Assembly (NCBI GenBank): GCA_964580285.1
Contig: CAZOKB010000008.1
Location: 1-49,727, forward strand
DNA: 49,727 nt
Direction: 5' to 3'
Origin: an uncultured Bdellovibrionales bacterium
Lineage (GTDB): Bacteria > Patescibacteriota > Minisyncoccia > Moranbacterales > UBA1568
Part shown: positions 1-49,727 of the stretch, piece after piece
How the letters are laid out: every line of letters begins with the position of its first letter
Position numbering within the stretch: the first letter of the stretch is position 1
Notes under the pieces: generated by a model
What the model was told of the DNA's origin: nothing
Databases searched by the model: none
The model's input: only the letters and a program-made list of their open reading frames with translations
Made by a program: the position numbers and the translations under genes

Positions 1-6
1 GAAGAT

Positions 7-414
7 TTACTTAAGAACAGCGGTAGCACCAGCTTCCTCAAGCTTCTTCTTGACTGCTTCAGCATCCGCCTTAGCAATCTTTTCCTTGATAACCTTTGGA
101 GCGCCATCCACAAGATCCTTAGCTTCCTTAAGACCAAGACCCGTCACTTCGCGAACTACCTTAATGACATTGATCTTCTGCGCACCAGCCGCAGTCAGTT
201 CGACATCGAACTCGGTCTTCTCTTCAGCGGCTTCTGCAGCCCCACCAGCGGCTGGCATAGCACCCATCATCATTGGAGCAGCTGCCGACACACCAAACTT
301 CTCTTCTAAGACTTTCACGAGTTCAGACAGATCAAGCACGCTCATCTTCTCAATTTCTGAGACCAGCTTCTCGAACTTCTCCGGAACCACTACCTCTTTC
401 TTCTCTTCGGACAT
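7..414 (-). CDS. rplL: 50S ribosomal protein L7/L12
   Basis: Motifs [50 protein letters not shown]. Confidence 0.98.
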
Positions 415-446
415 AACCTTATATGGTTAAATGATTATTATAGTTA

Positions 447-519
447 CATTGTTACACTATTGGAACGCTCCATCCTTGTTTTTTCTGAAACTCTGAAGCG
501 GTTCAATCGTGTAACAATG
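447..519. repeat. Long imperfect inverted repeat (about 23-bp stem) in the rplJ-rplL spacer
   Basis: cattgttacac (447-457) is the exact reverse complement of gtgtaacaatg (509-519); attggaacgct (459-469) pairs imperfectly with agcggttcaat (497-507). Confidence 0.75.
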
Positions 520-531
520 CGGAAAAACGGA

Positions 532-1053
532 TTATTTCTTGTTCTCTGCAACCGTATTCAGCACACGGACCAAACCGGAGAGATTGCCGGAAAGGGTTCT
601 GACAAAACCGCTGATCGGAGCCTGCAGTGTTCCGATAAGCGTTGCTCGTAACTCATCCTGGCTCGGCAGCTTGGCCAAGGCTTTCACTTCGTCGACCGAG
701 AGCATTTTTTCGCCCAATGCACCGCCTTCGATCGAGAAGGTCGTCCCCTTATTGGCTTTCACAAAATCCGCAAGTGCCTTGGCTGCTGCTACCTCATCAG
801 CTGAAAAAGCCACACCAATCTGTCCCGGAAGCTCACGTACCTTACCTTCAATGCCCGCTTCTTTGAGGGCAATATTCAAAAGCGTCTTTTTCATCACCTG
901 CCAAGAAGATCCGGACTTGGCCAATTCCTTCCGCATACCAGTGAGGTCCTTCACAGTTACCCCCTTATAGTTGGCATAAACGACCGCCTTGGAAGATTTG
1001 ATCTTCTCGACGAGTTCCGACACCAACGTTTCTTTCATCTGTCTTGTCTGCAT
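532..1053 (-). CDS. rplJ: 50S ribosomal protein L10
   Basis: YKGVTVKDLTGMRKEL, VMKKTLLNIAL, LAKLPSQDELRATLIGTLQAP; directly upstream of rplL. Confidence 0.97.
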   Translation of the reverse strand: MQTRQMKETLVSELVEKIKSSKAVVYANYKGVTVKDLTGMRKELAKSGSSWQVMKKTLLNIALKEAGIEGKVRELPGQIGVAFSADEVAAAKALADFVKANKGTTFSIEGGALGEKMLSVDEVKALAKLPSQDELRATLIGTLQAPISGFVRTLSGNLSGLVRVLNTVAENKK

Positions 1054-1069
1054 AGATCTTTGTCAGCTA

Positions 1070-1190
1070 ACAGTAAAAAAAATAATCTGCGGGATACCGC
1101 AGATGCTTCCATCAAAGAAGAAAATGAATCCTTACTTTGACTTTGCATTTCCTCTTGAGGACTTATAGATGCCTCAGGTCTACGGATTTG
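1070..1190 (-). promoter_or_regulatory. L10 (rplJ) leader with attenuator-like terminator
   Basis: Minus strand ccGTAGACcTGAGGcatcTATAAgtCCTCAaGAGG (1185-1151) matches the L10-leader pattern as I recall it; followed by hairpin atctgcgg-tatc-ccgcagat (1104-1085) and a U-run before rplJ. Confidence 0.7.
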
Positions 1191-1242
1191 CTTCTTCAAC
1201 TTGTTCCTCTTATCCTATCCAAAAATCAGTCTGTCGTCAAGG

Positions 1243-1599
1243 CTATGCCTTCACTTCTTCCGCCGGGGCTTCTGTAGGAGTCTCAGCTGGAGTTTCTGTT
1301 CCTGGAGCCTCTTCAGCTGCCACTGGCTTTTCTGGCCGCTGCATTTTGATCACGTGCTTATCTCCGGTTATCACTCCTTCGCGAACCAGCAAATTGTGCA
1401 CAGAGTCAGACACTTCCGCTCCCTGACCGATCCAATAGAGCACGCGCTCTTTCTTCAACACGGTCACCTTCTTATGTGGATCATAGCTTCCGAGCATCTC
1501 AACGTGCCGCTTGCCTGGAGCCTTACCTTTTTCCTGCAAAGCAATACGGAAATACGCCTGATTCCTCTTCCCTACCCGGTTGAAACGAATGGTCAACAT
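1243..1599 (-). CDS. rpsP: 30S ribosomal protein S16 with low-complexity acidic C-terminal tail
   Basis: MLTIRFNRVGKRNQAYFRI, EMLGSYDP, YWIGQGAEVSDSVHNLL. Confidence 0.96.
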   Translation of the reverse strand: MLTIRFNRVGKRNQAYFRIALQEKGKAPGKRHVEMLGSYDPHKKVTVLKKERVLYWIGQGAEVSDSVHNLLVREGVITGDKHVIKMQRPEKPVAAEEAPGTETPAETPTEAPAEEVKA

Positions 1600-1610
1600 A
1601 TCTGCGAAAA

Positions 1611-1796
1611 TTAGAGTTTATCTCAAAATTCATGCCGAGAGAAAATCGGAGAATTTCAAGCGAAAATTATGAGAGATTCTGAAGGAATATAGTATATTTC
1701 GAAGAATTGAGCAAAATTTGCAGCTGAAATTCTCTGATTTTAGCCGGCAAGCGAATGGCTTCACTCTTGTACGGTGAATTTTGAGATAAACTCTAA
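1611..1796. mobile_element. 186-bp MITE-like foldback element with perfect 22-bp terminal inverted repeats
   Basis: ttagagtttatctcaaaattca (1611-1632) and tgaattttgagataaactctaa (1775-1796) are exact reverse complements; a second internal imperfect IR (aaaatcggagaatttca / tgaaattctctgatttt); no credible internal ORF. Confidence 0.6.
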
Positions 1797-1815
1797 CCAA
1801 AAATATACGAATTTC

Positions 1816-1844
1816 ACTGTAGCGCAACCATGAGAGATTGTCAA
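1816..1844 (-). promoter_or_regulatory. Sigma70 promoter for rpsP (TTGACA-17-TACAGT), overlapping the smc stop codon
   Basis: Read directly on minus strand; 17-bp spacer. Confidence 0.65.
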
Positions 1845-4135
1845 CCTTGCAATTGCCCTTTTTCTCCAATCTGATCCAAACGCACCGAGAGCAATTGGGA
1901 AATGCCGTCACGCTGCATCGTCACCCCGTAGAGCAGTCCTGCCTGCGCCATCGTCTCACGATTATGGGTAATAGCGATAAATTGGGTATGATCGGACAGC
2001 TCCTGGAGCATCTTCGAAAACCGGCGGGAATTCGCCTCATCGAGAGCGGCTTCTACTTCATCCAGTACCGCAAACGGTGGCGGATTGTGGGAAATAATCG
2101 CAAACAGCAGCGCGAGCGACGTCAGCGAGCGTTCTCCGCCTGATAGCATAGAAAGATTGGCGATTTTCTTGCCTGGAGGGCAAGCAAAGATTTCGATACC
2201 GATACCATCTTTCTCTTCCTCGCCATCAACCCTTTCTTCCCCTTCTTCCTCAATATCCGTTGATCGTCGTCGGAGCGCGATTCGAACCTTCTCGATATCC
2301 GCCTTACCACCGCCGAAAATAATCTTGAAATAATGTGCAAAACGCTTTTTGATCTCTTCAAAAGTTCTTTCAAAAGCTTCATCGATCTTACGATCCATTT
2401 CCTTGATCACGGACCGCAAAGATTCTATTGCCTGCTTCAGATCAGCCGACTCGTGCGTCAGAAACTCAAAACGCTTAGCTGTTTCTTCGTACTCATCCAC
2501 CACCAAAGGATCAATAGTGCCGATGTGCTCCACTTCCACCTTGAGACGACTGATTTCTCTTTCCAGTCGTTCCCGATCCACCGGAGTCACGCCATCGTAC
2601 GAAAGATTGTCCGTTGGGAGAGAAAGTTCCTCACGCACCAATGTGGTCAGATCTTCTTCACGCACCTCAACCCGCGCCAGGCGCACCTTGAGCTCGTTAA
2701 AATTATCCTTCAGTTGCTGCAGGGCTCGCTCGCATTCACGAGACTCTTTTTCTTTCACAAAAAAAGCCTCTCGATTAAGACGATTCGCCTCACGCCGTTC
2801 GGTAATGAGACGTTCTTTCTCGGCCAGAGTATGTCCAGCTCGCGTTAAGCGTTCACCTATCGAGACAAGCTCGGCTTGAAAAGCAGCGACTCGGGCATCG
2901 CTTTCGGCTTTTTCTTCCGGACTTGGACCGATGATACGCGTCTCACGAACACTGCCTCGGCCAGCATTCTCGGCGAGCTCATATAGTTCCTGCTTGATAA
3001 CCTGGGCAAATTCACGGATATCCTGAAGATCCTCGAGTTTTTCTGCAGCCTGAATTCTTTCAATCAACCGATCCTGATCCGTACCGATTTTCTCAACACC
3101 GCGTTTCACGAAAGCCAGATCCACCGGTATGGTCTCCACGACTTCCTTTTCTTTTACCCGCTCTTTCTCGATTTCCATTCTCCCCTCAATGACACTCTGT
3201 TCGCGCGACAATGCATTCTGCTCTGTACGCAAGACCTGGACCTCTTTTTGCCATGCTTCTTCTTCACCTTGGTCTTCAAGTGCTGCGGACACCCGGACTA
3301 CTTCTTCTCGCAATACCTGCGCTCGCGTTTCTAAATCGAGAATCGTCTGTTCGGCCACCTCGCGGTCTCGCTTGAGCGTTCCGCGTTCCGCCTGAAACTG
3401 GTGCCAGAGAAAGCCGTAGAGCAACAACTGCTTTTCTTTGAGTCTCGCCGCTACATCTTTTCCCTGCGAAGCCTTTTCCGCTTGACGCTTAAGATTCTTG
3501 AGATGTGGCTCAATCTCCATCGTCAACGCATCTACTCGGACAAGATTCTCCTTAGTACTCTCCAATTTACGAATGGCTCGTTCCTTTTCAATCTGGTACT
3601 GTTTCACGCCGGCCGCATCTTCAAAAATTGAACGACGTTCCAAAGGTGATGCTTGCAGCACAGCATCCGACATGCCCTGGGTAATCACACAGTAACTATC
3701 CTTACCAATCCCCCCTTTGGCTAGCAGATCAACAATATCGAGTAAACGCACCTTATTACCATTGATCGCGTATTCACTCTCACCGCTGCGGTAGATCTTG
3801 CGTGTCACCGCCACATCGGAGAACTCAATCGGAATACGCTTATCTGAGTTATCAAAATGGAGCGTTACGGCTGCGCTCCCCATCCGCGCCTTCCCTTCGG
3901 TACCTGCAAAAATAACGTCTTCGGATTTCTTACCCCGGAGATTCTTCGAAGACTGCTCCCCAATAGCCCAACGGATAGCATCAGCAATATTGGATTTCCC
4001 TGATCCATTCGGGCCAACAATCGCTGTAATACCGCAACTGGCTCCCTCTGCCATGGAGCGGTCAGGCAAAAAATCCAACACTGTCTTGTTGGCAAAGGAT
4101 TTAAAACCAGAAATTTCGAGACGTTTGAGATACAT
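1841..4135 (-). CDS. smc: Chromosome segregation ATPase Smc, short form (about 764 aa)
   Basis: MYLKRLEISGFKSFA start, Walker A GPNGSGKSN, signature LSGGE, Walker B VLDEVEAALD, coiled coils; start set at ATG 4135. Confidence 0.92.
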   Translation of the reverse strand: MYLKRLEISGFKSFANKTVLDFLPDRSMAEGASCGITAIVGPNGSGKSNIADAIRWAIGEQSSKNLRGKKSEDVIFAGTEGKARMGSAAVTLHFDNSDKRIPIEFSDVAVTRKIYRSGESEYAINGNKVRLLDIVDLLAKGGIGKDSYCVITQGMSDAVLQASPLERRSIFEDAAGVKQYQIEKERAIRKLESTKENLVRVDALTMEIEPHLKNLKRQAEKASQGKDVAARLKEKQLLLYGFLWHQFQAERGTLKRDREVAEQTILDLETRAQVLREEVVRVSAALEDQGEEEAWQKEVQVLRTEQNALSREQSVIEGRMEIEKERVKEKEVVETIPVDLAFVKRGVEKIGTDQDRLIERIQAAEKLEDLQDIREFAQVIKQELYELAENAGRGSVRETRIIGPSPEEKAESDARVAAFQAELVSIGERLTRAGHTLAEKERLITERREANRLNREAFFVKEKESRECERALQQLKDNFNELKVRLARVEVREEDLTTLVREELSLPTDNLSYDGVTPVDRERLEREISRLKVEVEHIGTIDPLVVDEYEETAKRFEFLTHESADLKQAIESLRSVIKEMDRKIDEAFERTFEEIKKRFAHYFKIIFGGGKADIEKVRIALRRRSTDIEEEGEERVDGEEEKDGIGIEIFACPPGKKIANLSMLSGGERSLTSLALLFAIISHNPPPFAVLDEVEAALDEANSRRFSKMLQELSDHTQFIAITHNRETMAQAGLLYGVTMQRDGISQLLSVRLDQIGEKGQLQG

Positions 4136-4250
4136 AACTGAAATCAATCAACAAAAAAACTGACGCCTTCGCACAATACTTCCCTTGATTGCATTCTTTT
4201 TTTGTTGACTGTTAACTGTTATCTGATTCAGTATATCTGATTTCCAGCGT

Positions 4251-4289
4251 AAAAAGAAGGAGAGGCGCCCGTCATTGACGTTCGCCTCT
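4251..4289 (-). terminator. Rho-independent terminator after the small-ORF pair
   Basis: agaggcg..cgtca-a-tgacg..cgcctct stem followed by ccttcttttt on minus strand. Confidence 0.65.
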
Positions 4290-4301
4290 AAACACTGTCT
4301 T

Positions 4302-4508
4302 TTACTCTTCCTCACTGAGTCCGGTCATTCTTCTGAAAAACCATACCCTATCTGCCTTCCATTCGCGCAGCGTAGCGCAGCACCGTTCCCACAACGCTGC
4401 CTGCCGGATATCCAGCCAGACGGAATAGGTGAAATGAAGCAAGAGCACAATCAGCACCGCTCCAAGCACCAAGGAGCACATGAGCTCCACTTTATCGATC
4501 CATTCCAT
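4302..4508 (-). CDS. Small single-TM hypothetical protein (68 aa, MEWIDKVELMCSLVLGAVLIVLLLHF...)
   Basis: AAGGAG RBS 7 nt upstream of ATG 4508; hydrophobic segment; downstream terminator. Confidence 0.7.
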   Translation of the reverse strand: MEWIDKVELMCSLVLGAVLIVLLLHFTYSVWLDIRQAALWERCCATLREWKADRVWFFRRMTGLSEEE

Positions 4509-4558
4509 GTCATATCTCCTTTCCTTTTTTCCATTCAATGGCATTCGAAACATTTTCT

Positions 4559-4696
4559 TTAGGACTCATGAGTATCCTCATCCTTCCCAAAATGGTGGCA
4601 TACCCAGCGCCACCAGTTTTCAATATGACCCCAACCGAGGCCAATCACGACCACCACGCTCAGAAAGATTGAGAGTTGGTCCGGAGATACCTGCAT
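4559..4696 (-). CDS. Small single-TM hypothetical peptide (45 aa, MQVSPDQLSIFLSVVVVIGLGWGHIENWWRWVCHHFGKDEDTHES); not in ORF track
   Basis: Hand-translated; gagggag RBS-like sequence upstream of ATG 4696; hydrophobic N-terminal helix; promoter upstream. Confidence 0.6.
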   Translation of the reverse strand: MQVSPDQLSIFLSVVVVIGLGWGHIENWWRWVCHHFGKDEDTHES

Positions 4697-4757
4697 GTCT
4701 GACTCCCTCTAAAAAGATTCCAACGAACCGCAGAGATACAACCCAAAAACTACCCCC

Positions 4758-4786
4758 ACCCTACAAGAGGACTCTTTTTCTGTCAA
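4758..4786 (-). promoter_or_regulatory. Putative sigma70 promoter (TTGACA-17-TAGGGT) for the small-ORF pair
   Basis: Perfect -35, 17-bp spacer, weak -10. Confidence 0.45.
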
Positions 4787-4815
4787 AGCCAAAAATTACA
4801 AAAAAGCCTGGAGTC

Positions 4816-5502
4816 TTACCATCCCTTCACTTCCAAGGCCTGTTTGGCGGCGGCGCGCTGAGCCTCTTGTTTGGAAACCCCCTCACCTTCCGCAATCAGT
4901 TCCTCTCCAATAAAAACCCCTGCAACAAAATGCCGATCATGGTCTGGCCCCCATTCCTTTAAAACCCGATACGTCGGCGTGGTACTGTAAGCTTCCTGCG
5001 CTTTTTCTTGAAAAAGACTCTTCGCATCCGCGTACAGCTTTTGATCCAGTACTTCGGGCAGATGCGAAAGCACATGGGCCACAATAAATTTTTTGGCTGC
5101 CTCGTACCCTTGATCAAGGTACAACGCTCCAATAATGGCTTCCATAGCATTCGCCACAATATACTGCCGAGCTCGACCAGTATCTTTGGCCTCACCCCGG
5201 CTCATCAGCAAAAATTCTTCAATACCGAGCTCCTTACCAATCTTCGCCAGCATTTCACCGTTCACAAGTGCGGCTCGCCAGGCGGTCATTTCACCCTCTG
5301 GTCGATCATAGCCATGAAACAAGTTCTCGGTCACCACGAGTTCGAGCACAGCATCACCAAGAAATTCCAAGCGTTCATTATGCGGCAATTTGTACCCTCG
5401 GTGCTCATTCAAATAGGAACGATGCGTGATCGCTTCCTGAAAATAACTCTTATTCTTAATCGTGAATCCGAGACGACGCTCGAAAATCGGTATATCTAAC
5501 AT
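4816..5502 (-). CDS. rnc: Ribonuclease III
   Basis: Signature HNERLEFLGDAVLEL, ANAMEAIIGALYLDQG, C-terminal dsRBD (GEGVSKQEAQRAAA). Confidence 0.98.
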   Translation of the reverse strand: MLDIPIFERRLGFTIKNKSYFQEAITHRSYLNEHRGYKLPHNERLEFLGDAVLELVVTENLFHGYDRPEGEMTAWRAALVNGEMLAKIGKELGIEEFLLMSRGEAKDTGRARQYIVANAMEAIIGALYLDQGYEAAKKFIVAHVLSHLPEVLDQKLYADAKSLFQEKAQEAYSTTPTYRVLKEWGPDHDRHFVAGVFIGEELIAEGEGVSKQEAQRAAAKQALEVKGW

Positions 5503-5599
5503 AGCGTTGTATCAACAACTCACGGTCCGTAATATTTCAAACCACTGAACGTGAGTTATGGATGCTTATAGGAAATTACTTCTAGAGAAAAAGCGCCCG

Positions 5600-6190
5600 T
5601 TAGGCGCCCTTCTTGGCATGCTTGACTGCGGTTTTTTTTGTATGCACTTTTGAAACCGCTTTCTCTTCTTCGACAACTCTTTCTTCTACTGGTACGGATG
5701 GGTTTTCTTCCTTTTCCTCCTGCCGTTTTTTGAAGTGATCGTGATTCTCTGAAACATCATCCTTGAGCGGTTCGCCCATCTCACGATAAATAGTACCCAG
5801 CACTCCATTCACAAAACGCGGACTTGAATCACTCCCAAAAGATTTAGCCAGCTCAATCGCTTCATTGATCGCCACCTTAGGAGGTACTTCATCGTAATTA
5901 CCGAACATGAGCTCGTAAATACCTAACCGGAGGATATTGCGATCAATGACCGTTACCTGCTCAAGCGGCCATTCTGGCGCACACTTTTCGATCAATGCAT
6001 CGATAGTCTTACGTTCACGCAAGGTTCCCTCAATCAAGTGCTTGGCAAATATAATTTCATCAATACCCGGTGCAAATTCGGCTATATTGCGGTCAAGAAT
6101 CGTCATCGACTGATCATCGTGACGACCCTGAAAGTCCCATTCGAATAAGGACTGCATTGCTACTGAACGTTGAAGGTGCCGGTTTGCCAT
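5600..6190 (-). CDS. nusB: Transcription antitermination factor NusB
   Basis: [38 protein letters not shown]. Confidence 0.97.
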
Positions 6191-6242
6191 GGTATTTATT
6201 TTGAAAACCTCAGTGTTTTTTGAAAGACAATCTTACGAAAAA

Positions 6243-6443
6243 CTATTTGCTGCTTTTTTTGAGCTTTGGAGTTGTGTCCACTGCTTCGCGACCCTTATAG
6301 GTGCCACACTTGGGACAGATACGATGTGGGAGCTTAGCCGCACCACACTTCTCGCAGGTAATCGTCTTGGTTGGCTCCATTTCAAGCTCTTTACGAGCGC
6401 GATCACGTCGATAATGGGTATGTCTCTGCTTTGGAAGGGCCAT
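6243..6443 (-). CDS. rpmF: 50S ribosomal protein L32
   Basis: MALPKQRHTHYRRDRAR, CEKCG..KLPHRICPKCGTYKG. Confidence 0.96.
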   Translation of the reverse strand: MALPKQRHTHYRRDRARKELEMEPTKTITCEKCGAAKLPHRICPKCGTYKGREAVDTTPKLKKSSK

Positions 6444-6518
6444 AGTATTCTACCTTTACCAGAATTATTCAATGCGATTACTCTATCAGTTTCCGCTCCT
6501 TTTGGCAAGAGAACAAGG

Positions 6519-6860
6519 TTAATCGACTCGATTCATAGCCCAGTGCGAGAGCATATGGATAAGTGAAAGAACTACGGCACCCAGTATCGCCGCCCAAAAG
6601 GTCTGTACTTCAAACCCTTTTATCAATCCGCCCAACAGCCAGAGAAGAAAGCCATTGATCACAAAGGTAAAAATGCCAAACGTCAGGAGATTGATAGGGA
6701 GAGTAAGGATAACCAGAAGCGGTTTTACAGTAATGCCAATGACCCCCCAGAGGAGAGCCAGAAGCAACGCCGTTCCAAAACCCTTCACGCTGATACCCGG
6801 AACCAAATGAGGCAATGCCAGGAATGCCAGCGCAGAAATCAACCATTTAAAAAGCAACAT
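6519..6860 (-). CDS. Phage-holin-family (YvlD-like) 4-TM membrane protein
   Basis: KPLLVILTLPINLLTFGIFTFVINGFLLWL and GFEVQTFWAAILGAVVLS pattern. Confidence 0.85.
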   Translation of the reverse strand: MLLFKWLISALAFLALPHLVPGISVKGFGTALLLALLWGVIGITVKPLLVILTLPINLLTFGIFTFVINGFLLWLLGGLIKGFEVQTFWAAILGAVVLSLIHMLSHWAMNRVD

Positions 6861-6924
6861 AGTCTATTGAATTTAAGAGTGTACGCACTCAGTATACTCC
6901 TTTCGATTCAGGAAACAACGAGCT

Positions 6925-7641
6925 TCACCTCTTCGGTTTCAATACATTCGAAAACCGCTTATTGATGTTTTCAGGTATCGCGAGCTGCACCGGTTTAAAC
7001 GACATCCGATGCAGCGGGCAGGGCCCATGCTTCCGGAGCGCATCCATATGTACTTTGGTTCCATAGCCCTTGTGTTGATCGAAACCGTACACCGGATAGA
7101 GCCCCGCATATTCATCCATCATCCGATCACGTGTCACCTTGGCGATAATCGAAGCCGCCGCAATGGATTTCGAAATGCCATCACCGCCGATGATTGCCTC
7201 CTGAGCAAGCGACAGATGGGGAATCGCCTGGTTACCATCTACGAGAAGAAAAAAATCTTGATCAGATTTCTGTTGATTGTTCGTTGTTAATTGTTTTTTG
7301 ATTGATGATACTGCGGCCTTCATAGCTAAGAAAGTCGCTTCAAGGATATTGACCCGATCGATCGTCTCGGGCGAGATGATGCCGATACCGGTAAAAAAAT
7401 ATTCCTGGATAAGATCGAAGATCTTCTCCCGCTGCTTTTCAGACAACTTCTTCGAATCGCGGATCAGGGAAAATTCTTTTTCGAGTGCATCCGGAATAAC
7501 AAACAAGGGATCTTTGAAACAGACGGCCGCGGCTACAACCGGACCTGCTAAGGGACCACGACCGACTTCATCCACACCAATGACTACCCGACCCCCGTCA
7601 GGTGATTTCAGTTTTTCAATATCAAAGGTGGTTGTTTGCAT
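6925..7641 (-). CDS. rnhB: Ribonuclease HII
   Basis: IGVDEVGRGPLAGPVVAAAV, DSKKLSEKQRE, IAAASIIAKVTRDRMM, HKGYGT; start reset to ATG 7641 because the longer ORF runs through an opposite-strand promoter and RNA. Confidence 0.96.
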   Translation of the reverse strand: MQTTTFDIEKLKSPDGGRVVIGVDEVGRGPLAGPVVAAAVCFKDPLFVIPDALEKEFSLIRDSKKLSEKQREKIFDLIQEYFFTGIGIISPETIDRVNILEATFLAMKAAVSSIKKQLTTNNQQKSDQDFFLLVDGNQAIPHLSLAQEAIIGGDGISKSIAAASIIAKVTRDRMMDEYAGLYPVYGFDQHKGYGTKVHMDALRKHGPCPLHRMSFKPVQLAIPENINKRFSNVLKPKR

Positions 7642-7696
7642 ACGGCTATTGTACCCCGCTTTCCTATTCCCGCCATCCTCACTCATATACGCATCA

Positions 7697-7725
7697 TTGA
7701 CAAAAATACATTCTAGTGCTATAAT
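7697..7725 (+). promoter_or_regulatory. Consensus sigma70 promoter TTGACA-17-TATAAT with extended -10 (TGn)
   Basis: ttgaca 7697-7702, spacer aaaatacattctagtgc, tataat 7720-7725. Confidence 0.85.
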
Positions 7726-7730
7726 TGTAA

Positions 7731-7948
7731 TTCGATAGTCGTCTTGGCGGACGTCGAAAGCAAGTGGACAGCCAGGTTTCCAGCAAAGACGGTCCTCGGT
7801 CAGCTGGAGAAACAACAGGGGTCTTTTCCAAGGGAAGAAAGCTCGATGCGCGCAGAGCAATCATCCTAAAGAAGAGAACTGAATTGTTGTATACTAGCGC
7901 GCCCCCGGGTCGTACGGAACCATCGTACTTCCCGGGGTTTTCATTTTT
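7731..7948 (+). ncRNA. Candidate structured small RNA (about 215 nt), family unassigned
   Basis: Bounded by the perfect promoter and a strong terminator; several self-complementary segments; no ORF with an RBS contained within it. Confidence 0.5.
7903..7948 (+). terminator. Rho-independent terminator
   Basis: ccccggg-tc-gtacg-gaaccat-cgtac-tt-cccgggg followed by ttttcattttt. Confidence 0.8.
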
Positions 7949-8176
7949 AGGCAGAAACAGTATACTAAAGTCACTCTAAACTTCCCTGCAGACTCCAATG
8001 GCATGCCCTGGGCTATGAGGGAACCAAGCTCTATGACCATATCTTCGTTTTTATCTGCGCATTCGCCTTCATTTTGATTGGCGTTTTTTTATTACCAAAC
8101 GAAGTGAGTAAAACGAAAGTCAACTTTCGTTTTCGAACGAGTGCCGGTAAAATCAGGGGCATACCTGTTATTGGAA

Positions 8177-8258
8177 GAATAGAGAATATGGGATATAGAA
8201 TGTAGAGTTCACTATTCTACCCTTTCCTCTTTATTCAATATTCCATATTCAACATTCT
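8177..8258. repeat. Degenerate heptamer-repeat palindrome upstream of dnaE
   Basis: gaataga|gaatatg|ggatata|gaatgta ... attcaat|attccat|attcaac|attct. Confidence 0.7.
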
Positions 8259-11200
8259 ATGCAATTTACTCACCTTCACGTCCATACCCACTACACCCTC
8301 CTCACCGCCCTCGGCAAACCGGAAGAGCTTTTGGCGCGTGCCAAAGAAATGGGGCAGACCGCGCTCGCTATTACGGATACCTCCGCTCTCTATGGCGCGG
8401 TCGAATTCTACATGAAGGCTAAGGATTATGGCATCAAGGCCATCATTGGCGCGGAAATCTTTCTCTGCAAAGACCTCACCAGCAAAAACAATACCGCTGA
8501 AGACCGGCGCCGCAACACCCTGGTGCTGCTCGTAAAAAATGAAACGGGCTATAAGAATCTCCTCAAGATCATTTCCATTGCTCAGCTGGATGGCTTCTAC
8601 TACAAAGCCCGCGCCGATAAGAAGCTCCTCCGTCAATACAGCGAGGGCTTGATCGCTCTCTCTGGATCGCTTCAGGGCGAAGTCCCCGCTGAATTTATCT
8701 ACGGAGACTACGAGCGAGCCAAACGCGCTGCCCTCGAGTACCAGGAAATTTTCGGTCCCGGCAATTTCTATCTCGAAGTACAACCCCATTTCGACAATGA
8801 AGCACAAGCCACTGCCAACCAGGGGCTCATTGCTCTTTCTCGAGAAACCGGCATACCGCTCGTTGCCGCCAACGATGTCCACTACGTGCGCCGTGAGGAT
8901 GCCTCGGTCCAAGATACTCTCCTCTGTATCCGCGACAATAAACGGGTCGATGACCATGAACGATTCTCTATGATGTCACTCGATCTCTCACTCCGGAGTA
9001 CTGAAGACATGGTCGAAGCTTTCAAGGATTTTCCGGACGCTATTGAAAACACACAGAAAATTGCCGAGGCTTGCAACTTTTCCTTTACCTTCGGTGTCAA
9101 TCACCTCCCCTCCTACCCCCTCCCTGAAGGAGTAACCGCTGATACCTATCTCCGCAACCTCTGTGAAGAAGGTCTCCGAAAACGTTTTCCTGAACAGGTT
9201 ATTAATGAAGAACAGCGAACTCGACTCAACTACGAACTCGATGTCATTGAGAAAACTGGTTTCGCTTCCTACTTCTTGATCGTCCAGGACTTCGTCAACT
9301 GGGCCAAGAACAACGGCGTCGTCGTCGGTCCGGGCCGCGGTTCGGCCGCCGGTTCCTTTGTCGCTTACCTCACTGGCATCACCAACCTCGATCCCATCAA
9401 GTATGATCTCCTCTTTGAACGCTTCCTTAACCCGGAACGTATCTCGATGCCCGATGTCGATATGGACTTTGCTGACGATCATCGTGAAGACGTCTTGAAC
9501 TACGTCCGTGAGCGCTACGGTGCCGATCACGTCGCACAGATCATCACGTTCGGAACCATGGCCGCTCGAGCAGCGATCCGTGATGTCGGTCGTGCACTCG
9601 GTATTCCGCTCCCCCTCTGCGACCAGACTGCCAAAATGATCCCCATGTTCACGTCGATCAAAAAAGCGCTCGAGGAGGTACCGGAATTTAAAGCGCACTA
9701 TGACTCAAACGCCGAAGTGCGCCGACTCGTAGACAATGCGCAAAAAATCGAGGGGTTGTCGCGTCACACCTCCATGCATGCTTGTGGTGTGGTTATTACG
9801 AAGGATCCCGTAACTGAATACACTCCCCTCCAGCGAGTCTCCGGATCACGCGAAGGTGTGGTGACTCAATACGCTTCTTCAACTAAAGCCAATGCCGTTG
9901 AAAAAATCGGTCTCCTTAAAATGGACTTTCTCGGACTCAAAAACCTCACTATCATCCAGAACACCATTCGTATTATCCGCGCCCTCGGCAAACTTGATGC
10001 CTTCACTACAACCCTCGGTCTCGATCCAGAAAAAGCTTCCGTATCGGATATCATGGACAAACTTCCGCTTGATGATGTGGCTGCCTTCAAGGTACTTCAA
10101 GATGCTCATACCACTGGTGTTTTCCAGCTCGAATCTACCGGCATGAAACGCTACCTCAAGCAACTCAAACCCACCGTCTTCGAAGATATCATCGCTATGG
10201 TCGCCCTCTATCGTCCGGGACCGATGGACTATATTCCCGACTTCATTGGCGGCAAGCACGGTACCAAACAAGTCGAATACCTCCACCCAAAACTCGAACC
10301 GATTTTGAAGAATACGTATGGTGTCGCTGTGTATCAGGAACAACTCATGCAGATCGCCCGTGACCTGGCTGGCTTCTCCCTCGGCGAGGCCGATGTGCTC
10401 CGCAAAGCTGTCGGTAAGAAAATTAAGGAGCTCGTCGCTGAGCAACGCGTCAAATTTGTTAGTGGTTGCGTAAACAACGGCATCAAGAAAGATGTAGCCG
10501 AACACGTGTTCGATTTCATCGAGCCGTTCGCCGGCTACGGCTTCAATCGCTCCCATGCCGCCTGCTACGCGCTCATCGGCTACCAGACCGCTTACCTCAA
10601 GGCCCACTATCCGGCCGAATTCATGGCCGCCCTGCTTACGAGCGACCAGAACGATACCGATCGTATCGCTATTGAAGTCCGTGAAGCCAGGGAAATCGGT
10701 ATTGAGGTCCTCCAACCCGATGTCAACGAAAGCTTTGAGAGTTTCGCTGTGATCCGTGGAGATGATGGTATAGAACGCATCCGCTTTGGACTCCAGGCTA
10801 TCAAGAACGTTGGCTCGGTCTGCGCTGAAGAAATCGTCAAGGAACGCAAGCGTGGAGGAAAATTCAAAAGCCTGGAAGATTTCGTGGAACGCGTACAGAC
10901 CAAAGATCTTAACAAGAAATCTCTTGAAGCACTGGCTAAAGTTGGTGCTCTCGATCAGCTTGGAGAACGTGAACAAATCCTCGAAAGTATTGATGCCATC
11001 GTGCGACACAGCAAACAAGCTTCGACTATCGTAGCGTCTCATACCCAAAGCCTCTTTGGATCGATGCCCTTATCCAAGCCCACCATTCACCTTATCCAGG
11101 CAGCCCCAGCCCCCAAGCAACAAAAACTTTCTTGGGAAAAAGAACTGCTCGGTCTCTATATTACCGATCACCCGGCCTCGGAATACCGTCATTACTTTGC

Positions 11201-11789
11201 CAAAACCACCGTTCCCTTAAACGATTTGGAAAAGCGAGAAAATGAATCCCGTATCCGTATTGGCGGTTTAGTAACAGCCGTCCGCCGAGTCATGACCAAG
11301 AATGGTAATCCTATGTTTTTCATCGGTCTTGAAGATTTAACCGGCCGAACGGAAGTCTTGGTCTTTGGGAAGACCGCCGAACAAACAGAAGGATTTTGGA
11401 AAGAAGATGATATTGTTATTCTTGATGTGCGTATTTCTAACAAAGATGGTCAGCTCCGCTGTATTGCCGAGAGTGCCGAACGTATCTCCTTAGACACTCT
11501 GAAACAGTTCGAACGCGTGCGCGTCACTCACGAGAAAACAGAGACCGAAAAGAAAATGGCTCAAGAAAAACTTGCTTCGGTTCGAAAGCTCGCTATCACC
11601 ATGGACTCGACAGCTGATTCTCACCGTATCGAACACCTCTCCGCCTTTCTGAAACAGGCACCCAAAGGTGATACCAAGGTCATCGTGAAGCTTCATGGAT
11701 CCACTATCGAGACCCCTTTCTGTATCGATCCGAGTAAAGATATCCTTGCCGCTCTCAGTGCTCTTGAAGGAGTAGAATCTGTTTTATAG
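8259..11789 (+). CDS. dnaE: DNA polymerase III alpha subunit
   Basis: PHP domain (HLHVHTHY, ANDVHY), GPGRGSAAGS, MPDVDMDF, GLLKMDFLGL, GFNRSHAACY, C-terminal OB fold. Confidence 0.98.
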   Translation: MQFTHLHVHTHYTLLTALGKPEELLARAKEMGQTALAITDTSALYGAVEFYMKAKDYGIKAIIGAEIFLCKDLTSKNNTAEDRRRNTLVLLVKNETGYKNLLKIISIAQLDGFYYKARADKKLLRQYSEGLIALSGSLQGEVPAEFIYGDYERAKRAALEYQEIFGPGNFYLEVQPHFDNEAQATANQGLIALSRETGIPLVAANDVHYVRREDASVQDTLLCIRDNKRVDDHERFSMMSLDLSLRSTEDMVEAFKDFPDAIENTQKIAEACNFSFTFGVNHLPSYPLPEGVTADTYLRNLCEEGLRKRFPEQVINEEQRTRLNYELDVIEKTGFASYFLIVQDFVNWAKNNGVVVGPGRGSAAGSFVAYLTGITNLDPIKYDLLFERFLNPERISMPDVDMDFADDHREDVLNYVRERYGADHVAQIITFGTMAARAAIRDVGRALGIPLPLCDQTAKMIPMFTSIKKALEEVPEFKAHYDSNAEVRRLVDNAQKIEGLSRHTSMHACGVVITKDPVTEYTPLQRVSGSREGVVTQYASSTKANAVEKIGLLKMDFLGLKNLTIIQNTIRIIRALGKLDAFTTTLGLDPEKASVSDIMDKLPLDDVAAFKVLQDAHTTGVFQLESTGMKRYLKQLKPTVFEDIIAMVALYRPGPMDYIPDFIGGKHGTKQVEYLHPKLEPILKNTYGVAVYQEQLMQIARDLAGFSLGEADVLRKAVGKKIKELVAEQRVKFVSGCVNNGIKKDVAEHVFDFIEPFAGYGFNRSHAACYALIGYQTAYLKAHYPAEFMAALLTSDQNDTDRIAIEVREAREIGIEVLQPDVNESFESFAVIRGDDGIERIRFGLQAIKNVGSVCAEEIVKERKRGGKFKSLEDFVERVQTKDLNKKSLEALAKVGALDQLGEREQILESIDAIVRHSKQASTIVASHTQSLFGSMPLSKPTIHLIQAAPAPKQQKLSWEKELLGLYITDHPASEYRHYFAKTTVPLNDLEKRENESRIRIGGLVTAVRRVMTKNGNPMFFIGLEDLTGRTEVLVFGKTAEQTEGFWKEDDIVILDVRISNKDGQLRCIAESAERISLDTLKQFERVRVTHEKTETEKKMAQEKLASVRKLAITMDSTADSHRIEHLSAFLKQAPKGDTKVIVKLHGSTIETPFCIDPSKDILAALSALEGVESVL

Positions 11790-11867
11790 GAATATCGAAT
11801 GTAGAATATTGAATAGAGTTTCAAATTAAAAGAAATCCATATCCTACATTCTACATTCTCTATTCCC
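11790..11867. repeat. Degenerate heptamer-repeat palindrome between dnaE and miaA
   Basis: gaatatc|gaatgta|gaatatt|gaataga ... catatcc|tacattc|tacattc|tctattc. Confidence 0.7.
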
Positions 11868-11884
11868 ACATGAATGCGTTCCAT

Positions 11885-12799
11885 ATGCACAAACAAATGA
11901 TTGCCATCGTCGGTCCGACTGCTTCTGGTAAGTCGGACTTCGCTATTGCTATCGCACAGAAATATAACGGCGAGATCATTTCCGCTGATAGCCGGCAGGT
12001 CTACCGCGACATGGATATCGGTACTGGCAAAGTCCCGCGCGACCCGCTGCCGACTGATTTTTTTTACTCTGAAGGCATCCGGCATCACCTGCTTGATATC
12101 GCTGATCCGAAGGATGAGTATAATATATCTCATTTCCTCTATGATGCTCGCCAAGCGGTTGAAGATATCCGTTCTCGCAACAAGCTCTCCATACTCTGCG
12201 GCGGCACGCATTTTTGGATTCAAACTCTTCTTGAAGACCATACCCTACCAGAGGTTCCTCCGAATCCAGAGCTCCGACTTCAACTCTCAAAAAAAACCAA
12301 TGAGGAACTTCTTGCGCTCCTTGAAAACAGAGACCCTGATCGTGCTCGCATGATTGATCCTCATAACACTATTCGTCTGATCCGCGCCCTCGAGATCGTA
12401 GCTGCTCTCGGAAAAGTTCCTTCCGCAATCCGCAATCAAAAATCTGAGATCCGCCATGCCCGCATTCTTGCTCTCAATCCCCAAAGAGAACTCCTGCGTA
12501 AACGCATCGCGCAGCGACTGGATGTGCGTTTCTCTCAAGGCATGGTCGAAGAGGTAAAGCGACTTCGTACCCAAGGCATCTCTTGGGAACGACTCGAGTC
12601 CTTCGGTCTTGAATATCGGTATATCGCCTTTTTCCTCCAAAACAAACTTTCCGAAAAAGAAATGCGAGAACAACTCTTCTTTGAGGTCTGGCACTATGCC
12701 AAACGGCAACTCACTTGGCTCCGCCGCTGGGAAAAACAAGGCACTTCCATCCAATGGATAGAAAACCCTGAGCAATTTTTGAAAGAGGTAAAATTTTAA
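11885..12799 (+). CDS. miaA: tRNA dimethylallyltransferase
   Basis: IVGPTASGKS, ISADSRQVYRDMDIGTGK, GGTHFWI, HYAKRQLTW; start ATG 11885 (alternatively 11870). Confidence 0.96.
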   Translation: MHKQMIAIVGPTASGKSDFAIAIAQKYNGEIISADSRQVYRDMDIGTGKVPRDPLPTDFFYSEGIRHHLLDIADPKDEYNISHFLYDARQAVEDIRSRNKLSILCGGTHFWIQTLLEDHTLPEVPPNPELRLQLSKKTNEELLALLENRDPDRARMIDPHNTIRLIRALEIVAALGKVPSAIRNQKSEIRHARILALNPQRELLRKRIAQRLDVRFSQGMVEEVKRLRTQGISWERLESFGLEYRYIAFFLQNKLSEKEMREQLFFEVWHYAKRQLTWLRRWEKQGTSIQWIENPEQFLKEVKF

Positions 12800-12829
12800 A
12801 GGCCTGGTACTCGTTGAGCTCCAGGCCTT
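12799..12829. terminator. Hairpin between convergent miaA and small ORF
   Basis: aaggcctgg ... ccaggcctt 9-bp stem. Confidence 0.6.
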
Positions 12830-12846
12830 CGGTTCAAATTTTTTTC

Positions 12847-12957
12847 TTACCCTTTCTCCTTGAAAAGGCGAATCAGGGGCTTGCGATACGCGATCGCCAC
12901 GCCCACAAACGGAAGGAGCAGTGCTCCCACAAAAACTGCCGGACCGAGTTGATCCAT
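12847..12957 (-). CDS. 36-aa single-TM peptide with basic tail (MDQLGPAVFVGALLLPFVGVAIAYRKPLIRLFKEKG); not in ORF track
   Basis: Hand-translated; AAGGAG RBS 7 nt upstream; dedicated promoter upstream. Confidence 0.7.
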   Translation of the reverse strand: MDQLGPAVFVGALLLPFVGVAIAYRKPLIRLFKEKG

Positions 12958-13036
12958 CTTGTGTCTCCTTAAAAAATGGCTATTTTTAGCCTAAGTTAAC
13001 CAACAAACTCCGTAACTCCGTAGGAACAACTTTTAA

Positions 13037-13065
13037 AGTATACCACAATTAGTCTTTCTTTGCAA
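13037..13065 (-). promoter_or_regulatory. Sigma70 promoter TTGCAA-17-TATACT (extended -10) for the 36-aa ORF
   Basis: Read directly on minus strand. Confidence 0.65.
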
Positions 13066-13140
13066 GAGCTATCGATTATGCCCTAAAAAGAGCCGCTTAT
13101 TGCTCTTCTTTGTGTAGGATATTTTTTTCTTGAACGAAAG

Positions 13141-14610
13141 CTACTGGAGTTTCTGTTTCAAAATTTCTGCGACCACAGGCGGGTTCGCCTTCCCCTTTGT
13201 TTCCTTCATAACCTGACCCATAAGATACTGGAGCGCATTCTCTTTGCCCGCTTTGAAATCAGCCACTGACTGCTGATTGGCTGCCAAGATAGTATCCACG
13301 ACCCTTTCCAATTCTCCAGTATCAGAAACCTGTGCTAAATTGAGCCGTTCAACAATATGCGATGGGTCATTATCTCCGCCCTGGTACATCTCCCCCAGCA
13401 CTGTCTGAGCGGCGCTCGAATTGATCCTCCCATCAGCGATCAGACCGATAAATTCAGCATAGTTTTCCGCCGTAAAAGGAAGCTCCGTAATTTCTCGTTC
13501 CGCATCTTTCAGATACTTCTTGATTTCCGTAATGAAATAATTCGCCGCGAGCTTTACACAGCGTGCACGCTCCGCTCTCACCTCTCCGCTCTCCCGCTTG
13601 GCTTCGAGCTCACTGACGACATTCTCAAAGTAACCAGCTGACTCCTTATCATCAGTCAAAATAAGGGCATCAGCCTCCGGAAGACCATACTCGCTCATGA
13701 ACCGGACTCTTTTCGCATCAGCGAGCTCTGGCAATGTCCGCTGTAAAGTTTCAATGTATTCCACAGAAAAATTAAACGGCGGAATATCCGGCTCCGGGAA
13801 ATAACGGTAGTCATGAGCGGATTCTTTCTTCCGCTGCGAAACCGTCTCGCCACGCGCTTCATCCCACCCTCTGGTTTCCTGTACCACCTTGCGGCCCGCC
13901 TCCAGCTCTTCGGTCTGACGCTTGATTTCAAATTCAATCGCCCGCTCCACCGTCTTAAACGAATTTAGGTTTTTGATTTCTACCTTGGTACCAGAAAGGC
14001 GATCAGCGCCTTCCGGATAGAGCGAGATATTTACCTCGCAGCGCATCTGGCCTTTTTCCATATCGGCATCAGAGGCATCGAGATAGCGCAACGTCTGGCG
14101 CAACTTCTGGCAAAAGGCTCGGGTATCCTTACTCGTCTCGAAATCCGGTTCGGTCACCAGTTCCATGAGCGACACGCCAGCACGATTGAAATCCACGAGC
14201 GTATAATCAGCGCCCGCCGGATGCATCGACTTCCCCGTGTCTTCTTCTAAATGAATACGCGTAATCCCAAAGGTCTTTCCATTTACCTCAATCGTTCCGT
14301 GCTCGCAGAACGGCTCATCATACTGAGAGATCTGATACCCCTTCGGAATATCCGGGTAGAAATAATTCTTGCGATCGAATTTAGAATGCTGCCGCAGCGT
14401 GCAATTGAGTGCCAATCCCACGCGCTGCACCATCTCGATGGCCTGGCGATTCGGTACCGGGAGCGTCCCCGGCTGGCCCGTGCAGACCGGACAGATATTC
14501 ACATTCGGCTCCTTCTCGAGGCCGAGCCCATTCTTGCATGCGCAGAACATCTTCGATGCGGTCTTGAGTTCGGCATGTACTTCCATGCCTATCGTGACTC
14601 CGTATTTCAT
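13141..14610 (-). CDS. gatB: Asp/Glu-tRNA amidotransferase subunit B
   Basis: IGMEVHAEL, FDRKNYFYPDIPKGYQISQY, RIHLEEDTGK, GKANP. Confidence 0.98.
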   Translation of the reverse strand: MKYGVTIGMEVHAELKTASKMFCACKNGLGLEKEPNVNICPVCTGQPGTLPVPNRQAIEMVQRVGLALNCTLRQHSKFDRKNYFYPDIPKGYQISQYDEPFCEHGTIEVNGKTFGITRIHLEEDTGKSMHPAGADYTLVDFNRAGVSLMELVTEPDFETSKDTRAFCQKLRQTLRYLDASDADMEKGQMRCEVNISLYPEGADRLSGTKVEIKNLNSFKTVERAIEFEIKRQTEELEAGRKVVQETRGWDEARGETVSQRKKESAHDYRYFPEPDIPPFNFSVEYIETLQRTLPELADAKRVRFMSEYGLPEADALILTDDKESAGYFENVVSELEAKRESGEVRAERARCVKLAANYFITEIKKYLKDAEREITELPFTAENYAEFIGLIADGRINSSAAQTVLGEMYQGGDNDPSHIVERLNLAQVSDTGELERVVDTILAANQQSVADFKAGKENALQYLMGQVMKETKGKANPPVVAEILKQKLQ

Positions 14611-14692
14611 AGTTTGGATCGTTATATGGCCCCACGGCTATAATAATGGCCTGTTTTTCGCAATAAGACAACCGGCTTTTGAGAGAGGCTAT

Positions 14693-15118
14693 CTAATGGC
14701 TTCCTGTGCTACCGAAACCGCCCTCGCCCCGTTCGCTTTCCGGCAAGACAGCGACTTCCTCGATATCCGGATGCTCGACTGGCTGAATCAGCAACTGTGC
14801 CACCTTTTCACCCGCCGAAAACGAGAGCGTCTCTTCGGAAAGATTCTTAGCGATGACCACTACTTCACCACGATAGCCCGCGTCGATCACACCGCCCATC
14901 GTCTTGAGGCCCCGTTTCAGTGCCACGCCCGACTTATCCCATATCAATCCGACATACCCCTCCGGAATAGCCAGTGCGATGCCTGTCGGAATTCCTTTTC
15001 TTTCGCCTGGTGCCAATACAATCGGCTCTTTGACACAGAGATCCAGCCCGGCATCATGTGCGAGCGCAAACTGCGGAACCTTGGCATCAGGATGGAGTTT
15101 CTTTACAAAAAGTTTCAT
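14693..15118 (-). CDS. dut: dUTP diphosphatase (trimeric)
   Basis: AGLDL, DKSGVA, GGVIDAGYRGEV, AQLLI, RGEGGFGSTG. Confidence 0.96.
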   Translation of the reverse strand: MKLFVKKLHPDAKVPQFALAHDAGLDLCVKEPIVLAPGERKGIPTGIALAIPEGYVGLIWDKSGVALKRGLKTMGGVIDAGYRGEVVVIAKNLSEETLSFSAGEKVAQLLIQPVEHPDIEEVAVLPESERGEGGFGSTGSH

Positions 15119-15723
15119 TCCGCTTCTTTTAAAAATTCATTGATAATCCCCTGAATATCTTTTGATACCGCCTCGATACTTTGATTCGCATTCACCTGTT
15201 GCCAGGCATACCGATCACCCAAGAGCTCATGGAAATTCTTACAAATCCGGATGCGCTCACTATCCATTTCGTTGCGGTGATCCTTTTCGATAGCAGTATC
15301 AAAGCGATGCCCATGCATGAGGATCGAGAGGTCCGGCATGCGAAGATCGCTATTGATGGCTTCCAAATATTTAAGATCTGCTCCCCACGTCAGCCCCCAG
15401 GCAATACCGGTACCGGTATAATCTTCCGCTATGATCCATTCACCGGTCGCCAATCGTCGCTCTAATTCAGACTGATACCGTCTCCGATTTTCAGCATACT
15501 GCTGTTGCAGTTCTTCGGTTGATTGCGGATGCGCCGCACGAAACGCTGGTTCCCGGAGGTATTTATAAATAAATGGTCCTTCTGGCTCAAGATCATAGAC
15601 CGGGTATTTCACTCGGCTCGCCTCTTTGCCTTGGGCATGCAAAAACTCGACTAAGCGCTCAACCTGCGTCGTCTTCCCGATTCCGTTGATCCCGTACACC
15701 GCGATCATCTTTCCTTGCACCAT
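15115..15723 (-). CDS. tmk: Thymidylate kinase-like protein (divergent motifs)
   Basis: P-loop YGINGIGKTTQ, RVKYPVY, PDLSILM; between a kinase and dut in a thymidylate cluster. Confidence 0.75.
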   Translation of the reverse strand: MVQGKMIAVYGINGIGKTTQVERLVEFLHAQGKEASRVKYPVYDLEPEGPFIYKYLREPAFRAAHPQSTEELQQQYAENRRRYQSELERRLATGEWIIAEDYTGTGIAWGLTWGADLKYLEAINSDLRMPDLSILMHGHRFDTAIEKDHRNEMDSERIRICKNFHELLGDRYAWQQVNANQSIEAVSKDIQGIINEFLKEAE

Positions 15724-15734
15724 ATACCTAAGAG

Positions 15735-16310
15735 TTATTCACCAGACATTCTCCGTTTGAGTTCTCCTACCATATCGTCTGTCTGTTTCTTCAAGTCCTC
15801 AAGCGTCCCATTGTTATCAATCACAAAATCAGCCCGTTCCTTGAGATCGCGAATGCCGATTTCAGTCTCCAATTGAGAATCCTTCTCAAACTGCATCGCC
15901 GTCTTCGAGGCATCATCGGTATTCTGTCGCCGTTGAGTGAGACGCTCAAAGCGTTTTTCCGGATTCGCTTCAACATAACAGAAATAAAAATGTTCATCCG
16001 TTTCCATATGCACCATATCTGGAAGCCGACGAATACCATCTACCACCACAAACTCTTCTGTGCTCGCTTCCGCTTCCGCAAGGATAACGCGTGATAATAT
16101 ATCTTCTCCAAAGGCCTTACGAATATACAGCGAGAGCTTGGCCATGTTTTCTCGATTTTGTTCAATACCTAAGCGATCCAGCATATCGCGCAGCGGTTGA
16201 GAAAAACGGAGTTTAGAAGCGCCATGCGCTTCGGCCAGATAATTCCCTACCGTATCCTTACCGGAGGCGATTTCTCCTGATACTCCCAGAATGACTTTCT
16301 TTGATGCCAT
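15735..16310 (-). CDS. P-loop nucleotide monophosphate kinase-like protein
   Basis: GVSGEIASGKDT, VVVDGIRR, RFERLTQR, ADFVIDNNGTLEDL. Confidence 0.75.
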   Translation of the reverse strand: MASKKVILGVSGEIASGKDTVGNYLAEAHGASKLRFSQPLRDMLDRLGIEQNRENMAKLSLYIRKAFGEDILSRVILAEAEASTEEFVVVDGIRRLPDMVHMETDEHFYFCYVEANPEKRFERLTQRRQNTDDASKTAMQFEKDSQLETEIGIRDLKERADFVIDNNGTLEDLKKQTDDMVGELKRRMSGE

Positions 16311-16324
16311 ACGACAACTATATA

Positions 16325-16828
16325 CTATGAGTTAGTGAGCTCCCTCTCTAGAGTAACAAAAGAATACCGATATGTCCCGTCTTGAGATGCTCGCCAAGAG
16401 AGTTCTCGACTAAAATCTCCATAATCAGGGAAAAAGGTGTCCGCTTCATACTCCCCCTCGACAAGGGTCAGGTACAATCGATCTGCATAGGGTAAAAATT
16501 GCCGATACACACTCGCTCCTCCACACACGAACACTTCTTCGGGTTCGACCGACCGCGCTTTTTCAAGTGCTTCTTCCACTGAACGCACCACGCTACACCC
16601 TTCCGGTACAAATCCCTTGTCTTGAGATAAGACAATATTCGTCCGATTCGGCAATGGCCGACCGATAGAGCGATAGGTATTTTCACCCATAATGATCGCG
16701 TGTCCCAAAGTAGTTTCCTTAAAGTGTTTGAAGTCTTCCGGGATATGCCAGAGCAGTTGATTCTGAAAACCGATAGCTCGATCCTTAGTTGCTATGGCCG
16801 CTATCATACTGATTTTTGGTATCTGCAT
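16325..16828 (-). CDS. folA: Dihydrofolate reductase
   Basis: LLWHIPEDFKHFKETT, IMGENTYRSIGRPLPNRTNIVLS, VCGGASVY, ADTFFP. Confidence 0.97.
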   Translation of the reverse strand: MQIPKISMIAAIATKDRAIGFQNQLLWHIPEDFKHFKETTLGHAIIMGENTYRSIGRPLPNRTNIVLSQDKGFVPEGCSVVRSVEEALEKARSVEPEEVFVCGGASVYRQFLPYADRLYLTLVEGEYEADTFFPDYGDFSRELSWRASQDGTYRYSFVTLERELTNS

Positions 16829-16842
16829 AGAGAAGAGTCTTC

Positions 16843-16876
16843 AAAAGAAAAGCCTCCCGCAAGACACCACGGGAGG
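16843..16876 (-). terminator. Terminator-like hairpin between thyA and folA
   Basis: cctcccg-tggtgtcttg-cgggagg followed by cttttcttttg on minus strand. Confidence 0.6.
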
Positions 16877-16884
16877 TAAAAAAT

Positions 16885-17805
16885 TTACACAGCAATAGGA
16901 GCTTTGATGGCCGGATGAGGATCATCATAGCCCTCGAGTGTGAAGTCATCAATGGTAAAGGCAAAGATATCCTTCACTGCTGGATTGATTTTCATCGTCG
17001 GAAGCTTTCGTGGTTCGCGCGACAATTGAAGTTTCACTTGTTCGAAATGATTGCTGTAGATATGCGTATCGCCACCCGTCCAGACGAATTCCCCCGGCTC
17101 AAGATCGCAAACCTGCGCCACCATCATGGTAAGAAGCGCATAGGAAGCGATATTGAACGGCACTCCGAGAAAGGTATCACAGCTCCGCTGGTACAGCTGG
17201 CAGGACAGCTTCCCATCAGCCACATAGAACTGGAAGAGGCAATGGCATGGTGGTAGGCCCGACTTGGCCATTTCGTCGATATCCGCCACGTTCCAGGCCG
17301 AAACAATAAGCCGGCGGGAATCCGGTGAGCGCTTGATCTGCTCAATCACCTGAGTAATCTGATCGATATGCCGACCATCCGGCGCTGGCCAGTTGCGCCA
17401 CTGGTATCCGTAGACAGGTCCGAGCTCACCGTATTCCCGAACAAAGCCTTCGTCCGCCTTCATCCGTTCGAGAAACGCAGCCATACTAGCATTCCACTCT
17501 TCCGATCCCGTTTGCGGAATCGCCTGGCCAGTCTTGCCAAGATACGCTTTGAACGGCCATTCATCCCAGATATGGACATTTCGATCAACAAGGTACTTGA
17601 TATTCGTTTCACCCTGGAGAAACCAAATCAACTCCTCGATGATGCCGCGCACGAACATCTTCTTCGTCGTCATGAGCGGGAAACCTTCCGAGAGATCGAA
17701 GCGCATCTGGTACCCAAACACGCTCTTCGTTCCGGTACCGGTTCGATCGGTCTTCACCGCACCATGATCCATGATGTGCTGCAAGAGAGCCAAATACTGT
17801 TTCAT
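16885..17805 (-). CDS. thyA: Thymidylate synthase (long form with small-domain insertion)
   Basis: [43 protein letters not shown]. Confidence 0.98.
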
Positions 17806-17850
17806 AATATTTCCTCTTTCTTAATGAGCTGTTCAGAGGGTATCATCGAT

Positions 17851-18420
17851 TTACTTTTTCGTAAAATTGAGGTGCATCTTCGAAGCCACCGGTTTCTGAT
17901 CACCGTAGTACTTGCTATTGAGGCCTTTGGAGCCATACGGCTTCTCACACGGTGACGAGAGATATTCAAATGCCATCTGCCCAATCGGCATCTTGTAATA
18001 GAGCTTGATTGGCAGCTTGCCAGCGTTATAGAGCTCGAGCGTCATCTTGAGTGAATTCCCCGGATCAAGATAGCCAGCGGTCGTATGAATGATAAGACCC
18101 AGGCGCCCGAGAGAACTCTTGCCTTCCAGTCGACCGACGAGCTTGGCGGAGACTCCGGTCTCTTCGTAGATAAGACCCAGTGCGAATTCGTTCGGATGGA
18201 GAATGAAAGCATCACCTTCTTTAATTTCCACTGGCTTCATCAAATCTTTCGCTGGCGCTTTGGGATCGATGACAAAATGGCGCGATGTATCGAAAACAAG
18301 AAAATGCTTATCCAGATGGAGATCGATACTCGCTGGCTGCACGTATTCTTTCTTGAATGGTTTGAGAATGATCTCTCCTGCTTTGATTTCTTTAATAATA
18401 TCACGATCCGAAAGAATCAT
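17851..18420 (-). CDS. dcd: dCTP deaminase
   Basis: MILSDRDI, VQPASIDLHL, LEGKSSLGRLGL, TAGYLDPG, LELYN; start set at ATG 18420. Confidence 0.95.
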   Translation of the reverse strand: MILSDRDIIKEIKAGEIILKPFKKEYVQPASIDLHLDKHFLVFDTSRHFVIDPKAPAKDLMKPVEIKEGDAFILHPNEFALGLIYEETGVSAKLVGRLEGKSSLGRLGLIIHTTAGYLDPGNSLKMTLELYNAGKLPIKLYYKMPIGQMAFEYLSSPCEKPYGSKGLNSKYYGDQKPVASKMHLNFTKK

Positions 18421-18527
18421 AGGCGTTCCCTTAAAAAAATTATACGCCCTCCCCTTGCTGCCTATTATACATAAAAAAATCCCCTGTACCAAGCCACTTT
18501 TCATCACATTTCAGAAGAATGTCAAAC

Positions 18528-18557
18528 AAAAAAATGGCCCCAGCTGGGGTCATTTTA
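18528..18557. terminator. Terminator downstream of rplK-rplA
   Basis: aaatggcccc-agct-ggggtcattt with flanking A/T runs. Confidence 0.7.
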
Positions 18558-18574
18558 TATATTCAACATCGCTG

Positions 18575-18658
18575 CTCTGGATTCCGAAAGAGATTATTTC
18601 TGCTGCCCGAGACTTCCGAGGCGATAGCGAGGAAAGAATCTGCTTTTGGAATCCAGAG
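18575..18658. other. 84-nt imperfect hairpin in the rplA 3' region
   Basis: ctctggattcc / ggaatccagag perfect 11-bp closure, extended by gaaag-agatt-a-tttc / gaaa-g-aatct-g-ctttt. Confidence 0.65.
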
Positions 18659-18680
18659 ATGATTTTCCTTATAGCTATGC

Positions 18681-19370
18681 TTACGCCTTGAGACGGATGC
18701 TCGGCCCCATCGTCGTGCAGATCGACATAGTCTCGATGAGTTTGCCCTTATGCGCTTCCGGTTTGGCCTTGTTGATAGCTTCCATGAGAGCCGTAAAGTT
18801 CTCTCCGATCTCCGCTGCTGAGAAAGAAAGTCGGCCGATAGCCACATGAATATTCGCTGTGTCATCATTCTTGAAACTCGCTTTCTTTCCCTTCTTGAGA
18901 GCTTCGACGGTCTCAGCAATCTTTGGAGTCACTGTTTCGGTCTTCGGGGACGGCATCAAGCCCTTTGGCCCGAGGATCTTGGCGATAAGCGCGAGCTTTG
19001 GCATCATTTCTGGAGTTGCCACCAAAATATCAAAATCAGTGCCTGGATTTACTTTTCCTTCTTTGATACTCGCAACCAGTTCTTCGCCACCCACAACATC
19101 AGCCTGAGCCTCTTGAGCTTCTTTTTCCTTGGTTGAGGTCACCACCGCTACCTTAAGCGCGCGGCCGGTACCATGCGGCAACACCACGGTCGCACGGACT
19201 GCCTCATCTGACTTCTTCGGGTTGATCGAGAGATGCATGTGCACCTCAACTGATTCGTCGAACTTAGCCATCTTGTGTTCCTTCATAAAAGCAATGGCCT
19301 CCTCGACTTCGTATTCCTTCTTCGTATCCAGGAGCGCTATAGCTGCCCGGTAGGTCTTTCCTCTTTTCAT
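18681..19370 (-). CDS. rplA: 50S ribosomal protein L1
   Basis: KFDESVEVHMHL, VRATVVLPHGTG, LGPKGLMPSPK, CTTMGPSI; start set at ATG 19370. Confidence 0.97.
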   Translation of the reverse strand: MKRGKTYRAAIALLDTKKEYEVEEAIAFMKEHKMAKFDESVEVHMHLSINPKKSDEAVRATVVLPHGTGRALKVAVVTSTKEKEAQEAQADVVGGEELVASIKEGKVNPGTDFDILVATPEMMPKLALIAKILGPKGLMPSPKTETVTPKIAETVEALKKGKKASFKNDDTANIHVAIGRLSFSAAEIGENFTALMEAINKAKPEAHKGKLIETMSICTTMGPSIRLKA

Positions 19371-19431
19371 ATGATGGTTCGTGGTACCAGCGTCTGTTTT
19401 ACATTCAGACTCCCACAAATTAATGGATAGA

Positions 19432-19857
19432 TTATTCCGTCACCTTGATACCCATGGAGCGAGCGGTCCCTTCAATAATACGCATCGCCATTTCCACATC
19501 ATTGGCCGACAGGTCGACCAGTTTCTTCTCAGCGATCTCGCGTACCTGAGCCTTGGTAATACTTCCGGCTTTGTCCTTAAGGGGGTTAGCAGCACCCTTC
19601 TCTACCTTCGCAGCCTTCTTGATGAGATCTGAGGCTGGTGGCGTTTTCAAAATGAATGAGAACGTCCGATCTTCATACACCGTGATCTCGGCTGGATAAA
19701 TATCCCCTATCTTGTCTTTGGTTTGCTCATTGAATTTTGAACAAAAATCCTGGATATTGAGACCGTGCTGACCGAGAGCTGGACCAACCGGAGGAGCCGG
19801 ATTGGCTTTACCAGCCGGGATCTGCAATTTGATGACTGTCTTGATTGCCTTCGCCAT
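19432..19857 (-). CDS. rplK: 50S ribosomal protein L11
   Basis: [40 protein letters not shown]; start ATG 19857. Confidence 0.98.
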
Positions 19858-19925
19858 AAACTTTGTTGAAGCGAGATGAGAAGCTGCGATAAACGCCACC
19901 CGCTATCATTAAAATATTTCTACCC

Positions 19926-20471
19926 CTACACTTTCTTCACCTGGAGGAAATCGAGTTCGACCGGAGTCTCACGACCAAAGATCGATACGAGTACCTTCAC
20001 CTTACCCTTGGCTTCGTCCACCCCTTCAATCTTACCTTCGAAATTCTTGAACGGACCATCCACAATCTTCACCATATCACCCGTATGGACATCCATCTTG
20101 TATTTTGGTTCATCTACACCCATGCGCTTCTTGAGCGTTTCGATCTCTTTTGGATCAATCGGGGTTGGCGTAGTGCCTAGGCCGATAAATCCGGTCACAT
20201 TCGGCGTGTTACGCACCACATACCACGAAGCATCGGTCACGATCATATCCACCAGCACATAGCCCGGATAGATACGCTCCTCCACCGTTACACGCTTACC
20301 GGCCTTGATCTTAATCTTCTTTTCCTTCGGTACGAGCACATCGAAGATATGGTCCTGCATATCCATCGATTCGATACGCTGACGCATATTGCGCGCAACG
20401 TTATCCTCATAACCAGAGTACGTATGAATCACGTACCAGGCACGTCCGTGGTGTTGTGTCTGTTTCGCCAT
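19926..20471 (-). CDS. nusG: Transcription termination/antitermination factor NusG
   Basis: WYVIHTYSGYE, IYPGYVLVDM, VRNTPNVTGF, KOW motif VKIVDGPF, SIFGRETPVEL. Confidence 0.98.
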   Translation of the reverse strand: MAKQTQHHGRAWYVIHTYSGYEDNVARNMRQRIESMDMQDHIFDVLVPKEKKIKIKAGKRVTVEERIYPGYVLVDMIVTDASWYVVRNTPNVTGFIGLGTTPTPIDPKEIETLKKRMGVDEPKYKMDVHTGDMVKIVDGPFKNFEGKIEGVDEAKGKVKVLVSIFGRETPVELDFLQVKKV

Positions 20472-20510
20472 AACCCTGTTTGAAAAAAATGATTGATGTA
20501 ATGATGGAAC

Positions 20511-20702
20511 CTAGACCGATTGCAGGAGAAACCTCTCCACCAGCCAGCTGAAGGTTGCGTCTAACGTACCGAGAAATACCGCTACAAAGAGACTGATTCC
20601 TACCACGAGCAGCGTGTAGCGAATGACTTCTTTGCGACTCGGCCAATTGACCCGCAACAGCTCTGATTTTGCCTCCCGAAAGAACCCGATAATAGCGTTC
20701 AT
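20511..20702 (-). CDS. secE: Preprotein translocase subunit SecE
   Basis: FFREAKSELLRVNWPSRKEV plus TM; upstream of nusG; start ATG 20702. Confidence 0.95.
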   Translation of the reverse strand: MNAIIGFFREAKSELLRVNWPSRKEVIRYTLLVVGISLFVAVFLGTLDATFSWLVERFLLQSV

Positions 20703-20744
20703 ATTTTCCGGATTTAAAAAAGCCCCGAGGGCCTTGTTAATGAG

Positions 20745-20773
20745 AGGATACCAATTTTTCCTATTCTTGTCAA
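20745..20773 (-). promoter_or_regulatory. Sigma70 promoter TTGACA-17-TATCCT for secE-nusG-rplK-rplA
   Basis: Read directly on minus strand. Confidence 0.7.
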
Positions 20774-20801
20774 CGCACACTACCTTCAGATAGCGTTCTT
20801 T

Positions 20802-21341
20802 TTAAAAAAGTTCGACTTCATCGAAAAAGCGCTTGTATCGGTCCAAAGTCGAAAGAGCCTCCTCTCGGCTGATCTGGTATTCACGGTTCTGAATGATGGC
20901 GTTGCGCACCTGATGAGCGGTAAGTAATCCTGGTCGGGACTCAAGCTGAGCATCCGTCACTGCCGCCAACCGGACATCCATATTCTCGCCCTTCCAACCA
21001 ATGCCCGAGAGAATTTCTTCTGCCAAGGCTTCGGCTTCCAATACAGCCACCTTATATTGTGATGGATTACCAGACTCAAGTCGCTCGAGAATCTTTTCCC
21101 ATCGGATAATCATTTTGCTCTTTGAAATAAGTGGCCGATTGGTACCGTGAAGCATGACTTGCAGATCGCCCTTCACACCACGCAACCACAAAAGCAATAT
21201 CAAATCCATCGTGAGCACCATCACATACACCAACAAAAATGACTTTATCGCTAGAAAGAGAAAAGAATGCTGGATAAAATCAGCAGCATACACCAGCCAC
21301 TGTCCTCCAATGTCGTAGTATGCGAACGGATCTGTATTCAT
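20802..21341 (-). CDS. Conserved hypothetical membrane-anchored protein
   Basis: N-terminal TM, then helical domain (WEKILERL..YKVAVLEAE..AHQVRNAII); start set at ATG 21341 so it does not overlap gatA. Confidence 0.75.
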   Translation of the reverse strand: MNTDPFAYYDIGGQWLVYAADFIQHSFLFLAIKSFLLVYVMVLTMDLILLLWLRGVKGDLQVMLHGTNRPLISKSKMIIRWEKILERLESGNPSQYKVAVLEAEALAEEILSGIGWKGENMDVRLAAVTDAQLESRPGLLTAHQVRNAIIQNREYQISREEALSTLDRYKRFFDEVELF

Positions 21342-21372
21342 AAACTCTTGTGTATTTTTTTTGACTCTACCG

Positions 21373-22818
21373 TTATTGTGCTGTTTCGTATTGGTGAGCC
21401 AGCGCAAGCATACCTTCTTCATCAAACCACTTCGCCTGAAGCTGGCCTCCCAGTGGCAGATCCTTGCCATCCTCTTCTATAGTTCCGATCGGAAACGAAA
21501 GCGCTGGCACTCCAGCCAAATTAGCGGTCACCGTATAGATATCGGATAGGTACATTTTAAGAGGATCATCTGCCTTGGCCCCAAATTTGAAGGCAACTTC
21601 CGGAGCGGTTGGTGAGAAAATAAAATCCACTGTCTCATAGGCGCGCTCAAAATCCTGTCGAATCAACTGGCGTACCCGCTGCGCTTTTTTGTAATACGCA
21701 TCGTAGTACCCGGCAGACAACGTATACGTTCCCAGCATAATGCGTTTCTTGACCTCAGCCCCAAATCCATAGGCTCGACTATCCAGATACGTTTCCAAAA
21801 GTCGGCTCGTCGTCGCCATGCGGTCTTTTTCATCATTCACCCGTAATCCATACTTAATGCCATCAAAACGAGCGAGATTCGAACTGACTTCCGAGGGCAT
21901 AAGAATATAGTAAACCGGCAGCGCGTATTCTGCGTGCGGCAGAGAAATCTCCTTCACAGAAACTCCGAGCGATTTGAAACGCTCGAGCGCCACCTCAGCC
22001 ACCGCCCGGACTCTCGGATCCAAGGCATCAGAGAAATACTCTTTCGGGATACCGACTGTCTTCCTGTGCATATCCAGATCAAGAAAATCTTCAAAGCGCT
22101 TACTCGGAAGATCAGCCGTGGTAGCATCAAGCCGATCAAAACCAGCAATGCGCGACAGCACAATTGCCGCATCTTCGACCGTCTTCGCGAACGGACCGAT
22201 CTGATCAAGACTGGAGGCCATGGCTAACAAACCAGAGCGTGACACACGACCATAGGTCGGCTTCAAACCCACCAACCCACAGAATGATGCTGGCTGACGA
22301 ATGGATCCGCCCGTATCTGATCCCAAAGACCACACCGCCATATCAGCTGCTACTGCTGCTGCCGAACCACCCGATGAACCACCCGGAACACGTTCTGGAT
22401 CAACAGGATTCTTCGTCTTCTGATAGGCACTCGTTTCGGTTGATGAGCCCATGGCAAATTCATCCATATTGGTCTTACCCAGAGCCACCATATCAGCCGC
22501 GCGCAAATGCTCAATCACGGTCGCATCATACGGAGCAATATAATTATCCAGGATCCTCGAACCAGCGGTGGTCCGCTCACCAGCCATACAGATGTTATCT
22601 TTGATAGCACCGGGTATGCCCGCCAAGAGATCAATACCTTCTCCACGCATGATCTTCTTATCAACCGCTTCCGCCTCTCTCAAGGCAGCTTCTTTACGCA
22701 CCGTAAGAAAAGCCTGGATCTCCGACTCCTTCGATGCAATCGTTGTAAAATACCGTTCAGTCAACTCGACAGCCGTCAGGTTTCCCGATTTCAGTTGTTC
22801 ATGCAGTTCGCGAATCAT
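21373..22818 (-). CDS. gatA: Asp/Glu-tRNA amidotransferase subunit A
   Basis: GKTNMDEFAMGSSTE, VPGGSSGGSAAAV, GSDTGGSIRQPAS, RIMLGTYTLSAGYYDAYY. Confidence 0.98.
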   Translation of the reverse strand: MIRELHEQLKSGNLTAVELTERYFTTIASKESEIQAFLTVRKEAALREAEAVDKKIMRGEGIDLLAGIPGAIKDNICMAGERTTAGSRILDNYIAPYDATVIEHLRAADMVALGKTNMDEFAMGSSTETSAYQKTKNPVDPERVPGGSSGGSAAAVAADMAVWSLGSDTGGSIRQPASFCGLVGLKPTYGRVSRSGLLAMASSLDQIGPFAKTVEDAAIVLSRIAGFDRLDATTADLPSKRFEDFLDLDMHRKTVGIPKEYFSDALDPRVRAVAEVALERFKSLGVSVKEISLPHAEYALPVYYILMPSEVSSNLARFDGIKYGLRVNDEKDRMATTSRLLETYLDSRAYGFGAEVKKRIMLGTYTLSAGYYDAYYKKAQRVRQLIRQDFERAYETVDFIFSPTAPEVAFKFGAKADDPLKMYLSDIYTVTANLAGVPALSFPIGTIEEDGKDLPLGGQLQAKWFDEEGMLALAHQYETAQ

Positions 22819-22828
22819 GGAGGCTGTA

Positions 22829-23116
22829 TTAAAATACCGATTTTACTTTGAGAAATTCATCTTTGGATTCAGGGAAGTCTTGCACGATACCTTCTCGCAC
22901 TGCTAGCGGAGCCTTGAGAGCCACATCGCTCCGCGCCACATCGCTCCGACCAGTGATGTTTCCTATCACTTCCGTGTCTTCAGTCTCCACTTTTGATAAT
23001 GCTTCTACCCATGCCAAAACCGTCGAAAGGTCTTTTTGATACTTTTCGACTTCCGCCTCCGACAGCCCAATCCTAGCAAGGAGAGCGATATGCTGTATTT
23101 CTTCTTTGGTTAACAT
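22829..23116 (-). CDS. gatC: Asp/Glu-tRNA amidotransferase subunit C
   Basis: MLTKEEIQHIALLARIGL ... FLKVKSVF; directly upstream of gatA. Confidence 0.92.
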   Translation of the reverse strand: MLTKEEIQHIALLARIGLSEAEVEKYQKDLSTVLAWVEALSKVETEDTEVIGNITGRSDVARSDVALKAPLAVREGIVQDFPESKDEFLKVKSVF

Positions 23117-23393
23117 AGCTTCAATATTTTTCAATTTCTCATTTCAAATATATTTTTCCAGTATCCGTCCACTCTAACACTGTTGTACCATCTTTCGCAA
23201 AGTGATGCGAGGCGTGATCGATGATCCACTCACTGCTTGTTCATTGAGCATTTTAACACTCTCTGCTTTTTCAAGCGACCACTCTGAACGGAGATTAGCG
23301 GGCGACACCAAATACGCCCTGCCTCATCGGTCGCTATTACAACCTTCTTCAACAGTATCAGTTGCAAAATGATTGTTTGAAAATGAAGAATTG

Positions 23394-23870
23394 CTACAAA
23401 ATTTTCATACCATCAATCTTCTCTACTCTTCGAATAAATCTCTCTTCGTTAAGGAACCTTGTCTGTAGAAAAATTTCGATTGCCTTATAAACATCCTTTG
23501 TCTCAATAAAACGCGTAGCAATAGCCAATGCATTGATGTCATCGTGTTCTCTATAGTTTTTTATAATTTCAAAGTCACCGCCATACCAAACACCACATCG
23601 AACATGCGAGTATCTATTTAAAACGATTGACTCACCCATTCCAGACCCTCCAAAAACAATAGCTCTTTGTTTTGGGTACTTCGAAAGCTCACACGCGAGA
23701 GGATGTAATATATCAGGATAATCATCATGCTGATCAAATATCTCTGGACCAAAGTCAGATATACTAAATCCTCTTTCTATTAAAAACAACTTGACGTTCT
23801 CTTTCAAGAAATACCCAGCATGATCACCACCGAGATAAATTAGAGATTTCTCTTTTTCCATAGCTACCAC
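23394..23870 (-). CDS. rpiB: Ribose-5-phosphate isomerase B family protein (Glu-base GGSGxGE type)
   Basis: GGDHAGYFLKE, DDYPD, FGGSGMGESIVLNR, REHDDINAL. Confidence 0.88.
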   Translation of the reverse strand: MVAMEKEKSLIYLGGDHAGYFLKENVKLFLIERGFSISDFGPEIFDQHDDYPDILHPLACELSKYPKQRAIVFGGSGMGESIVLNRYSHVRCGVWYGGDFEIIKNYREHDDINALAIATRFIETKDVYKAIEIFLQTRFLNEERFIRRVEKIDGMKIL

Positions 23871-23872
23871 AA

Positions 23873-25081
23873 CTATACTTTGAATTCATTGACTAAAACT
23901 TCCGTTCCAAGACCGCTTCCAAAAAATCTTTCTTTATCATCAGAAGTAAGTTGCGATGTCCAATTTGAAGCACCGCCATCAATCAAGCTTATTTCTTGGT
24001 CATTACGATTTGTTGCCTTGATCTTGAAGCAAATTCCGTCATAATAACCTATCCCGGCAGTTCTGGATAAATCATAGACGAATCGAACATTCGGGTAGTC
24101 ATTTCTCAGTACCTGAACCTGCTCTCTATCCATCTTCTTTAGTGTACTTATGGCACGATTCATGCTCTTATCCGGATTAAGAAGACTAAAACTATGAATA
24201 TCATCAATTTTTCCTGGCAATCTTATACCAGCAATCTCCAAAATATCAATACCCTTCTTCCGCGTACCCTCAATAACATCCCTTCTACTGATAACCCCTT
24301 CTGCAATAAGACTGTTTATTACATTGATATCCGATAAATAGACCGTGATACTATGTAGAGAATACTCACCCATATTATTCAGTTTTTCAAAACATCCAAG
24401 CCAATAATGCAGGTGCATGAGTTGTTCGTCTTTTTCAAATTCGTATCTGCCGATATCACGACCTGCAGACGTAAGCGTAAATGATGAGAAGTGCTGACGC
24501 AGGTGTTTTTGTGTAAAAACCTGTCCCCTCAATTCTCTGTGTGCATTTGCAAGATGAACGCGATCTATGGCCCGTCTCTCGGAAGAAAACCATCTCTTGT
24601 CATCCATTCGTCTTTTCGCAGACTCTAGGGCCATCACAACTGAAGTATCATTTACAACTTCGACCGGCCTAATCGTTTGTAATATAGTTTTCGGATCGAT
24701 CTTGGTCAAAACACTACTCACTCCAATAGGAGCCACTGGAGAAATCTCAACAAAATCAAAAGAGTCTGGTAAATCCTTTATTAGCATTAACTCCAATTTC
24801 AATCGCTCTTTCGCATCAATATCTGATGGACGAGAAAATCTGTTTTCGCGATAGTTATCCATAAGATCAGAAGCAGAAAGCTCCCTAATCTTTTTCTCAT
24901 ACATATTCATTAAGGCACTCCCAAGTTCCGAAAAACTCAACTCCCCCATCTTCTCCATAGCATTTCTTGTTGGTTCATCGAAACGTTTTTCAATAAGATC
25001 AGCATTCTGCGATTCAACCTTATCATCCTTCGCTTGTTTGACTCCTGCCGGATCCTTATAAAAAGGGTTTTCAATATTCAT
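23873..25081 (-). CDS. Hypothetical protein with class II aaRS (HisRS/HisZ-like) catalytic-core motifs, no anticodon domain
   Basis: HRELRGQVF..HFSSF (motif-2-like), DLSRTAGIGYYDGICF (like the HisRS RGLDYYTG loop), IDGG and GSGLGTE (motif-3-like). Confidence 0.5.
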   Translation of the reverse strand: MNIENPFYKDPAGVKQAKDDKVESQNADLIEKRFDEPTRNAMEKMGELSFSELGSALMNMYEKKIRELSASDLMDNYRENRFSRPSDIDAKERLKLELMLIKDLPDSFDFVEISPVAPIGVSSVLTKIDPKTILQTIRPVEVVNDTSVVMALESAKRRMDDKRWFSSERRAIDRVHLANAHRELRGQVFTQKHLRQHFSSFTLTSAGRDIGRYEFEKDEQLMHLHYWLGCFEKLNNMGEYSLHSITVYLSDINVINSLIAEGVISRRDVIEGTRKKGIDILEIAGIRLPGKIDDIHSFSLLNPDKSMNRAISTLKKMDREQVQVLRNDYPNVRFVYDLSRTAGIGYYDGICFKIKATNRNDQEISLIDGGASNWTSQLTSDDKERFFGSGLGTEVLVNEFKV

Positions 25082-26334
25082 AAGGTACCAACATTATATG
25101 TTATCAATTCATCTAGTCGAGATTTTATTTCCTCGATTTCTTCCATATTTTTCGTAAAATAAGAAAACTCAAAAATCGGGGAAGGGGTGTTTGGGTATGT
25201 CTTCAGCGTATCCCCGATTTTTGCCATGAGTTTGAAATAATTGATGCCTTTGATTTGAGAAAATTTCTCGTATCCATATACACCCAAAAGTACCCCGGGC
25301 GACTGTATGTCAGGATAATAAAGCGCATGATAGTTTATCCCGAACGGACTGAAATCTTTCGGGATAGATTCACCAAGCCAATTCGAATACATAAGATCAA
25401 TCATATCAATGCCATACACTCTATCATACGTCTCATGAATCAGCGCTCCAGCCATCCTCCCAGCAATTTCTATAAGATACGGGATGCCGTCCTTTATTCT
25501 AAATTCCGCATGAAAAGGAGCGTACCCGAAGCCCAATACGTCCACGACATTTTTTAATGCATCCTTAACGGCGGATGATTCAACTTCGCTCAGTTGAGCC
25601 GGGATATAACTTGCCACTTGAGTGAAATACGGCTCTTCCCCCATAATAAACTCTATAGAGCCGACAATCGAAACATCACCGCGAGAGACAAACCCGTCAA
25701 CAGAAATCATTTTTCCTGGTATGTATTCTTCTACAAGCATATTACCTGAAAAATACCGAAATGACTCCCTGATTTCCCGATTCACTGTTTTTGAGATCCT
25801 GTCAGCCAAATCGTCATAATCAAAATTATTGTCACGAATCATAAAGACTCCGTGGCTTGTCGTTCCGAATTGTGGCTTAATAACACAAGGTTTTGGAAAT
25901 CGTTCCAAAACAATACTATCCTCACGATCGTAGATATTGAACGGAGCAAACTTTGGCTGCATCACCTTCCCGGATGTAGCCACTTTTGTTCGCATAGCCA
26001 ACTTATTACTCGAAGTGCACCTTGCTGCCAATTGCCCGATACCATTACAACCCAATAAAGCAGCGAGATCTGCGGTAGCCACCACAAGATCGTCACTAAA
26101 AGTTCCAATAGCATCTATCTTTAAACCATTCTTCTGAATAAAAAAGAATGTTTTCTCTACCATATTTTTGGCGTCAAATACATCGGTAATTATGACGTCG
26201 GTATCCGCAATGTACTTCTTAAAAAAATCCTTAGGCTCGCTTGCCACCATGATGATGCGATAGCCCTTCTCTTTTGCTTTCTTCAGAAGAAATTCTTTTG
26301 CCGTACAGTGTTCAACTAGAAGAATGGTTTTCAT
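25078..26334 (-). CDS. ATP-grasp ligase, L-amino-acid ligase-like
   Basis: NKLAMRTK, PCVIKPQFGTTSHGV, LVEEYIPGKMISVDG, FHAEFRI, LIEIAGRMAG. Confidence 0.88.
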   Translation of the reverse strand: MKTILLVEHCTAKEFLLKKAKEKGYRIIMVASEPKDFFKKYIADTDVIITDVFDAKNMVEKTFFFIQKNGLKIDAIGTFSDDLVVATADLAALLGCNGIGQLAARCTSSNKLAMRTKVATSGKVMQPKFAPFNIYDREDSIVLERFPKPCVIKPQFGTTSHGVFMIRDNNFDYDDLADRISKTVNREIRESFRYFSGNMLVEEYIPGKMISVDGFVSRGDVSIVGSIEFIMGEEPYFTQVASYIPAQLSEVESSAVKDALKNVVDVLGFGYAPFHAEFRIKDGIPYLIEIAGRMAGALIHETYDRVYGIDMIDLMYSNWLGESIPKDFSPFGINYHALYYPDIQSPGVLLGVYGYEKFSQIKGINYFKLMAKIGDTLKTYPNTPSPIFEFSYFTKNMEEIEEIKSRLDELITYNVGTL

Positions 26335-26348
26335 ATTTGATCACATCC

Positions 26349-27368
26349 CTAATTTACAGCACATTCTCCGAGAGATATTATGTTAGATCGTGTATCCAGT
26401 TTCACCACAACTCCCAATGGAAAAGTCAGGATAGGTTTCGTATGTCCGCAATCCACATTCGTTAAAGTCGGTATATTATACTTTTTGGAAATCTCTAGGA
26501 AAATACTTTCTAGAGATCTCTTCTTTTCATTTATCTCTTCAAAGCTGCCGCTTGGTTTAGCAAAAATAAGTCCATTTATCTTGCTGAAAATTCCCTTTCG
26601 CTCCAGCTCAATGAGATATCTTTCATACCAATCCGTAGATAATCCTTCTTCCTCAAGAAAAAGAATGGCTCCGGTTACATCGAAGAAACCATCTTCGTGC
26701 ATCAGCATCGAAAATGTCTGCAAGTTTCCGCCGAAAAGAAGCCCCTCTGTTTCCATCTTTGGGCCAAATGACTTCATTGCTGGTGATTCTTGCATAATCA
26801 GATTCTTCGTATCATCCCTCCCCCAGTACTGATTATCTATCGTGTACATTTTCGAAAATGGAAACGTATCACCGCATCCCGCCTGACCGCTGACAATTTT
26901 TTCAAAATGTTCAAACGTAAACGAAACAGCCCCTTCAAACTCACCGAAGCTTGGAAGTAGTGTTGGGCCATGAAAAGTTACTAATTCGCTTTTTGACGTA
27001 ATCATCAATAAAAGAGTCGTGATATCAGAATAACCACAAAATATTTTTGGGTTCCTTCTTATAAGCTCATAATCGAGCAGGGAAAGCACCGCATTTGCCG
27101 TTAACCCCCCGGTTGAACAAACAATGGCGGAAACTTCAGAATCAAGAAAAGCATCGTGAATATCTGCCGCCCTTTGCTCGGCCGTTCCACCACTATATCC
27201 ATCAGTCGCCAATGCACTTGGCATCATTTTTACCTTGTAACCTTTTCTTTCCAAGAAGCCTATTGCTCTTTGTGTTCTTTCGGAAAATCTCACAATATCA
27301 GAAGACGGGCTTACGATAGCTATCGTGTCACCCCTCTTCAGCGCTCTCGGTTTGATGTAATTTTTCAT
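26349..27368 (-). CDS. S66 family serine peptidase (LD-carboxypeptidase / microcin C immunity MccF-like)
   Basis: LKRGDTIAIVSPSS, GYSDIT (catalytic Ser), LFGGNL, LFLEE (Glu), CGHTKP (His). Confidence 0.92.
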   Translation of the reverse strand: MKNYIKPRALKRGDTIAIVSPSSDIVRFSERTQRAIGFLERKGYKVKMMPSALATDGYSGGTAEQRAADIHDAFLDSEVSAIVCSTGGLTANAVLSLLDYELIRRNPKIFCGYSDITTLLLMITSKSELVTFHGPTLLPSFGEFEGAVSFTFEHFEKIVSGQAGCGDTFPFSKMYTIDNQYWGRDDTKNLIMQESPAMKSFGPKMETEGLLFGGNLQTFSMLMHEDGFFDVTGAILFLEEEGLSTDWYERYLIELERKGIFSKINGLIFAKPSGSFEEINEKKRSLESIFLEISKKYNIPTLTNVDCGHTKPILTFPLGVVVKLDTRSNIISLGECAVN

Positions 27369-28189
27369 ATTTCAACTGTTAAAAAAAGTTCGGCCTCATC
27401 CTGAATCAAGCGTTTCTGATATAAAAATATCGAATAGCCCGCATACTTTAAATTCTCATTAAAAAGCTTGTAGAAATATATCGCTCGCTCTCTGATTTTA
27501 TTCTCCTGCGCTTCGGTCAAATCTGAAAACCTACCTCCTAGCAAGATATCAACGTAAGCTTCAATCTCATTTGCAACATCTAAATACGCATGATCTTCCT
27601 CGTAAAAAAGCTCAAGTATCTTCGCATTTTTATCAGCAACAGTCTCAAACAAGGCTTTCCAGGATTTTTTGTCTCTGATTGTTAAAGGCGTTCCAATCGT
27701 CTCCGATACTTTCTCAACAACATCCTTCGGCGGAGTTTCTCGATAATAGATAGGGACAGCTGCGAGAATGCCGCCTGGTTTCAAAACACGCAGGTACTCG
27801 GAAACCGCTTTTTCTTTATCAGATATAAAAGAAGTCACATTGCTACACCAGACCAAATCGAAAGAATCAGCCTCAAACGGGAGATCCGCAGCATCAGCTC
27901 TCAAAAAATCGACTCTCTCATGAGCCCCTTGAACTTCAGCATATACCTTCGCTTCAGCGATGGAAGATTCATTAACATCTACTCCGATTACCTCGCATCC
28001 CGTCAAGAGACTAAGATTCACACTTGTGAACCCGGTATTACTACCAATTTCAAGTACTTTTTTCGAGGCATTTAAAAAAGCATTAACCGCGACAGAATGT
28101 ACCGTCTTTATGCCCCCAGATGGCCGATTTCTCTCTTTGATAAAACCAACAAATTCGGAATAATTCATTTGATGAACATTCTGCGCCAT
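27365..28189 (-). CDS. Class I SAM-dependent methyltransferase
   Basis: VLEIGSNTG, IGVDVN, ADAADLPFEADSFDLVW, RVLKPGG; start reset to ATG 28189, 11 nt after the upstream stop. Confidence 0.9.
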   Translation of the reverse strand: MAQNVHQMNYSEFVGFIKERNRPSGGIKTVHSVAVNAFLNASKKVLEIGSNTGFTSVNLSLLTGCEVIGVDVNESSIAEAKVYAEVQGAHERVDFLRADAADLPFEADSFDLVWCSNVTSFISDKEKAVSEYLRVLKPGGILAAVPIYYRETPPKDVVEKVSETIGTPLTIRDKKSWKALFETVADKNAKILELFYEEDHAYLDVANEIEAYVDILLGGRFSDLTEAQENKIRERAIYFYKLFNENLKYAGYSIFLYQKRLIQDEAELFLTVEI

Positions 28190-28200
28190 ACGATATATAT

Positions 28201-29358
28201 TTACGGTTTTGGGAGGTGATGTCCTCGGGGAATATGTGTTGCTTCCCATATATACGGTAACTGCAATACCCATTGTACATACCGCTGCCATCCGAGACCG
28301 AAGCCCGAAGTTTTTTGGTAATTCCCCTGAAGCCTCGTCTGAATATACGGATCGTAGTCTCCTTGCGGCAGATTGAATGTCTTCGCCTTTTCCTTCAACG
28401 CTTCCGAGCTCGAAATGCGCGTTCCGCTTCCGACCGTCTCACGATACCCACACAGGATAAAATCCGCGTTCTCGGCGAGCGGAGTGCCGTCCTCGTTCTC
28501 ATTAAGTTCGTTGTGATAGAAAGGAATCTGCAGCAACGGGAATTTCGTCACGATGACGTGCTTGCCGAATATCTCCGTAAGTCTTATTTCTTCCCATGCA
28601 CCGAAATTCTTCAGACTGAATTCCTTGTACACATCATTTCCGGTCTCCCTATGGAGAGCCTCAAGCGCCTCCTTGAAGGTGATCGTAACGATATTTCCCT
28701 CTAAAAAAGCACCTGGAAGCTCTTCAAACTTTGCATCGCCGATAAAATATTTCAGACTTTCTCTCTCATTGACTATGAGGTATTTCGTAATATGACGCAT
28801 CAAACCGAGAAAGATATCGATATTCTGGTCGAAAGAAACCTTCCCCTCGAATTCGATGTGCTGGAATTCCGAAAGGTGACAAAAGTCCGCTTTTTCTTTC
28901 CTGAATGAATTGTATATGGAAAATACTTTATCGATATTCTGTTTCAGAAGCCGGAGCTCGAGATAGAATTGTGAGCTTTCCGAAAGGAAAACATTCCGCT
29001 CATTATCGAACCAGGCTACATCAACTGGGAGCGTATCGGTCGTGTAATCCAGCATTTTCCCGGCATACACTTCTCCCGGGGATGAAATCATGAGCGTCGT
29101 AAGGGGAAGATTGCACCACTCGGCACCGATCGATCGGAAATACTCCACCGCTCCGAAAAATACACCGTTGTCTATCTTATGGAGATGATAAAAATATTCT
29201 GGATCCTGAAAAATCTTTGCAATCCTTCCTGTTGTGATTCCTTCGCTGAAATCGAATTCTCTGACGTCTTCAATGGGCTGGAATACGTTATTTCCGTTGT
29301 ACCTGATCTGTTTCTTGCCGCCATCGGATAGAGCTGAATACGGGCTAAGATTATTCAT
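28201..29358 (-). CDS. AsnRS/AspRS-like class IIb catalytic domain lacking the anticodon-binding domain (asparagine-synthetase AS-AR-like architecture)
   Basis: LSESSQFYLE, motif 2 FRKEKADFCHLSEFQHIEFE, ETVGSGTR, motif 3 SGFGLGWQRYVQW; no recognisable N-terminal OB fold. Confidence 0.85.
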   Translation of the reverse strand: MNNLSPYSALSDGGKKQIRYNGNNVFQPIEDVREFDFSEGITTGRIAKIFQDPEYFYHLHKIDNGVFFGAVEYFRSIGAEWCNLPLTTLMISSPGEVYAGKMLDYTTDTLPVDVAWFDNERNVFLSESSQFYLELRLLKQNIDKVFSIYNSFRKEKADFCHLSEFQHIEFEGKVSFDQNIDIFLGLMRHITKYLIVNERESLKYFIGDAKFEELPGAFLEGNIVTITFKEALEALHRETGNDVYKEFSLKNFGAWEEIRLTEIFGKHVIVTKFPLLQIPFYHNELNENEDGTPLAENADFILCGYRETVGSGTRISSSEALKEKAKTFNLPQGDYDPYIQTRLQGNYQKTSGFGLGWQRYVQWVLQLPYIWEATHIPRGHHLPKP

Positions 29359-29388
29359 ACTGATACCGTTGAAAAACTAAAGAATTTT

Positions 29389-31563
<2,175 letters not shown>

Positions 31564-31733
31564 TTACCCTAAAAGAAAAATCCTGGAGAAAGCCAGGTAA
31601 GCAAACAATACATGGGTACCTAAAGGATACCCGCTGGATACCGTATCGATAACCGCTATCTTTCTAAAGATACCGGGCAGTAATGAAATACCTAACCAAC
31701 ATCCTCTTCTCGCTCCTTGAAAATCGCCTCCTC

Positions 31734-32336
31734 TTAGAGTCCCGATTTTTTGTAATCACGAGAAGAAACAAAGCTGCGAATCTGCACCGGTTTAGTGGAG
31801 CTGTTCAGCGTAAACGTGATCTGTGCTCCACCCACCTTCCCGGGTATCGACTCATTCACGACGAGATTCAATCTTGTGTCCGCTGGTGTCACATCGATAG
31901 CTGCTCCGAAAGCACTCGAACAATCTGTCGCTATAGTGGTAAAGGTAGTTGTCGGAACCATTTTTTCTTGACGGCGGATAATTCCAGCGGTTGTCAGATT
32001 ACCACTGCTCGATGTATACCGCACACATTTCCCTTGAGAGTAATCATAGTAGGTCAGCGATGAAGGATTTGTCACCTTCGCGCCCGTACTCGAACCAGTG
32101 TAATCCGCTATGGTACTGGTACGAATTTCCTTGGCCATCTGATTCATAAGGGTACTGATAGACTCCACATCCCGCTCAGTCGCCGTGTTCATCTTGAACG
32201 ACAAAATACCAGACGTAAATGTTTGGGCAGCACTCACCATAAGAATCGAGAAAATCGCCATGGCGATCACGAGTTCTATCAATGTCAATCCTCGAAGATG
32301 CTTTCGTTGTTTCATAATCATCATACTGATACCCAT
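31734..32336 (-). CDS. Type IV minor pilin (PilW-like)
   Basis: Class III signal G|LTLIELVIAMAIFSILM; exact start uncertain (32336 or 32315). Confidence 0.85.
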   Translation of the reverse strand: MGISMMIMKQRKHLRGLTLIELVIAMAIFSILMVSAAQTFTSGILSFKMNTATERDVESISTLMNQMAKEIRTSTIADYTGSSTGAKVTNPSSLTYYDYSQGKCVRYTSSSGNLTTAGIIRRQEKMVPTTTFTTIATDCSSAFGAAIDVTPADTRLNLVVNESIPGKVGGAQITFTLNSSTKPVQIRSFVSSRDYKKSGL

Positions 32337-32338
32337 GC

Positions 32339-32983
32339 TTATTTCCACCCGAGTACCTCCGCTTCTGAATACACACATTTATTGACCCGGTTACACTGAG
32401 ATTTCATAGCCGTCACATACGCCGCGTTTGAGGCAAAGCCACTACTATCCGCTGGAGCCCATGTGCCCCAGTACACAAAACTCACTACCGAAACCGTATC
32501 TGGAGCTGTTGTCCGCTCAATGTTTACGTAGCGCTTATACGCAATACCATTCAGAACAACGGCATTAGTGACCGCATTGGCGCGCAAGGTTGCGTTACAG
32601 TTACTGCGGCACATGCGTGTATTTCCCAAGTATTGATCGATAATCCGCGCTCCCGTTGACCACTTTGATCCAGAAAGGTTGACCAGGCAGTGTTCCCTGG
32701 TTACGGTTGGATCAAAGAGTTCATCCGCATTACTGGTGGCCACTTCAAACCCACTGCCACCGGCAGCAAAATCATTATCCCGGATATTCCGCACAATTTC
32801 TGCTCCTTCCTGAGCGAGCTGCGTCCCCACAACATAATCCCGGTTCCCTCGTTCATTGGAACGGCTACTATAGAGCAAGCTCAGAGCAGTTAAAACACCC
32901 ACGGTGATGACTGCTGCCGCCAGAATCACTTCTCCGATAGAAAAACCGGGGAGTTGCTTTGGTGGTATATGTCGTCTTAACAT
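32339..32983 (-). CDS. Type IV minor pilin (PilV-like)
   Basis: G|FSIGEVILAAAVITVGVL, QLAQEGAEIVRNIRD; start uncertain (32983 or 33016). Confidence 0.85.
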   Translation of the reverse strand: MLRRHIPPKQLPGFSIGEVILAAAVITVGVLTALSLLYSSRSNERGNRDYVVGTQLAQEGAEIVRNIRDNDFAAGGSGFEVATSNADELFDPTVTREHCLVNLSGSKWSTGARIIDQYLGNTRMCRSNCNATLRANAVTNAVVLNGIAYKRYVNIERTTAPDTVSVVSFVYWGTWAPADSSGFASNAAYVTAMKSQCNRVNKCVYSEAEVLGWK

Positions 32984-33036
32984 AATTTTTGTTTTGATTA
33001 ACTCTCCTCTGGTCATTCTGATCCGCTTGCGTCAGA

Positions 33037-33094
33037 TGTCATTCCGAGCGAAGTCGAGGAATCTCCATATTCCCTATTCATTATTCCTCATTCT
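33037..33094. repeat. REP-like element with heptamer tail
   Basis: tgtcattccgagcgaagtcgaggaatctcc followed by atattcc|ctattca|ttattcc|tcattct. Confidence 0.6.
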
Positions 33095-33099
33095 CTGCC

Positions 33100-33621
33100 C
33101 TACGGGCACGTTGTTCCAGCTACATCCTTGACTTGTCCGCCCGGATACACGCAGACCGAATAGGTTGTTGATCCTTTGCTCAACTGGATATTGATCGGGG
33201 TCGCATTCCCATTCGGGTCAAGCTCTCCCCGCGGTACCGTAAAGAAAAATTCATTGCTATCCGAAGCAAAGGTAACTCCATTCTCTAAAGACATAGTCAT
33301 GCCCGGAATAGCTGTTGAGGCGGACATTCCTGCACTACAACTAGTGCCAGTTCGGTAAACATACCTAAACTGAAAAACAACATCCATAGATGTAATAGAT
33401 ATCACCCCAAACTTACAGGGAACATTCGTGCCAATCTGTTTACCTGTCAGGGCATAGTTCTGCATTTCCCGAATCGCCGCCGCTACCTTTCTGGCCTGGC
33501 CCTCCACAGCCTTGCGCTCTTTACCGGAACCAAAAGAGACGATCGTAACAGCGGTAACAATACCAATAATGGCCATCACCACCATGATCTCAATCAGCGT
33601 AAACCCTCTTCTATGCATCAT
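33100..33621 (-). CDS. Type IV minor pilin (FimT/GspH-like)
   Basis: MMHRRG|FTLIEIMVVMAIIGIV, FTVPRG, SVCVYPGG. Confidence 0.88.
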   Translation of the reverse strand: MMHRRGFTLIEIMVVMAIIGIVTAVTIVSFGSGKERKAVEGQARKVAAAIREMQNYALTGKQIGTNVPCKFGVISITSMDVVFQFRYVYRTGTSCSAGMSASTAIPGMTMSLENGVTFASDSNEFFFTVPRGELDPNGNATPINIQLSKGSTTYSVCVYPGGQVKDVAGTTCP

Positions 33622-33649
33622 ATTTTTTTGTATGGTTCTTTATTGGTAT

Positions 33650-33742
33650 TGTCATTCCGATCCCCCTCCGCCAGTTGGCGGATGGCGGACGAGAAATCTC
33701 CCTATTCCACATTCTATATTCTCTCCCTTCCATTCTACCTTC
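33650..33742. repeat. REP-like composite element with heptamer tail
   Basis: tgtcattccga...tccgcca-gt-tggcgga...gagaaatctc followed by cctattc|cacattc|tatattc|tctccct|tccattc|taccttc. Confidence 0.6.
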
Positions 33743-33753
33743 TTATTGGGAGA

Positions 33754-33782
33754 TTGACAAAGTCTCTCTTTTCTGCTATCGT
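33754..33782 (+). promoter_or_regulatory. Sigma70 promoter TTGACA-17-TATCGT (TGn) for the PEP-CTERM gene
   Basis: Read directly; AGGAGG RBS at 33854-33859. Confidence 0.65.
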
Positions 33783-33864
33783 GCGCTCAATTGGAAAGGA
33801 GCGTTCACGAGCGCTTTTTTCAAGAGTTTTTTCCACACCCACATGCACTCAATAGGAGGTCGTC

Positions 33865-34590
33865 ATGCTGAAAAGACTGTTTAGTATCATCTTGCTCGCT
33901 TTGAGCCTGCAGGTCCAAGCCGCTCCGGTTCTCCTCGAGGACTGGACCGATTTTTCCGACTGGACGCTCGGCACCCTGAGCAATCCGGGTCGCTTCACCA
34001 GCCAGAGCTCGGTAACGTCTTTTGGTCACGCTTTCACCCCGACCGAGGGCAGTAAGCTGCTCCGCATTACCGGCGGGTTCGACGCTCGTGAGCCATCGAT
34101 CATCTACCGGTCATTCCATTTCAATGACAGCATCCTCGCCTTCGACTGGTTCACGATCTCCCGGGACTCGCTGCCGGATAACGATGCCTCCTATTTTTTG
34201 TTGAGCAAGGACGGAGTCACTTTCACCGCCTACCTCTTGGCGGATGTGGCTTCGCTCGGCGGCATTACCGGCACGGCCACCGGCTGGAACACCAGTTACC
34301 TCAACCTCCTCGGGAGCGGCGACCTCTTTGTCGGCTTTGCGGCTATCGACACAGGCATTGAAGGTGGGGCAATCTTCTTCGGTACGGACAATCTCCGTCT
34401 CGTCGATGAGATCCCTGGTACTGCGCCATCGCCCGATGGCAAAGTGACCCAGGTGACCACGTTCGATTTTGGTCCCAGCACTCCGCCTCCGGGAGGTGCT
34501 GTTCCCGAACCGGGTAGCGCCTTCCTGGTACTCGCCGGCCTCCTGGGTATCGGCGGCGCTGCTCGCCGTAAGCAAGACCGCCTCCACTGA
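33865..34590 (+). CDS. Secreted PEP-CTERM sorting-domain protein
   Basis: Signal peptide MLKRLFSIILLALSLQVQA; C-terminal VPEPGSAFLVLAGLLGIGGAARRK (VPEP + TM + basic cluster) after a Pro/Gly/Thr linker. Confidence 0.92.
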   Translation: MLKRLFSIILLALSLQVQAAPVLLEDWTDFSDWTLGTLSNPGRFTSQSSVTSFGHAFTPTEGSKLLRITGGFDAREPSIIYRSFHFNDSILAFDWFTISRDSLPDNDASYFLLSKDGVTFTAYLLADVASLGGITGTATGWNTSYLNLLGSGDLFVGFAAIDTGIEGGAIFFGTDNLRLVDEIPGTAPSPDGKVTQVTTFDFGPSTPPPGGAVPEPGSAFLVLAGLLGIGGAARRKQDRLH

Positions 34591-34609
34591 GACCAATGTG
34601 TCTCCCCAC

Positions 34610-34643
34610 AAGGGCTACCCCACAAGGTAGCCCTTTTCTTTTT
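34610..34643 (+). terminator. Rho-independent terminator of the PEP-CTERM gene
   Basis: aagggctacc-ccacaa-ggtagccctt followed by ttcttttt. Confidence 0.8.
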
Positions 34644-34657
34644 CCCGTCACTTTTAA

Positions 34658-35455
34658 CTACATCCACACTAGACCGTACTGGAAAAAACCCAGACCGGAA
34701 AGAAGAAAATAAAGGAAGGTCCCTATAACCAGAAAAGGACCAAAAGGGACTCGTGTTTGCATACCTGCTTGTTTACGCAGCAGCAGAAAAACTGAGAAGA
34801 GTGCTCCGGCCGCGAACGAGAGCGTGAGAGCGAAGAGTACTCCCTTCATACCCACTGCCAGACCGATAATTGCCGCAAGCCACGCATCCCCCCACCCCAT
34901 CCACGTCTCCTGAGAAAAAAACGCTAATCCCGCAAAAAATCCCCAGGCTACCAGCGCTCCAATCAAACCCGAAAGCGTCCGACCATCAAAAGAAAGCAAT
35001 GTATCGGTTGAAACAGTCCAATCAAGTAAAAGTAGGAAAAAAAGTGTCCATACCACACTCGCCTGCAGCATAATGACCGGTATTTCCATCGTCTTGCCAT
35101 CATAGAGTGCAATCACTATAAAGAACGAGAAGAGACCAAGGAGCCACACCGTCTGTATCCAAGCGCTTGTCTCGACCGGATTAAAAAAGAGTGCAATGGT
35201 AGCGGCATACACTATACCGGTCATCACTTCAACCGCTGGATAGCGCCAGGCAATAGGCTGCCGGCACCCTCGGCATTTCCCACGAAGCAGCAGGAAAGAA
35301 AGAATGGGGATATTATCATACCAACGGATAAGCGCACCGCATTGTGGGCATACTGACCGACCATGTACAAAATCTTCGCCCCGCTCCATGCGGAGCGCCA
35401 CAACATTCAAAAAACTCCCTACAATAATCCCAAAAAGAAAAAAGAAGAGTACCAT
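34658..35455 (-). CDS. pilD: Prepilin peptidase
   Basis: GSFLNVVALR, RSVCPQCG, WYDNIPILSF..RGKCRGC, MGWGDAWL, VPFGPFL. Confidence 0.95.
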   Translation of the reverse strand: MVLFFFLFGIIVGSFLNVVALRMERGEDFVHGRSVCPQCGALIRWYDNIPILSFLLLRGKCRGCRQPIAWRYPAVEVMTGIVYAATIALFFNPVETSAWIQTVWLLGLFSFFIVIALYDGKTMEIPVIMLQASVVWTLFFLLLLDWTVSTDTLLSFDGRTLSGLIGALVAWGFFAGLAFFSQETWMGWGDAWLAAIIGLAVGMKGVLFALTLSFAAGALFSVFLLLRKQAGMQTRVPFGPFLVIGTFLYFLLSGLGFFQYGLVWM

Positions 35456-35465
35456 AGAGCCAACC

Positions 35466-35825
35466 CTATCTCTTCTTAAAAAGTTTTTCGAGTATCCATA
35501 CCAACATTTCTATTCCAGCCCAACAGAGAGCTATCGAGAGAGCGAATCCGGCCACGGAAAACTCCACCATAGGTTGATGCAGATCGAGCAAGAAAGATCT
35601 CGGGAAAAAAGAAAGGGAACCACTCACTGCGGACAGATCAAAAGCCACAAAGCTGAGCGGTAATCCGAACCATACGGCTTGCAGGCCAGCTTTCGTGGTA
35701 ACTGGCATACTGGATACCCAAAGCGTTGCCACAACCAGCCCCACTGAAAACAAGAACAACAGGAGGTGTTTAGGACACCTCCTGTTTTGTACAGCCTTGA
35801 GAAGACGAGACATTATAAATTTCAT
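35466..35825 (-). CDS. Hypothetical 2-TM membrane protein
   Basis: Two hydrophobic segments; packed in the pil operon without overlap. Confidence 0.6.
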   Translation of the reverse strand: MKFIMSRLLKAVQNRRCPKHLLLFLFSVGLVVATLWVSSMPVTTKAGLQAVWFGLPLSFVAFDLSAVSGSLSFFPRSFLLDLHQPMVEFSVAGFALSIALCWAGIEMLVWILEKLFKKR

Positions 35826-35843
35826 GAGAACACTGAGTTCAAT

Positions 35844-36281
35844 TTAACAACCCGTTGGGTAGCCATCCGTGGTTAAGGCGCTATCTGAAAACACACCGGT
35901 CATGGAAACATAGGTGGCTACATTGCACGCAGTTACTGGTAGTCCAGCAGGAGTCACTTCGATAGACGGCAACGAAGAAGCGCAATCGGTATTTACCACA
36001 TACGCCACACTCGTGGCTTTCATATCGGCCGCGTTCGGCAAATTAGAACCAATCACTGGGCTACAGATATCGCTCCCTTCTGTCGTCTGGAGCACATTCG
36101 ATGACTGATCACAGCAAACACCAATGGCCTGTACCATACTAGAAACAGTCGACTTGTACGCTGCTACAGTGGCCTTGTTTCTAGCGTTGCTCAAGCTAAC
36201 GAGCACGATAGAGGCGAGAATACCGATGATCGCAATAACGATCAGGAGTTCGATAAGGGTGAAACCTTTTTGGTTTTTCAT
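35844..36281 (-). CDS. Type IV major-type pilin, copy B (145 aa)
   Basis: MKNQKG|[20 protein letters not shown]; start reset to ATG 36281. Confidence 0.93.
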
Positions 36282-36834
36282 AAAATAATACTTACTTATA
36301 CATACAAGCTGCCGAACTACTGCCTCCCCCCCCAGAACTTGCTCACTCATTCTGCCTGCCGAGTCTCCTGAAAAAGGGTTTTCGGCAGACATAAGAACAA
36401 GCAAGCTAGCATCCAGATGGATAACCAGCGGTTGTCAATCCTGCATTACTGAAAATACCGGTTGAGGAAACATAGGTAGCTGCATTGCACCCTGTAATCG
36501 GAAGACCCGCTGGGGTCACCGTCAAGCTTGGGTTCGCTGTGTTACACGCTGTGTTCAAGCCGTACGTTACTCCAGTAGCTTTCATCTGAGTAGCAGTTGG
36601 CAGGTTCACACTGAGGGCTGGGTTACATACATCAGATCCCGCTGTCGTCTGCAAGGTGTTCGTAGAGTTATCACAGCAGAGAGTTACCGCTGGAATCAAG
36701 CTCGACAGAGTCGACTTGTACGCTGCTACAGTGGCCTTGTTTCTAGCGTTGCTCAAGCTCACGAGCACGATAGAGGCGAGAATACCGATGATCGCAATAA
36801 CGATCAGGAGTTCGATAAGGGTGAAACCTTTTTG
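36147..36834. repeat. 126-bp direct repeat (36147-36272 and 36709-36834, one mismatch) covering the 5' part of both pilins
   Basis: Aligned by eye: 125/126 identical; mismatch 36198 a vs 36760 c; period 562 bp. Confidence 0.9.
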
Positions 36835-36846
36835 AGTTTTATTCAT
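36406..36846 (-). CDS. Type IV major-type pilin, copy A (146 aa)
   Basis: MNKTQKG|[20 protein letters not shown]; strong AGGAGGTG RBS upstream. Confidence 0.95.
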
Positions 36847-36955
36847 ACATTCTCACCTCCTCTCTGTTTATATTTTTTCCGCCAGAGGCGGGCCAGACTT
36901 TGGCTGGATTTTTCTATTTATTTTCTGATTCTACAATACCATATTGTGAAGCTGT

Positions 36956-38173
36956 CTACAATTGCCCCGCAATGTTATAAATCGGCATCAGAATACCCAC
37001 GACCATGATACCCACGCCAATACCGAGGAAGACAATGAGCACGGGTTCAATGAGCGATGTCATATTGCGGGTAATATTCTCTACTTCCGACCGATAGAAG
37101 CTCGCCACGCCATCCAGCACCTTAGAGATCGATCCCGATTCTTCCCCGATCTTCACCATCTGGGAAACAATCGGCGGGATAACCGGGGAACGGAGAAACA
37201 CCGTACTCATCGCTCCGCCTGATTTCACTTCTTCTGCAGCACGAAGAATCGTTCCCTGGAACACTTGATTACCCGTCACATCACTCACGATAATCAGCGC
37301 TTTCACAATAGGGATACCTCCGTTCAAGAGAGAACTCAGATTCTCAGAAAAACGCGTGATGTAGACATAGCGCATGAGTTCCCCGATCACCGGAATTTTG
37401 AGGACGATACGATTCCAATCCGCCTGCCCCGTATCGGTATTGATGTAGTAATAAAAGGATATGCCTGCACCGATAATCACAATCAGTACCGCCCACCAGT
37501 AGGCATTCATGAAGTCCCCGATCCACATGAGCACCGCAGTGTACCATGGGATAGCCACGCCTAAATCCTTAATCATGCTTGTCAGCTTGGGCAAAATGAA
37601 GGTTACCACCAGAAAACCGATAATAAAGGCTGCGGTTAACACGAAAGCTGGGTAAAACAACGCCCCCTTGATTTTTGAGCTCAACTGGTAGTTCTTTTCA
37701 ATGTTGTCCGCCACTACTTCGATCGATTTATGCAATGAACCAGATACTTCGCCTGCCTTGATCATGCTAATCATGAGCGGCGTAAAGGCTGCCGGGTGCT
37801 TTTCAAGACTTTCCGAAAATGAAGCTCCGTCCTCCACATCATCTTCAATCTCCTTCAAAATCATGCGGAGGTAGCGGTTACCGGTCTGTTCAGCCAAGGT
37901 ATCAATCGAGGATACCATCGGTACGCGAGCACTAATCAGTGTGGCCAATTGACGAAAGAGCACCATAAGTTCTTTCTGACTGACTCCTTCCCACATTTTC
38001 GTGAAATCACGAAACAGTTCTGATTCCTGTTTTTCTTCCTGGACCGAAAAAGGTACCAGACCATTACTCTGAAGGATTTGGATGGCCGCCTCCCGGCCAA
38101 CCGCTTCGACAACCCCTACCCGCTCTTGCCCGGCTTCTGTTTTTGCTCTAAATGCAAATTTCATACGGTACAC
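36956..38173 (-). CDS. pilC: Type IV pilus platform protein (PilC/GspF family)
   Basis: FRQLATLISARVP, KAGEVSGSL, ALFYPAFV, QMVKIGEESG, LIEPVLIV. Confidence 0.95.
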   Translation of the reverse strand: MYRMKFAFRAKTEAGQERVGVVEAVGREAAIQILQSNGLVPFSVQEEKQESELFRDFTKMWEGVSQKELMVLFRQLATLISARVPMVSSIDTLAEQTGNRYLRMILKEIEDDVEDGASFSESLEKHPAAFTPLMISMIKAGEVSGSLHKSIEVVADNIEKNYQLSSKIKGALFYPAFVLTAAFIIGFLVVTFILPKLTSMIKDLGVAIPWYTAVLMWIGDFMNAYWWAVLIVIIGAGISFYYYINTDTGQADWNRIVLKIPVIGELMRYVYITRFSENLSSLLNGGIPIVKALIIVSDVTGNQVFQGTILRAAEEVKSGGAMSTVFLRSPVIPPIVSQMVKIGEESGSISKVLDGVASFYRSEVENITRNMTSLIEPVLIVFLGIGVGIMVVGILMPIYNIAGQL

Positions 38174-38192
38174 TCTTATTAAAACGATTCGC

Positions 38193-39290
38193 TTAACGCT
38201 GCTGTTCTGCCATTTTTGAGATAATCATCTGAAGATAATCCTGATTCTTGGCATAGGAAAATGCATCCTCGACCGAAATCAAGCCACGCCGCACCAGTTC
38301 GGCCAGCGCCCGGTCCAGGGATACCATACCTTCCTTGAGACTCGTTTCGATTACTCCATCAATTTGGTGAACCTTGTTTTCTCGGATAAGATTTTCTACT
38401 GCATGGTTCTTGAACATAATTTCAACAGCCGGCACTCGCCCGCCGCCCACCTGAGGCAAAAGCCGCTGCGAAATAACCCCGAGAAGCACACTCGCCAATT
38501 GTGAGCGAATCTGATTCTGTTGGTAGGCCGGAAACACGTCAATAATACGATCGATGGTCTGAGAGCTATCATTCGTGTGCAACGTGGCGAAAATCAAATG
38601 GCCCGTTTCGGCAGCAGTCATGGCCGTGCCAATAGTTTCAAGATCCCGCAACTCACCCAAAAGCACCACGTTAGCATCTTCACGAAACACCGCCCGCAAC
38701 GCTTCTGGAAAACTTTTCGCATCCCGACCAATTTCACGCTGGTTAATGATGCAGCGATCTTGGTTGTACACGAATTCGATCGGGTCCTCAATCGTAAGGA
38801 TGTGCTTATCGTAACTATGATTGATGAAATCGATAATGGCTGCCAGCGTGGTCGATTTTCCGTGACCTACTGGCCCGGTAACCAACACTAAGCCCTGAGA
38901 ATACTTGGCGAAGTTATAGAGAGAATTCGGGACATTGAGTTCTTCAAGGTTACGCAAACGATCCATAACGAAACGCATGGTCACGCTCACATACCCCTTC
39001 TGAAAAAACACATTCACCCGAAACCGCGCCCGTTCTTCAAAGCTGTAGGAAAAGTCTGAATGCCCCTTAGCTAACAGTTCCTCTTTTTTTTCATCCGTCA
39101 GAATCACTTCAGATAAAGCCTTAGTGTCATCCGGCGTTAAGACCTTCTCCTGAAGAATAGGTATGAGTTTACCGTCAATACGCAATGTTGGGTGCCTCCC
39201 TACCACCAAATGCAGATCCGATGCTCCTTGCTGACCAACCAAAAACAGAAGATTTTTTAATCGCTGTTCTGCATGCAGATTGTTTTCCAT
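38193..39290 (-). CDS. pilT: Type IV pilus retraction ATPase
   Basis: ASDLHL, RFRVNVF, GPVGHGKSTT, TIEDPIE, AAETGHLIFATLHTN. Confidence 0.95.
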   Translation of the reverse strand: MENNLHAEQRLKNLLFLVGQQGASDLHLVVGRHPTLRIDGKLIPILQEKVLTPDDTKALSEVILTDEKKEELLAKGHSDFSYSFEERARFRVNVFFQKGYVSVTMRFVMDRLRNLEELNVPNSLYNFAKYSQGLVLVTGPVGHGKSTTLAAIIDFINHSYDKHILTIEDPIEFVYNQDRCIINQREIGRDAKSFPEALRAVFREDANVVLLGELRDLETIGTAMTAAETGHLIFATLHTNDSSQTIDRIIDVFPAYQQNQIRSQLASVLLGVISQRLLPQVGGGRVPAVEIMFKNHAVENLIRENKVHQIDGVIETSLKEGMVSLDRALAELVRRGLISVEDAFSYAKNQDYLQMIISKMAEQQR

Positions 39291-39360
39291 ATTTTTGTTT
39301 CTTCAACTAACCCTCTCTTTCATTCTTCTTTATTGTACCGGAAAACGAAAGAAAAGAGAA

Positions 39361-41019
39361 TTATTCTTCATCAATCAACAGCTTTCCTTCTGTAGCCCGC
39401 TCAACTTCAGCGAGAGTCGTAATCCCCAGAAGCGTTTTCAATAAACCGTCTTCTTTCATGGAAATCATTCCCTGTTCGATAGATTCTTTGCGTAACTCAT
39501 GTTCATTCGCTTTATGATCGGTAATGATCGCCTTTACCGCATCGGTAATTTCGAACACTTCATAGATAGCGATACGCCCTCGATAACCGCTTTTTCCGCA
39601 CTCATCGCACCCGGCACCTTTATAGACCTTCATAGGCTGGGTCGGGCTCAATTTGTAGGCCTTTTTCTCTTCGAAGGATATCTCCTGATATATCTGGGAT
39701 AAACGGTTAGTTTGGAGTTCGGTAAGGGGCATTTCTTCTTTGCAGTTTTCACAAATCTTGCGGACCAAACGCTGCGCTGCTACCGCCTGCAAAGATGAGG
39801 CTAAGAGAAAAGGTTCGACCGACATATCCACTAAACGTGGTACCGAACCGATAGCATCGTTGGTGTGCAAGGTAGAAAGGACTAAATGACCCGTAAGCGC
39901 CGCGTGAATAGCTAACTCAGCGGTTTCATTATCACGGATTTCACCCACCATGATCACATTCGGGTCTTGACGGAGAATAGAGCGCAGTCCAGCGGCAAAG
40001 GTATAGCCAATTTCCGGCCGGATCTGACTCTGATTGATACCATCCATATAGTATTCTACCGGATCTTCCAGGGTGACGATATTGCGCTCCTCCTGATTCA
40101 GGATCTGCAAAAAGCCATACAGCGTGGTAGATTTACCAGAACCCGTTGGGCCAGTGATCAACACGATGCCGAATGGCTCACGAATCTTTGTCGTCAACAC
40201 CTCGCGATTCCTCCCCCAGAGACCAAGCTTATCCAGATCACTCACATTATTCGTACGATCCAGCACGCGCATCACTACTTTTTCACCTTCCATCACCGGT
40301 AGAGAGGACACCCGCAAGTCTACCGACCGATCGCCAGCCTCGAAACGGATACGCCCATCTTGCGGCTTACGTTTCTCATCGATTTTCAGGTTCGCTAGGA
40401 TCTTAATACGAGAAATAACAGCCCGACCTACCTCCGCCGGAAACACGAGCTGGGAACGCAGGATGCCATCCACCCGAAACCGCACACGGTAGCTTCCATC
40501 GATGGGTTCGATATGGATATCACTGGCACGGCCATCGAGCGCATGCTTAACAATCACTTCTACCAATTTAGCAATTGGAGCATCTTGAAAGACATCCTCT
40601 TGGAGAGGTTTCTTTTTCTCTTCCTTAATCTGCAAAGTTTTATCTTCAGATCCTTTTTTAAGAGAAAGAATGGCATCCTTGAGAGCCTTATCCGTCCCGG
40701 TATACCGCTTCATGGCCTCCTGAAAAACTGCCTCCGTCGTACCGTAGATTTCAATACTCACCATTTCCTTTTCCGCCAAGAAACGCAACACGTTCATGGC
40801 ATCAAAATCTCCCGGATGCACCATGGCAATCAGCAGCGTAGCCTCTCGTTTCTCGAAACTGAAGAGGTGATGGGTGCGGGCCGTTTCTTCGGGGATAATT
40901 TCCAAAACGCGCTTCTCTAGCTGCTTGGGCAGCTCAGCAAGTATAGGTACCTCACTTGATGAAGCATCAAGTGAGACATTCATACTGATCCCTTGTCCTT
41001 GGATACCCGTGTCTGCCAT
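39361..41019 (-). CDS. pilB: Type IV pilus extension ATPase (PilB/GspE family)
   Basis: ASDIHIEP, PQDGR, TGPTGSGKSTT, LRQDPNVIMVGEIRD, tetracysteine CENC/CDEC. Confidence 0.96.
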   Translation of the reverse strand: MADTGIQGQGISMNVSLDASSSEVPILAELPKQLEKRVLEIIPEETARTHHLFSFEKREATLLIAMVHPGDFDAMNVLRFLAEKEMVSIEIYGTTEAVFQEAMKRYTGTDKALKDAILSLKKGSEDKTLQIKEEKKKPLQEDVFQDAPIAKLVEVIVKHALDGRASDIHIEPIDGSYRVRFRVDGILRSQLVFPAEVGRAVISRIKILANLKIDEKRKPQDGRIRFEAGDRSVDLRVSSLPVMEGEKVVMRVLDRTNNVSDLDKLGLWGRNREVLTTKIREPFGIVLITGPTGSGKSTTLYGFLQILNQEERNIVTLEDPVEYYMDGINQSQIRPEIGYTFAAGLRSILRQDPNVIMVGEIRDNETAELAIHAALTGHLVLSTLHTNDAIGSVPRLVDMSVEPFLLASSLQAVAAQRLVRKICENCKEEMPLTELQTNRLSQIYQEISFEEKKAYKLSPTQPMKVYKGAGCDECGKSGYRGRIAIYEVFEITDAVKAIITDHKANEHELRKESIEQGMISMKEDGLLKTLLGITTLAEVERATEGKLLIDEE

Positions 41020-41040
41020 AATCCCTAACCGTATTCAATA

Positions 41041-41850
41041 TTACTGAAACAGGTTTGATTTCCCAGTATCTGCTCGTGGAAGTTCTGGTACCGCACCATC
41101 ATTATTAGTCCGAACCGTTGCAAGTGTCTCAAAATTGATTTTTGGTATATCAAAAGCAGCATCCCCGAGTGCTGTGGTCACCTTGACTGGTGACAACACC
41201 GGGAGCTCTACCGTGATTTCAGATTCTAAGGTTCCGGCGGCTGGCTGCGCTGTTGCATTTGCACCTTCTGATTGAGGCAGTGTGATAGAAGATTCAGCGA
41301 TTCTCAGAAAACGATGCGCCTTCATGATATTCGCTGCAAAACTCTTGACCGCATCATAGGAACCTACCGACTGGACCGTAACGGTATAGGTAGCTGGAAC
41401 ATAGGTCTTTTTGGTAGATACCGGCAAAGCTACCACACTCGTTTCCGTGCCAGTAAACAGCGCCGCTGCACTCGACGATTCGGTATCCTCTTGCGGCAGC
41501 ACATCGGCCACTACCGGCTTTTTCATTGCCGTTACCTGAATATCCTTCACCGCTACACCGCTTTTTGACGCAAGAAAATTCAGCTGGTCAATTTCTTTTT
41601 CAACGTCCGATTGACCCGGGAAATAGGTTTTGAGAAAATCCACATCATCTGATGCAGTGGTAATCTGACCCTTCAGGGACTGGATATTATTCACAATGGT
41701 TGCCAGCCGCTCAACCTGCCCAGTGGTTTGGCTAAGCTGATCCTTTTTTTCTAGCACTGTCGCAATACCTGGCTTCACATACCCAATCGCGATAACCAAC
41801 GTCCCCACGAGCATTGATGGCACTACTAATATTTTGAGACTCATACGCAA
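41041..41850 (-). CDS. PilO-like pilus alignment protein
   Basis: N-terminal TM, coiled coil, GSYDAVKSF segment; position after pilM and PilN-like. Confidence 0.6.
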   Translation of the reverse strand: MRMSLKILVVPSMLVGTLVIAIGYVKPGIATVLEKKDQLSQTTGQVERLATIVNNIQSLKGQITTASDDVDFLKTYFPGQSDVEKEIDQLNFLASKSGVAVKDIQVTAMKKPVVADVLPQEDTESSSAAALFTGTETSVVALPVSTKKTYVPATYTVTVQSVGSYDAVKSFAANIMKAHRFLRIAESSITLPQSEGANATAQPAAGTLESEITVELPVLSPVKVTTALGDAAFDIPKINFETLATVRTNNDGAVPELPRADTGKSNLFQ

Positions 41851-41866
41851 TCCGTCATTGGTTTAT

Positions 41867-42403
41867 TTATTTTTTCTCTGCCCACTTTGATTCGAAAGAA
41901 AACTGGATACCCGATGACTCCTTGTCTCGAGACAAAAGCGTGATTTCGGTATCGGAAAACCGCGCAGAGGTTTTGAGTGCCATCACCTGCTGCGCCACTT
42001 CTTTGTAGCCCGGAGCTACTCCCCCAAGCTTTACTGTACCGGTCGTATCATCATAATCAAAGGCTGTCAACCGTACGGATGGCAACAATGTATTTTCCAA
42101 AGCAATGAGTATGGTTTGCGGGTGAATCCGCGTATCAATACCATTCTCCACTAAGGAGAGGCGGGCTTCAACATCAGCGATCTCGCTCACTGCAGGACTC
42201 ATCAAGTCAGCCTTTTTAGCCTCAATAAGATCATTCGCCTGTTTTATTTTTCCGTCGTAGATGAAATTCGCCCCCTCTACCCCACCCCAGGCTAACAGCG
42301 TGAGGAGAAAAAGACTGGTCATAGCGACCATGCCCCCGCTCTTCTTCTTCGGGTCCTGAACCTGCTTCTCAACAATCGATTGTGATAAATTTATCCCAGC
42401 CAT
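41867..42403 (-). CDS. PilN-like pilus alignment protein
   Basis: N-terminal TM, VKLGGVAPGYKEVAQQV; directly downstream of pilM. Confidence 0.7.
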   Translation of the reverse strand: MAGINLSQSIVEKQVQDPKKKSGGMVAMTSLFLLTLLAWGGVEGANFIYDGKIKQANDLIEAKKADLMSPAVSEIADVEARLSLVENGIDTRIHPQTILIALENTLLPSVRLTAFDYDDTTGTVKLGGVAPGYKEVAQQVMALKTSARFSDTEITLLSRDKESSGIQFSFESKWAEKK

Positions 42404-42459
42404 GTGCGTATATTACTGTTTATAGTGGTTTTTATTACTTACTTATTTCCTTCTCGAAA

Positions 42460-43569
42460 CTACAGCTTTTTATGAAGTGCCGTATTGATATTCCCCAAAA
42501 ACGATTTCTCCTTGGACTGTTTCAGATGATTTTCAATGCCTCCCAGCGCCAAACCGATAGCCACCGCGAAAGACGATCCAGTTTCATGAATAATGGCCTG
42601 CTGTTTTTCCGTTGATTGAATCTTAAACCATGGGTGCCCAACATTCACTGGCCGACCCAAAAGCTTCGAGAGGTATTCCGGCAATCCTGCCAAACGTGAT
42701 GACCCTCCGGACAAAATCACCTCGGTCACTTTTGATTCCGGGTGCTTGGTCTCATGTGATTCAATCACTCGTAAGGCCTCACTCACGATAATCTGGAGCG
42801 ATGGAAACACAACCATCGAAGTTGGCTGATTCAGAAAATCTTTACCGCTCTTCTTCAGATCCTCAGCTCGTTCCCGGGTAACCTCCATCGTCTCGGCTAA
42901 AGTCCGGGTCATATCTTTCCCTCCGGTATCAATATTACGACCAAGCTTCACGGTACCACCCTCCGTTAAAATCACATTTGTCGCTCGTGATCCAAGATCA
43001 ATCAAAAGTCTCGCCCCTGGTGTTGTATCAATCAACGAACGTACAATAGAGAAGGTTTCAATCTCAAGAAGATTCATATCAAGTATCTCCTTCTCTATAT
43101 ACCCTTGATACCGTGCGACTTCCTTCTTGAGTGCCGCCACCAAAAGCACTTCCATACCCCCCTCACCTTCGTCTGTAGACCGCCGTCCAACGATATCCCA
43201 GCTGAGTGCTACGTCATCCAACGCCATGGGAACGTATTTATGCGCCTCAAATTGCACTGCTTCATTCATTTGCGCTTCATTCATGGAGGGAAAATCCACC
43301 AAAGCGATCAGGCCTGTATACGCTGGCATCGCCACATGCGCTTTTTTGGTCTTCGGTTGCATTCTTTCAAGCAAAGCATGCAAATAGAGAGCTACTGCTT
43401 CATCGTAAGTATAGCTTGCTCCCTTTAACTCTTCTTCTAGATGGGAAAAATCCGCCACGCCATAATTGACGAGTACCGGTTTCTCTCCCACCAGCTCCAA
43501 TTCGACTGCTTTCAGTGAGGCAGTACCAAAATCAATTCCGAGAAAACGTGGATTTCCAAAAAGGGACAT
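42460..43569 (-). CDS. pilM: Type IV pilus assembly protein PilM
   Basis: LGIDFGTASLKAVEL, EAHKYVP, LIDLGSRAT, ILSGGSSRLAGL, FAVAIGLALG. Confidence 0.94.
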   Translation of the reverse strand: MSLFGNPRFLGIDFGTASLKAVELELVGEKPVLVNYGVADFSHLEEELKGASYTYDEAVALYLHALLERMQPKTKKAHVAMPAYTGLIALVDFPSMNEAQMNEAVQFEAHKYVPMALDDVALSWDIVGRRSTDEGEGGMEVLLVAALKKEVARYQGYIEKEILDMNLLEIETFSIVRSLIDTTPGARLLIDLGSRATNVILTEGGTVKLGRNIDTGGKDMTRTLAETMEVTRERAEDLKKSGKDFLNQPTSMVVFPSLQIIVSEALRVIESHETKHPESKVTEVILSGGSSRLAGLPEYLSKLLGRPVNVGHPWFKIQSTEKQQAIIHETGSSFAVAIGLALGGIENHLKQSKEKSFLGNINTALHKKL

Positions 43570-43659
43570 GATCTTTTCGTTTGTATTTCTTTCCTATTTT
43601 ACCATATTTTCAAAGAATGCAATATCGAAGCATCTAGTTCCACTAGCACGCTCCCCCGA

Positions 43660-43688
43660 TTGACAGGGGCGCTCCGAGAAAATAGAAT
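43660..43688 (+). promoter_or_regulatory. Sigma70 promoter TTGACA-17-TAGAAT for the Clp ATPase
   Basis: Read directly; it overlaps the TTG start of the ORF track, arguing for ATG 43720. Confidence 0.75.
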
Positions 43689-43719
43689 ACGCCTACTCAA
43701 AATATCCTCTTTTCTTCTT

Positions 43720-46191
43720 ATGCCTGATACCTCTTTTCTTGAAAAACTCTCCCTACATGCCCGCCACTGCCTCAAAGAGGCCCGGGACATTGCCCGCTAT
43801 ACCAAAAGCCACCAGATAGAACCGCGCCATCTGCTTCTGTCCCTCTTTCTTGAGAATGGCAGTCTCGGGAGCTTTCTTCTGAGTACCATCGGCTTCGAGA
43901 AAGACAAACTCGGAAAGCTTTGCCTCAAGCGCGAAAAAACCAAGAAGCTGCCTGCTGATTTTGTGCCCGCGCTTTCTCCAGCCGTAGCTTCTATTGTGCG
44001 CAATGCCTATCATCTCGCTAATGACCGCTCTTTCCCTTATGTAGGTACCGAACACATTGTCTCCGCCCTTCTCCTCTCTGAAACCGAAGATATTCGCTTC
44101 ATCACCGCTGCCCTCGGCATCGACAATACCCGAGTTACGTCTGCGCTTGATATCCACCTCACTTTTGATCGTTTTCCTGAATTTCCTCACTTTCTCGAAA
44201 CCTCAGAATCTTCCCCTACCAAGACATCCAAGAAAAAACACGCTAAAACACCCGCTCTTGAACAATTTACCACTCCTACTCAGGAACTATCCATGAATCA
44301 CCTCTTGGTTGGCCGTACCGCCGAGCTCGATCGCCTCATTACCATTCTCTCCCGCCGCACGAAAAACAACCCCCTCTTGATCGGAGAACCCGGTGTCGGC
44401 AAAACCGCCCTGGTGAGCGCGCTCGCAGAACAGATCGCCCAAGGAACGGTTCCTCCTGCGCTCATCGGCAAACGCATTCTTACGCTTGACCTTGCTCTCG
44501 TAGTAGCCGGTACCAATTTCCGGGGAGAATTTGAAGCGCGTCTCAAAGACATCTTGGAAGAAACCAAGGCGAATCCGCATACTATCCTGTTTATTGATGA
44601 AATCCACACTCTGATTGGTGCTGGCAACACCACTGGTAGTCTGGATGCAGCTAACATCCTGAAACCAGCTCTCGCACGCGGAGACATTCGCTGTATCGGA
44701 GCCACAACCTTCAACGAATACAAACGCCACATCGAAAAAGACACCGCGTTAGAACGCCGCTTCCAGCCCCTCATAGTTCGTGAACCAGACATCGAAGAAA
44801 CCCGGCTTATTCTCGAATCTTCCAAAGCAGTCTACGAAGAATATCATCAAGTCATTCTCCCTTCTTCGCTCATAAGCCTCACCACAGAACTAGCCGCTCG
44901 TTCGCTCCCTGAGCGTTTCTTTCCTGATAAAGCCTTCGATATCCTGGATGAAGCCGCCGCCCGAGCCGCAACTCGCCCCTATACCAAAAAAGACCGGCTG
45001 CTTCCGGACCTGTACCGCAAACACCAAGAAGTCCGAGTGCGGAAAGAAACTCTCGTCAAAGAAGAAAAATTCGATGAAGCTTTCGTGTGGCACAAAGAAG
45101 AGCAGTCTCTCCATGCACAGATCGAACGACTCTCCACCCTCCATGCTTCTCGTTCCGTACGACGTACTCCGGTCACTGAAACGCATATTTTTACTGCTGT
45201 TTCCCATATGACCGGCATCCCTTTTGATAAATTAAGCCATCAAGCTCCCCGCAAAAAACTCACTGCCCTCCGCCAAGCCCTTAAAAAAGAACTCATCGGC
45301 CAATCGAACGTTTCTCAAGCGATTCTTCAGGTGCTCACTCGTTCATTATCCGGCATTCAACACCCCGGCCGCCCTATTGGATCTTTTCTCCTCCTCGGCC
45401 CGACCGGTGTCGGCAAAACTCACGTAGCTAAAGTACTGGCACGAGAATTTTTTGGCAGCGAGAAACAGCTCATCCGCATGGATATGAGCGAATTCATGGA
45501 AAAACACAGTGTCGCCCAAATGATCGGCGCTCCGGCTGGCTACGTTGGCTACGGCGAAGGTGGCAAGCTCACCGAACAAGTACGCCGTAACCCCTTCTCC
45601 GTAGTACTCTTTGATGAAATCGAAAAAGCCCACCCAGACATACTCAATATCTTGTTACAAATCCTTGATGAAGGCGTTCTTACCGATGCTGAAGGCCGCT
45701 CCGTTAGCTTCAAACATACACTCATATTGATCACTTCGAACATCGGTACGGCTGCCTTTACCGAAACAGGTGCTATCGGTTTTCAAAAACACCTCAATGC
45801 GGAAAGCCTTGCCGAGCGTTTTGCCGCTATAGAACATACCGTGATGGTTGAACTCAACAAAACGCTCCGCCCAGAACTTTTAGCACGCATCGGAGAAACA
45901 CTTATTTTCCGTCCACTCGACCAAGCCGCCATCGAAGCTATTACCCTCCTTGAACTCACGACTCTCAAAGAACGCCTACATCACAAAGGAACCCACCTTA
46001 CTTTTGATACCCGTGTCCTTCATTTTCTGGCCAAAAAAAGCTTCTCTCCTCTTCATGGAGCTCGGCTCATTCGTAAACATATCGAAACACTGGTCGAGTA
46101 CCCCCTCGCTGAAACTCTGATCAAACATCCGGGTGCACCGCGTATCACCCTCTCCCTTCGTCATAACACTTTAGTGTGCACCCTGCGTTAA
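43720..46191 (+). CDS. clpC: ClpC-like AAA+ unfoldase (Clp-N repeats, two AAA domains, IGF loop)
   Basis: GEPGVGKT, LFIDEIH, GPTGVGKT, VLFDEIEKAHP, GAIGF. Confidence 0.88.
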   Translation: MPDTSFLEKLSLHARHCLKEARDIARYTKSHQIEPRHLLLSLFLENGSLGSFLLSTIGFEKDKLGKLCLKREKTKKLPADFVPALSPAVASIVRNAYHLANDRSFPYVGTEHIVSALLLSETEDIRFITAALGIDNTRVTSALDIHLTFDRFPEFPHFLETSESSPTKTSKKKHAKTPALEQFTTPTQELSMNHLLVGRTAELDRLITILSRRTKNNPLLIGEPGVGKTALVSALAEQIAQGTVPPALIGKRILTLDLALVVAGTNFRGEFEARLKDILEETKANPHTILFIDEIHTLIGAGNTTGSLDAANILKPALARGDIRCIGATTFNEYKRHIEKDTALERRFQPLIVREPDIEETRLILESSKAVYEEYHQVILPSSLISLTTELAARSLPERFFPDKAFDILDEAAARAATRPYTKKDRLLPDLYRKHQEVRVRKETLVKEEKFDEAFVWHKEEQSLHAQIERLSTLHASRSVRRTPVTETHIFTAVSHMTGIPFDKLSHQAPRKKLTALRQALKKELIGQSNVSQAILQVLTRSLSGIQHPGRPIGSFLLLGPTGVGKTHVAKVLAREFFGSEKQLIRMDMSEFMEKHSVAQMIGAPAGYVGYGEGGKLTEQVRRNPFSVVLFDEIEKAHPDILNILLQILDEGVLTDAEGRSVSFKHTLILITSNIGTAAFTETGAIGFQKHLNAESLAERFAAIEHTVMVELNKTLRPELLARIGETLIFRPLDQAAIEAITLLELTTLKERLHHKGTHLTFDTRVLHFLAKKSFSPLHGARLIRKHIETLVEYPLAETLIKHPGAPRITLSLRHNTLVCTLR

Positions 46192-46949
46192 ACTCGCGCC
46201 CACTCTTAAGAGCACTTGCCGCGCTCAAACAGAGTGCGCTAGATATACTTTTTCCGCTCACCTGCCTTGGCTGCAACCAAGCAGAAACCCTACTCTGCCC
46301 TACCTGTCTTGCAACGATTCTCTTAGCCCAAGAGCAACACTGTCCTCTCTGTCATCGCCATATTACTCCACATGGCGAAACATGTTTCGCCTGTTCCTCA
46401 AAAAGCGCTCTCGACGGAGTGTTTGTTAGTTACGATTACCACCAAACACTCCTCGATACCGCCCTACACACGTTCAAATATCGCTCCATTGAGGCGCTTG
46501 CTTGGCCGCTCGGAACGCTGCTCGTGCACGCTGTCCGCTTGGCCGATATCCCTCTTCCTGATCTCATTCTCCCGGTACCATTGCATCCCTGGCGACTCCG
46601 TTACCGCGGTTTCAATCAATCCGAACTCCTTGCTCAGCACCTAGCCAACTCACTGCTGCCTGGCATGACACTCCCCCTGGAAACAACCCGTCTTATCCGG
46701 CAACGTTTTACGCTGCCTCAACAAAAAATGAAGAGTGCTGACGCGCGCCGGCGCAACATTCACCACGCCTTTTCTGTGCCAGCCACACATCGTGCCCAAC
46801 TCAAGGGAAAATACATCTGGCTCATCGACGATGTAGCTGCCACTGCAAGTACACTTGAAGCTGCTGCTCAAGCCCTCAAAAAAGCTGGTGTGAAAAAAGT
46901 CTTCGGCATTGTTTTAGCTAGCGGAATATCTCCCTCCAACAAAAAGTAA
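46176..46949 (+). CDS. comF: ComF family competence protein (zinc ribbon + PRTase-like)
   Basis: LFPLTCLGC, CPLC, PVPLHPWRLRYRGFNQS, LIDDVAATAST. Confidence 0.92.
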   Translation: MHPALNSRPLLRALAALKQSALDILFPLTCLGCNQAETLLCPTCLATILLAQEQHCPLCHRHITPHGETCFACSSKSALDGVFVSYDYHQTLLDTALHTFKYRSIEALAWPLGTLLVHAVRLADIPLPDLILPVPLHPWRLRYRGFNQSELLAQHLANSLLPGMTLPLETTRLIRQRFTLPQQKMKSADARRRNIHHAFSVPATHRAQLKGKYIWLIDDVAATASTLEAAAQALKKAGVKKVFGIVLASGISPSNKK

Positions 46950-46968
46950 GAGGAGGTGCCACATCGCT

Positions 46969-48309
46969 TTACTCCACCACCTCAATCACCCCACGATACA
47001 TACCCATCGAACAGCTGAAAGGAATCTGCCCTGCTTGGTTAGGAGTAAATTCAAACACATTTTCTCCTGGCTTGAGTACCTTGCGTATGCCCGCTTTCGG
47101 GATGACTAAGCTCGCTGCACAACTATACGATTCTTCCGAATCTACGATCAGCTTCACGGGTTGCCCCTTTTTCACGGTAATCTGATTCGGAAAGTACCCA
47201 TCACTCTTTTGAGTCACTCTGACCACCTGCGCTTCCTTTGAACCCGCTACATTTGCAGTACCATCAGAAGGATTTTTTTGATCCGAACCTAAAGACAAAA
47301 GTGCTACCCCATTTCCCAGATTAAAAATCCCTAGAGCGATCACCACGACACCAGCCGCTTTAAAGAAAAACCGGCGGAACCAACCCTTGGCTGCTGCTGC
47401 CACTCCACCAATCCCAAGTAGTCCCGGCGCTGTCCCCAAAGCAAATGTCCCCATTGTCAGTGCACCAATGAGCGGGCTCCCCTGGGTTACCACAAAGAGC
47501 TGTGTTAATTGCGTAAAGCCACAAGGCAAGAAGAACGTCATACCACCCAAAAGCATCGCTCGGCTGTGACTGTACTCTTTTTGAGAGTGCGATTGAATCC
47601 CAAGCGCCTTGGCAATACCTTTCGGCAGCATCAGCTTCCACATAGACAATCGAGGAAACAGCTCCAGCAGTTGGATACCCATAAGCAGCATCACGAGAGC
47701 TACCAAGAGAGTGAGCCCCCCTACCATCCAAGACGCCAGTTGAAATACCGATCCGAGCCACCCCAGTACTGCACCCAGAAAAGCAAAGCCCCCAATCCGG
47801 CCCACATTAAAAGAAAGGTGCGGGAGAAACTTCTGTCGGACACTCGCCTCGGGGTGCCGTTCACTAAATCGTGCTGACACTGCTAGTACCATACCACCAA
47901 TAATCGCCATGCAAGTGGAAAATCCCGCTACCACACCGACTAAGAGTACAAAGGGTAAACGCGAAAGCTTTTCTGATGATCCCAGAGAAACTTCAAAAAG
48001 ACCTAGTGATTTGGCTATCAGAAACACTATCAGAACCCCACTAACCACGAATAAGACTTCAGTCCATGCACCGATATCCCGAGAAACCCAGGGCCGCTTC
48101 CCTTCACCAATGGCATACCCAGCATTCTGTACAGCTTTTTCCAAAGCTGCCTGTTCTGGAACCTGCTCTTCGTACAACACCTCGGCCTTGCCAGTACGAG
48201 AGTTTACATGCGCTTTAATAACCCCAGGAACTTTTGAAAGTTCTCCTTCTGTAAGGAGCTCACAGGAGCGGCAGTGCATGCCAGAGATGTGAAAGGTAGT
48301 TTTTTTCAT
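46969..48309 (-). CDS. HMA domain + multi-TM (TauE/SafE / DsbD_2-like) + cupredoxin-like fusion protein
   Basis: GMHCRSC, GFSTCMAIIGG, FFLPCGFTQ, C-terminal YSCA ... FSCSMGMYRG. Confidence 0.88.
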   Translation of the reverse strand: MKKTTFHISGMHCRSCELLTEGELSKVPGVIKAHVNSRTGKAEVLYEEQVPEQAALEKAVQNAGYAIGEGKRPWVSRDIGAWTEVLFVVSGVLIVFLIAKSLGLFEVSLGSSEKLSRLPFVLLVGVVAGFSTCMAIIGGMVLAVSARFSERHPEASVRQKFLPHLSFNVGRIGGFAFLGAVLGWLGSVFQLASWMVGGLTLLVALVMLLMGIQLLELFPRLSMWKLMLPKGIAKALGIQSHSQKEYSHSRAMLLGGMTFFLPCGFTQLTQLFVVTQGSPLIGALTMGTFALGTAPGLLGIGGVAAAAKGWFRRFFFKAAGVVVIALGIFNLGNGVALLSLGSDQKNPSDGTANVAGSKEAQVVRVTQKSDGYFPNQITVKKGQPVKLIVDSEESYSCAASLVIPKAGIRKVLKPGENVFEFTPNQAGQIPFSCSMGMYRGVIEVVE

Positions 48310-48419
48310 AGTAGAAACGAGAATAGATTATCCTTCTTTATTGTATCGTTAACGGACACAAAAAGACACTCAAACCAGGGTGCGCCCGCACCACAAGCCA
48401 ACAAGTGCCTCATATCTCG

Positions 48420-48839
48420 CTATTCCCGTTTTTCTACCGAAAGTAAAACATCGTTCCAAACCACTCTCCCAAGACTTTCTCCAACAACACTCTCTTTCCC
48501 GACTAACACTTCCTCATTTTGAAAAGGTTGCGCTACCGTACTCAGAAAAATATGCATATCCGCTCCGGATTTTTTCACAACGGCCCACTGCGGCAAGATG
48601 CTTCCACATCCTAAAAGACAAAAATTGGCATGGCGCTCTCCGGCCGATGAAAGCGTTTCAGTATCCATCCCATGAGCCATCGTGCCATGCATGGCACCAT
48701 GATCTACTGTTTCACTGATCGCCATGCCCATTCCCGAGGCTCCATCCGGCATAGCCCATGCTTGGGTACACACACCACCCGAGAAAAATACGAGCGAAAA
48801 TACAACGCTGAATATAAAAATGTTTTTTTTGAATATCAT
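48420..48839 (-). CDS. Hypothetical exported Met/His-rich protein
   Basis: N-terminal hydrophobic signal; MGMAISETVDHGAMHGTMAHGM; upstream of the HMA fusion. Confidence 0.6.
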   Translation of the reverse strand: MIFKKNIFIFSVVFSLVFFSGGVCTQAWAMPDGASGMGMAISETVDHGAMHGTMAHGMDTETLSSAGERHANFCLLGCGSILPQWAVVKKSGADMHIFLSTVAQPFQNEEVLVGKESVVGESLGRVVWNDVLLSVEKRE

Positions 48840-48911
48840 AGACTCTAGCGATGTCTGTTGAACATATCCGAAGAAACTACTGCGACGAAACTAGGGAAAT
48901 AACACCGTATT

Positions 48912-49472
48912 TTAATGTGTATTCTTTACTTCATACTGAAGAAGAACGCCGCCACTGTGAAGTGATCGAGATTCCAGTAATCTGAGGTTACGTGTTGTAT
49001 GTGCCTCAGTAAACAATCGACGCCCCTTACCTAAGATAATCGGTGCCACGCACAAGCGGATCTCATCAATCATTTCAGCATTCATGAGGGACTCCGTGAG
49101 TTTTCCACTCCCAAAGATATACATCGGCTTGTCACCTTGTTCTTTGAGACGTTGTAATTCAGGTACTGCGTCACGGAGAATCGTTGTATTATTCCACTCC
49201 GCTTTTTCGAGCGATGAAGAACATACTACCTTCGCGATACTATTCATGAGCGCCGTTACCTCTCCTTCCGTTTCCGCTGTTGGCCAATACTCGGCCATGC
49301 CTTTATATGTATTCGCGCCAAACACCAGCATACCTGCTTCTTGCAGTTGCTCAAGACTGAGTGCTTCCAATTCCGGTCCCCACACGAGAGTATGAAAAGA
49401 GAGATCCCACGGCTTTTCCCCCTCGAAACAGCCGTCGAGCGTCACTACATTCCACACGATTATCTTTCTCAT
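48912..49472 (-). CDS. Dihydrofolate reductase-fold protein (RibD C-terminal family)
   Basis: VVTLDGCFEG, FGANTY, IFGSGKL, IDEIRLCVAPIILGKGRRLF. Confidence 0.9.
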   Translation of the reverse strand: MRKIIVWNVVTLDGCFEGEKPWDLSFHTLVWGPELEALSLEQLQEAGMLVFGANTYKGMAEYWPTAETEGEVTALMNSIAKVVCSSSLEKAEWNNTTILRDAVPELQRLKEQGDKPMYIFGSGKLTESLMNAEMIDEIRLCVAPIILGKGRRLFTEAHTTRNLRLLESRSLHSGGVLLQYEVKNTH

Positions 49473-49536
49473 AGCATCACTCCGTCTTTCCTTGTCTCTC
49501 TCGGAAGTTAAGACAGCTTACTTCTCTCTATCATAA

Positions 49537-49573
49537 AACCAAAAGGAGTCCCCTACAAGGACTCTTTTTGGTT
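49537..49573. terminator. Terminator-like hairpin
   Basis: aaccaaaaggagtcc ... ggactctttttggtt. Confidence 0.7.
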
Positions 49574-49574
49574 A

Positions 49575-49594
49575 TGGCGGAAAGGGAGGGATTC
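49575..49594 (-). other. tRNA-Ser-like 3'-end fragment (att-site-like)
   Basis: Minus strand GAATCCCTCCCTTTCCGCCA resembles the T-arm 3' side, acceptor strand and CCA of tRNA-Ser; upstream sequence is not tRNA-like. Confidence 0.55.
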
Positions 49595-49683
49595 CTCCTC
49601 GCTCCGACTCGGAGCCGGGGCGCTACACACAGAAAGCTCGCTCACTCGCTTCCTACTCACGCCCTTCTCATCCCTCCCTCAAA

Positions 49684-49723
49684 AAAAACAAAAAAGACTC
49701 CATTAGGGGTCTTTTTTGTTTTT
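49684..49723. terminator. Terminator-like hairpin at the window edge
   Basis: aaaaacaaaaaagac-tcc-atta-ggg-gtcttttttgttttt. Confidence 0.7.
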
Positions 49724-49727
49724 GCGG

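Follow-up and report, generated by a model that had tools for sequence, protein, structure and literature searches.

In the pyrBI-type attenuators of E. coli, a leader ORF overlaps an intrinsic terminator, and the ribosome on the leader prevents the terminator hairpin from forming. The gene 43 DNA polymerase of phage T4 is governed by a hairpin translational operator that is bound by its own product. Riboswitches that occlude the ribosome-binding site are conserved, covarying 5'-UTR domains with a fixed gene association. Among free-standing transcripts, 6S RNA (RF00013) has a strong promoter and a terminator, folds as a rod with a central bubble, matches a covariance model and is conserved among sister species, while species-specific intergenic orphan sRNAs are non-coding, stand-alone promoter-terminator units of narrow range. 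No leader control of dnaE was found in print in the literature searched and, as far as these searches show, post-transcriptional control of a replicative polymerase gene is undescribed in bacteria.

The locus considered here is the gap between rnhB and dnaE in a Moranbacteria-like patescibacterium, within contig C8 of 49,727 nt (the window, meaning the whole stretch of DNA that was analysed). On the plus strand the gap carries two transcription units in tandem, element A and then element B. The original prediction flagged element A (7697-7948) as a structured RNA; the conserved structured RNA of the gap is not this unit but element B. Our interpretation, of moderate confidence, is that element A is a small orphan transcript particular to its lineage, whereas element B is a structured dnaE leader with an upstream ORF (uORF) that is conserved across one order of these ultra-small bacteria.

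The rnhB-dnaE gap

The gap is bounded by rnhB on the minus strand (6925-7641; RNase HII, Pfam RNase_HII, E 1.8e-36) and by dnaE on the plus strand (8259-11789), which encodes DNA polymerase III alpha with Pfam PHP, DNA_pol3_alpha, finger, HHH_6, and OB domains. The flagged promoter is thus divergent from rnhB, as predicted. The adjacency of the two genes is maintained at 24/30 loci of relatives. A blastn search with 7690-7955 against 40 relatives gave no matches; sensitive blastn and nhmmer searches with the whole spacer then placed the conserved portion downstream of the flagged stretch and matched spacer positions 90-220 in no relative. The structured part of element B (7978-8090), which the original prediction does not mention, lies 30 nt downstream of the flagged unit. 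The gap ends in a long inverted repeat, I1 (8176-8258, plus strand), with 32-nt arms that are 78% complementary and a 3' arm that reaches the dnaE start codon. A repeat resembling I1 is visible by eye in two relatives, L013 and L072.

Contigs assembled from RNA libraries cover parts of the gap, with the restriction that their ends, strand, and level are not shown and that DNA carry-over is possible. One contig of 159 nt, from one study, lies over element A (7792-7950), and two more (7997-8147 and 8138-8288) together span the element B terminator and reach into dnaE. Two RNA libraries (X5 and X6) each yield one long contig over the whole 1.6 kb, indistinguishable from DNA carry-over, and in two further sequencing runs (X19 and X20) most of the stretch has no coverage, from which nothing follows.

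Element A is a promoter-terminator unit

The promoter of element A (7697-7725, plus strand) consists of TTGACA at 7697-7702, a 17-nt spacing, and TATAAT at 7720-7725 preceded by TGn, and scores 12/12. The 972-kb genome holds 12 perfect TTGACA-N16-18-TATAAT sites where 0.47 are expected from composition, and just one of the 12 is on this contig; the site is therefore both above chance and the best promoter in the window, and the description of a perfect sigma70 promoter stands. A TTGACA -35 and a TGn -10 recur at the equivalent position in four relatives (L014, L015, L016, and L072). High expression of element A is plausible from its promoter.

At the other end, sequence and fold confirm a strong intrinsic terminator (7903-7948, plus strand). 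The outer stem pairs 7903-7909 with 7931-7937 around an inner stem, and a T-run, TTTTCATTTTT, comes next at 7938-7948; the inverted repeat involved, I2, has 14-nt arms that are 86% complementary. A simple terminator scanner missed this feature because its loop is larger than the scanner limit. Consensus hexamers 17 nt apart, together with a GC-rich hairpin and its T-run, qualify element A as a sigma70 promoter and intrinsic terminator unit.

The body between these signals (7731-7902, plus strand, ∼170 nt) is non-coding and poorly conserved. Folded with the terminator, element A reaches a z-score of -2.83, and 1/200 shuffles is equally good; the body alone reaches -1.63, and 13/200 shuffles are equally good. 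Without its terminator the body is no more stable than shuffles, and the term 'structured RNA' is not supported for it. Both the MFE and the centroid fold of 7731-7902 branch into three hairpins above a closure of 6 pairs. Of the three hairpins originally proposed, 7731-7759 appears in the centroid and ∼7777-7813 in both the MFE and the centroid; the MFE lacks the GCGCGC/GCGCGC hairpin at 7848-7902 and has a pairing of ∼7812-7889 in its place.

The prediction that no ORF led by a ribosome-binding site fits inside is largely correct: a 41-aa ORF with a TTG start and a 71-aa ORF with a GTG start lack a Shine-Dalgarno (SD) sequence, and the product of the latter has no Pfam match. The exception, as read from the sequence, is an SD-like motif, AAGGGAAG (7830-7837), followed after 8 nt by a 7-codon mini-ORF, MRAEQSS, with its ATG at 7846 and its TAA at 7867-7869. 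This block (7830-7869, plus strand) is the best-conserved part of the element A body between the window and L072. Its counterpart in L072, GGAGAGAAAGCTCAATG, opens a 32-codon ORF that runs through the L072 terminator, and there is no peptide conservation between the 7-codon and the 32-codon ORFs. The notion of a stand-alone ncRNA unit is upheld insofar as element A has a consensus promoter, a strong terminator, and no real coding capacity.

Turnover of the element A slot

Units homologous to element A by position are present in four of eight close relatives with a readable spacer (L014, L015, L016, and L072) and in none of the other genera examined; most genomes have element B without element A. 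The lengths of these homologs range from 102 to 396 nt, with 1-nt indels among them. They have in common the promoter, the position, and the terminator, to which L072 adds the SD and ATG block and L014-L016, which are without that block, a partial 3' body. None of the four homologs contains anything that corresponds to the region of hairpins 1 and 2. GCAAC-like repeated words are seen by eye in L014-L016. Absence of conservation in relatives had been named at the outset as evidence against an ncRNA, and this is largely what is found: a unit in four of eight relatives, with little common sequence. As a test of structure conservation, five divergent sequences are too few.

In other relatives this hypervariable slot holds an unrelated ORF, of 229 aa in L013 and of 210 aa in L019, or a hairpin alone (L017 and L018). 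In L013, L019, L075, and others it is occupied by promoter-ORF-terminator cassettes in the same orientation as element A. Six slot ORFs of relatives belong to no Pfam family. Searching the own genome by tblastn with the relatives' spacer ORFs of at least 60 aa finds nothing, a result that speaks against a pseudogene. A paralogous relation of hairpin 2 to element B was discarded, as cmsearch with the element B model (R1), run with filters off over 7650-8300, gives no match at 7777-7813.

Housekeeping RNAs and known families

Rfam gives no matches at the gathering threshold in the window and, over 7600-8300, only chance-level matches at E≤10. The Rfam search that had been recommended as a check finds no match for element A, even at E≤10, and the element A and B homologs of six relatives, including L072 and L015, give nothing at E≤1. 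Neither element matches a curated model of a T-box or any other Rfam riboswitch, and ARAGORN finds nothing in 7000-9000. That the locus could not originally be matched to SRP RNA, tmRNA, RNase P RNA, or a T-box agrees with the lack of any model match there. A tmRNA is encoded on another contig (C3:23435-23834, 111.6 bits), and an RNase P RNA is probable, with the best match at C2:23530-24278 (49.2 bits, below the cut-off).

SRP RNA (RF00169 and RF01854) has no match at E≤10 in the own genome and none at E≤1 in 41 relatives. The Ffh M domain and the SRP54-type GTPase domain were not found in the own genome, and the relatives show only short P-loop matches. SRP loss in Parcubacteria has been described (PMC4508563). 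Because the SRP proteins are also not found, element A is not a hidden SRP RNA. The RNA-binding proteins CsrA and Hfq were not found in the own genome.

On this evidence element A shows no conserved fold and is probably neither a riboswitch nor a housekeeping RNA such as 6S RNA. The suggestion of an orphan riboswitch is not supported, given the lack of an Rfam match and a body fold no better than shuffles, and neither is that of a 6S-like RNA, given the lack of an RF00013 match at E≤10, both in the own genome and in 7600-8300.

What element A may be

A narrow range (some members of a single genus of Moranbacteria-like Patescibacteria) and fast indel evolution mark element A as orphan and lineage-specific, and it is probably a non-coding transcript, with a 7-codon mini-ORF at most. 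It may be a young sRNA or a still-transcribed remnant of a small gene. Retention of the promoter and the terminator in five lineages suggests selection for transcription, so an RNA function is conceivable. Species-specific intergenic orphan sRNAs are the closest parallel, being likewise stand-alone, non-coding, and narrow in range; for element A, in contrast, no Hfq or CsrA chaperone was found, and the RNA function is putative.

Four more specific readings of element A differ in the evidence that they can claim. That it is a functional, highly expressed sRNA, acting in trans or sequestering a protein through short repeated motifs such as GCAA(C), is doubtful. The perfect promoter and strong terminator retained in the own genome, L014-L016, and L072 are in its favor, as is the RNA-library contig over 7792-7950, and the span of 102-396 nt together with the GCAAC-like words recalls modular sponge RNAs. 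However, a conserved fold is lacking (body z -1.63), the unit is missing from half of the eight close relatives and from every other genus that was examined, and the genome has no detectable CsrA or Hfq. Pairing of element A with the dnaE leader or the rnhB 5' end (RNAduplex) is also no better than that of mononucleotide shuffles, although the whole-length duplexes are forced and this comparison is therefore uninformative. A small protein gene or a mini-ORF leader that formerly occupied the slot and has decayed, keeping its promoter, translation start region, and terminator but losing its coding body, would fit the indel-rich divergence and the same-orientation cassettes that occupy the slot elsewhere. 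It would also account for the best-conserved block between the own genome and L072, which is an SD-like motif and an ATG at correct spacing (7830-7848), with the ATG opening a 32-codon ORF in L072. This reading is unlikely, since the two ORFs have no common peptide, L014-L016 are without the block, the tblastn search with the relatives' spacer ORFs came back empty, and a 12/12 promoter is unexpected in a neutral remnant.

The tandem arrangement on one strand, with the -35 of element B inside the T-run of the element A terminator, raises the idea that element A is not independent but an upstream extension of the dnaE leader, its strong promoter feeding dnaE through two leaky terminators; the L072 unit, where a uORF runs through the terminator as in the design of element B, points the same way. 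We hold this to be improbable: the element A terminator is strong, element B has its own conserved -10 box at 53/54 loci and mostly occurs without element A, and the RNA-library contig stops at 7950, a weak argument. Least credible by far is a 6S RNA or other housekeeping RNA too diverged for Rfam. A length of ∼215 nt similar to that of 6S RNA, the strong promoter, the terminator, and the absence of a 6S RNA elsewhere in the genome speak for it, but the RF00013 model finds nothing at E≤10, the fold is multi-branched rather than a rod with a central bubble, and the unit is absent from four of eight close relatives, whose slot holds other things, whereas 6S RNA is conserved among sister species.

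Element B, a conserved hairpin upstream of dnaE

Element B has a promoter of its own (7938-7966, plus strand), with TTTTCA, a 17-nt spacing, and TATACT (9/12). A -10-like hexamer lies ∼0-24 nt upstream of the model match at 53/54 distinct homologous loci, by a loose criterion; the boxes are mostly (TG)CTATACT or TATAAT, and 25 loci have TGn. The core of element B matches model R1 at 7978-8038 (plus strand, 60.2 bits), the sole match in the own genome. In this model, helix P1 (7982-7987/8018-8023) is followed by a bulged G (7988), helix P1a (7989-7990/8016-8017), a 3x3 internal loop (7991-7993/8013-8015), and helix P2 (7994-7996/8010-8012), which leads to the apical stem-loop. An A/C-rich linker then connects P1 to an invariant AUG (8033-8035). 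The hairpin spans ∼45 nt, and its apical loop is usually GNRA.

The hairpin is supported by covariation. Among 27 sequences, 91.6% of cells are paired, compared with 30-55% when the partners are slid; double changes occur in 9/15 pairs, and the covariation score is reached by none of 500 shuffles. RNAalifold independently recovers 12 of the 15 pairs in the same helices. In the larger set of 55 distinct sequences, the paired share of cells is 92.5%, double-change cells number 99 against 27 in shuffles, and 10/15 pairs covary. The bulged G is invariant, the internal-loop A's are conserved, and the 3' side of the loop is variable; conservation is highest in the hairpin and not in the ORF. The AUG is invariant in all 54 rows with letters, at 7-10 nt from the end of P1 in 51/55. 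Thermodynamic folding gives a different picture: the whole leader in the window has a z-score of +0.46 against shuffles and an MFE without the hairpin, which is the MFE for the isolated segment only.

Element B occurs, by nhmmer, at 27/30 dnaE-upstream loci. It is present as a single copy in 83/150 genomes of the order and in 8/10 of the genus, is lacking in the families f3, f8, and f6, and occurs in none of 145 genomes from other orders of the class; in the class sample, 6/151 genomes match the model, all six from its own order. At all 30 element B loci fetched, dnaE follows closely in the same orientation. In two genomes (L032 and L059), dnaE itself starts at the invariant AUG. In one genome, G001, a run of N across the junction of element B and dnaE prevents an assessment.

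The uORF and its terminator

In the window the AUG opens a uORF of 14 codons, MTISSFLSAHSPSF (8033-8077, plus strand), whose stop lies within the loop of the next terminator. This terminator or attenuator (8064-8090, plus strand) consists of a CGCC...GGCG stem of 4 bp only and a T7 run; it is weak (-5.5 kcal/mol, row L042), and 168 nt separate it from dnaE. The distance from element B to dnaE is usually 80-230 nt. At 51/54 distinct loci there is a terminator whose T-run begins 39-78 nt past the AUG. The uORF stop is in the hairpin in 26 of these 51, past the hairpin in 23, and up to 12 nt ahead of it in two. The uORF frame is open to the hairpin in 51/51 cases and the other two frames in 17/51 and 39/51 (+2), counts that come from related, not independent, genomes and from a terminator finder written as an ad hoc script. 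Some uORFs begin M[ST]N[FL].x[QLP][IV]S[NK], as judged by eye. The peptides are otherwise unconserved and heterogeneous, with 8-47 aa.

The element B transcript could, in principle, be an independent small gene, for an sRNA or a micro-protein, that merely adjoins a dnaE with its own promoter. Its own promoter and terminator, its usual separation of 80-230 nt from dnaE, and the common start in a subset of uORFs fit such a gene. We nevertheless consider this very doubtful, as dnaE is next at 30/30 loci, the AUG becomes the dnaE start in L032 and L059, the conservation peak is in the hairpin and not in the peptides, and no promoter-like site is present in 8091-8258, between the element B terminator and dnaE.

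A candidate mechanism

On its sequence features, element B, which has no Rfam entry, is read as an operator of dnaE or as an attenuator coupled to translation. In the model proposed here, the dedicated -10 box would start the transcript and the hairpin would fold at once. As long as the hairpin stays shut, perhaps with the help of a protein or ligand, the uORF would not be loaded with ribosomes, the terminator would form, and transcription would halt ahead of dnaE. When the uORF is translated, the ribosome would cover the terminator, and RNA polymerase would continue into dnaE. Where there is no uORF, as in L032 and L059, translation of dnaE itself would be gated by the same hairpin. We infer the coupling of uORF translation to termination from this layout; any effector is putative in both its existence and its identity. 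An SD-like tetramer occurs in 28/55 of the P1 3' strands, and SD use in the own genome is little above control (105/867 compared with 85/867 in a control window, counted crudely at the first ATG of each long ORF), so that 'SD sequestration' does not apply in general.

Comparison with the described systems places element B between several of them. Like the pyrBI-type attenuators, and in keeping with leader-peptide attenuators at large, it has a short leader ORF overlapping an intrinsic terminator upstream of a structural gene at 51/54 distinct loci. It differs from them in that no regulatory codons or nucleotide-sensitive pause are evident, in a covarying hairpin 7-10 nt before the leader AUG that probably gates ribosome loading, and in the downstream gene, dnaE. 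Like the T4 gene 43 operator, it is a small, single-copy, gene-specific hairpin 5' of a polymerase start, abutting the dnaE AUG in L032 and L059. However, sequence and fold are unrelated, binding of a protein to element B is hypothetical, and 51/54 element B loci would act via a uORF and terminator, not at the polymerase start. Element B has the generic mark of a riboswitch, a covarying structured domain in the 5' UTR of the regulated gene, and resembles RBS-occluding riboswitches in its invariant bulged G, conserved loop A's, and fixed gene association; unlike them, it has no Rfam family, serves one gene, is limited to one copy per genome, and varies on the 3' side of its loop. This variable side would be atypical for a metabolite pocket and argues mildly against ligand binding.

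Perspectives

A bolder interpretation, offered tentatively, is that element B is an RNA switch that senses DnaE, the replisome, or a small molecule and that sets synthesis of the replicative polymerase across the order through uORF-coupled antitermination, with element A as a young, strongly expressed sRNA. In that case, dnaE would have its first riboregulator in element B. Element A carries a caution, as a textbook promoter, a terminator, and plausible hairpins do not make a conserved structured RNA; its body evolves almost freely, and its slot turns over between species. Element B is a candidate for a new Rfam family. The genomes of these Patescibacteria measure ∼1 Mb, few regulators are known from them, and element B provides a testable handle on how reduced cells may match replication capacity to translation or another signal.

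A promoter and terminator pair between rnhB and dnaE

The genome comprises 971,796 bases in 16 contigs, with a rated completeness of 100%, and the window is its contig C8. The spacer is flanked by rnhB on the minus strand (6925-7641; RNase HII, Pfam E 1.8e-36) and dnaE on the plus strand (8259-11789; PHP, pol III alpha, finger, HHH, and OB domains), a divergent arrangement present in 24 of 30 relatives' loci with spacer lengths of 181 to 1306 nt. A minus-strand -10-like box, TACAAT, in the 7642-7665 region ends 7 nt ahead of the rnhB ATG, and relatives carry TATACT in this place. The rnhB mRNA is therefore suggested to be leaderless or almost so.

Element A (7697-7948) consists of a promoter, a body, and a terminator. 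The promoter is as originally predicted, with TTGACA, 17 nt, and TATAAT (12/12) and a TG ahead of the -10 box. Perfect TTGACA-N16-18-TATAAT sites number 12 genome-wide versus 0.47 expected from composition, and the one of element A is the only one on C8. Other examples are C1:131986-132014, C1:89227-89255, and C12:21440-21468; several of the 12 precede 60-90 nt of GC-rich, hairpin-capable sequence before any start codon, and these sites may represent additional leaders or small RNAs. The predicted terminator is likewise present, as a stem of 7903-7909/7931-7937 around an inner stem followed by TTTTCATTTTT.

The body is less distinctive. Two of the three hairpins proposed for element A appear in predicted folds, whereas the GCGCGC/GCGCGC hairpin does not. 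The fold with the terminator (z -2.83) beats shuffles only if the terminator is counted; the body without it has a z of -1.63, and 13 of 200 shuffles are equally good. The proposed lack of an RBS-led ORF holds for ORFs of at least 30 aa but not for a 7-codon ORF (7846-7869) that follows the SD-like AAGGGAAG. The 71-aa ORF of element A has no Pfam match. A single RNA-library contig of 159 nt, assembled and thus silent on ends, strand, and level, spans 7792-7950 and weakly suggests transcription of element A in its 3' portion.

Relation of element A to known RNA classes

Searching Rfam reveals 0 matches at gathering thresholds in the window and, for 7600-8300 at E<=10, nothing above chance-level matches. 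ARAGORN detects no tRNA or tmRNA in 7000-9000. The distinction drawn earlier from tmRNA and RNase P RNA is borne out by the presence of a tmRNA on C3 (111.6 bits) and a probable RNase P RNA on C2. The best RNase P RNA match, C2:23530-24278, extends over 749 nt for a 367-position model at 49.2 bits, below the gathering score, and probably represents an RNase P RNA that carries large insertions. The suggestion of a 6S-like RNA is rejected, as the genome has no 6S match at E<=10 and element A fails every 6S feature tested. Neither SRP RNA model (RF00169, RF01854) has a match at E<=10 in the genome, and the explanation is simple: searches for the Ffh M domain and for SRP54-type GTPase domains come up empty as well, so that no Ffh or FtsY is found. 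An SRP RNA match is found in 0 of 41 relatives, and relatives' PF00448 matches are only short P-loop hits of at most ~25 bits. That Parcubacteria have lost ffh and ffs has been published (PMC4508563). CsrA and Hfq are not found in the genome. Element A displays no special complementarity to its neighbours and no match to the element B model.

A variable slot in the spacer

Judged by the refuting condition set with the original prediction, a lack of sequence or structure conservation in relatives, element A is not a conserved structured RNA. A blastn search with 7690-7955 against 40 relatives finds no match, and sensitive blastn and nhmmer with the whole spacer find none for spacer positions 90-220 (window 7731-7861, hairpins 1 and 2). 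Among seven same-genus genomes and the closest metagenome lineage (L072, equal to L073; DnaE 91% identical), an A-like unit lies at the same position in four of eight (L014, L015, L016, and L072). All four have a TTGACA -35 box, 17 nt, a TGn -10 box, and a terminator immediately ahead of the next promoter. Their predicted transcripts are 102, 279, 347, and 396 nt long versus 218 nt in the window, and the units diverge through many indels, even 1-nt indels among close relatives. The window has only part of the 3' body in common with L014-L016, and its common block with L072 (7830-7848) reads as SD plus ATG, opening 7 codons in the window and 32 in L072 with dissimilar peptides.

The remaining four relatives harbor a 229-aa ORF (L013), a 210-aa ORF (L019), or only a hairpin (L017 and L018), and in further genera the slot is occupied by other ORFs or empty. 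Since its contents differ in this way, the slot between rnhB and the dnaE leader is hypervariable, with element A as one occupant. Two genomes from different genera carry a slot protein of 229/223 aa (L013:2717-3403 and L038:490-1158; 37% identical, no Pfam family). The slot ORFs of other genomes, 136-258 aa, are unrelated; none of six slot ORFs has a Pfam family, and relatives' spacer ORFs have no match in the window's own genome. The slot is a hotspot for small accessory genes. Element A is read as an orphan transcript, probably a non-coding one, similar to species-specific orphan sRNAs.

A conserved leader upstream of dnaE

The part of the spacer common to relatives is 7961-8099 by sensitive blastn and nhmmer. 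It contains the core of element B, a leader (7938-8090) that iterated nhmmer recovers in 27 of 30 dnaE-upstream loci. The element B hairpin consists of P1 (7982-7987 with 8018-8023), an invariant bulged G (7988), the 2-bp P1a (7989-7990 with 8016-8017), a 3x3 internal loop, P2 (7994-7996 with 8010-8012), and an apical stem that in most cases ends in a GNRA-type loop. In a 27-sequence alignment 91.6% of cells are paired versus 30-55% with slid 3' partners, two-sided changes occur at 9 of 15 pairs, and the covariation score is reached by 0 of 500 shuffles. Run independently, RNAalifold recovers 12 of the 15, and places them in the same helices. Among 55 distinct sequences, whose alignment is fitted to R1, the covariance model built from the 27 sequences, and is so biased towards it, 92.5% of cells are paired, cells with double changes number 99 (shuffles, 27), and covariation is seen at 10 of the 15 pairs. 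The evidence for structure and geometry is comparative, and related genomes are not independent. The minimum free energy (MFE) fold of the full leader lacks the hairpin, into which the isolated segment folds at -13.2 kcal/mol. No Rfam family matches the element B loci, and the element lies outside all Rfam families.

A -10-like hexamer ends ~0-24 nt upstream of the R1 match in 53 of 54 distinct loci by a loose criterion. The hexamers are mostly (TG)CTATACT or TATAAT, with TGn in 25; the window has TATACT at 7961-7966 on the plus strand. From the position of this hexamer, the transcript is predicted to begin just ahead of P1. Past the hairpin, an AUG is invariant in 54 of 54 rows with letters, and in 51 of 55 it is separated from the final P1 pair by 7-10 nt. 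In two loci, L032 (G018) and L059 (G065), dnaE itself starts at this AUG, and the PHP-domain motif HLHVH comes next; in all others the AUG opens a uORF of 8-47 codons. A terminator hairpin, called by a purpose-written script, is present in 51 of 54 distinct loci, with a T-run that starts 39-78 nt past the AUG. Of the 51 uORF stops, 26 fall within the hairpin, 23 beyond it, and 2 at most 12 nt before it. The uORF frame is open as far as the hairpin in 51 of 51, whereas the two alternative frames are open that far in 17 and 39 of 51.

In the window, the plus-strand uORF (8033-8077) encodes MTISSFLSAHSPSF*, with its stop codon in the loop of a weak plus-strand terminator (8064-8083, then T7). RNA-library contigs at 7997-8147 and 8138-8288 cross this terminator into dnaE, which is weak evidence, the contigs being assemblies from two studies that carry no information on ends, strand, or level. 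No promoter-like site is found between 8091 and 8258. In a subset of loci from several families (L015, L017, L026, L027, L039, L049, L063, L066, and L068), the uORF starts with M[ST/P]N[FL].x[QLP][IV]S[NK], corresponding in the DNA to a CAAATTTCAAAT-like repeat of tandem or palindromic form.

R1 has a single match in the genome (7978-8038, 60.2 bits) and matches 8 of 10 genomes within the genus; of the other two, G001 contains N's at this position and G002 has a completeness of 76%. Within the order, 83 of 150 genomes match, essentially once each, with an uneven distribution across families (f3 0/19, f8 0/20, f6 1/20, f4 20/20, and f9 19/20). Matches in a class-wide sample are confined to six genomes of the same order, with 0 among 145 others. 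In 30 of the 30 best R1 loci, dnaE lies directly downstream on the same strand.

The interval between the element B terminator and dnaE contains a perfect 11-nt inverted repeat (8110-8133; AAAACGAAAGT / ACTTTCGTTTT) and a larger one (8176-8258) with 32-nt arms that are 78% complementary. The 3' arm of the latter runs up to the start codon of dnaE, which would bury the start region of the gene in a hairpin. This larger repeat may be a second control layer or a target of RNase III, whose gene, rnc, is located at 4816-5502; visual inspection shows comparable repeats in L013 and L072. In four same-genus genomes (L014, L015, L016, and L019), this interval has large inverted repeats around a conserved TTTTTCTGATGCCCCGTATTTCCGAATACGCAGCAAGGAAAAAG-like core, an arrangement that the window lacks.

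Proposed mode of action of the dnaE leader

Comparative evidence establishes for element B a hairpin that covaries and keeps a fixed spacing to a start codon, a uORF whose frame stays open into a terminator, and linkage to dnaE alone. A simple picture of SD sequestration is disfavored: GGAG, GAGG, or AGGA occurs in only 28 of 55 P1 3' strands; SD use seems low by a crude count, yet the 16S tail retains CCUCC; and the window has a weak terminator and a full-leader MFE fold that omits the hairpin. The conserved bulged G and loop A's suggest a specific partner for the hairpin, and an effector may keep the hairpin closed. With a single copy in each genome and only one associated gene, a protein such as DnaE, acting autogenously, would be favored over a metabolite.

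Full-text literature searching returned no description of a dnaE leader, uORF, or riboswitch. In the proposed mechanism, the hairpin would restrict ribosome loading. The terminator would form when the uORF is untranslated; when it is translated, the ribosome would mask the terminator and RNA polymerase would proceed into dnaE. In loci that lack a uORF, the hairpin would directly gate dnaE translation. Attenuators of the pyrBI type are translation-coupled leaders, and operators of the T4 gene 43 type are hairpins at a ribosome-binding site. Element B would work as a translation-coupled leader like the former, combining this attenuator design with a ribosome-binding site hairpin like the latter.

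Follow-up and report, generated by a model that had tools for sequence, protein, structure and literature searches.

What would two relatives of aminoacyl-tRNA synthetases (aaRS), a SAM-dependent transferase, a peptidase, an ATP-grasp protein and RpiB accomplish together in one Patescibacterial operon? The six genes lie in an assembled stretch of 49,727 nt (the window, in its entirety). A sequence-only reading of it had proposed a horizontally acquired aminoacyl-nucleotide or peptide pathway with its own immunity peptidase, in a combination without recognised kin. Agrocin 84 and microcin C are 'Trojan-horse' antibiotics, and by its homologies the island appears to be a compact, Patescibacterial relative of the core genes of systems of their type.

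The island and its insertion

Six intact open reading frames, co-oriented and tightly packed, occupy positions 23394-29358 of the minus strand between ligA and gatC (Table 1). The gaps of 11, 14 and 2 nt and the two overlaps of 4 nt each are exactly as first described, and the original domain calls hold, by Pfam for five genes and by an AlphaFold model compared with HisRS/HisZ cores for the HisRS-like one.

Table 1. Features of the island and of its borders
Feature	Coordinates	Strand	Description
ligA	31545..29389	-	Backbone gene, upstream of insertion
15-nt imperfect inverted repeat, left copy	29359..29373	.	Between ligA stop and AsnRS-like start
AsnRS-like	29358..28201	-	ORF; PF00152 catalytic core, without OB anticodon domain; 385 aa
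Methyltransferase (MT)	28189..27365	-	ORF; Methyltransf_11/25/31; 274 aa; AgnB1/MccD family
S66 peptidase	27368..26349	-	ORF; Peptidase_S66 + S66C; 339 aa; MccF/AgnC5-like
ATP-grasp	26334..25078	-	ORF; ATP-grasp_4; 418 aa; L-amino-acid-ligase type
HisRS-like	25081..23873	-	ORF; AlphaFold model + Foldseek; 402 aa; class IIa core
RpiB	23870..23394	-	ORF; PF02502, TIGR00689; LacAB_rpiB; 158 aa from GTG
15-nt imperfect inverted repeat, right copy	23348..23362	.	About 30 nt past RpiB stop, in 259-nt spacer before gatC
gatC	23134..22829	-	Backbone gene, downstream of insertion
gatC-gatA	21373..23134	-	Backbone pair, downstream of insertion

Whether relatives have ligA directly beside gatC had been suggested as a check on horizontal acquisition. 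They do: about 60 contigs from relatives, whose LigA is 48-74% identical, have ligA running directly into gatC-gatA, and none of them contains the six-gene block, which is therefore an insertion. Horizontal acquisition, as claimed earlier, is supported by this insertion into the ligA-gatC-gatA backbone and by the conservation of the cassette in other contexts; the six genes are a mosaic operon, inserted horizontally. GC content is 0.36-0.41 in five island genes and 0.46 in the AsnRS-like gene, against 45-54% in the flanks (ligA 0.50, gatA 0.51) and 0.476 for the whole window: the compositional contrast first reported is real, but its values (30-33% versus 55-62%) were not, the measured difference being about half. 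The two copies of a 15-nt inverted repeat share 14 of their 15 positions (E about 0.01 over both junction segments) and are only suggestive of an island border. The remainder of the RpiB-gatC spacer does not resemble the sequence between ligA and gatC in L029, the closest relative.

The AsnRS-like protein and the methyltransferase

By sequence, the AsnRS-like protein is a class IIb catalytic core and a relative of the AgnA family, of a type that we call the window type. Its PF00152 match spans residues 122-378 only, and it scores under the equivalog cut-offs for AsnRS and AsnA (NF005055: 104 versus 389 bits), with a PDB match to archaeal-type AsnA (3p8t). Motifs 2 (FRKE) and 3 (GFGLGWQR) are both intact. 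Identity is 27% to AgnA (E 2e-30), 30% to the Xenorhabdus homologue and just 24-33% to the AsnRS-like proteins of other cassettes; it reaches 88% to P0025 from a Minisyncoccota MAG, whose gene likewise lies ahead of MT and S66 genes. It falls in a clade apart from AgnA, which counts against an adenylate-mimic role, and the other AsnRS-like type of CPR cassettes is closer to AgnA (30-41% identical). The window gene is not the orthologue of the one found in most HisRS-like-bearing cassettes. The window and the cassette closest to it have undergone reciprocal loss of the two types, which implies that these are interchangeable parts of one system.

The MT is predicted to be a class I SAM-dependent transferase of the AgnB1/MccD family. 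Translation from the ATG at 28189 gives a length matching that of homologues (270-274 aa), the frame being open up to 28291. Its identity to AgnB1 of pAgK84 is 42% over 98% of the length, and to E. coli MccD 25%; MccD (5fcd) is also the sole PDB entry that aligns along its full length. In Patescibacteria, one AsnRS-like::MT fusion protein exists.

The S66 peptidase

All comparisons place the S66 protein nearer to MccF and AgnC5 than to LdcA, as judged from sequence: PDB matches reach 1e-49 for MccF versus 1e-21 for LdcA, BLAST bit scores are 167 (MccF), 134 (AgnC5) and 92 (LdcA), and identity is 33.5% to MccF and 28% to AgnC5. The Ser/Glu/His triad is retained, as is the long MccF-type loop of about 30 residues that LdcA lacks. 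A Trp is also kept at the position of MccF W186, which in MccF stacks on adenine (PMC8323819).

The ATP-grasp, HisRS-like and RpiB proteins

The solved structures nearest to the ATP-grasp protein are the L-amino-acid ligases BL00235 (3vot, 9e-18) and BacD, and its NCBIfam score is well under the BacD cut-off (37 versus 850 bits).

The HisRS-like protein has neither a Pfam match above cut-off nor a match to the HGTP anticodon domain, and a profile search with its family, which is without a Pfam model, gathers 2079 representative proteins. Foldseek with the predicted structure (AF2, pLDDT 77.7), also among the checks first suggested, returned HisRS and HisZ as top matches (E 1e-13, TM 0.5-0.6, 12-16% identity), and on this model the protein is a class IIa core of the HisRS/HisZ kind that lacks an anticodon domain. 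It stops just past the segment equivalent to motif 3 (residues 389-398). Its motif-3 arginine has given way to Val, GGASN stands in place of GGRYD, and the His-binding HisA and HisB motifs are not kept; these losses count against an adenylate-mimic role. The original description of two anticodon-less aaRS-like enzymes is accordingly right as to the anticodon domains, but the label 'enzyme' is in doubt for the HisRS-like protein because its motif-3 arginine is gone.

RpiB (PF02502 at 1.9e-29; TIGR00689 above cut-off) has RpiB proteins as its nearest PDB entries, that of M. tuberculosis among them, and probably starts at the ATG at 23861 rather than at the GTG used in Table 1. The gene follows the HisRS-like gene likewise in L001/L010, L009, L011 and L012, and L004 retains a relic of its first 8 codons. 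RpiB is part of the cassette, not a bystander, which corrects the earlier reading of five core genes.

Recurrence and related systems

The trio of AsnRS-like, MT and S66 genes is widespread and is mostly accompanied by another class II aaRS-like core: it recurs in Xenorhabdus, Streptomyces and Bacillus pseudomycoides, and in many Patescibacteria. In all six sampled Patescibacteria loci the trio is present, and every complete locus unites HisRS-like, S66, MT and AsnRS-like genes in shuffled order; close relatives of the AsnRS-like protein form at least 120 90%-clusters. The combination is therefore not exceptional in CPR bacteria, contrary to what had been supposed, and the commonness of the trio in Patescibacteria could point to a physiological rather than an antibiotic role. 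Some related loci also have a decarboxylase, which is either a LysA-like PLP enzyme (27% identical to MccE-NTD) or a SAM decarboxylase encoded between the AsnRS-like gene and the MT.

The combination does have described kin, the agn cluster of pAgK84 (Rhizobium rhizogenes K84) being one. There, as in the window, agnA (also an anticodon-less AsnRS-like protein) is immediately followed by agnB1, and an MccF-like S66 protein, AgnC5, is present. AgnC1, the second class IIa aaRS-like protein of agn, is remotely ProRS-like (PMC8323819), whereas the class IIa partner in the window is HisRS-like and has no detectable sequence relation to AgnC1, which counts against an adenylate-mimic product. The window also lacks the resistant LeuRS (AgnB2), the exporter (AgnG), agnC2-C4, C6, C7, D, E and F, and has the ATP-grasp and RpiB in addition. 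Since AgnA, AgnB1 and AgnC5 have proposed functions only and the agrocin 84 pathway is biochemically unsolved (PMC8323819), the analogy with agn is one of homology to proteins with putative roles, which counts against the adenylate-mimic reading.

With the microcin C system of E. coli (mcc) the window shares an MccD-family SAM enzyme and an MccF-family peptidase, but not the MccA peptide, the ThiF-like MccB, the MccC pump or the MccE acetyltransferase; its adenylate-forming enzyme would be an aaRS paralogue, not an E1-like protein. In related CPR loci the PLP or SAM decarboxylase fits the aminopropylation step, and these loci match the aminopropylation logic of MccD plus MccE1 (PMC8323819).

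Three uncharacterised plasmid-borne clusters, which bear features typical of aaRS-inhibitor clusters, are also related. The Bacillus pseudomycoides 219298 plasmid NZ_CP007624 carries a genuine homologue of the window's HisRS-like protein (29% identity, HMM 1e-98), an S66 protein (31%), two ATP-grasp proteins (both 23-24% identical to that of the window), an AgnB1-like MT (40%) and an AgnA-like gene that appears frameshifted across the record origin; unlike the window, it spreads its genes across about 25 kb, has no RpiB, and adds an extra GluRS (gltX), an MFS exporter, an aminotransferase, a QueC-like enzyme and an SAH hydrolase. The Xenorhabdus bovienii CS03 megaplasmid has the window's order of AsnRS-like, MT and S66 genes, and a Streptomyces sp. 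NBC_01707 plasmid has the AsnRS-like gene followed by the MT, with S66 further on. Both have a second class IIa aaRS-like protein; in both, unlike in the window, this partner is ProRS-like, an MFS gene is present, and the ATP-grasp and RpiB are missing. Further differences are an extra LeuRS (leuS), a nucleoside phosphorylase-family protein and VOC/GloA in Xenorhabdus, and P450, molybdopterin and condensation-domain genes in Streptomyces.

At the level of single proteins, the ATP-grasp shares the ATP-grasp_4 fold, at low identity, with the L-amino-acid ligases BL00235 and BacD/YwfE, and LdcA and archaeal-type AsnA belong to the same superfamilies as the S66 and AsnRS-like proteins, AsnA likewise being a class IIb core without an anticodon domain. 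HisZ resembles the HisRS-like protein in having lost both the anticodon domain and the motif-3 arginine; however, no hisG lies nearby in the window, where the HisRS-like gene is linked instead to the S66, MT and AsnRS-like genes.

A candidate pathway and its alternatives

What is established is that the block was inserted, that its proteins have the homologies described, that the genes recur together, and that the AsnRS-like and S66 proteins have kept their catalytic motifs. We hypothesize, at about an even chance, that the island encodes the synthesis of a decorated aminoacyl-adenylate mimic and includes an MccF-like hydrolase. To that extent the original idea of an aminoacyl-nucleotide pathway is supported, by the homologies to AgnA, AgnB1, AgnC5, MccD and MccF and by the type of the ATP-grasp protein. 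The AgnA-like core would bind an Asn/Asp-like acid or amide along with ATP to form an adenylate or N-acyl-phosphoramidate link, and the AgnB1/MccD-like enzyme would decorate the intermediate, attaching either methyl or the 3-amino-3-carboxypropyl group that MccD transfers. The HisRS-like core, in the place filled by ProRS-like proteins (AgnC1 and others) in related clusters, may select or activate the aminoacyl part, or merely bind an adenylate-like intermediate. The ATP-grasp protein might add an amino acid (a carrier residue, for example), and RpiB could feed or isomerise pentose phosphate. The S66 protein would cut the aminoacyl-N bond, as a maturation step or in self-protection; the self-resistance role first proposed for it is putative. 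As noted earlier for exporter and precursor peptide, the island contains no exporter, resistant aaRS copy, decarboxylase, MccB or convincing precursor peptide, which counts against this pathway.

The product might instead contain no nucleotide and be a small peptide or amino-acid amide (a solute, polyamine conjugate or peptide antimetabolite), made by AsnA-like formation of beta-aspartyl-AMP, attack by an amine, SAM-dependent methylation or aminopropylation and addition of a residue by the ATP-grasp protein, with turnover by S66. The resemblance to archaeal-type AsnA, the dipeptide-forming ligases nearest to the ATP-grasp protein, the SAM and LysA-like decarboxylases of related loci, which also suit polyamine-type chemistry, and the LysE and EamA amino-acid-type exporters close to some cassettes would all agree with such a product. 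We nevertheless consider it unlikely: the best characterised relatives of three core genes (AgnA, AgnB1/MccD, MccF/AgnC5) belong to nucleotide-antibiotic clusters, the extra LeuRS of Xenorhabdus and GluRS of Bacillus indicate aaRS inhibitors, that is, adenylate mimics, and S66 retains both the loop typical of MccF and the Trp that corresponds to the adenine-stacking residue (PMC8323819). Remodelling or recycling of cell-wall peptides, the alternative named at the outset, has been weakened and is now quite improbable. S66 would act on muropeptides as an LD-carboxypeptidase, the ATP-grasp and AsnRS-like proteins would add and amidate a side-chain or bridge residue, and the decarboxylase of relatives would be LysA. 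S66 does match the LdcA family (NF008424, 109 bits), DAP decarboxylases are nearest to the decarboxylases of related loci, and Ddl, Peptidase_M15, MurD-like and MurL genes adjoin some of these loci; but MccF and AgnC5 score about twice as high as LdcA with S66, whose loop LdcA lacks, the decarboxylases fall under the lysA cut-off, and the cell-wall neighbours vary from locus to locus. Nor does cell-wall chemistry give a role to an MccD/AgnB1-type SAM enzyme, the HisRS-like core, RpiB or a SAM decarboxylase, and the same trio occurs on plasmids with extra aaRS genes and exporters.

Anticodon-less class II aaRS paralogues are known to modify proteins, as EpmA does EF-P, and by this precedent an aaRS paralogue of the island might aminoacylate a protein or RNA, with subsequent methylation and reversal by S66; the HisRS-like protein, having lost the motif-3 Arg, could then be a HisZ-like binding or adaptor subunit. 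The matches to EpmA/GenX are marginal, however (E 1.6e-4, confined to motif 2), no target gene is linked to the cluster, and the nearest relatives in function all belong to small-molecule pathways, so that modification of a macromolecule is extremely improbable. Very doubtful, too, is a purely protective or salvage island that detoxifies or recycles aminoacyl-nucleotide toxins of a host or competitor and synthesises nothing. Stand-alone MccF homologues do confer microcin C resistance (PMC8323819), the exporter and resistant aaRS are absent, and episymbionts are presumably exposed to host metabolites; yet S66 is conserved together with a SAM enzyme and three ligase-type proteins that depend on ATP, and the adjacency, even fusion, of AgnA- and AgnB1-type genes is a biosynthetic signature. 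The kinship of the island with the agrocin 84 and microcin C core genes suggests that minimal, ultra-small (Patescibacteria-like) bacteria may produce or handle a toxin resembling an activated amino acid.

Results

A six-gene block inserted between ligA and gatC

The six genes that occupy the minus strand between ligA and gatC (here called the island) are all intact open reading frames, laid out as the sequence-only reading had described them, and the spacing it gave (gaps of 11, 14 and 2 nt and two overlaps of 4 nt) is exact; its domain calls were borne out by Pfam and NCBIfam. ligA lies 30 nt upstream of the island and gatC 259 nt downstream. The lower GC content claimed for the island holds, although the size of the contrast had been overstated: the five downstream genes have values of 0.36-0.41 and the AsnRS-like gene 0.46, against 0.50 for ligA, 0.51 for gatA and 0.476 for the window.

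Coordinates of the island genes and of other features in the window
Feature	Position	Strand	Remark
AsnRS-like	29358..28201	-	intact ORF
SAM-dependent methyltransferase (MT)	28189..27365	-	frame open to 28291; homologues 270-274 aa
S66 peptidase	27368..26349	-	intact ORF
ATP-grasp	26334..25078	-	intact ORF
HisRS-like	25081..23873	-	intact ORF
RpiB	23870..23394	-	intact ORF
Border inverted repeat	29359-29373 / 23348-23362		15 nt
RpiB-gatC spacer	23135-23393		259 nt
Tandem duplication in gatC	22920-22948		14-nt unit
PEP-CTERM ORF	33865-34590	+	241 aa
Segment matching L017	29376..27376		AsnRS-like + MT
Segment matching L004	28291..23838		MT through HisRS-like

LigA was used to scan metagenome contigs, and the adjoining genes were then mapped. 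In about 60 relatives with downstream sequence (LigA 48-74% identical), the genes straight after ligA are gatC, gatA, a 222-aa ORF and nusG, and the window keeps the same backbone order from gatC onwards; the ligA-gatC spacer measures 33-155 nt in the closest relatives. Whether relatives have ligA next to gatC had been put forward as a check, and the answer is uniform, none of the approximately 60 mapped carrying the six genes between the two. The six-gene block is an insertion.

At the island borders no integrase, tRNA gene, long repeat, flanking direct repeats or att-like sites were found. An inverted repeat lies exactly at the borders (TTCAACGGTATCAGT / ACTGATACTGTTGAA, 14 of 15 positions matching); its E value of about 0.01 within the junction segments is marginal, and either a recombination scar or chance may account for it. 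A scan for promoters and terminators was uninformative. Carriage by phage was rejected, as no relative of either the HisRS-like or the AsnRS-like protein turned up on viral contigs, and so was an anti-phage defence system, the PADLOC matches being to a generic methyltransferase only.

Several features of the surroundings were noted in passing. The RpiB-gatC spacer does not resemble the sequence that separates ligA from gatC in relatives, and gatC contains a perfect tandem duplication of the unit GCCACATCGCTCCG, with a start-to-start spacing of 15 nt. Elsewhere, a 241-aa ORF of GC 0.59 (local peak 0.62, versus 0.476 for the window) is on the other strand from the type IV pilus genes around it; its product has an N-terminus like a signal peptide and a PEP-CTERM motif (PF07589, 22.3 bits). 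One would not expect such an ORF in a Patescibacteria-like genome, and it may be a second gene of foreign origin.

Likeness to the agrocin 84 and microcin C systems

The AsnRS-like protein matches the class IIb catalytic core (PF00152) only, from residue 122 on, with motifs 2 and 3 intact and no OB anticodon domain found. It is 27% identical (E 2e-30) to AgnA of the agrocin 84 cluster (agn) on plasmid pAgK84, where agnA ("agrocin 84 synthetase", an anticodon-less AsnRS homologue) is directly followed by agnB1 and then by agnB2, encoding a resistant LeuRS, and where agnC5 is annotated as MccF-like. The agrocin 84 pathway is unknown; AgnA has been proposed to form the phosphoramidate bond, and AgnC1 is remotely ProRS-like (2021 review, PMC8323819).

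As with agnA and agnB1, the island MT gene stands directly 3' of the AsnRS-like gene, across the 11-nt gap. Its product is 42% identical to AgnB1 over 98% of its own length, and pAgK84 gave the best match when MT was searched against plasmids by tblastn. Identity to MccD of the Escherichia coli microcin C operon (mcc) is 25%, MccD (5fcd) being the sole PDB entry that aligned end to end; at the sequence level, membership of the MccD family is thus supported. MccD transfers a 3-amino-3-carboxypropyl group, which is decarboxylated by MccE1 (PMC8323819). The window has neither a PLP nor a SAM decarboxylase, nor the decarboxylase/acetyltransferase MccE. In several Patescibacterial loci there is an additional gene for a LysA-like PLP decarboxylase, whose score falls short of the lysA cut-off and which shares 27% identity with the N-terminal domain of MccE. 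One locus, L112, has a SAM decarboxylase of the pyruvoyl type (9166-9513; PF02675, ESH self-cleavage motif present) flanked by the AsnRS-like gene on one side and an AgnB1/MccD-type MT on the other. By analogy with MccD plus MccE1, either arrangement would deliver an aminopropyl group. An APH-HAD fusion, a NUDIX gene and a JmjC-type gene come next on this 852-kb Patescibacteria contig, so that the cluster of L112 is a larger variant.

The S66 peptidase is closer to E. coli MccF (33.5% identity, 167 bits) and AgnC5 (28%, 134 bits) than to LdcA (92 bits). It keeps the Ser/Glu/His triad (equivalents of S118, E243 and H311), a Trp at the position of W186, which stacks on adenine in MccF, and a long MccF-type loop of about 30 residues that is absent from LdcA. 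Trp186 alone was dropped as a test of MccF versus LdcA; because in our alignment LdcA also has a Trp there, it is the loop that discriminates.

The island therefore has counterparts of AgnA, AgnB1 and AgnC5, and in BLAST against six Agn proteins (AgnA, AgnB1, AgnC1, AgnC3, AgnC4 and AgnC5) the window proteins match only these three. It differs from agn in that the island and its immediate flanks (ligA; gatC-gatA) hold no gene for a resistant aaRS (AgnB2) or an exporter (AgnG), and in that its six proteins lack the domains of the pentanamide and sugar tailoring genes agnC2-C4, C6, C7, D, E and F. Relative to mcc, MccB has no equivalent among the six proteins, which include no ThiF domain and gave no BLAST match to MccB; a ThiF gene does occur near one related locus, L018. 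The only candidate for MccA is a lone non-ATG ORF of 13 or 32 codons ending in Asn (MDGYWKNIFEMRN) in the RpiB-gatC spacer, which is probably chance. In line with the earlier remark on the cluster, no exporter was found in the island, and no precursor peptide that is credible.

The HisRS-like, ATP-grasp and RpiB proteins

The HisRS-like protein has no Pfam match above cut-off and no HGTP anticodon domain (PF03129). Its AlphaFold model (pLDDT 77.7) matches HisRS and HisZ cores in Foldseek (E 1e-13 to 1e-11, TM 0.5-0.6, 12-16% identity), which identifies a class IIa core fold. The protein ends just past the segment equivalent to motif 3 (residues 389-398 of 402), where the sequence reads GLGTEVL and the motif-3 arginine is gone; GGASN stands in place of GGRYD, and neither the HisA nor the HisB motif is kept. 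To judge by these residues, it may bind rather than catalyse. With hhalign, its profile aligned to E. coli HisRS in the motif-3 region only and showed no relation to AgnC1 (probability 0.3%), the second, class IIa-like aaRS protein of agn, to which its likeness may be one of analogy and not homology; hmmsearch with the same profile found no match in the ProRS-like partners of Xenorhabdus and Streptomyces. No hisG was recognised by eye in the list of window ORFs. The family has 2079 representatives at E <= 1e-3 and no Pfam model. Short homologues of about 300 aa (in L006, L007 and a Chroococcidiopsis plasmid) are stand-alone genes in unrelated contexts and gave no functional lead.

The ATP-grasp protein (PF13535, 5.7e-22) is nearest to the dipeptide ligases 3vot (9e-18) and BacD (4e-10) and is predicted to be of L-amino-acid-ligase type. 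RpiB, with 101.8 bits against a TIGR00689 cut-off of 88.3, groups with the RpiB/LacAB family and looks a competent isomerase; the score against the rpiB equivalog model (67.7) is below the cut-off of 138.65, so that its substrate need not be ribose 5-phosphate.

A mosaic operon with a recurring core

HisRS-like homologues keep company with island genes in other Patescibacteria, where the flanks differ; one scan of genome contigs took an alignment of eight sequences as its query. From the gene sets of these cassettes it follows that the core is MT, HisRS-like, S66 and AsnRS-like; ATP-grasp and RpiB are an accessory pair that travels together. Insertion in the ligA-gatC backbone and recurrence of the cassette with other flanks uphold the horizontal acquisition that had been proposed from sequence.

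Gene content of related clusters
Organism or locus	Genes
Paceibacterota L001/L010	MT, S66, ATP-grasp, HisRS-like, RpiB, AsnRS-like
L009	L001/L010 set + second S66; LysE nearby
Saccharibacteria L011	L001/L010 set + S51 peptidase
L013	MT, HisRS-like, S66, AsnRS-like
Shapirobacteria L014 and L015/L016	the four genes of L013, rearranged; PLP decarboxylase in L015/L016
Xenorhabdus bovienii CS03	AsnA-like, MT, LD-carboxypeptidase, nucleoside phosphorylase-family protein, VOC, GloA, extra leuS, ProRS-like, MFS
Streptomyces sp. NBC_01707	AsnRS-related, MT, ProRS-like, LD-carboxypeptidase, P450, MFS
Bacillus pseudomycoides plasmid	ATP-grasp, extra gltX, MT, HisRS-like (29% identity, HMM 1e-98), MFS, S66, aminotransferase, QueC-like

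Two types of AsnRS-like gene are found in these CPR loci. The cassette type, which accompanies the HisRS-like cassettes, is 30-41% identical to AgnA and 55-75% identical among its members, with L014 more divergent (35-39%). The window copy is only 24-33% identical to cassette copies and lies at the opposite end of the operon. It belongs to a large Patescibacterial family of proteins of about 380 aa (the best 120 matches are all at least 54% identical), and the neighbourhood AsnRS-like, MT, S66 was present in six of six sampled loci, one of which encodes an AsnRS-like::MT fusion protein, while in two a HisRS-like gene adjoins S66 (HMM 4e-91 and 3e-99). A neighbor-joining tree placed the window protein in a sister clade to AgnA but, because it had a single outgroup, shows only that the two CPR types are distinct clades.

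At the nucleotide level, the AsnRS-like and MT genes of the window are 84% identical to L017, and the stretch from MT through HisRS-like is 85% identical to L004, the closest cassette relative. L004 retains, 5' of its MT, a relic of the last ~28 codons of a window-type AsnRS-like gene, and the first 8 codons of rpiB are fused to its cassette-type AsnRS-like gene (relic coordinates 6790-6894 and 11221-11244); a remnant of a cassette-type gene was sought in the window and none was found. The common ancestor therefore held both AsnRS-like genes and rpiB, each descendant keeping one AsnRS-like gene, and the relics document reciprocal gene loss. Either type, we infer, can stand in for the other within one system. 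The island is a horizontally acquired mosaic operon.

Two further observations concern variation around the cluster. In L018 (1161-5580), a ThiF-family gene, an aromatic amino-acid ammonia-lyase and a PaaK-like adenylating enzyme lie 5' of an AsnRS-like::MT fusion, and the locus is another expanded variant. NUDIX hydrolase genes occur within a few kb of the cluster in L001, L017, L021 and L112 (that is, in pAgK84 and three Patescibacterial loci), which may be a link to nucleotide chemistry or a coincidence.

The same module in other phyla

Co-occurrence in unrelated phyla had been suggested as a check by the sequence-only reading; the agnA/agnB1/agnC5-type module was found in Proteobacteria, Actinobacteria, Firmicutes and Patescibacteria. 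About 15 kb beyond the genes tabulated for it, the B. pseudomycoides plasmid also carries an SAH hydrolase, an AgnB1-like MT (40%), an AgnA-like gene and another ATP-grasp gene. The recurrent architecture is thus a class IIb AsnRS-like core, a class IIa-like core, a SAM enzyme and an S66 peptidase, accompanied in the cultivable bacteria by spare aaRS genes and exporters, which are the usual signature of aaRS-inhibitor clusters (PMC8323819). On the B. pseudomycoides plasmid (L114; NZ_CP007624, 119-131 kb) and in L022/L024 we noted an unannotated candidate cluster of this kind. It has an additional GluRS borne on the plasmid, S66, MFS, two ATP-grasp genes and a HisRS-like "hypothetical protein"; the record origin cuts through its AgnA-like gene, which seems to be frameshifted.

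Discussion

We read the island as a compact agrocin 84/microcin C-type pathway for a decorated aminoacyl-adenylate mimic with an MccF-like hydrolase, a reading that we consider about evenly poised between right and wrong. The sequence-only reading did not recognise the combination of genes as a characterised pathway; the related agn cluster has been described, and the island is a variant of the kind of system which that cluster represents, whose biochemistry is unsolved. Literature searches turned up no paper on the CPR system and, for AgnA and AgnB1, reviews but no biochemical work.

The same genes could serve other ends. That they make an amide or peptide containing no nucleotide is unlikely. 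Remodelling of cell-wall peptides would fit the cell-wall genes that adjoin some related loci, which limits the preferred explanation, but the S66 protein scores 109 bits against an LdcA equivalog cut-off of 378 and has the MccF-type loop instead of the short loop of LdcA, and we give this reading only a small probability. An island that serves for protection only is improbable to a marked degree, and the modification of a macromolecule would come as a real surprise.

A further reading, which we hold to be quite improbable, is that the conserved quartet is a modular route to aaRS poisons that is independent of any peptide. The AsnRS-like enzyme would build the N-P bond on AMP with asparagine as nitrogen donor, a chemistry like that of MccB but carried out on a free amino acid; the SAM enzyme would decorate the phosphate, with aminopropyl where the locus has a PLP or SAM decarboxylase; S66 would strip the aspartyl part and expose adenosine 5'-phosphoramidate; and the class IIa-like partner (HisRS-like here, ProRS-like elsewhere) would acylate the nitrogen with its own amino acid, thereby setting the target aaRS. 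Ultra-small episymbionts might use such compounds against hosts or competitors.

The agnA, agnB1 and agnC5 genes belong together in a conserved module, joined in most cases by a second class II aaRS-like core, that is abundant in Patescibacteria, and the compact CPR versions of four to six genes offer a minimal set for working out the synthesis of the aminoacyl-phosphoramidate warhead. B. pseudomycoides 219298 and X. bovienii CS03 are two cultivable organisms in which the chemistry is testable, and the large HisRS-like family (>2000 representative sequences), which lacks a Pfam model, now has an assigned genomic context. Should the product be an aaRS inhibitor, the island would count among the rare antibiotic-type pathways predicted for bacteria that are seen as metabolically minimal, and it would matter for the question of how episymbionts handle their hosts and rivals.

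Follow-up and report, generated by a model that had tools for sequence, protein, structure and literature searches.

A predicted HisRS/HisZ-fold protein in a horizontally acquired Patescibacteria gene island and its putative role as an amino-acid/nucleotide ligase

The HisRS-like gene and its island

The window, by which we mean the whole analysed stretch of 49,727 nucleotides, carries a HisRS-like gene, P0001, at positions 25081-23873. The original prediction had placed a 402-aa ORF in this interval; reading the translation, we found this ORF to be real and to lie on the minus strand, the plus strand of 23873-25081 being full of stops. The gene belongs to a six-gene island that also encodes an AgnA-like AsnRS core, an AgnB1-like methyltransferase, an AgnC5/MccF-like peptidase, an ATP-grasp protein and RpiB. 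The genes and the evidence for their assignments are as follows:

23394..23870, minus strand: RpiB/LacAB-family sugar-phosphate isomerase (Pfam and NCBIfam)
23873..25081, minus strand: predicted HisRS/HisZ-fold class II aaRS-like protein of 402 aa, P0001, one of the long forms of an unnamed family (ORF and translation, fold matches, family searches)
25078..26334, minus strand: ATP-grasp protein, L-amino-acid-ligase type (Pfam ATP-grasp_4, E 5.7e-22; PDB matches; ATGA overlap with the P0001 gene)
26349..27368, minus strand: S66 serine peptidase, MccF type, AgnC5 homologue (Pfam S66 N- and C-terminal domains; PDB matches; pAgK84 blastp)
27365..28291, minus strand: class I SAM methyltransferase, AgnB1 homologue (Pfam Methyltransf_11; pAgK84 blastp)
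28201..29358, minus strand: AsnRS/AsnA-like class II core without anticodon domain, AgnA homologue (Pfam tRNA-synt_2, E 2.9e-25; pAgK84 blastp)

The P0001 gene overlaps the stop codon of the ATP-grasp gene by 4 nt, as had been predicted; we read the ATGA at 25081-25078 directly, and through this overlap the ATP-grasp gene is translationally coupled to the P0001 gene. The best PDB matches of the ATP-grasp protein are L-amino acid ligase 3vot (8.6e-18) and BacD. For the S66 protein the PDB matches to MccF (1.8e-49) exceed those to LdcA-type peptidases (1e-15 to 1e-23), and judged by these matches it is far more MccF-like than LdcA-like. By blastp against proteins of plasmid pAgK84 (agn gene names as in record CP000632), the AsnRS-like protein matched AgnA, annotated as 'Agrocin84-synthetase' (27% identity, E 3e-30, 87% of length), the methyltransferase matched AgnB1, encoded directly downstream of agnA (42% identity, E 6e-66), and the S66 protein matched AgnC5 (28% identity, E 5e-40). 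These three island genes are thus homologous to agnA, agnB1 and agnC5.

The GC content of the island is 0.39-0.43, versus 0.47-0.51 in the flanks, and the P0001 gene was not found in the 9 same-genus and 15 other same-family genomes searched. RpiB is encoded by a single copy in the genome, where RpiA was not found. We rejected it as a housekeeping neighbour, since it was absent from every one of the 24 same-family genomes searched; it occupies the same position in three related loci (L001, L096 and L086). The island is accessory, foreign and horizontally acquired, and RpiB travels with it. Its proteins, when scanned, included no exporter, no spare full-length aaRS and no ThiF-like (MccB) domain. 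For a very small genome that is probably episymbiotic, the island hints at chemistry of the antibiotic type or at resistance.

Fold, motifs and kinship to HisRS and HisZ

The AlphaFold model of P0001 has a pLDDT of 78 and a pTM of 0.78, with pLDDT below 50 in the active-site loops at residues 117-143. A Foldseek search with the model retrieved HisRS and HisZ structures (E 1e-11, probability 1.0). Structural alignment by VIA-align gave Z 22.7 with HisZ 5m8h_B (rmsd 3.4 Å, 269 residues) and Z 22.6 with human HisRS 4g84_A (rmsd 3.2 Å, 277 residues); across HisRS structures (e.g. 4g84, 4phc, 1kmm) Z ranged from 19.7 to 22.6 at 12-15% identity. The profile of 170 family sequences aligned by hhalign with HisRS/HisZ over residues 78-402 (probability 85%, E 5.9e-6), while with a smaller profile of 23 sequences only the C-terminal half aligned (probability 62%). 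The Pfam model tRNA-synt_His (PF13393) matched P0001 below threshold (E 0.005, 16.6 bits versus a cut-off of 25), and the profile of alignment A1, run against PDB sequences, gave spurious haemoglobin and designed-repeat matches and HisRS at E 0.31. The AlphaFold model, Foldseek, VIA-align and hhalign agree on the class II core that had been proposed, and the AlphaFold and Foldseek check suggested with that proposal predicted the fold and did not refute it. P0001 is, as modelled, a genuine, highly divergent class IIa aaRS catalytic core of the HisRS/HisZ fold, preceded by an extra N-terminal helical region of about 70 residues that is absent from HisRS. Within the gene we located the following features:

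23876..24874, minus strand: predicted class IIa catalytic-core fold, residues about 70-402 (VIA-align over 70-402 versus HisZ, HisRS and the GCN2 HisRS-like domain, Z 20-22.7; hhalign over 78-402)
24479..24541, minus strand: motif 2 hairpin, residues 181-201, HRELRGQ ... HFSSF (beta-hairpin E175-184 / E197-208 in the model; hhalign; R182, R185, Q187, H197 and F198 conserved in at least 95%)
24092..24313, minus strand: insertion, residues 257-330 (about 74 residues), the defining feature of the long-form subfamily (alignment A1, occupancy profile, clade test)
24026..24073, minus strand: HisA-like loop, residues 337-352, R340 ... GYY (hhalign, GIGYYDG on GLDYYS; conservation)
23897..23986, minus strand: HisB-like DGGxxxW block and motif 3, GSGLGTE-V395 (hhalign; column 395)

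All the motif strings quoted in the original prediction are found in the translation, HRELRGQVF at residues 181-189, HFSSF at 197-201, DLSRTAGIGYYDGICF at 337-352, IDGG at 367-370 and GSGLGTE at 388-394. Their assignment to motif 2 and to the GLDYY loop stood, but IDGG had to be moved from motif 3 to the GGRYD block of HisRS; motif 3 of P0001 is GSGLGTE-V, in which the signature Arg is replaced by Val395. Because the C-terminus lies only 8 residues past the motif-3-like block, P0001 has no anticodon-binding domain, in line with what had been read from the sequence.

Conservation was assessed in 170 homologues, comprising 73 long forms and 97 short forms. P115, which aligns to the motif 1 Pro of HisRS, is present in 170/170, and R138 (96%), E141 (98%), D145 (98%) and T147 (82%) follow it. 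Conservation is likewise high for R182 (95%), R185 (98%), Q187 (96%), H197 (96%) and F198 (97%) in the motif 2 region, and for Y346 and Y347 (95%), D368 (97%), G370 (98%), W374 (98%) and G392 (98%) towards the C-terminus; R340 of the HisA-like loop is found in all 73 long forms. By hhalign, D145-x-T147 falls on the amine-binding RPE-x-T of HisRS and R185 on the Arg of motif 2 FRHE; in an alternative register R182, not R185, takes the place of this Arg. In either register the motif 2 Arg, whose conservation had been named as a check, is retained across the family, whereas the Glu of motif 2 fRxE is not conserved.

At column 395, the site of the motif 3 Arg, the 170 sequences have Leu in 99, Arg in 37 and Val in 9. 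In canonical class II enzymes this Arg contacts ATP. It occurs in none of the 73 long forms and in 37 of the 97 short forms, GNAT fusions included, which amounts to 22% of members. Its presence in these short forms argues for an ancestrally ATP-using enzyme; it is absent from P0001 and all other long forms, and therefore a non-catalytic, HisZ-like binding role is possible.

Compared with HisRS, P0001 has the same fold, shares the motif 1 Pro, the motif 2 Arg, the YY loop and the GG block, keeps the G-x-G-x-E part of motif 3, has D145-x-T147 as the counterpart of the amine-binding RPE-x-T, and carries its insertion where HisRS has its insertion domain. It differs in lacking the anticodon-binding domain, in having Val for the motif 3 Arg, in having Ser and Thr (in a manual register) at the motif 2 Gln and Glu positions, and in the DGGxxxW that the family has in place of the GGRYD block. 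In E. coli HisRS these motif 2 residues, Gln127 and Glu131, bind histidine. Histidine is not supported as a substrate, since the two positions are not conserved in the manual register and GGRYD has become DGGxxxW. P0001 was rejected as a HisRS, as its Pfam score is below the cut-off, it ends directly after motif 3, and a separate, bona fide HisRS is encoded on contig 4 of the genome.

HisZ (5m8h) is the best structural match; like P0001 it has no anticodon-reading function, and in alignment A2 its motif 3 Arg is gone as well. The motif 2 Arg, however, is lost in HisZ and kept in the P0001 family. A HisZ function was rejected because the genome is without the partner HisG: PF01634 was not found in the 0.97-Mb, 100% complete genome, while control genomes all matched. 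The HisZ models are also far below their cut-offs, with TIGR00443 at 16.5 bits versus 271.65. In Roseateles and Ideonella genomes, HisRS, a true HisZ and a family member occur side by side, and the P0001 family is a separate HisRS-like paralogue beside the other two. The only HisRS-derived paralogues known to us are HisZ and the GCN2 domain, both non-catalytic; the family would add to them a further HisRS-like branch, large, spread over several phyla and without a Pfam or NCBIfam name.

These results also bear on a housekeeping role, either as a HisZ/HisRS fragment or in cell-wall peptide recycling with an LdcA-type S66 and a Ddl-like ATP-grasp enzyme. It could be argued from the weak HisZ-model matches (E 0.003), from the inclusion of LdcA in the S66 family and from weak matches of the ATP-grasp gene to D-Ala-D-Ala ligase models. 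Yet HisG is missing from a complete genome that has a normal HisRS, the HisZ models reach 16 bits versus cut-offs of 272-450, the P0001 gene was not found in the 24 same-family genomes and the island GC is foreign, the S66 protein is far closer to MccF than to LdcA, and the neighbours are agn homologues. We consider such a role highly improbable, and its HisZ version is largely refuted.

The family and its genomic neighbourhoods

P0001 had been labelled an orphan, which was wrong: its family comprises about 2000 cluster representatives in several phyla, with 816 clusters at E<1e-30. The accompanying expectation of an uncharacterised family annotated merely as hypothetical was borne out, as neither Pfam nor NCBIfam has a model that names it. 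Our literature search turned up nothing relevant on a family of HisRS-like or other aaRS-like proteins with a link to MccF, GNAT or ATP-grasp. PADLOC gave no match for P0001, P0160 or P0022, and the methyltransferase alone gave a generic methyltransferase match. In a tree built without the insertion columns, 65 of the 73 long forms fell into one clade (support 0.98). Some members have a GNAT domain fused to one end or the other, and in one case the fusion is to an SRPBCC domain; the best PDB match of the GNAT domain of P0160 is MccE (8.8e-9). The neighbourhoods of short forms, examined at 162 loci, have no universal partner. The most frequent neighbour, found immediately upstream in 17 of them, encodes an amidase, and other neighbours (e.g. 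TonB receptor, cupin, tricorn protease, FolD) look like clade synteny.

Among 14 distinct long-form loci, an S66 gene adjoins the family gene or lies within 2.5 kb of it in 13, with no fixed order or orientation; 8 of the loci have an AsnRS-like core and about 9 a methyltransferase. The nearly constant partner of long forms is the S66 peptidase, not ATP-grasp; the pair of ATP-grasp and HisRS-like genes recurs in L001, L096 and L086. That S66 is always adjacent is not strictly true, as it was not found on the 8.4-kb contig of L123, a distant long-form locus; that S66 implies a P0001-type gene is false, as S66 occurs alone in 8 relatives. Long-form genes are accessory members of mobile clusters that have an MccF-type S66 peptidase at their core.

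The composition of these clusters varies. On plasmids of Bacillus pseudomycoides the family member is accompanied by ATP-grasp, an extra GluRS, a methyltransferase, an MFS pump and S66, and also by a PLP aminotransferase and a PP-loop amidotransferase. The order in L098 is S66, family member and GluRS-like gene, and in L129 it is MccE-type GNAT (Acetyltransf_3), S66, family member and MFS; in L109 a GNAT is added. In L129 and L109 the family gene overlaps S66 by 4 nt or 1 nt, and minimal loci (L087 and L002) consist of S66 and the family gene only. The trio of AsnRS-like, methyltransferase and S66 genes is found without a P0001-type gene in two relatives (G024 and G001), so the gene is not needed for the function of the trio.

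Tight, often coupled adjacency of this kind (the ATGA with ATP-grasp, the S66 overlaps in L129 and L109) would suit a protein that acts with a partner. P0001 might be a non-catalytic ligand-binding, regulatory or specificity subunit that follows the logic of HisZ and the GCN2 HisRS-like domain: its aaRS-derived pocket would recognise an amino acid or a ligand resembling an aminoacyl-adenylate, and would either hand this ligand over to a partner enzyme or gate that enzyme. In the island the partner would be the adjacent S66 or the ATP-grasp protein coupled to P0001; in other lineages it would be the amidase next door or the GNAT domain of the fusions. The GNAT and SRPBCC fusions, the amidase upstream in 17 short-form loci, the loss of the motif 3 Arg in all long forms as in HisZ, and the presence of HisZ and the GCN2 domain among the closest structures, with the same Z as HisRS, are all consistent with it. 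We nevertheless regard this role as rather doubtful. Unlike HisZ, the family retains the motif 2 Arg and the adenine-facing H197/F198, with R340 in long forms, and 22% of members, GNAT fusions included, keep the canonical motif 3 Arg. In addition, S66 and MccF enzymes work alone (PMC8323819) and occur without a P0001-type gene in 8 relatives. A non-catalytic P0001 would be a further example of an aaRS core put to use as a sensor of ligands.

The minimal loci and the lack of an exporter in the window island raise another alternative, that P0001 is an immunity or detoxification factor of a resistance island, which binds, sequesters or chemically modifies an aminoacyl-nucleotide inhibitor of aaRSs that enters the cell. 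It would work alongside the MccF-like hydrolase and, in other loci, alongside MccE-like GNATs, MFS pumps and spare aaRS copies. All the recurrent partners (S66/MccF, GNAT, MFS, extra GluRS) are of known microcin C or agrocin immunity types, and the occurrence of S66 alone in 8 relatives also fits with resistance. However, several neighbours are clearly anabolic (the ATP-grasp ligase type, the AgnA-like core and the methyltransferase, and on the Bacillus plasmid the PLP aminotransferase and PP-loop amidotransferase), stoichiometric sequestration would be costly for a 1-Mb genome, and the literature search turned up no precedent of an aaRS-fold decoy of this kind. We therefore hold this alternative to be unlikely.

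The full GluRS found in two related clusters, together with the HisRS catalytic-core fold, could also be taken to mean that P0001 is tRNA-dependent, charging or recognising an acceptor stem without anticodon reading and feeding a downstream transferase; the identity elements of HisRS indeed lie mainly in the acceptor stem. We find this quite improbable, as the anticodon-binding domain and the motif 3 Arg are missing and the island scan saw neither a tRNA gene nor an aminoacyl-tRNA-dependent transferase of the Fem, cyclodipeptide synthase or PEARL type.

Agrocin 84, microcin C and a putative ligase

The homologies to agn genes and the MccF-type pairing suggest that P0001 could be the missing, or an alternative, bond-forming enzyme of aminoacyl-nucleotide antibiotics. 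AsnA/AS-AR, EpmA and the SerRS-like amino acid:carrier-protein ligases are truncated class II cores that work independently of tRNA and use the adenylation site outside translation. Their origin is in class IIb or SerRS lineages and not in that of HisRS, and to our knowledge all of them keep the motif 3 Arg.

How agrocin 84 is made is still unknown (PMC8323819). The aaRS-like AgnA and AgnC1 have been proposed to form its phosphoramidate bond, by which an amide moiety is joined to the nucleotide, and extra aaRS copies have been proposed to provide immunity (PMC8323819). Like AgnA and AgnC1, P0001 is an anticodon-less class II aaRS-like protein whose gene clusters with those of an AgnB1-type methyltransferase and an MccF-like peptidase. 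AgnA, however, is of class IIb and AsnRS-like, and P0001 is not its homologue. Searched with the family HMM, the Agn proteins gave no match up to E 10, and pAgK84 has no family member. Between P0001 and AgnC1, neither this HMM nor hhalign of alignment A1 against AgnC1 (probability 0.2%) detected a sequence relation; the sole PDB hint for AgnC1 is ProRS, at E 0.31. The island further differs from the agrocin 84 cluster in lacking an AgnB2-type resistant aaRS, AgnD-G, an exporter and AgnC2-C7 except for the AgnC5 homologue, and it has the ATP-grasp ligase and RpiB instead. Related clusters do carry a resistant spare aaRS or an exporter: the Bacillus pseudomycoides plasmid has both GluRS and MFS genes, L098 a GluRS-like gene and L129 an MFS gene.

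A likeness to microcin C is seen in the related loci that carry an MccF-type S66, an MccE-type GNAT and an MFS pump beside the family gene; with these companions, the family gene would therefore stand in the place of the nucleotide-attaching enzyme. In microcin C this enzyme is MccB, a protein of the ThiF/E1 fold whose substrate is a ribosomal peptide; the island proteins scanned include no ThiF-like one.

Our preferred reading, to which we give an even chance, is that P0001 is a putative tRNA-independent amino-acid/nucleotide ligase of an aminoacyl-nucleotide 'Trojan horse' pathway, whose catalysis, substrates and product we infer. Working without tRNA, it would bind an alpha-amino acid or amino-acid amide through D145-x-T147, YY and GG-x-x-D. 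Nucleotide binding would involve the motif 2 Arg (R185 or R182), H197/F198 and R340 of the HisA-like loop. P0001 may then catalyse an adenylation, nucleotidyl-transfer or aminoacyl-transfer step and thereby form a single bond in a 'Trojan horse' antimetabolite of the aminoacyl-nucleotide or small peptidyl kind. Addition of an amino acid would fall to the coupled ATP-grasp enzyme, and the MccF-like peptidase would cleave the aminoacyl-nucleotide bond and so protect the producer.

Several observations speak against such a ligase. The motif 3 Arg is gone in all 73 long forms, as in the non-catalytic HisZ, the motif 2 Glu is not conserved, and the active-site loops at residues 117-143 are the part of the model with pLDDT below 50. 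The agrocin plasmid has no family member, its AgnC1 shows no detectable sequence relation to P0001, and in G024 and G001 the trio of AsnRS-like, methyltransferase and S66 genes occurs without a P0001-type gene. Moreover, no partner is shared by all short forms, S66 is missing from the contig of L123, and the island is without an exporter or a spare full-length aaRS.

A more specific version of the ligase reading, which we put forward tentatively, is that the long forms are an unrecognised HisRS-derived catalytic lineage, in which the ATP site has its motif 3 Arg replaced. This lineage would make the aminoacyl-nucleotide bond (e.g. an N-acyl phosphoramidate) of agrocin- or microcin-C-like aaRS inhibitors, or attach a second moiety to them. 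The class II enzymes known to us keep the motif 3 Arg, and a catalytic P0001 would show that this Arg is not essential to a working class II active site. If this version holds, the window contains a candidate aaRS-inhibitor biosynthetic island of a 1-Mb bacterium that appears to be one of the Patescibacteria (candidate phyla radiation), and the Bacillus pseudomycoides plasmid cluster would be its cultured, tractable relative, probably targeting GluRS.

The HisRS-like gene and its island

Translation of the minus strand confirmed the 402-aa ORF that the original prediction had placed at 23873-25081, the plus-strand frame being riddled with stops. All the strings quoted in that prediction are found in the protein: HRELRGQVF (residues 181-189), HFSSF (197-201), DLSRTAGIGYYDGICF (337-352, as quoted), IDGG (367-370) and GSGLGTE (388-394). 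The anticodon domain is absent, as had been proposed, since the protein ends eight residues past GSGLGTE and has no space for one. A tRNA-dependent role is among the less likely ones, and we regard it as very improbable. The overlap with the upstream ATP-grasp stop codon was also confirmed: the TGA of that gene and the ATG of the HisRS-like gene form ATGA, coupling the gene translationally to an ATP-grasp gene of the L-amino-acid-ligase type (nearest structures 3vot, at 8.6e-18, and BacD). At the other end, its stop codon falls a few bases short of the RpiB start. Coordinates of three of the genes are as follows.

29358-28201, minus strand, AsnRS/AsnA-like core, first island gene after ligA (domain search)
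23873-25081, minus strand, HisRS-like 402-aa ORF (translation)
23394-23870, minus strand, RpiB, sole ribose-5-phosphate isomerase of the genome

The minus-strand order is AsnRS/AsnA-like gene, SAM methyltransferase, S66 peptidase, ATP-grasp, HisRS-like gene and RpiB, followed by a spacer and GatA of the housekeeping amidotransferase. This island (23394-29358) has a GC content of 0.39-0.43, versus 0.47-0.51 in its flanks, and is bordered by ligA on one side and the gatC/gatA region on the other; composition and position both fit a horizontally acquired insert. The HisRS-like gene was not found in nine genomes of the same genus and 15 others of the same family, and is present in two of 16 same-order genomes; it sits on a foreign island of patchy distribution. 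The same island, with proteins 91-94% identical, occurs in the same-genus genome G008 (contig C15, 5416-10004), where the contig breaks off inside or after the ATP-grasp gene, so that the lack of a HisRS-like gene may be no more than an assembly gap. A frameshift may be why the methyltransferase there is read as two ORFs (124 and 112 aa).

RpiA was not found in the host genome. The RpiB family was not found in the 24 same-family genomes searched; RpiB is therefore cargo that the island brought in, and ribose-5-phosphate isomerase seems to be missing altogether from these relatives. Speculatively, its presence could point to chemistry on sugar phosphates or nucleosides. In genome G040 (L086, contig C2, 8429-8737; also C2:15437-15863) the island RpiB is broken in two pieces, and an intact second RpiB lies on another contig.

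Fold and predicted active site

Sequence searches placed the protein near HisRS and HisZ at sub-threshold scores: Pfam tRNA-synt_His gave E 0.005 (16.6 bits, cut-off 25), the NCBIfam HisZ models about 16 bits (cut-offs 272-450), and phmmer against PDB yielded one HisRS at E 0.07. An AlphaFold2 model built from 23 homologues (pLDDT 78, pTM 0.78) bore out the proposed class II fold. Foldseek matched it to HisRS and HisZ chains (E 1e-11, probability 1.0), and VIA-align to HisZ 5m8h (Z 22.7, rmsd 3.4 Å, 269 residues), human HisRS 4g84 (Z 22.6) and the HisRS-like domain of GCN2 (Z about 22). By hhalign, a 170-sequence family profile aligned with HisRS/HisZ over residues 78-402 (probability 85%, E 5.9e-6), and in an ESM Atlas search HisRS and HisZ were the nearest named structures (TM about 0.65), its own relatives all being 'hypothetical protein'. 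The likeness to HisRS/HisZ is real, as settled by the predicted structure. The gene as the HisRS or HisZ of its host is ruled out: the 0.97-Mb genome, 100% complete in 16 contigs, carries a normal HisRS gene on a separate contig, and HisG was not found in it. Housekeeping roles in general are likewise less likely, to the point of being hardly credible. In Roseateles and Ideonella genomes a family member is found together with both HisRS and a true HisZ.

Conservation was read from an alignment of 170 family members. The motif 1 proline P115 is invariant (100%), and R138 (96%), E141 (98%), D145 (98%), T147 (82%), Q187 (96%), H197 (96%), F198 (97%), Y346 and Y347 (95% each), D368 (97%), G369 and G370 (at least 96%), W374 (98%) and G392 (98%) are highly conserved. 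The motif 2 arginine of HisRS FRHE corresponds to R185 by hhalign and to R182 by manual register; both are conserved (98% and 95%), which the original prediction had named as a check. In the hhalign alignment D145-x-T147 matches the HisRS RPE-x-T element, GIGYY falls on GLDYY, DGGxxN/D on GGRYD and GSGLGTE-V on G-x-G-x-ER, so that Val395 stands in the place of the motif 3 arginine. The original interpretation, a putative adenylation or transfer enzyme, was supported in part: the fold, family and conserved motif 2 stood, while motif 3 proved non-canonical. Its arginine column reads L in 99 members, R in 37 and V in nine; the arginine occurs in none of the 73 long forms described below and in 37 of 97 short forms, GNAT and AHSA1 fusions among them. 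All 73 long forms have R340 of the HisA-like loop, two residues farther from the YY pair than the HisRS loop arginine (RGLDYY; Arg259 in E. coli).

The loss of the motif 3 arginine is common to HisZ, and this keeps alive the reading of the protein as a non-catalytic binding or regulatory subunit, which we consider unlikely. The aligned true HisZ sequences have lost the motif 2 arginine as well, so the HisRS-like family is better preserved than HisZ, yet not canonical. Its class IIa aaRS core keeps the predicted amino-acid-amine site and most of the predicted nucleotide site. Where HisRS motif 2 has its histidine-binding Gln and Glu (Gln127 and Glu131 in E. coli), the family shows no conservation by manual register, which disfavors histidine as the predicted ligand.

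The family and its linkage to S66 peptidases

A word-indexed search gave 23 relatives, and an exhaustive profile search 2075 cluster representatives at E<1e-3 (816 at E<1e-30); no tested member belongs to a Pfam or NCBIfam family. Short forms (about 305-330 aa) occur in Steroidobacteraceae, Roseateles, Ideonella, Polyangia, Vicinamibacteria and others. Long forms (about 365-400 aa), with an insertion where the HisRS insertion domain sits, come from Paceibacterota and Saccharibacteria MAGs, Bacillus plasmids and metagenome loci of GC 0.31 to 0.67. In a tree that left out the insertion columns, 65 of the 73 long forms made one clade (support 0.98), and only three form changes were required. Natural fusions join members to GNAT acetyltransferases at either end, and in a single case to an AHSA1/SRPBCC domain; the GNAT domain of one protein, P0160, has the microcin C acetyltransferase MccE as its top PDB match (8.8e-9).

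In 13 of 14 distinct long-form loci (the window, L001/L101, L096, L086, L087, L002/L099, L097, L098, L100, L103, L109/L110, L129 and the Bacillus plasmids) an S66 gene adjoins the family member or lies no more than 2.5 kb away, with gene order and orientation differing between loci; L123 is the exception. Among the 14, an AsnRS-like core occurs in eight, a methyltransferase in about nine, and ATP-grasp with RpiB in four. The linkage of the HisRS-like gene to an MccF-type hydrolase is strong and repeated. The converse is false: of 41 relatives, 11 have S66, eight of these lacking the HisRS-like gene, and G024 and G001 carry the AsnRS-like, methyltransferase and S66 trio without it. Gene orders include S66, family member, GluRS-like (L098); Acetyltransf_3 GNAT, S66, family member, MFS (L129); and AsnRS-like, S66, family member, methyltransferase, GNAT (L109).

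In the Saccharibacteria locus L002/L099 the S66 is split into ORFs of 190 and 150 aa (about 8092-9122 in L099), and may be a pseudogene or a sequencing frameshift. In L087, where S66 (2331-3356) abuts the family member, an rve-type integrase (transposase, 322-1143) lies about 1.2 kb upstream of S66, which fits mobility of the module. Seventeen short-form loci (including L049, L029, L020, L023, L076, L106, L112, L113 and L118) have a gene for an amidase-signature enzyme (about 516-535 aa) immediately upstream on the same strand, which may be a second type of amide-hydrolase partnership. A short form also lies on the conjugative Chroococcidiopsis thermalis plasmid pCHRO.01 (L177, 8007-8966), where a sigma factor gene and members of the VOC, GFA and YciI families surround it and no S66 gene lies close by.

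Agrocin-like neighbors and candidate roles

Among known structures, the window S66 protein is far closer to MccF (1.8e-49) than to the LdcA type (1e-15 to 1e-23). By blastp against the proteins of the agrocin 84 plasmid pAgK84, the AsnRS-like core, methyltransferase and S66 are homologues of AgnA (3e-30; 27% identity over 87% of length), AgnB1 (6e-66, 42% identity) and AgnC5 (5e-40), whereas the HisRS-like ORF has no Agn homologue, no family member being found on pAgK84. In the annotated record agnA ('Agrocin84-synthetase') is directly followed by the SAM methyltransferase AgnB1 and the resistant LeuRS AgnB2, and AgnC5 is labeled 'MccF-like'. AgnC1 showed no sequence relation to the family (hhalign probability 0.2%); its sole hint against PDB is a ProRS at E 0.31. 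According to a review of Trojan-horse aaRS inhibitors, the agrocin 84 biosynthetic pathway is unknown, AgnA and the remotely ProRS-like AgnC1 are candidates for joining the amide moiety to the nucleotide, and the SAM enzymes are AgnB1, AgnC3 and AgnC7; MccF cleaves the aminoacyl-nucleotide bond and has common stand-alone homologues, and spare aaRS genes of agn-like clusters are regarded as target-revealing immunity genes (PMC8323819).

Spare GluRS, MccE-like GNAT and MFS pump genes turn up in related clusters. Two Bacillus pseudomycoides plasmids (L176 and L195; NZ_CP007624, NZ_CP009649) encode a long form 29% identical to the window protein (E 9e-48), in the order ATP-grasp, extra GluRS (just exceeding the gltX equivalog cut-off), methyltransferase, family member, MFS efflux pump, S66, PLP aminotransferase, PP-loop amidotransferase-like gene and IS6. 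A methyltransferase, an AsnA-like gene and an ATP-grasp gene form a second module about 10 kb off. Since every recurrent partner is of the immunity type, the HisRS-like protein could itself be a resistance factor, though we think this rather improbable. The most economical reading, to which we give about an even chance, is a tRNA-independent ligase step toward an aminoacyl-nucleotide or small peptidyl antimetabolite. The enzyme could adenylate its substrate, transfer a nucleotidyl group to an amide or transfer an aminoacyl group, and the S66 peptidase would shield the producer from the product. The HisRS-like genes make up a HisRS-derived paralogue family that has no name and is associated with both MccF-type peptidases and agn-like clusters.

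An adenosylhomocysteinase gene near the second B. pseudomycoides module parallels the reported SAH hydrolase requirement of agrocin production, and this species is a cultured bacterium bearing both related modules on plasmids. On Pantoea agglomerans plasmids (matches H5-H11), homologues of the AsnRS-like core are annotated 'GNAT family N-acetyltransferase' and may be AsnA-like/GNAT fusions.

Follow-up and report, generated by a model that had tools for sequence, protein, structure and literature searches.

A PEP-CTERM gene with a predicted lectin-like product in the type IV pilus locus of Moranbacteria-like Patescibacteria from wastewater

Introduction

Patescibacteria (CPR) depend on attachment to other cells, type IV pili are the best-supported device for this attachment, and to our knowledge few candidate adhesins of these bacteria are known. 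It is also the common view that Patescibacteria have no outer membrane. We analysed a stretch of DNA of 49,727 nucleotides (hereafter the window) in which a gene encoding a PEP-CTERM protein sits antisense between pilD and the gene of a GspH/FimT-like minor pilin. The nearest GTDB loci of the LigA protein of the window belong to Candidatus Moranbacteria/Patescibacteria MAGs, which confirms the CPR origin, and the contig and its relatives come from wastewater and activated sludge metagenomes. An organism with PEP-CTERM proteins usually has an outer membrane, carries EPS genes and encodes a homologue of EpsH along with several such proteins (median 8; PMC1569441). The locus raises the question what a PEP-CTERM gene does among the pilus genes of such a host, whether its sorting signal is used and how the gene came to be there. 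In the reading that we consider probable, the gene encodes a Sec-exported, lectin-like PEP-CTERM adhesin that was gained once and has since been kept vertically in the pilus locus under its own promoter.

Architecture of the PEP-CTERM protein

The PEP-CTERM gene (33865-34590, forward strand) encodes a protein of 241 aa. It starts with a Sec-type signal peptide (aa 1-19, 33865..33921), read from the sequence as MLKRLFSIILLALSLQVQA followed by AP, in which the K/R residues of the n-region precede a hydrophobic core. Cleavage is predicted after VQA/AQA, and A19 is invariant among the family members. An AlphaFold2 model based on 13 close sequences was unusable (pLDDT 55.6) and was replaced by a model based on a 50-sequence alignment (pLDDT 78.6), in which a helix is predicted at residues 2-14 and strands at 44-180. 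The mature domain (33922..34410) is predicted to be a lectin/CBM/MAM-like beta-sandwich. Foldseek matches of this domain in the PDB were CBM61, CBM27, CBM11, CBM16, the phloem lectin PP2 and MAM domains, with phage tail-spike lectin domains and a gingipain adhesin domain as further neighbours (probability 1.00, E 1e-5 to 1e-3, TM-scores of at most 0.58 on the target). By both model and matches the domain has the jelly-roll fold of CBM/lectin-like beta-sandwiches, and no CBM or lectin model was matched in a Pfam search of the protein. The fold similarity, at modest TM-scores, suggests that the mature domain may bind carbohydrate.

A Pro/Gly/Ser-rich linker (aa 183-212, 34411..34500), which has low pLDDT at 201-215 and is variable in the alignment save for the PP preceding the tail, leads to the PEP-CTERM tail (34501..34590, up to and including the stop codon). 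The tail reads VPEPGSAFLVLAGLLGIGGAARRKQDRLH and is laid out as VPEP-GSAFLVLAGLLGIGGAA-RRK, a PEP motif, a TM helix (predicted at 216-240 in the AlphaFold2 model) and a basic cluster. It was recognized by PF07589 (22.3 bits, cut-off 20.7, residues 212-236) and by TIGR02595 (19.6 bits, cut-off 16, residues 213-237 of 241). With scores above the cut-offs, a position at the extreme C-terminus, all three tail elements and a signal peptide at the other end, the protein has the features of a genuine PEP-CTERM protein. The prepilin cleavage/methylation motif (PF07963/TIGR02532) is absent from it, whereas the three neighbouring pilins match this motif or PilV models; with a Sec type I signal at its N-terminus, the protein was ruled out as a type IV pilin or pseudopilin. 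The product would be a Sec-exported surface protein consisting of a lectin/CBM-like beta-sandwich, a short Pro/Gly stalk and the PEP-CTERM tail.

Sorting signal or membrane anchor

The PEP-CTERM/exosortase system (EpsH, XrtA; PMC1569441) shares with this gene the signal peptide, the VPEP motif with TM and Arg/Lys cluster, a small and poorly annotated mature domain and an environmental, biofilm or floc habitat. That system belongs to diderm EPS producers, in a median of 8 copies, whereas the host here is a member of the Patescibacteria (CPR) and a single copy, located in a type IV pilus locus and not near EPS genes, was seen (two in the related locus L097). When the orthologues were aligned (18 sequences, 241 columns, down to 25% identity), V213, P214, E215 and P216 were 4 of only 20 invariant columns; the TM segment varies freely. 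Because VPEP is the most conserved block, its strict conservation suggests that a cognate exosortase-type sorting enzyme may be encoded elsewhere. The tail would be a membrane anchor at least, and we infer that this enzyme might cleave or transfer it.

In line with the statement of a first-pass annotation made from the sequence, Pfam searches of all ORFs, together with the Pfam table of a syntenic contig, detected no exosortase in the 49.7-kb window. Nor was one present in the 10 kb that adjoin the window on the left, and no EPS locus was present in the approximately 60 kb inspected in total, which is a small part of the genome. A second PEP-CTERM tail was found neither in the window nor in 1.5 Mb of CPR loci, other than in the orthologues of the locus. 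The literature that we searched never combined exosortases with Patescibacteria or monoderms and mentioned PEP-CTERM together with Parcubacteria incidentally only. At the right end of the window, the further contigs that include the last gene break off at nearly the same point.

The lineage might lack an exosortase altogether, in which case the tail would be a plain TM anchor and the VPEP motif would be structural (a helix cap) or inherited. This would agree with the single PEP tail and the missing exosortase in the DNA inspected, with the long C-terminal helix at 216-240 of the model, and with the literature that we searched, in which PEP-CTERM is reported only from bacteria that have EPS genes and an outer membrane (PMC1569441) and exosortases are not linked to Patescibacteria. 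A plain anchor, however, needs no VPEP, and this motif is the most conserved part of orthologues in which about 70-75% of the residues, including the TM segment, have been replaced; moreover, approximately 60 kb is a small fraction of a genome in which to expect the enzyme. We regard the anchor-only reading as possible, though somewhat doubtful.

Exosortase-family sorting can work without an outer membrane, as in the PGF-CTERM/archaeosortase ArtA system of archaea and with the XrtG-type exosortases of Gram-positive bacteria. The motif is PGF in the ArtA system and PEP here, and sorting without an outer membrane is what the PEP-CTERM gene would need. It is a tentative and rather unlikely proposal that the Moranbacteria-like sub-clade, although it has no outer membrane, has a functional sorting pathway of the PEP-CTERM/exosortase type dedicated to one highly expressed, lectin-like adhesin, which would be tied to the minor pilins by the back-to-back promoters and exchanged with them between strains. 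If true, the locus would be a module for attachment to a host or to flocs, coupled to the pilus, and no PEP-CTERM system would have been described in CPR before. That a bona fide PEP-CTERM signal occurs in a phylum for which the literature that we found does not report this sorting system would mean either that exosortase-type sorting is not confined to EPS producers with an outer membrane or that the motif has another function.

Transcription unit and promoters

The PEP-CTERM gene is divergent from the minor pilin gene (33100..33621, reverse strand; TIGR01708 1e-14, N_methyl 1.6e-9) and convergent with the prepilin peptidase gene pilD (34658..35455, reverse strand; A24_N_bact 1e-32, Peptidase_A24 8e-9). 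These matches bear out the position between pilD and a FimT-like pilin given in the first-pass annotation, and the complete opposite-strand expression unit that it had described, with promoter, RBS, signal peptide, VPEP tail and terminator, is confirmed by sequence, HMM scores and RNA folding. The promoter (33754..33782, forward strand) is of the sigma-70 type, with TTGACA at 33754-33759, a 17-nt spacer and TATCGT at 33777-33782 (10/12 consensus), and has a TG just 5' of its -10 (TGn-TATCGT). Many PEP-CTERM genes are instead controlled by sigma-54/RpoN (PMC1569441, PMC9850573). The -35 and -10 are kept in 6/6 aligned lineages, in which the remaining spacer region is unalignable, and the promoter site was called also in L005, L009, L094 and L096.

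Facing the minor-pilin operon lies a putative promoter (33732..33760, reverse strand) with -35 TTGTCA at 33760-33755 and -10 TAGAAT at 33737-33732 (10/12 consensus), whose -35 shares 5 nt with that of the PEP gene. The back-to-back geometry with its 6-nt offset recurs in the same four relatives, thus in 5 lineages with the window, and the block CCATTCTACC in the divergent promoter region is conserved. Judging from its sequence, the divergent promoter would serve the minor pilins. Because the -35 boxes of the two promoters overlap, the PEP gene and the minor-pilin unit are probably co-regulated or in competition.

The 5' leader (33789..33864, forward strand) contains a weak hairpin with a U-run (33794-33831), the block TTCAAGAGTTTTTTCCA, conserved in the close family only, and the RBS AGGAGG at 33854-33859, 5 nt 5' of the ATG. 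We do not claim an attenuator, as the hairpin is no better than shuffled sequences (z = -0.75) and RNA contigs starting at 33800 and 33802 pass into the gene; as to a riboswitch or other known RNA, an Rfam search at E <= 1 returned only a sub-threshold terminator look-alike. Downstream of the gene, an intrinsic terminator (34610..34645, forward strand; stem 34610-34635 followed by a T-run) folds with -19.9 kcal/mol (z = -4.35), and 0/200 shuffles were as good. It is kept in L001, L005 and L009, and L001 shows a compensatory G>A/C>T pair.

RNA contigs, which carry no strand information, were obtained from four metatranscriptome runs of three studies (sludge, wastewater) and cover 33824-34615 (depth 33.6), 33802-34430 (depth 17-33), 33945-34328 and 33800-34539. 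The longer ones start at 33800-33824, just 3' of the PEP promoter, and one ends at 34615, in the terminator. In runs X17 and X25, which are from one sample, pilD had no coverage and the minor pilin gene none or little. The PEP gene is among the better-transcribed genes of its locus in situ, and the data, unstranded as the RNA contigs are, support a self-contained transcribed unit on the strand opposite the pilus genes. A strong sigma-70-type promoter, whose -35 overlaps the pilin-facing -35, would drive its transcription independently.

Exchange between strains and selection

Over 20.7 kb, the window and its relative L001 differ at 404 positions, of which about 370 fall in a strain-variable block (32700..35875) comprising the 3' part of pilV, the minor pilin gene, the PEP gene, pilD and the start of a gene for 119 aa. 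Inside the block dS is 0.38-0.85, compared to 0-0.008 in LigA, PilC, PilT and PilB. This pattern indicates that a 3-kb block has been swapped by homologous recombination between two otherwise identical strains, and the minor pilin was replaced jointly with the PEP gene. Minor pilin, PEP gene and pilD would be exchanged between strains as one block. The dN/dS ratio of the PEP gene is 0.13 for the window and L001 and 0.15-0.21 in two other comparisons, calculated only where dS was estimable (it is saturated for the window and L009). These ratios indicate purifying selection. Positive selection behind the strain differences was rejected, since high dS with a dN/dS of about 0.13 implies an imported allele.

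Distribution and origin of the gene

The PEP gene occupies the same slot between pilD and the minor pilin gene in L001-L013 and L098-L102 (PEP protein 59-100% identical) and in two deep orthologues, L094 (32% identical) and L096 (25%; PilD 53%, pilin 49%). A metagenome scan with alignment A1 added a further five loci, and their context did not differ. Wherever the flanks of a homologue could be read, from 93% down to 25% identity, it lies in this slot, which is common to lineages in which LigA and PilD are 53-78% and the PEP protein 25-65% identical. Comparison of the pilD-fimT junction among relatives showed that it is occupied in the sub-clade and empty in 11 other GTDB Moranbacteria loci, where pilD is directly beside the pilin gene (gap 17-194 nt); the PEP-CTERM gene is thus ancestral in the sub-clade, but not in the Moranbacteria as a whole. 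Because the homologues are all in the same slot and 11 other Moranbacteria have an empty site, the distribution suggests that the gene was gained once, long ago and probably from a source outside the lineage, and was then retained vertically. Within one sub-lineage it has long belonged to the pilus locus, where it evolves fast, and it is no recent random insertion.

In agreement with the GC content of about 60% noticed in the first-pass annotation, the PEP gene has a GC of 0.594 and a GC3 of 0.707, against a mean GC3 of 0.495 (sd 0.061, maximum 0.61) for the other 47 genes (z = 3.5). Its composition looks foreign. Beyond the locus, homologues are about 23-31% identical and mostly on short contigs (profile E-values 1e-31 to 1e-55); one of them, P0122, is labelled Pseudomonadota MAG. 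The best matches, for which a non-CPR source had been considered, are orthologues of the locus itself, and non-CPR proteins follow after them. The latter are PEP-CTERM/PEPxxWA-CTERM beta-sandwich proteins of about 200-255 aa, homologous in mature domain and tail and sharing the motifs GFE..W..., FDWFF..D..P.ND, GW.T and DN; P0122 adjoins a Calx-beta/cadherin protein, and its surroundings lack pilus genes. Gain from outside the lineage is plausible because the gene forms its own unit on the opposite strand, has a foreign composition, is missing at 11 empty junctions and belongs to a domain family otherwise found in non-CPR bacteria. An ancestor of the wastewater Moranbacteria-like sub-clade would have acquired it a single time, most likely from a PEP-CTERM-bearing non-CPR bacterium, with the short pilD/minor-pilin spacer as landing site, and vertical inheritance would since have made it a fixed, fast-evolving part of the locus under purifying selection.

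GC3 stays high in all orthologues including the deepest (0.62-0.71), which is against a simple ancient transfer with amelioration, as this predicts otherwise. If instead the slot were a landing pad into which PEP-CTERM genes were imported repeatedly from GC-richer donors, the persistent high GC3 in every lineage and the low identity of the deep orthologues (PEP protein 25-32%, flanks 43-53%) would be accounted for, and the exchange of the block between strains and the tandem pair of PEP-CTERM copies in L097 would fit as well. Yet when 1.84 billion representatives were searched exhaustively with a profile, the deep copies were the top matches outside the family's own cluster and each other's best matches, ahead of all non-CPR PEP-CTERM proteins, and the promoter pair is kept with them. 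At strain level, the donor was another CPR allele, because pilin and pilD were replaced too. We consider such recurrent replacement improbable.

The first-pass idea of a horizontally acquired cassette is plausible as far as the acquisition is concerned, given the foreign composition, the 11 empty sites and the non-CPR domain relatives, but is not supported for a recent or free-standing element, as the same slot is occupied from 93% to 25% identity. A recent selfish or neutral cassette, present in the pilus operon by chance, would explain the GC3 difference (0.71 vs. 0.49), the gene's own promoter and terminator, the adjoining REP-like element and the empty site in other Moranbacteria. It is very unlikely in view of dN/dS values of 0.13-0.21, the occupied slot across diverged lineages and the absence of close homologues outside the locus among 5.8 billion clusters and 1.84 billion representatives. 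This selection and the interlocking of the promoter with that of the minor pilin in 5 lineages also speak against a free-standing insertion. At the junctions of the PEP gene we found neither an ORF for a transposase or integrase nor flanking direct repeats or a target duplication. The gene does not qualify as a mobile gene cassette or genomic islet, as it is present in every sub-clade member with visible flanks and only small REP-like elements are nearby.

A chimeric contig of CPR DNA and a fragment from a GC-richer bacterium, as the composition jump and assembly graphs breaking near the gene in some runs might suggest, is ruled out for all practical purposes: at least 7 independent contigs contain the exact protein, which is found with both flanks in independent Logan contigs of different studies, DNA contigs cross both junctions (a single one spans 33624-35129), an independent 12.3-kb Logan stretch is 99.75% identical, both junctions recur in JGI, NCBI and ENA assemblies of diverged relatives, and the co-occurrence of alleles accounts for the broken graphs.

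Role at the pilus locus

Adhesins are encoded in other type IV pilus loci, such as PilY1 in the fimU-pilVWXY1E operon and the lectin-module pilins of Streptococcus sanguinis, and minor pilins prime and tip the pilus. The likeness to these systems is an adhesin-like protein with a lectin-type domain encoded beside minor pilins. Unlike them, the PEP-CTERM protein lacks a prepilin leader as well as any PilY1 or vWA domain, is encoded on the opposite strand, and has a C-terminal membrane/sorting anchor where the lectin-module pilins are incorporated in the pilus.

PepA of Zoogloea/Aquincola (NF033554; PMC9850573) has a similar size (about 240-260 aa), the same order of signal, domain and PEP-CTERM tail, and an activated-sludge habitat; PepA-type PEP-CTERM proteins are floc-forming according to Gao 2018, as cited in PMC11393006. 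NF033554 gave a weak near-full-length match to the protein (residues 39-237, 19.1 bits, E 9e-4), far from the equivalog cut-off of 80 bits, and we do not assign it to the PepA family.

A role as a pilus-associated, polysaccharide-binding adhesin is likely. The protein would bind polysaccharide of the host or of the floc matrix and act alongside the pilus in attachment. That the protein is linked to the pilus, physically or in function, we infer only from where the gene lies, from the promoter region that it shares with the minor pilins and from their joint replacement. Conserved, transcribed and strain-variable together with a minor pilin, the PEP-CTERM gene is a concrete candidate adhesion factor of an uncultured wastewater lineage.

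Elements neighbouring the gene

A REP/MITE-like palindromic element (33651..33700), with the layout GTCATTCCGA...hairpin...CGAGAAATCTC, lies between the divergent promoter and the start codon of the minor pilin gene. A REP-like element had been noticed here from the sequence; its core palindrome (33668-33681) occurs once in the window, and a REP repeat based on this core was dropped, but the longer element does have relatives. In locus L018, a GIY-YIG-like ORF is located upstream of the pilin gene and the PEP gene is absent. The relatives of the whole REP-like element are a copy at 33038-33066 and, in L005, a copy located elsewhere, inside the 5'UTR of the PEP gene.

Structure and genomic context of the PEP-CTERM gene

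The pilus locus of the window contains an intact 241-codon ORF encoding a PEP-CTERM protein (PEP gene, 33865-34590, + strand), surrounded by genes that are almost all on the - strand. Its neighbours encode a GspH/FimT-like minor pilin (33100-33621, -) and the prepilin peptidase PilD (34658-35455, -). Beyond the minor pilin lie a PilV-like pilin, a GspJ/PilW-like pilin and LigA, and beyond PilD two major pilins, followed by PilC, PilT, PilB, PilO, PilN and PilM. The PEP gene is preceded on the + strand by a promoter with 10 of 12 consensus matches (-35 TTGACA at 33754-33759, 17-nt spacer, TGn-TATCGT at 33777-33782) and by the ribosome-binding site AGGAGG, 5 nt upstream of the ATG. Downstream of the ORF is a terminator with a 10-bp G+C-rich stem (34610-34635) and a T-run (folding energy -19.9 kcal/mol, z = -4.35). 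The protein has an N-terminal Sec-type signal peptide (MLKRLFSIILLALSLQVQA|A), and its C-terminus, VPEPGSAFLVLAGLLGIGGAARRKQDRLH, scores above the curated cut-offs of PF07589 and TIGR02595. All elements that the first-pass annotation had listed, including the antisense position between pilD and the pilin, are present. The gene has a GC content of 0.594 and a GC3 of 0.707, whereas GC3 averages 0.495 (sd 0.06, maximum 0.61) over the 47 remaining genes.

A conserved 119-aa protein with two TM segments and no Pfam match is encoded between pilD and the major pilins (35466-35825); strains share it at 100% identity, and it was found in relatives' loci L001-L004 and L010-L013. The two major pilins are tandem paralogues (35844-36846) sharing a 278-nt repeat of 78% identity, and the 146-aa major pilin differs from that of strain L001 by seven non-synonymous changes and one synonymous change.

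LigA has its best matches (54-71% identity) in MAGs whose titles read Candidatus Moranbacteria, Moraniibacteriota or Patescibacteria group. The remaining window is a compact housekeeping set (L7/L12, L10, S16, SMC, RNase III, NusB, DnaE, MiaA, GatB, GatA, ThyA, DHFR, L1, L11, NusG and ClpB), and the CPR assignment stands. Many TPA co-assembly MAGs (L014, L017, L019, L021 and others) have Moranbacteria/Paceibacteria-like LigA and pilus loci, and their titles ('uncultured Bdellovibrionales', 'Candidatus Saccharibacteria', 'Gammaproteobacteria') look unreliable. The window sequence was found in wastewater, activated-sludge and river metagenomes.

Assembly integrity and transcription

A chimeric assembly at the junctions of the PEP gene was excluded: at least seven contigs assembled independently carry the identical protein together with its flanks, a 12.3-kb stretch matches the window at 99.75% identity, and one DNA contig from another study covers 33624-35129.

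RNA contigs over the PEP gene were found in four metatranscriptome runs from three studies. They cover 33824-34615 in the first run (word depth 33.6), 33802-34161 and 34132-34430 in the second (depth 17-33), 33945-34328 in the third (depth 8) and, in low-depth pieces, 33800-34539 in the fourth. The 5' ends at 33800-33824 are 10-35 nt downstream of the start expected from the PEP promoter, and the 3' end falls within the terminator. In the first two runs (X17 and X25, from one sample) coverage of pilD was zero and that of the minor pilin absent or little, and the major pilins reached a depth of 118-190. As the RNA contigs are strandless, transcription in the sense direction is deduced from their boundaries. 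In every metatranscriptome the tandem major pilins show the highest transcription of the locus (depth up to about 190).

Distribution and origin

Among 5.8 billion protein clusters only 12 homologues of the PEP protein were found at E <= 1e-3, all 59-93% identical, and when 1.84 billion representatives were searched exhaustively with a profile, the family formed one cluster. The next three profile matches (P0013, P0014 and P0018; E 7e-17 to 2e-10) are 25-32% identical by tblastn. All homologues with readable flanks (L001-L013, L098-L102 and the deep ones) lie between the minor pilin and pilD on the opposite strand. At L096, the locus of P0018, PilD and the pilin have 53% and 49% identity and the PEP protein only 25%. 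L094, the locus of P0014, and L009 both carry an additional PaaX_M-like gene. L097, the deep relative encoding P0013, carries two PEP-CTERM paralogues in tandem, their tails nearly identical (342-2163), on a contig too short for pilus context. At 11 GTDB Moranbacteria loci (PilD 42-51% identity) the pilD-pilin gap is 17-194 nt without a gene, and a family HMM detected zero members over 80 GTDB loci. Because all context-readable homologues occupy the same slot and this site is empty in the 11 Moranbacteria, the simplest reading is one gain in the ancestor of the sub-clade followed by vertical retention. The proposal of a horizontally acquired cassette stands in part: the gene is foreign-looking in composition, lineage-specific and autonomously expressed. 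Its main emphasis was mistaken, since the gene is no recent insertion, being an old, fixed and regulated component of the pilus locus that holds its slot even in deep orthologues.

GC3 is high in every PEP orthologue, including the deepest (0.62-0.71 versus 0.41-0.66 for the flanks), which is not predicted by plain ancient transfer followed by amelioration. Codon choice linked to expression, repeated import, or biased gene conversion at a hot spot of recombination could each account for it.

The PaaX_M-domain protein (184-190 aa; L009 8449-9003, L094 4100-4672), located between the PEP gene and pilD and absent from the window, could be a local regulator. One Moranbacteria MAG has, in place of the PEP gene, a GIY-YIG-like small ORF upstream of the minor pilin (L018, 365-619), which makes the 5' side of the minor pilin a variable spot.

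The intergenic control region

Between lineages, the intergenic sequence can be aligned only at ATTGACAAA, at the -10 region and at the block CCATTCTACC, 17 nt leftward, which is the -10 of a predicted promoter facing the minor-pilin operon. A consensus scan identified two promoters each in the window, L005, L009, L094 and L096, with TTGACA-17-TATNNT on the + strand and TTGTCA-17-TA....T on the - strand; in all five the -35 hexamers of the divergent promoters overlap with a 6-nt offset. With these back-to-back promoters, the PEP gene forms a divergent pair with the minor pilins around one compact control region, and we infer that the two units may be co-regulated or mutually exclusive. The terminator is kept in the close family, with a compensatory double change in L001.

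Three intergenic regions (8173-8257, 11789-11866, 33706-33739) share an AT-rich CATTCTACATTCTATATTCTCT-like motif, in one orientation or the other. They lie on both sides of DnaE and upstream of the PEP promoter, and at the latter site the motif covers the -10 of the divergent pilin promoter. It could represent an element specific to the lineage, associated with promoters or bound by a protein. In the window, the minor pilin is flanked (33010-33066 and 33651-33700) by small palindromes of REP/MITE type (GTCATTCCGA...GC hairpin...CGAGGAATCTC, plus GTCATCCCG... variants). In L005, copies lie inside the PEP 5'UTR and 3' region (9937-9975 and 10899-10995), and these differing positions indicate that the elements move between lineages.

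Selection and exchange between strains

The PEP gene has kept its function: its dN/dS is 0.13 between the window and the JGI contig L001, a near-identical strain, and 0.15-0.21 in two other comparisons with estimable dS, resembling that of the adjacent pilin. Between window and L001, LigA and the block-flanking pilins are identical and PilC, PilT and PilB nearly so (dS 0-0.008), whereas dS is 0.71 for the minor pilin, 0.85 for the PEP gene and 0.38 for pilD; about 370 of the 404 differences over 20.7 kb are concentrated in 32.7-35.9 kb. Local positive selection is ruled out by the high dS (0.38-0.85) in these three genes. This block is an allele imported from a related lineage by homologous recombination. 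Assembly graphs branch at the PEP locus in several samples, as expected for co-occurring alleles.

The VPEP motif and the sorting enzyme

In an alignment of 18 sequences including the deep orthologues, only 20 of the 241 columns show no variation; they include the four consecutive columns V-P-E-P, and the TM segment is variable. The chance that four given consecutive columns are invariant is about 5e-5 (taking 20/241 per column), so the motif is directly constrained, as would be expected if it were recognized by something. PEP-CTERM proteins are described from bacteria that have an outer membrane and EPS genes, as a rule in many copies and in every case together with EpsH (Haft 2006, PMC1569441), and none of the papers searched connects exosortase with Patescibacteria. 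In agreement with the first-pass annotation, no exosortase is encoded in the window, nor in the 10 kb past its left end, and, apart from the locus orthologues, no other PEP tail was detected across the window and 1.5 Mb of CPR loci. The conserved VPEP slightly favours an unseen sorting enzyme elsewhere in the genome.

Predicted fold and function

The AlphaFold2 model, based on a 50-sequence alignment (pLDDT 78.6), shows a beta-sandwich with strands at 44-180, followed by a disordered Pro/Gly linker and a helix at the C-terminus. Foldseek neighbours are CBM61, 27, 11, 16 and 22, phloem lectin PP2, MAM domains, phage tail-spike lectin domains and a gingipain adhesin domain, with E-values of 1e-5 to 1e-3 and modest TM-scores. 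At the sequence level, the domain is a member of a loose family of PEP-CTERM proteins of about 200-255 aa from other bacteria, one of which, annotated as from a Pseudomonadota MAG, adjoins a Calx-beta/cadherin protein. Membership of the flocculation protein PepA family was rejected, as the match is weak (19 bits, where the cut-off is 80). A pilus-associated polysaccharide-binding adhesin is a plausible role for the modelled protein. For a PEP-CTERM protein, both the phylum and the context are unexpected.

A low-GC island elsewhere in the window

The region 23394-29358 has a GC content of 0.37-0.45, with GC3 of 0.31-0.41 in five of its six genes, which encode RpiB, a 402-aa protein without Pfam match, an ATP-grasp enzyme, a peptidase S66 (LD-carboxypeptidase/MccF-like), a SAM methyltransferase and a 385-aa class-II aaRS-like protein. 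Strains L001, L002 and L010 carry the region; it is missing from L005, L006 and L009, where LigA directly precedes GatC-GatA. As a recent island, it is a more likely candidate than the PEP gene, and its genes could constitute a small peptide or aminoacyl-nucleotide modification cluster.
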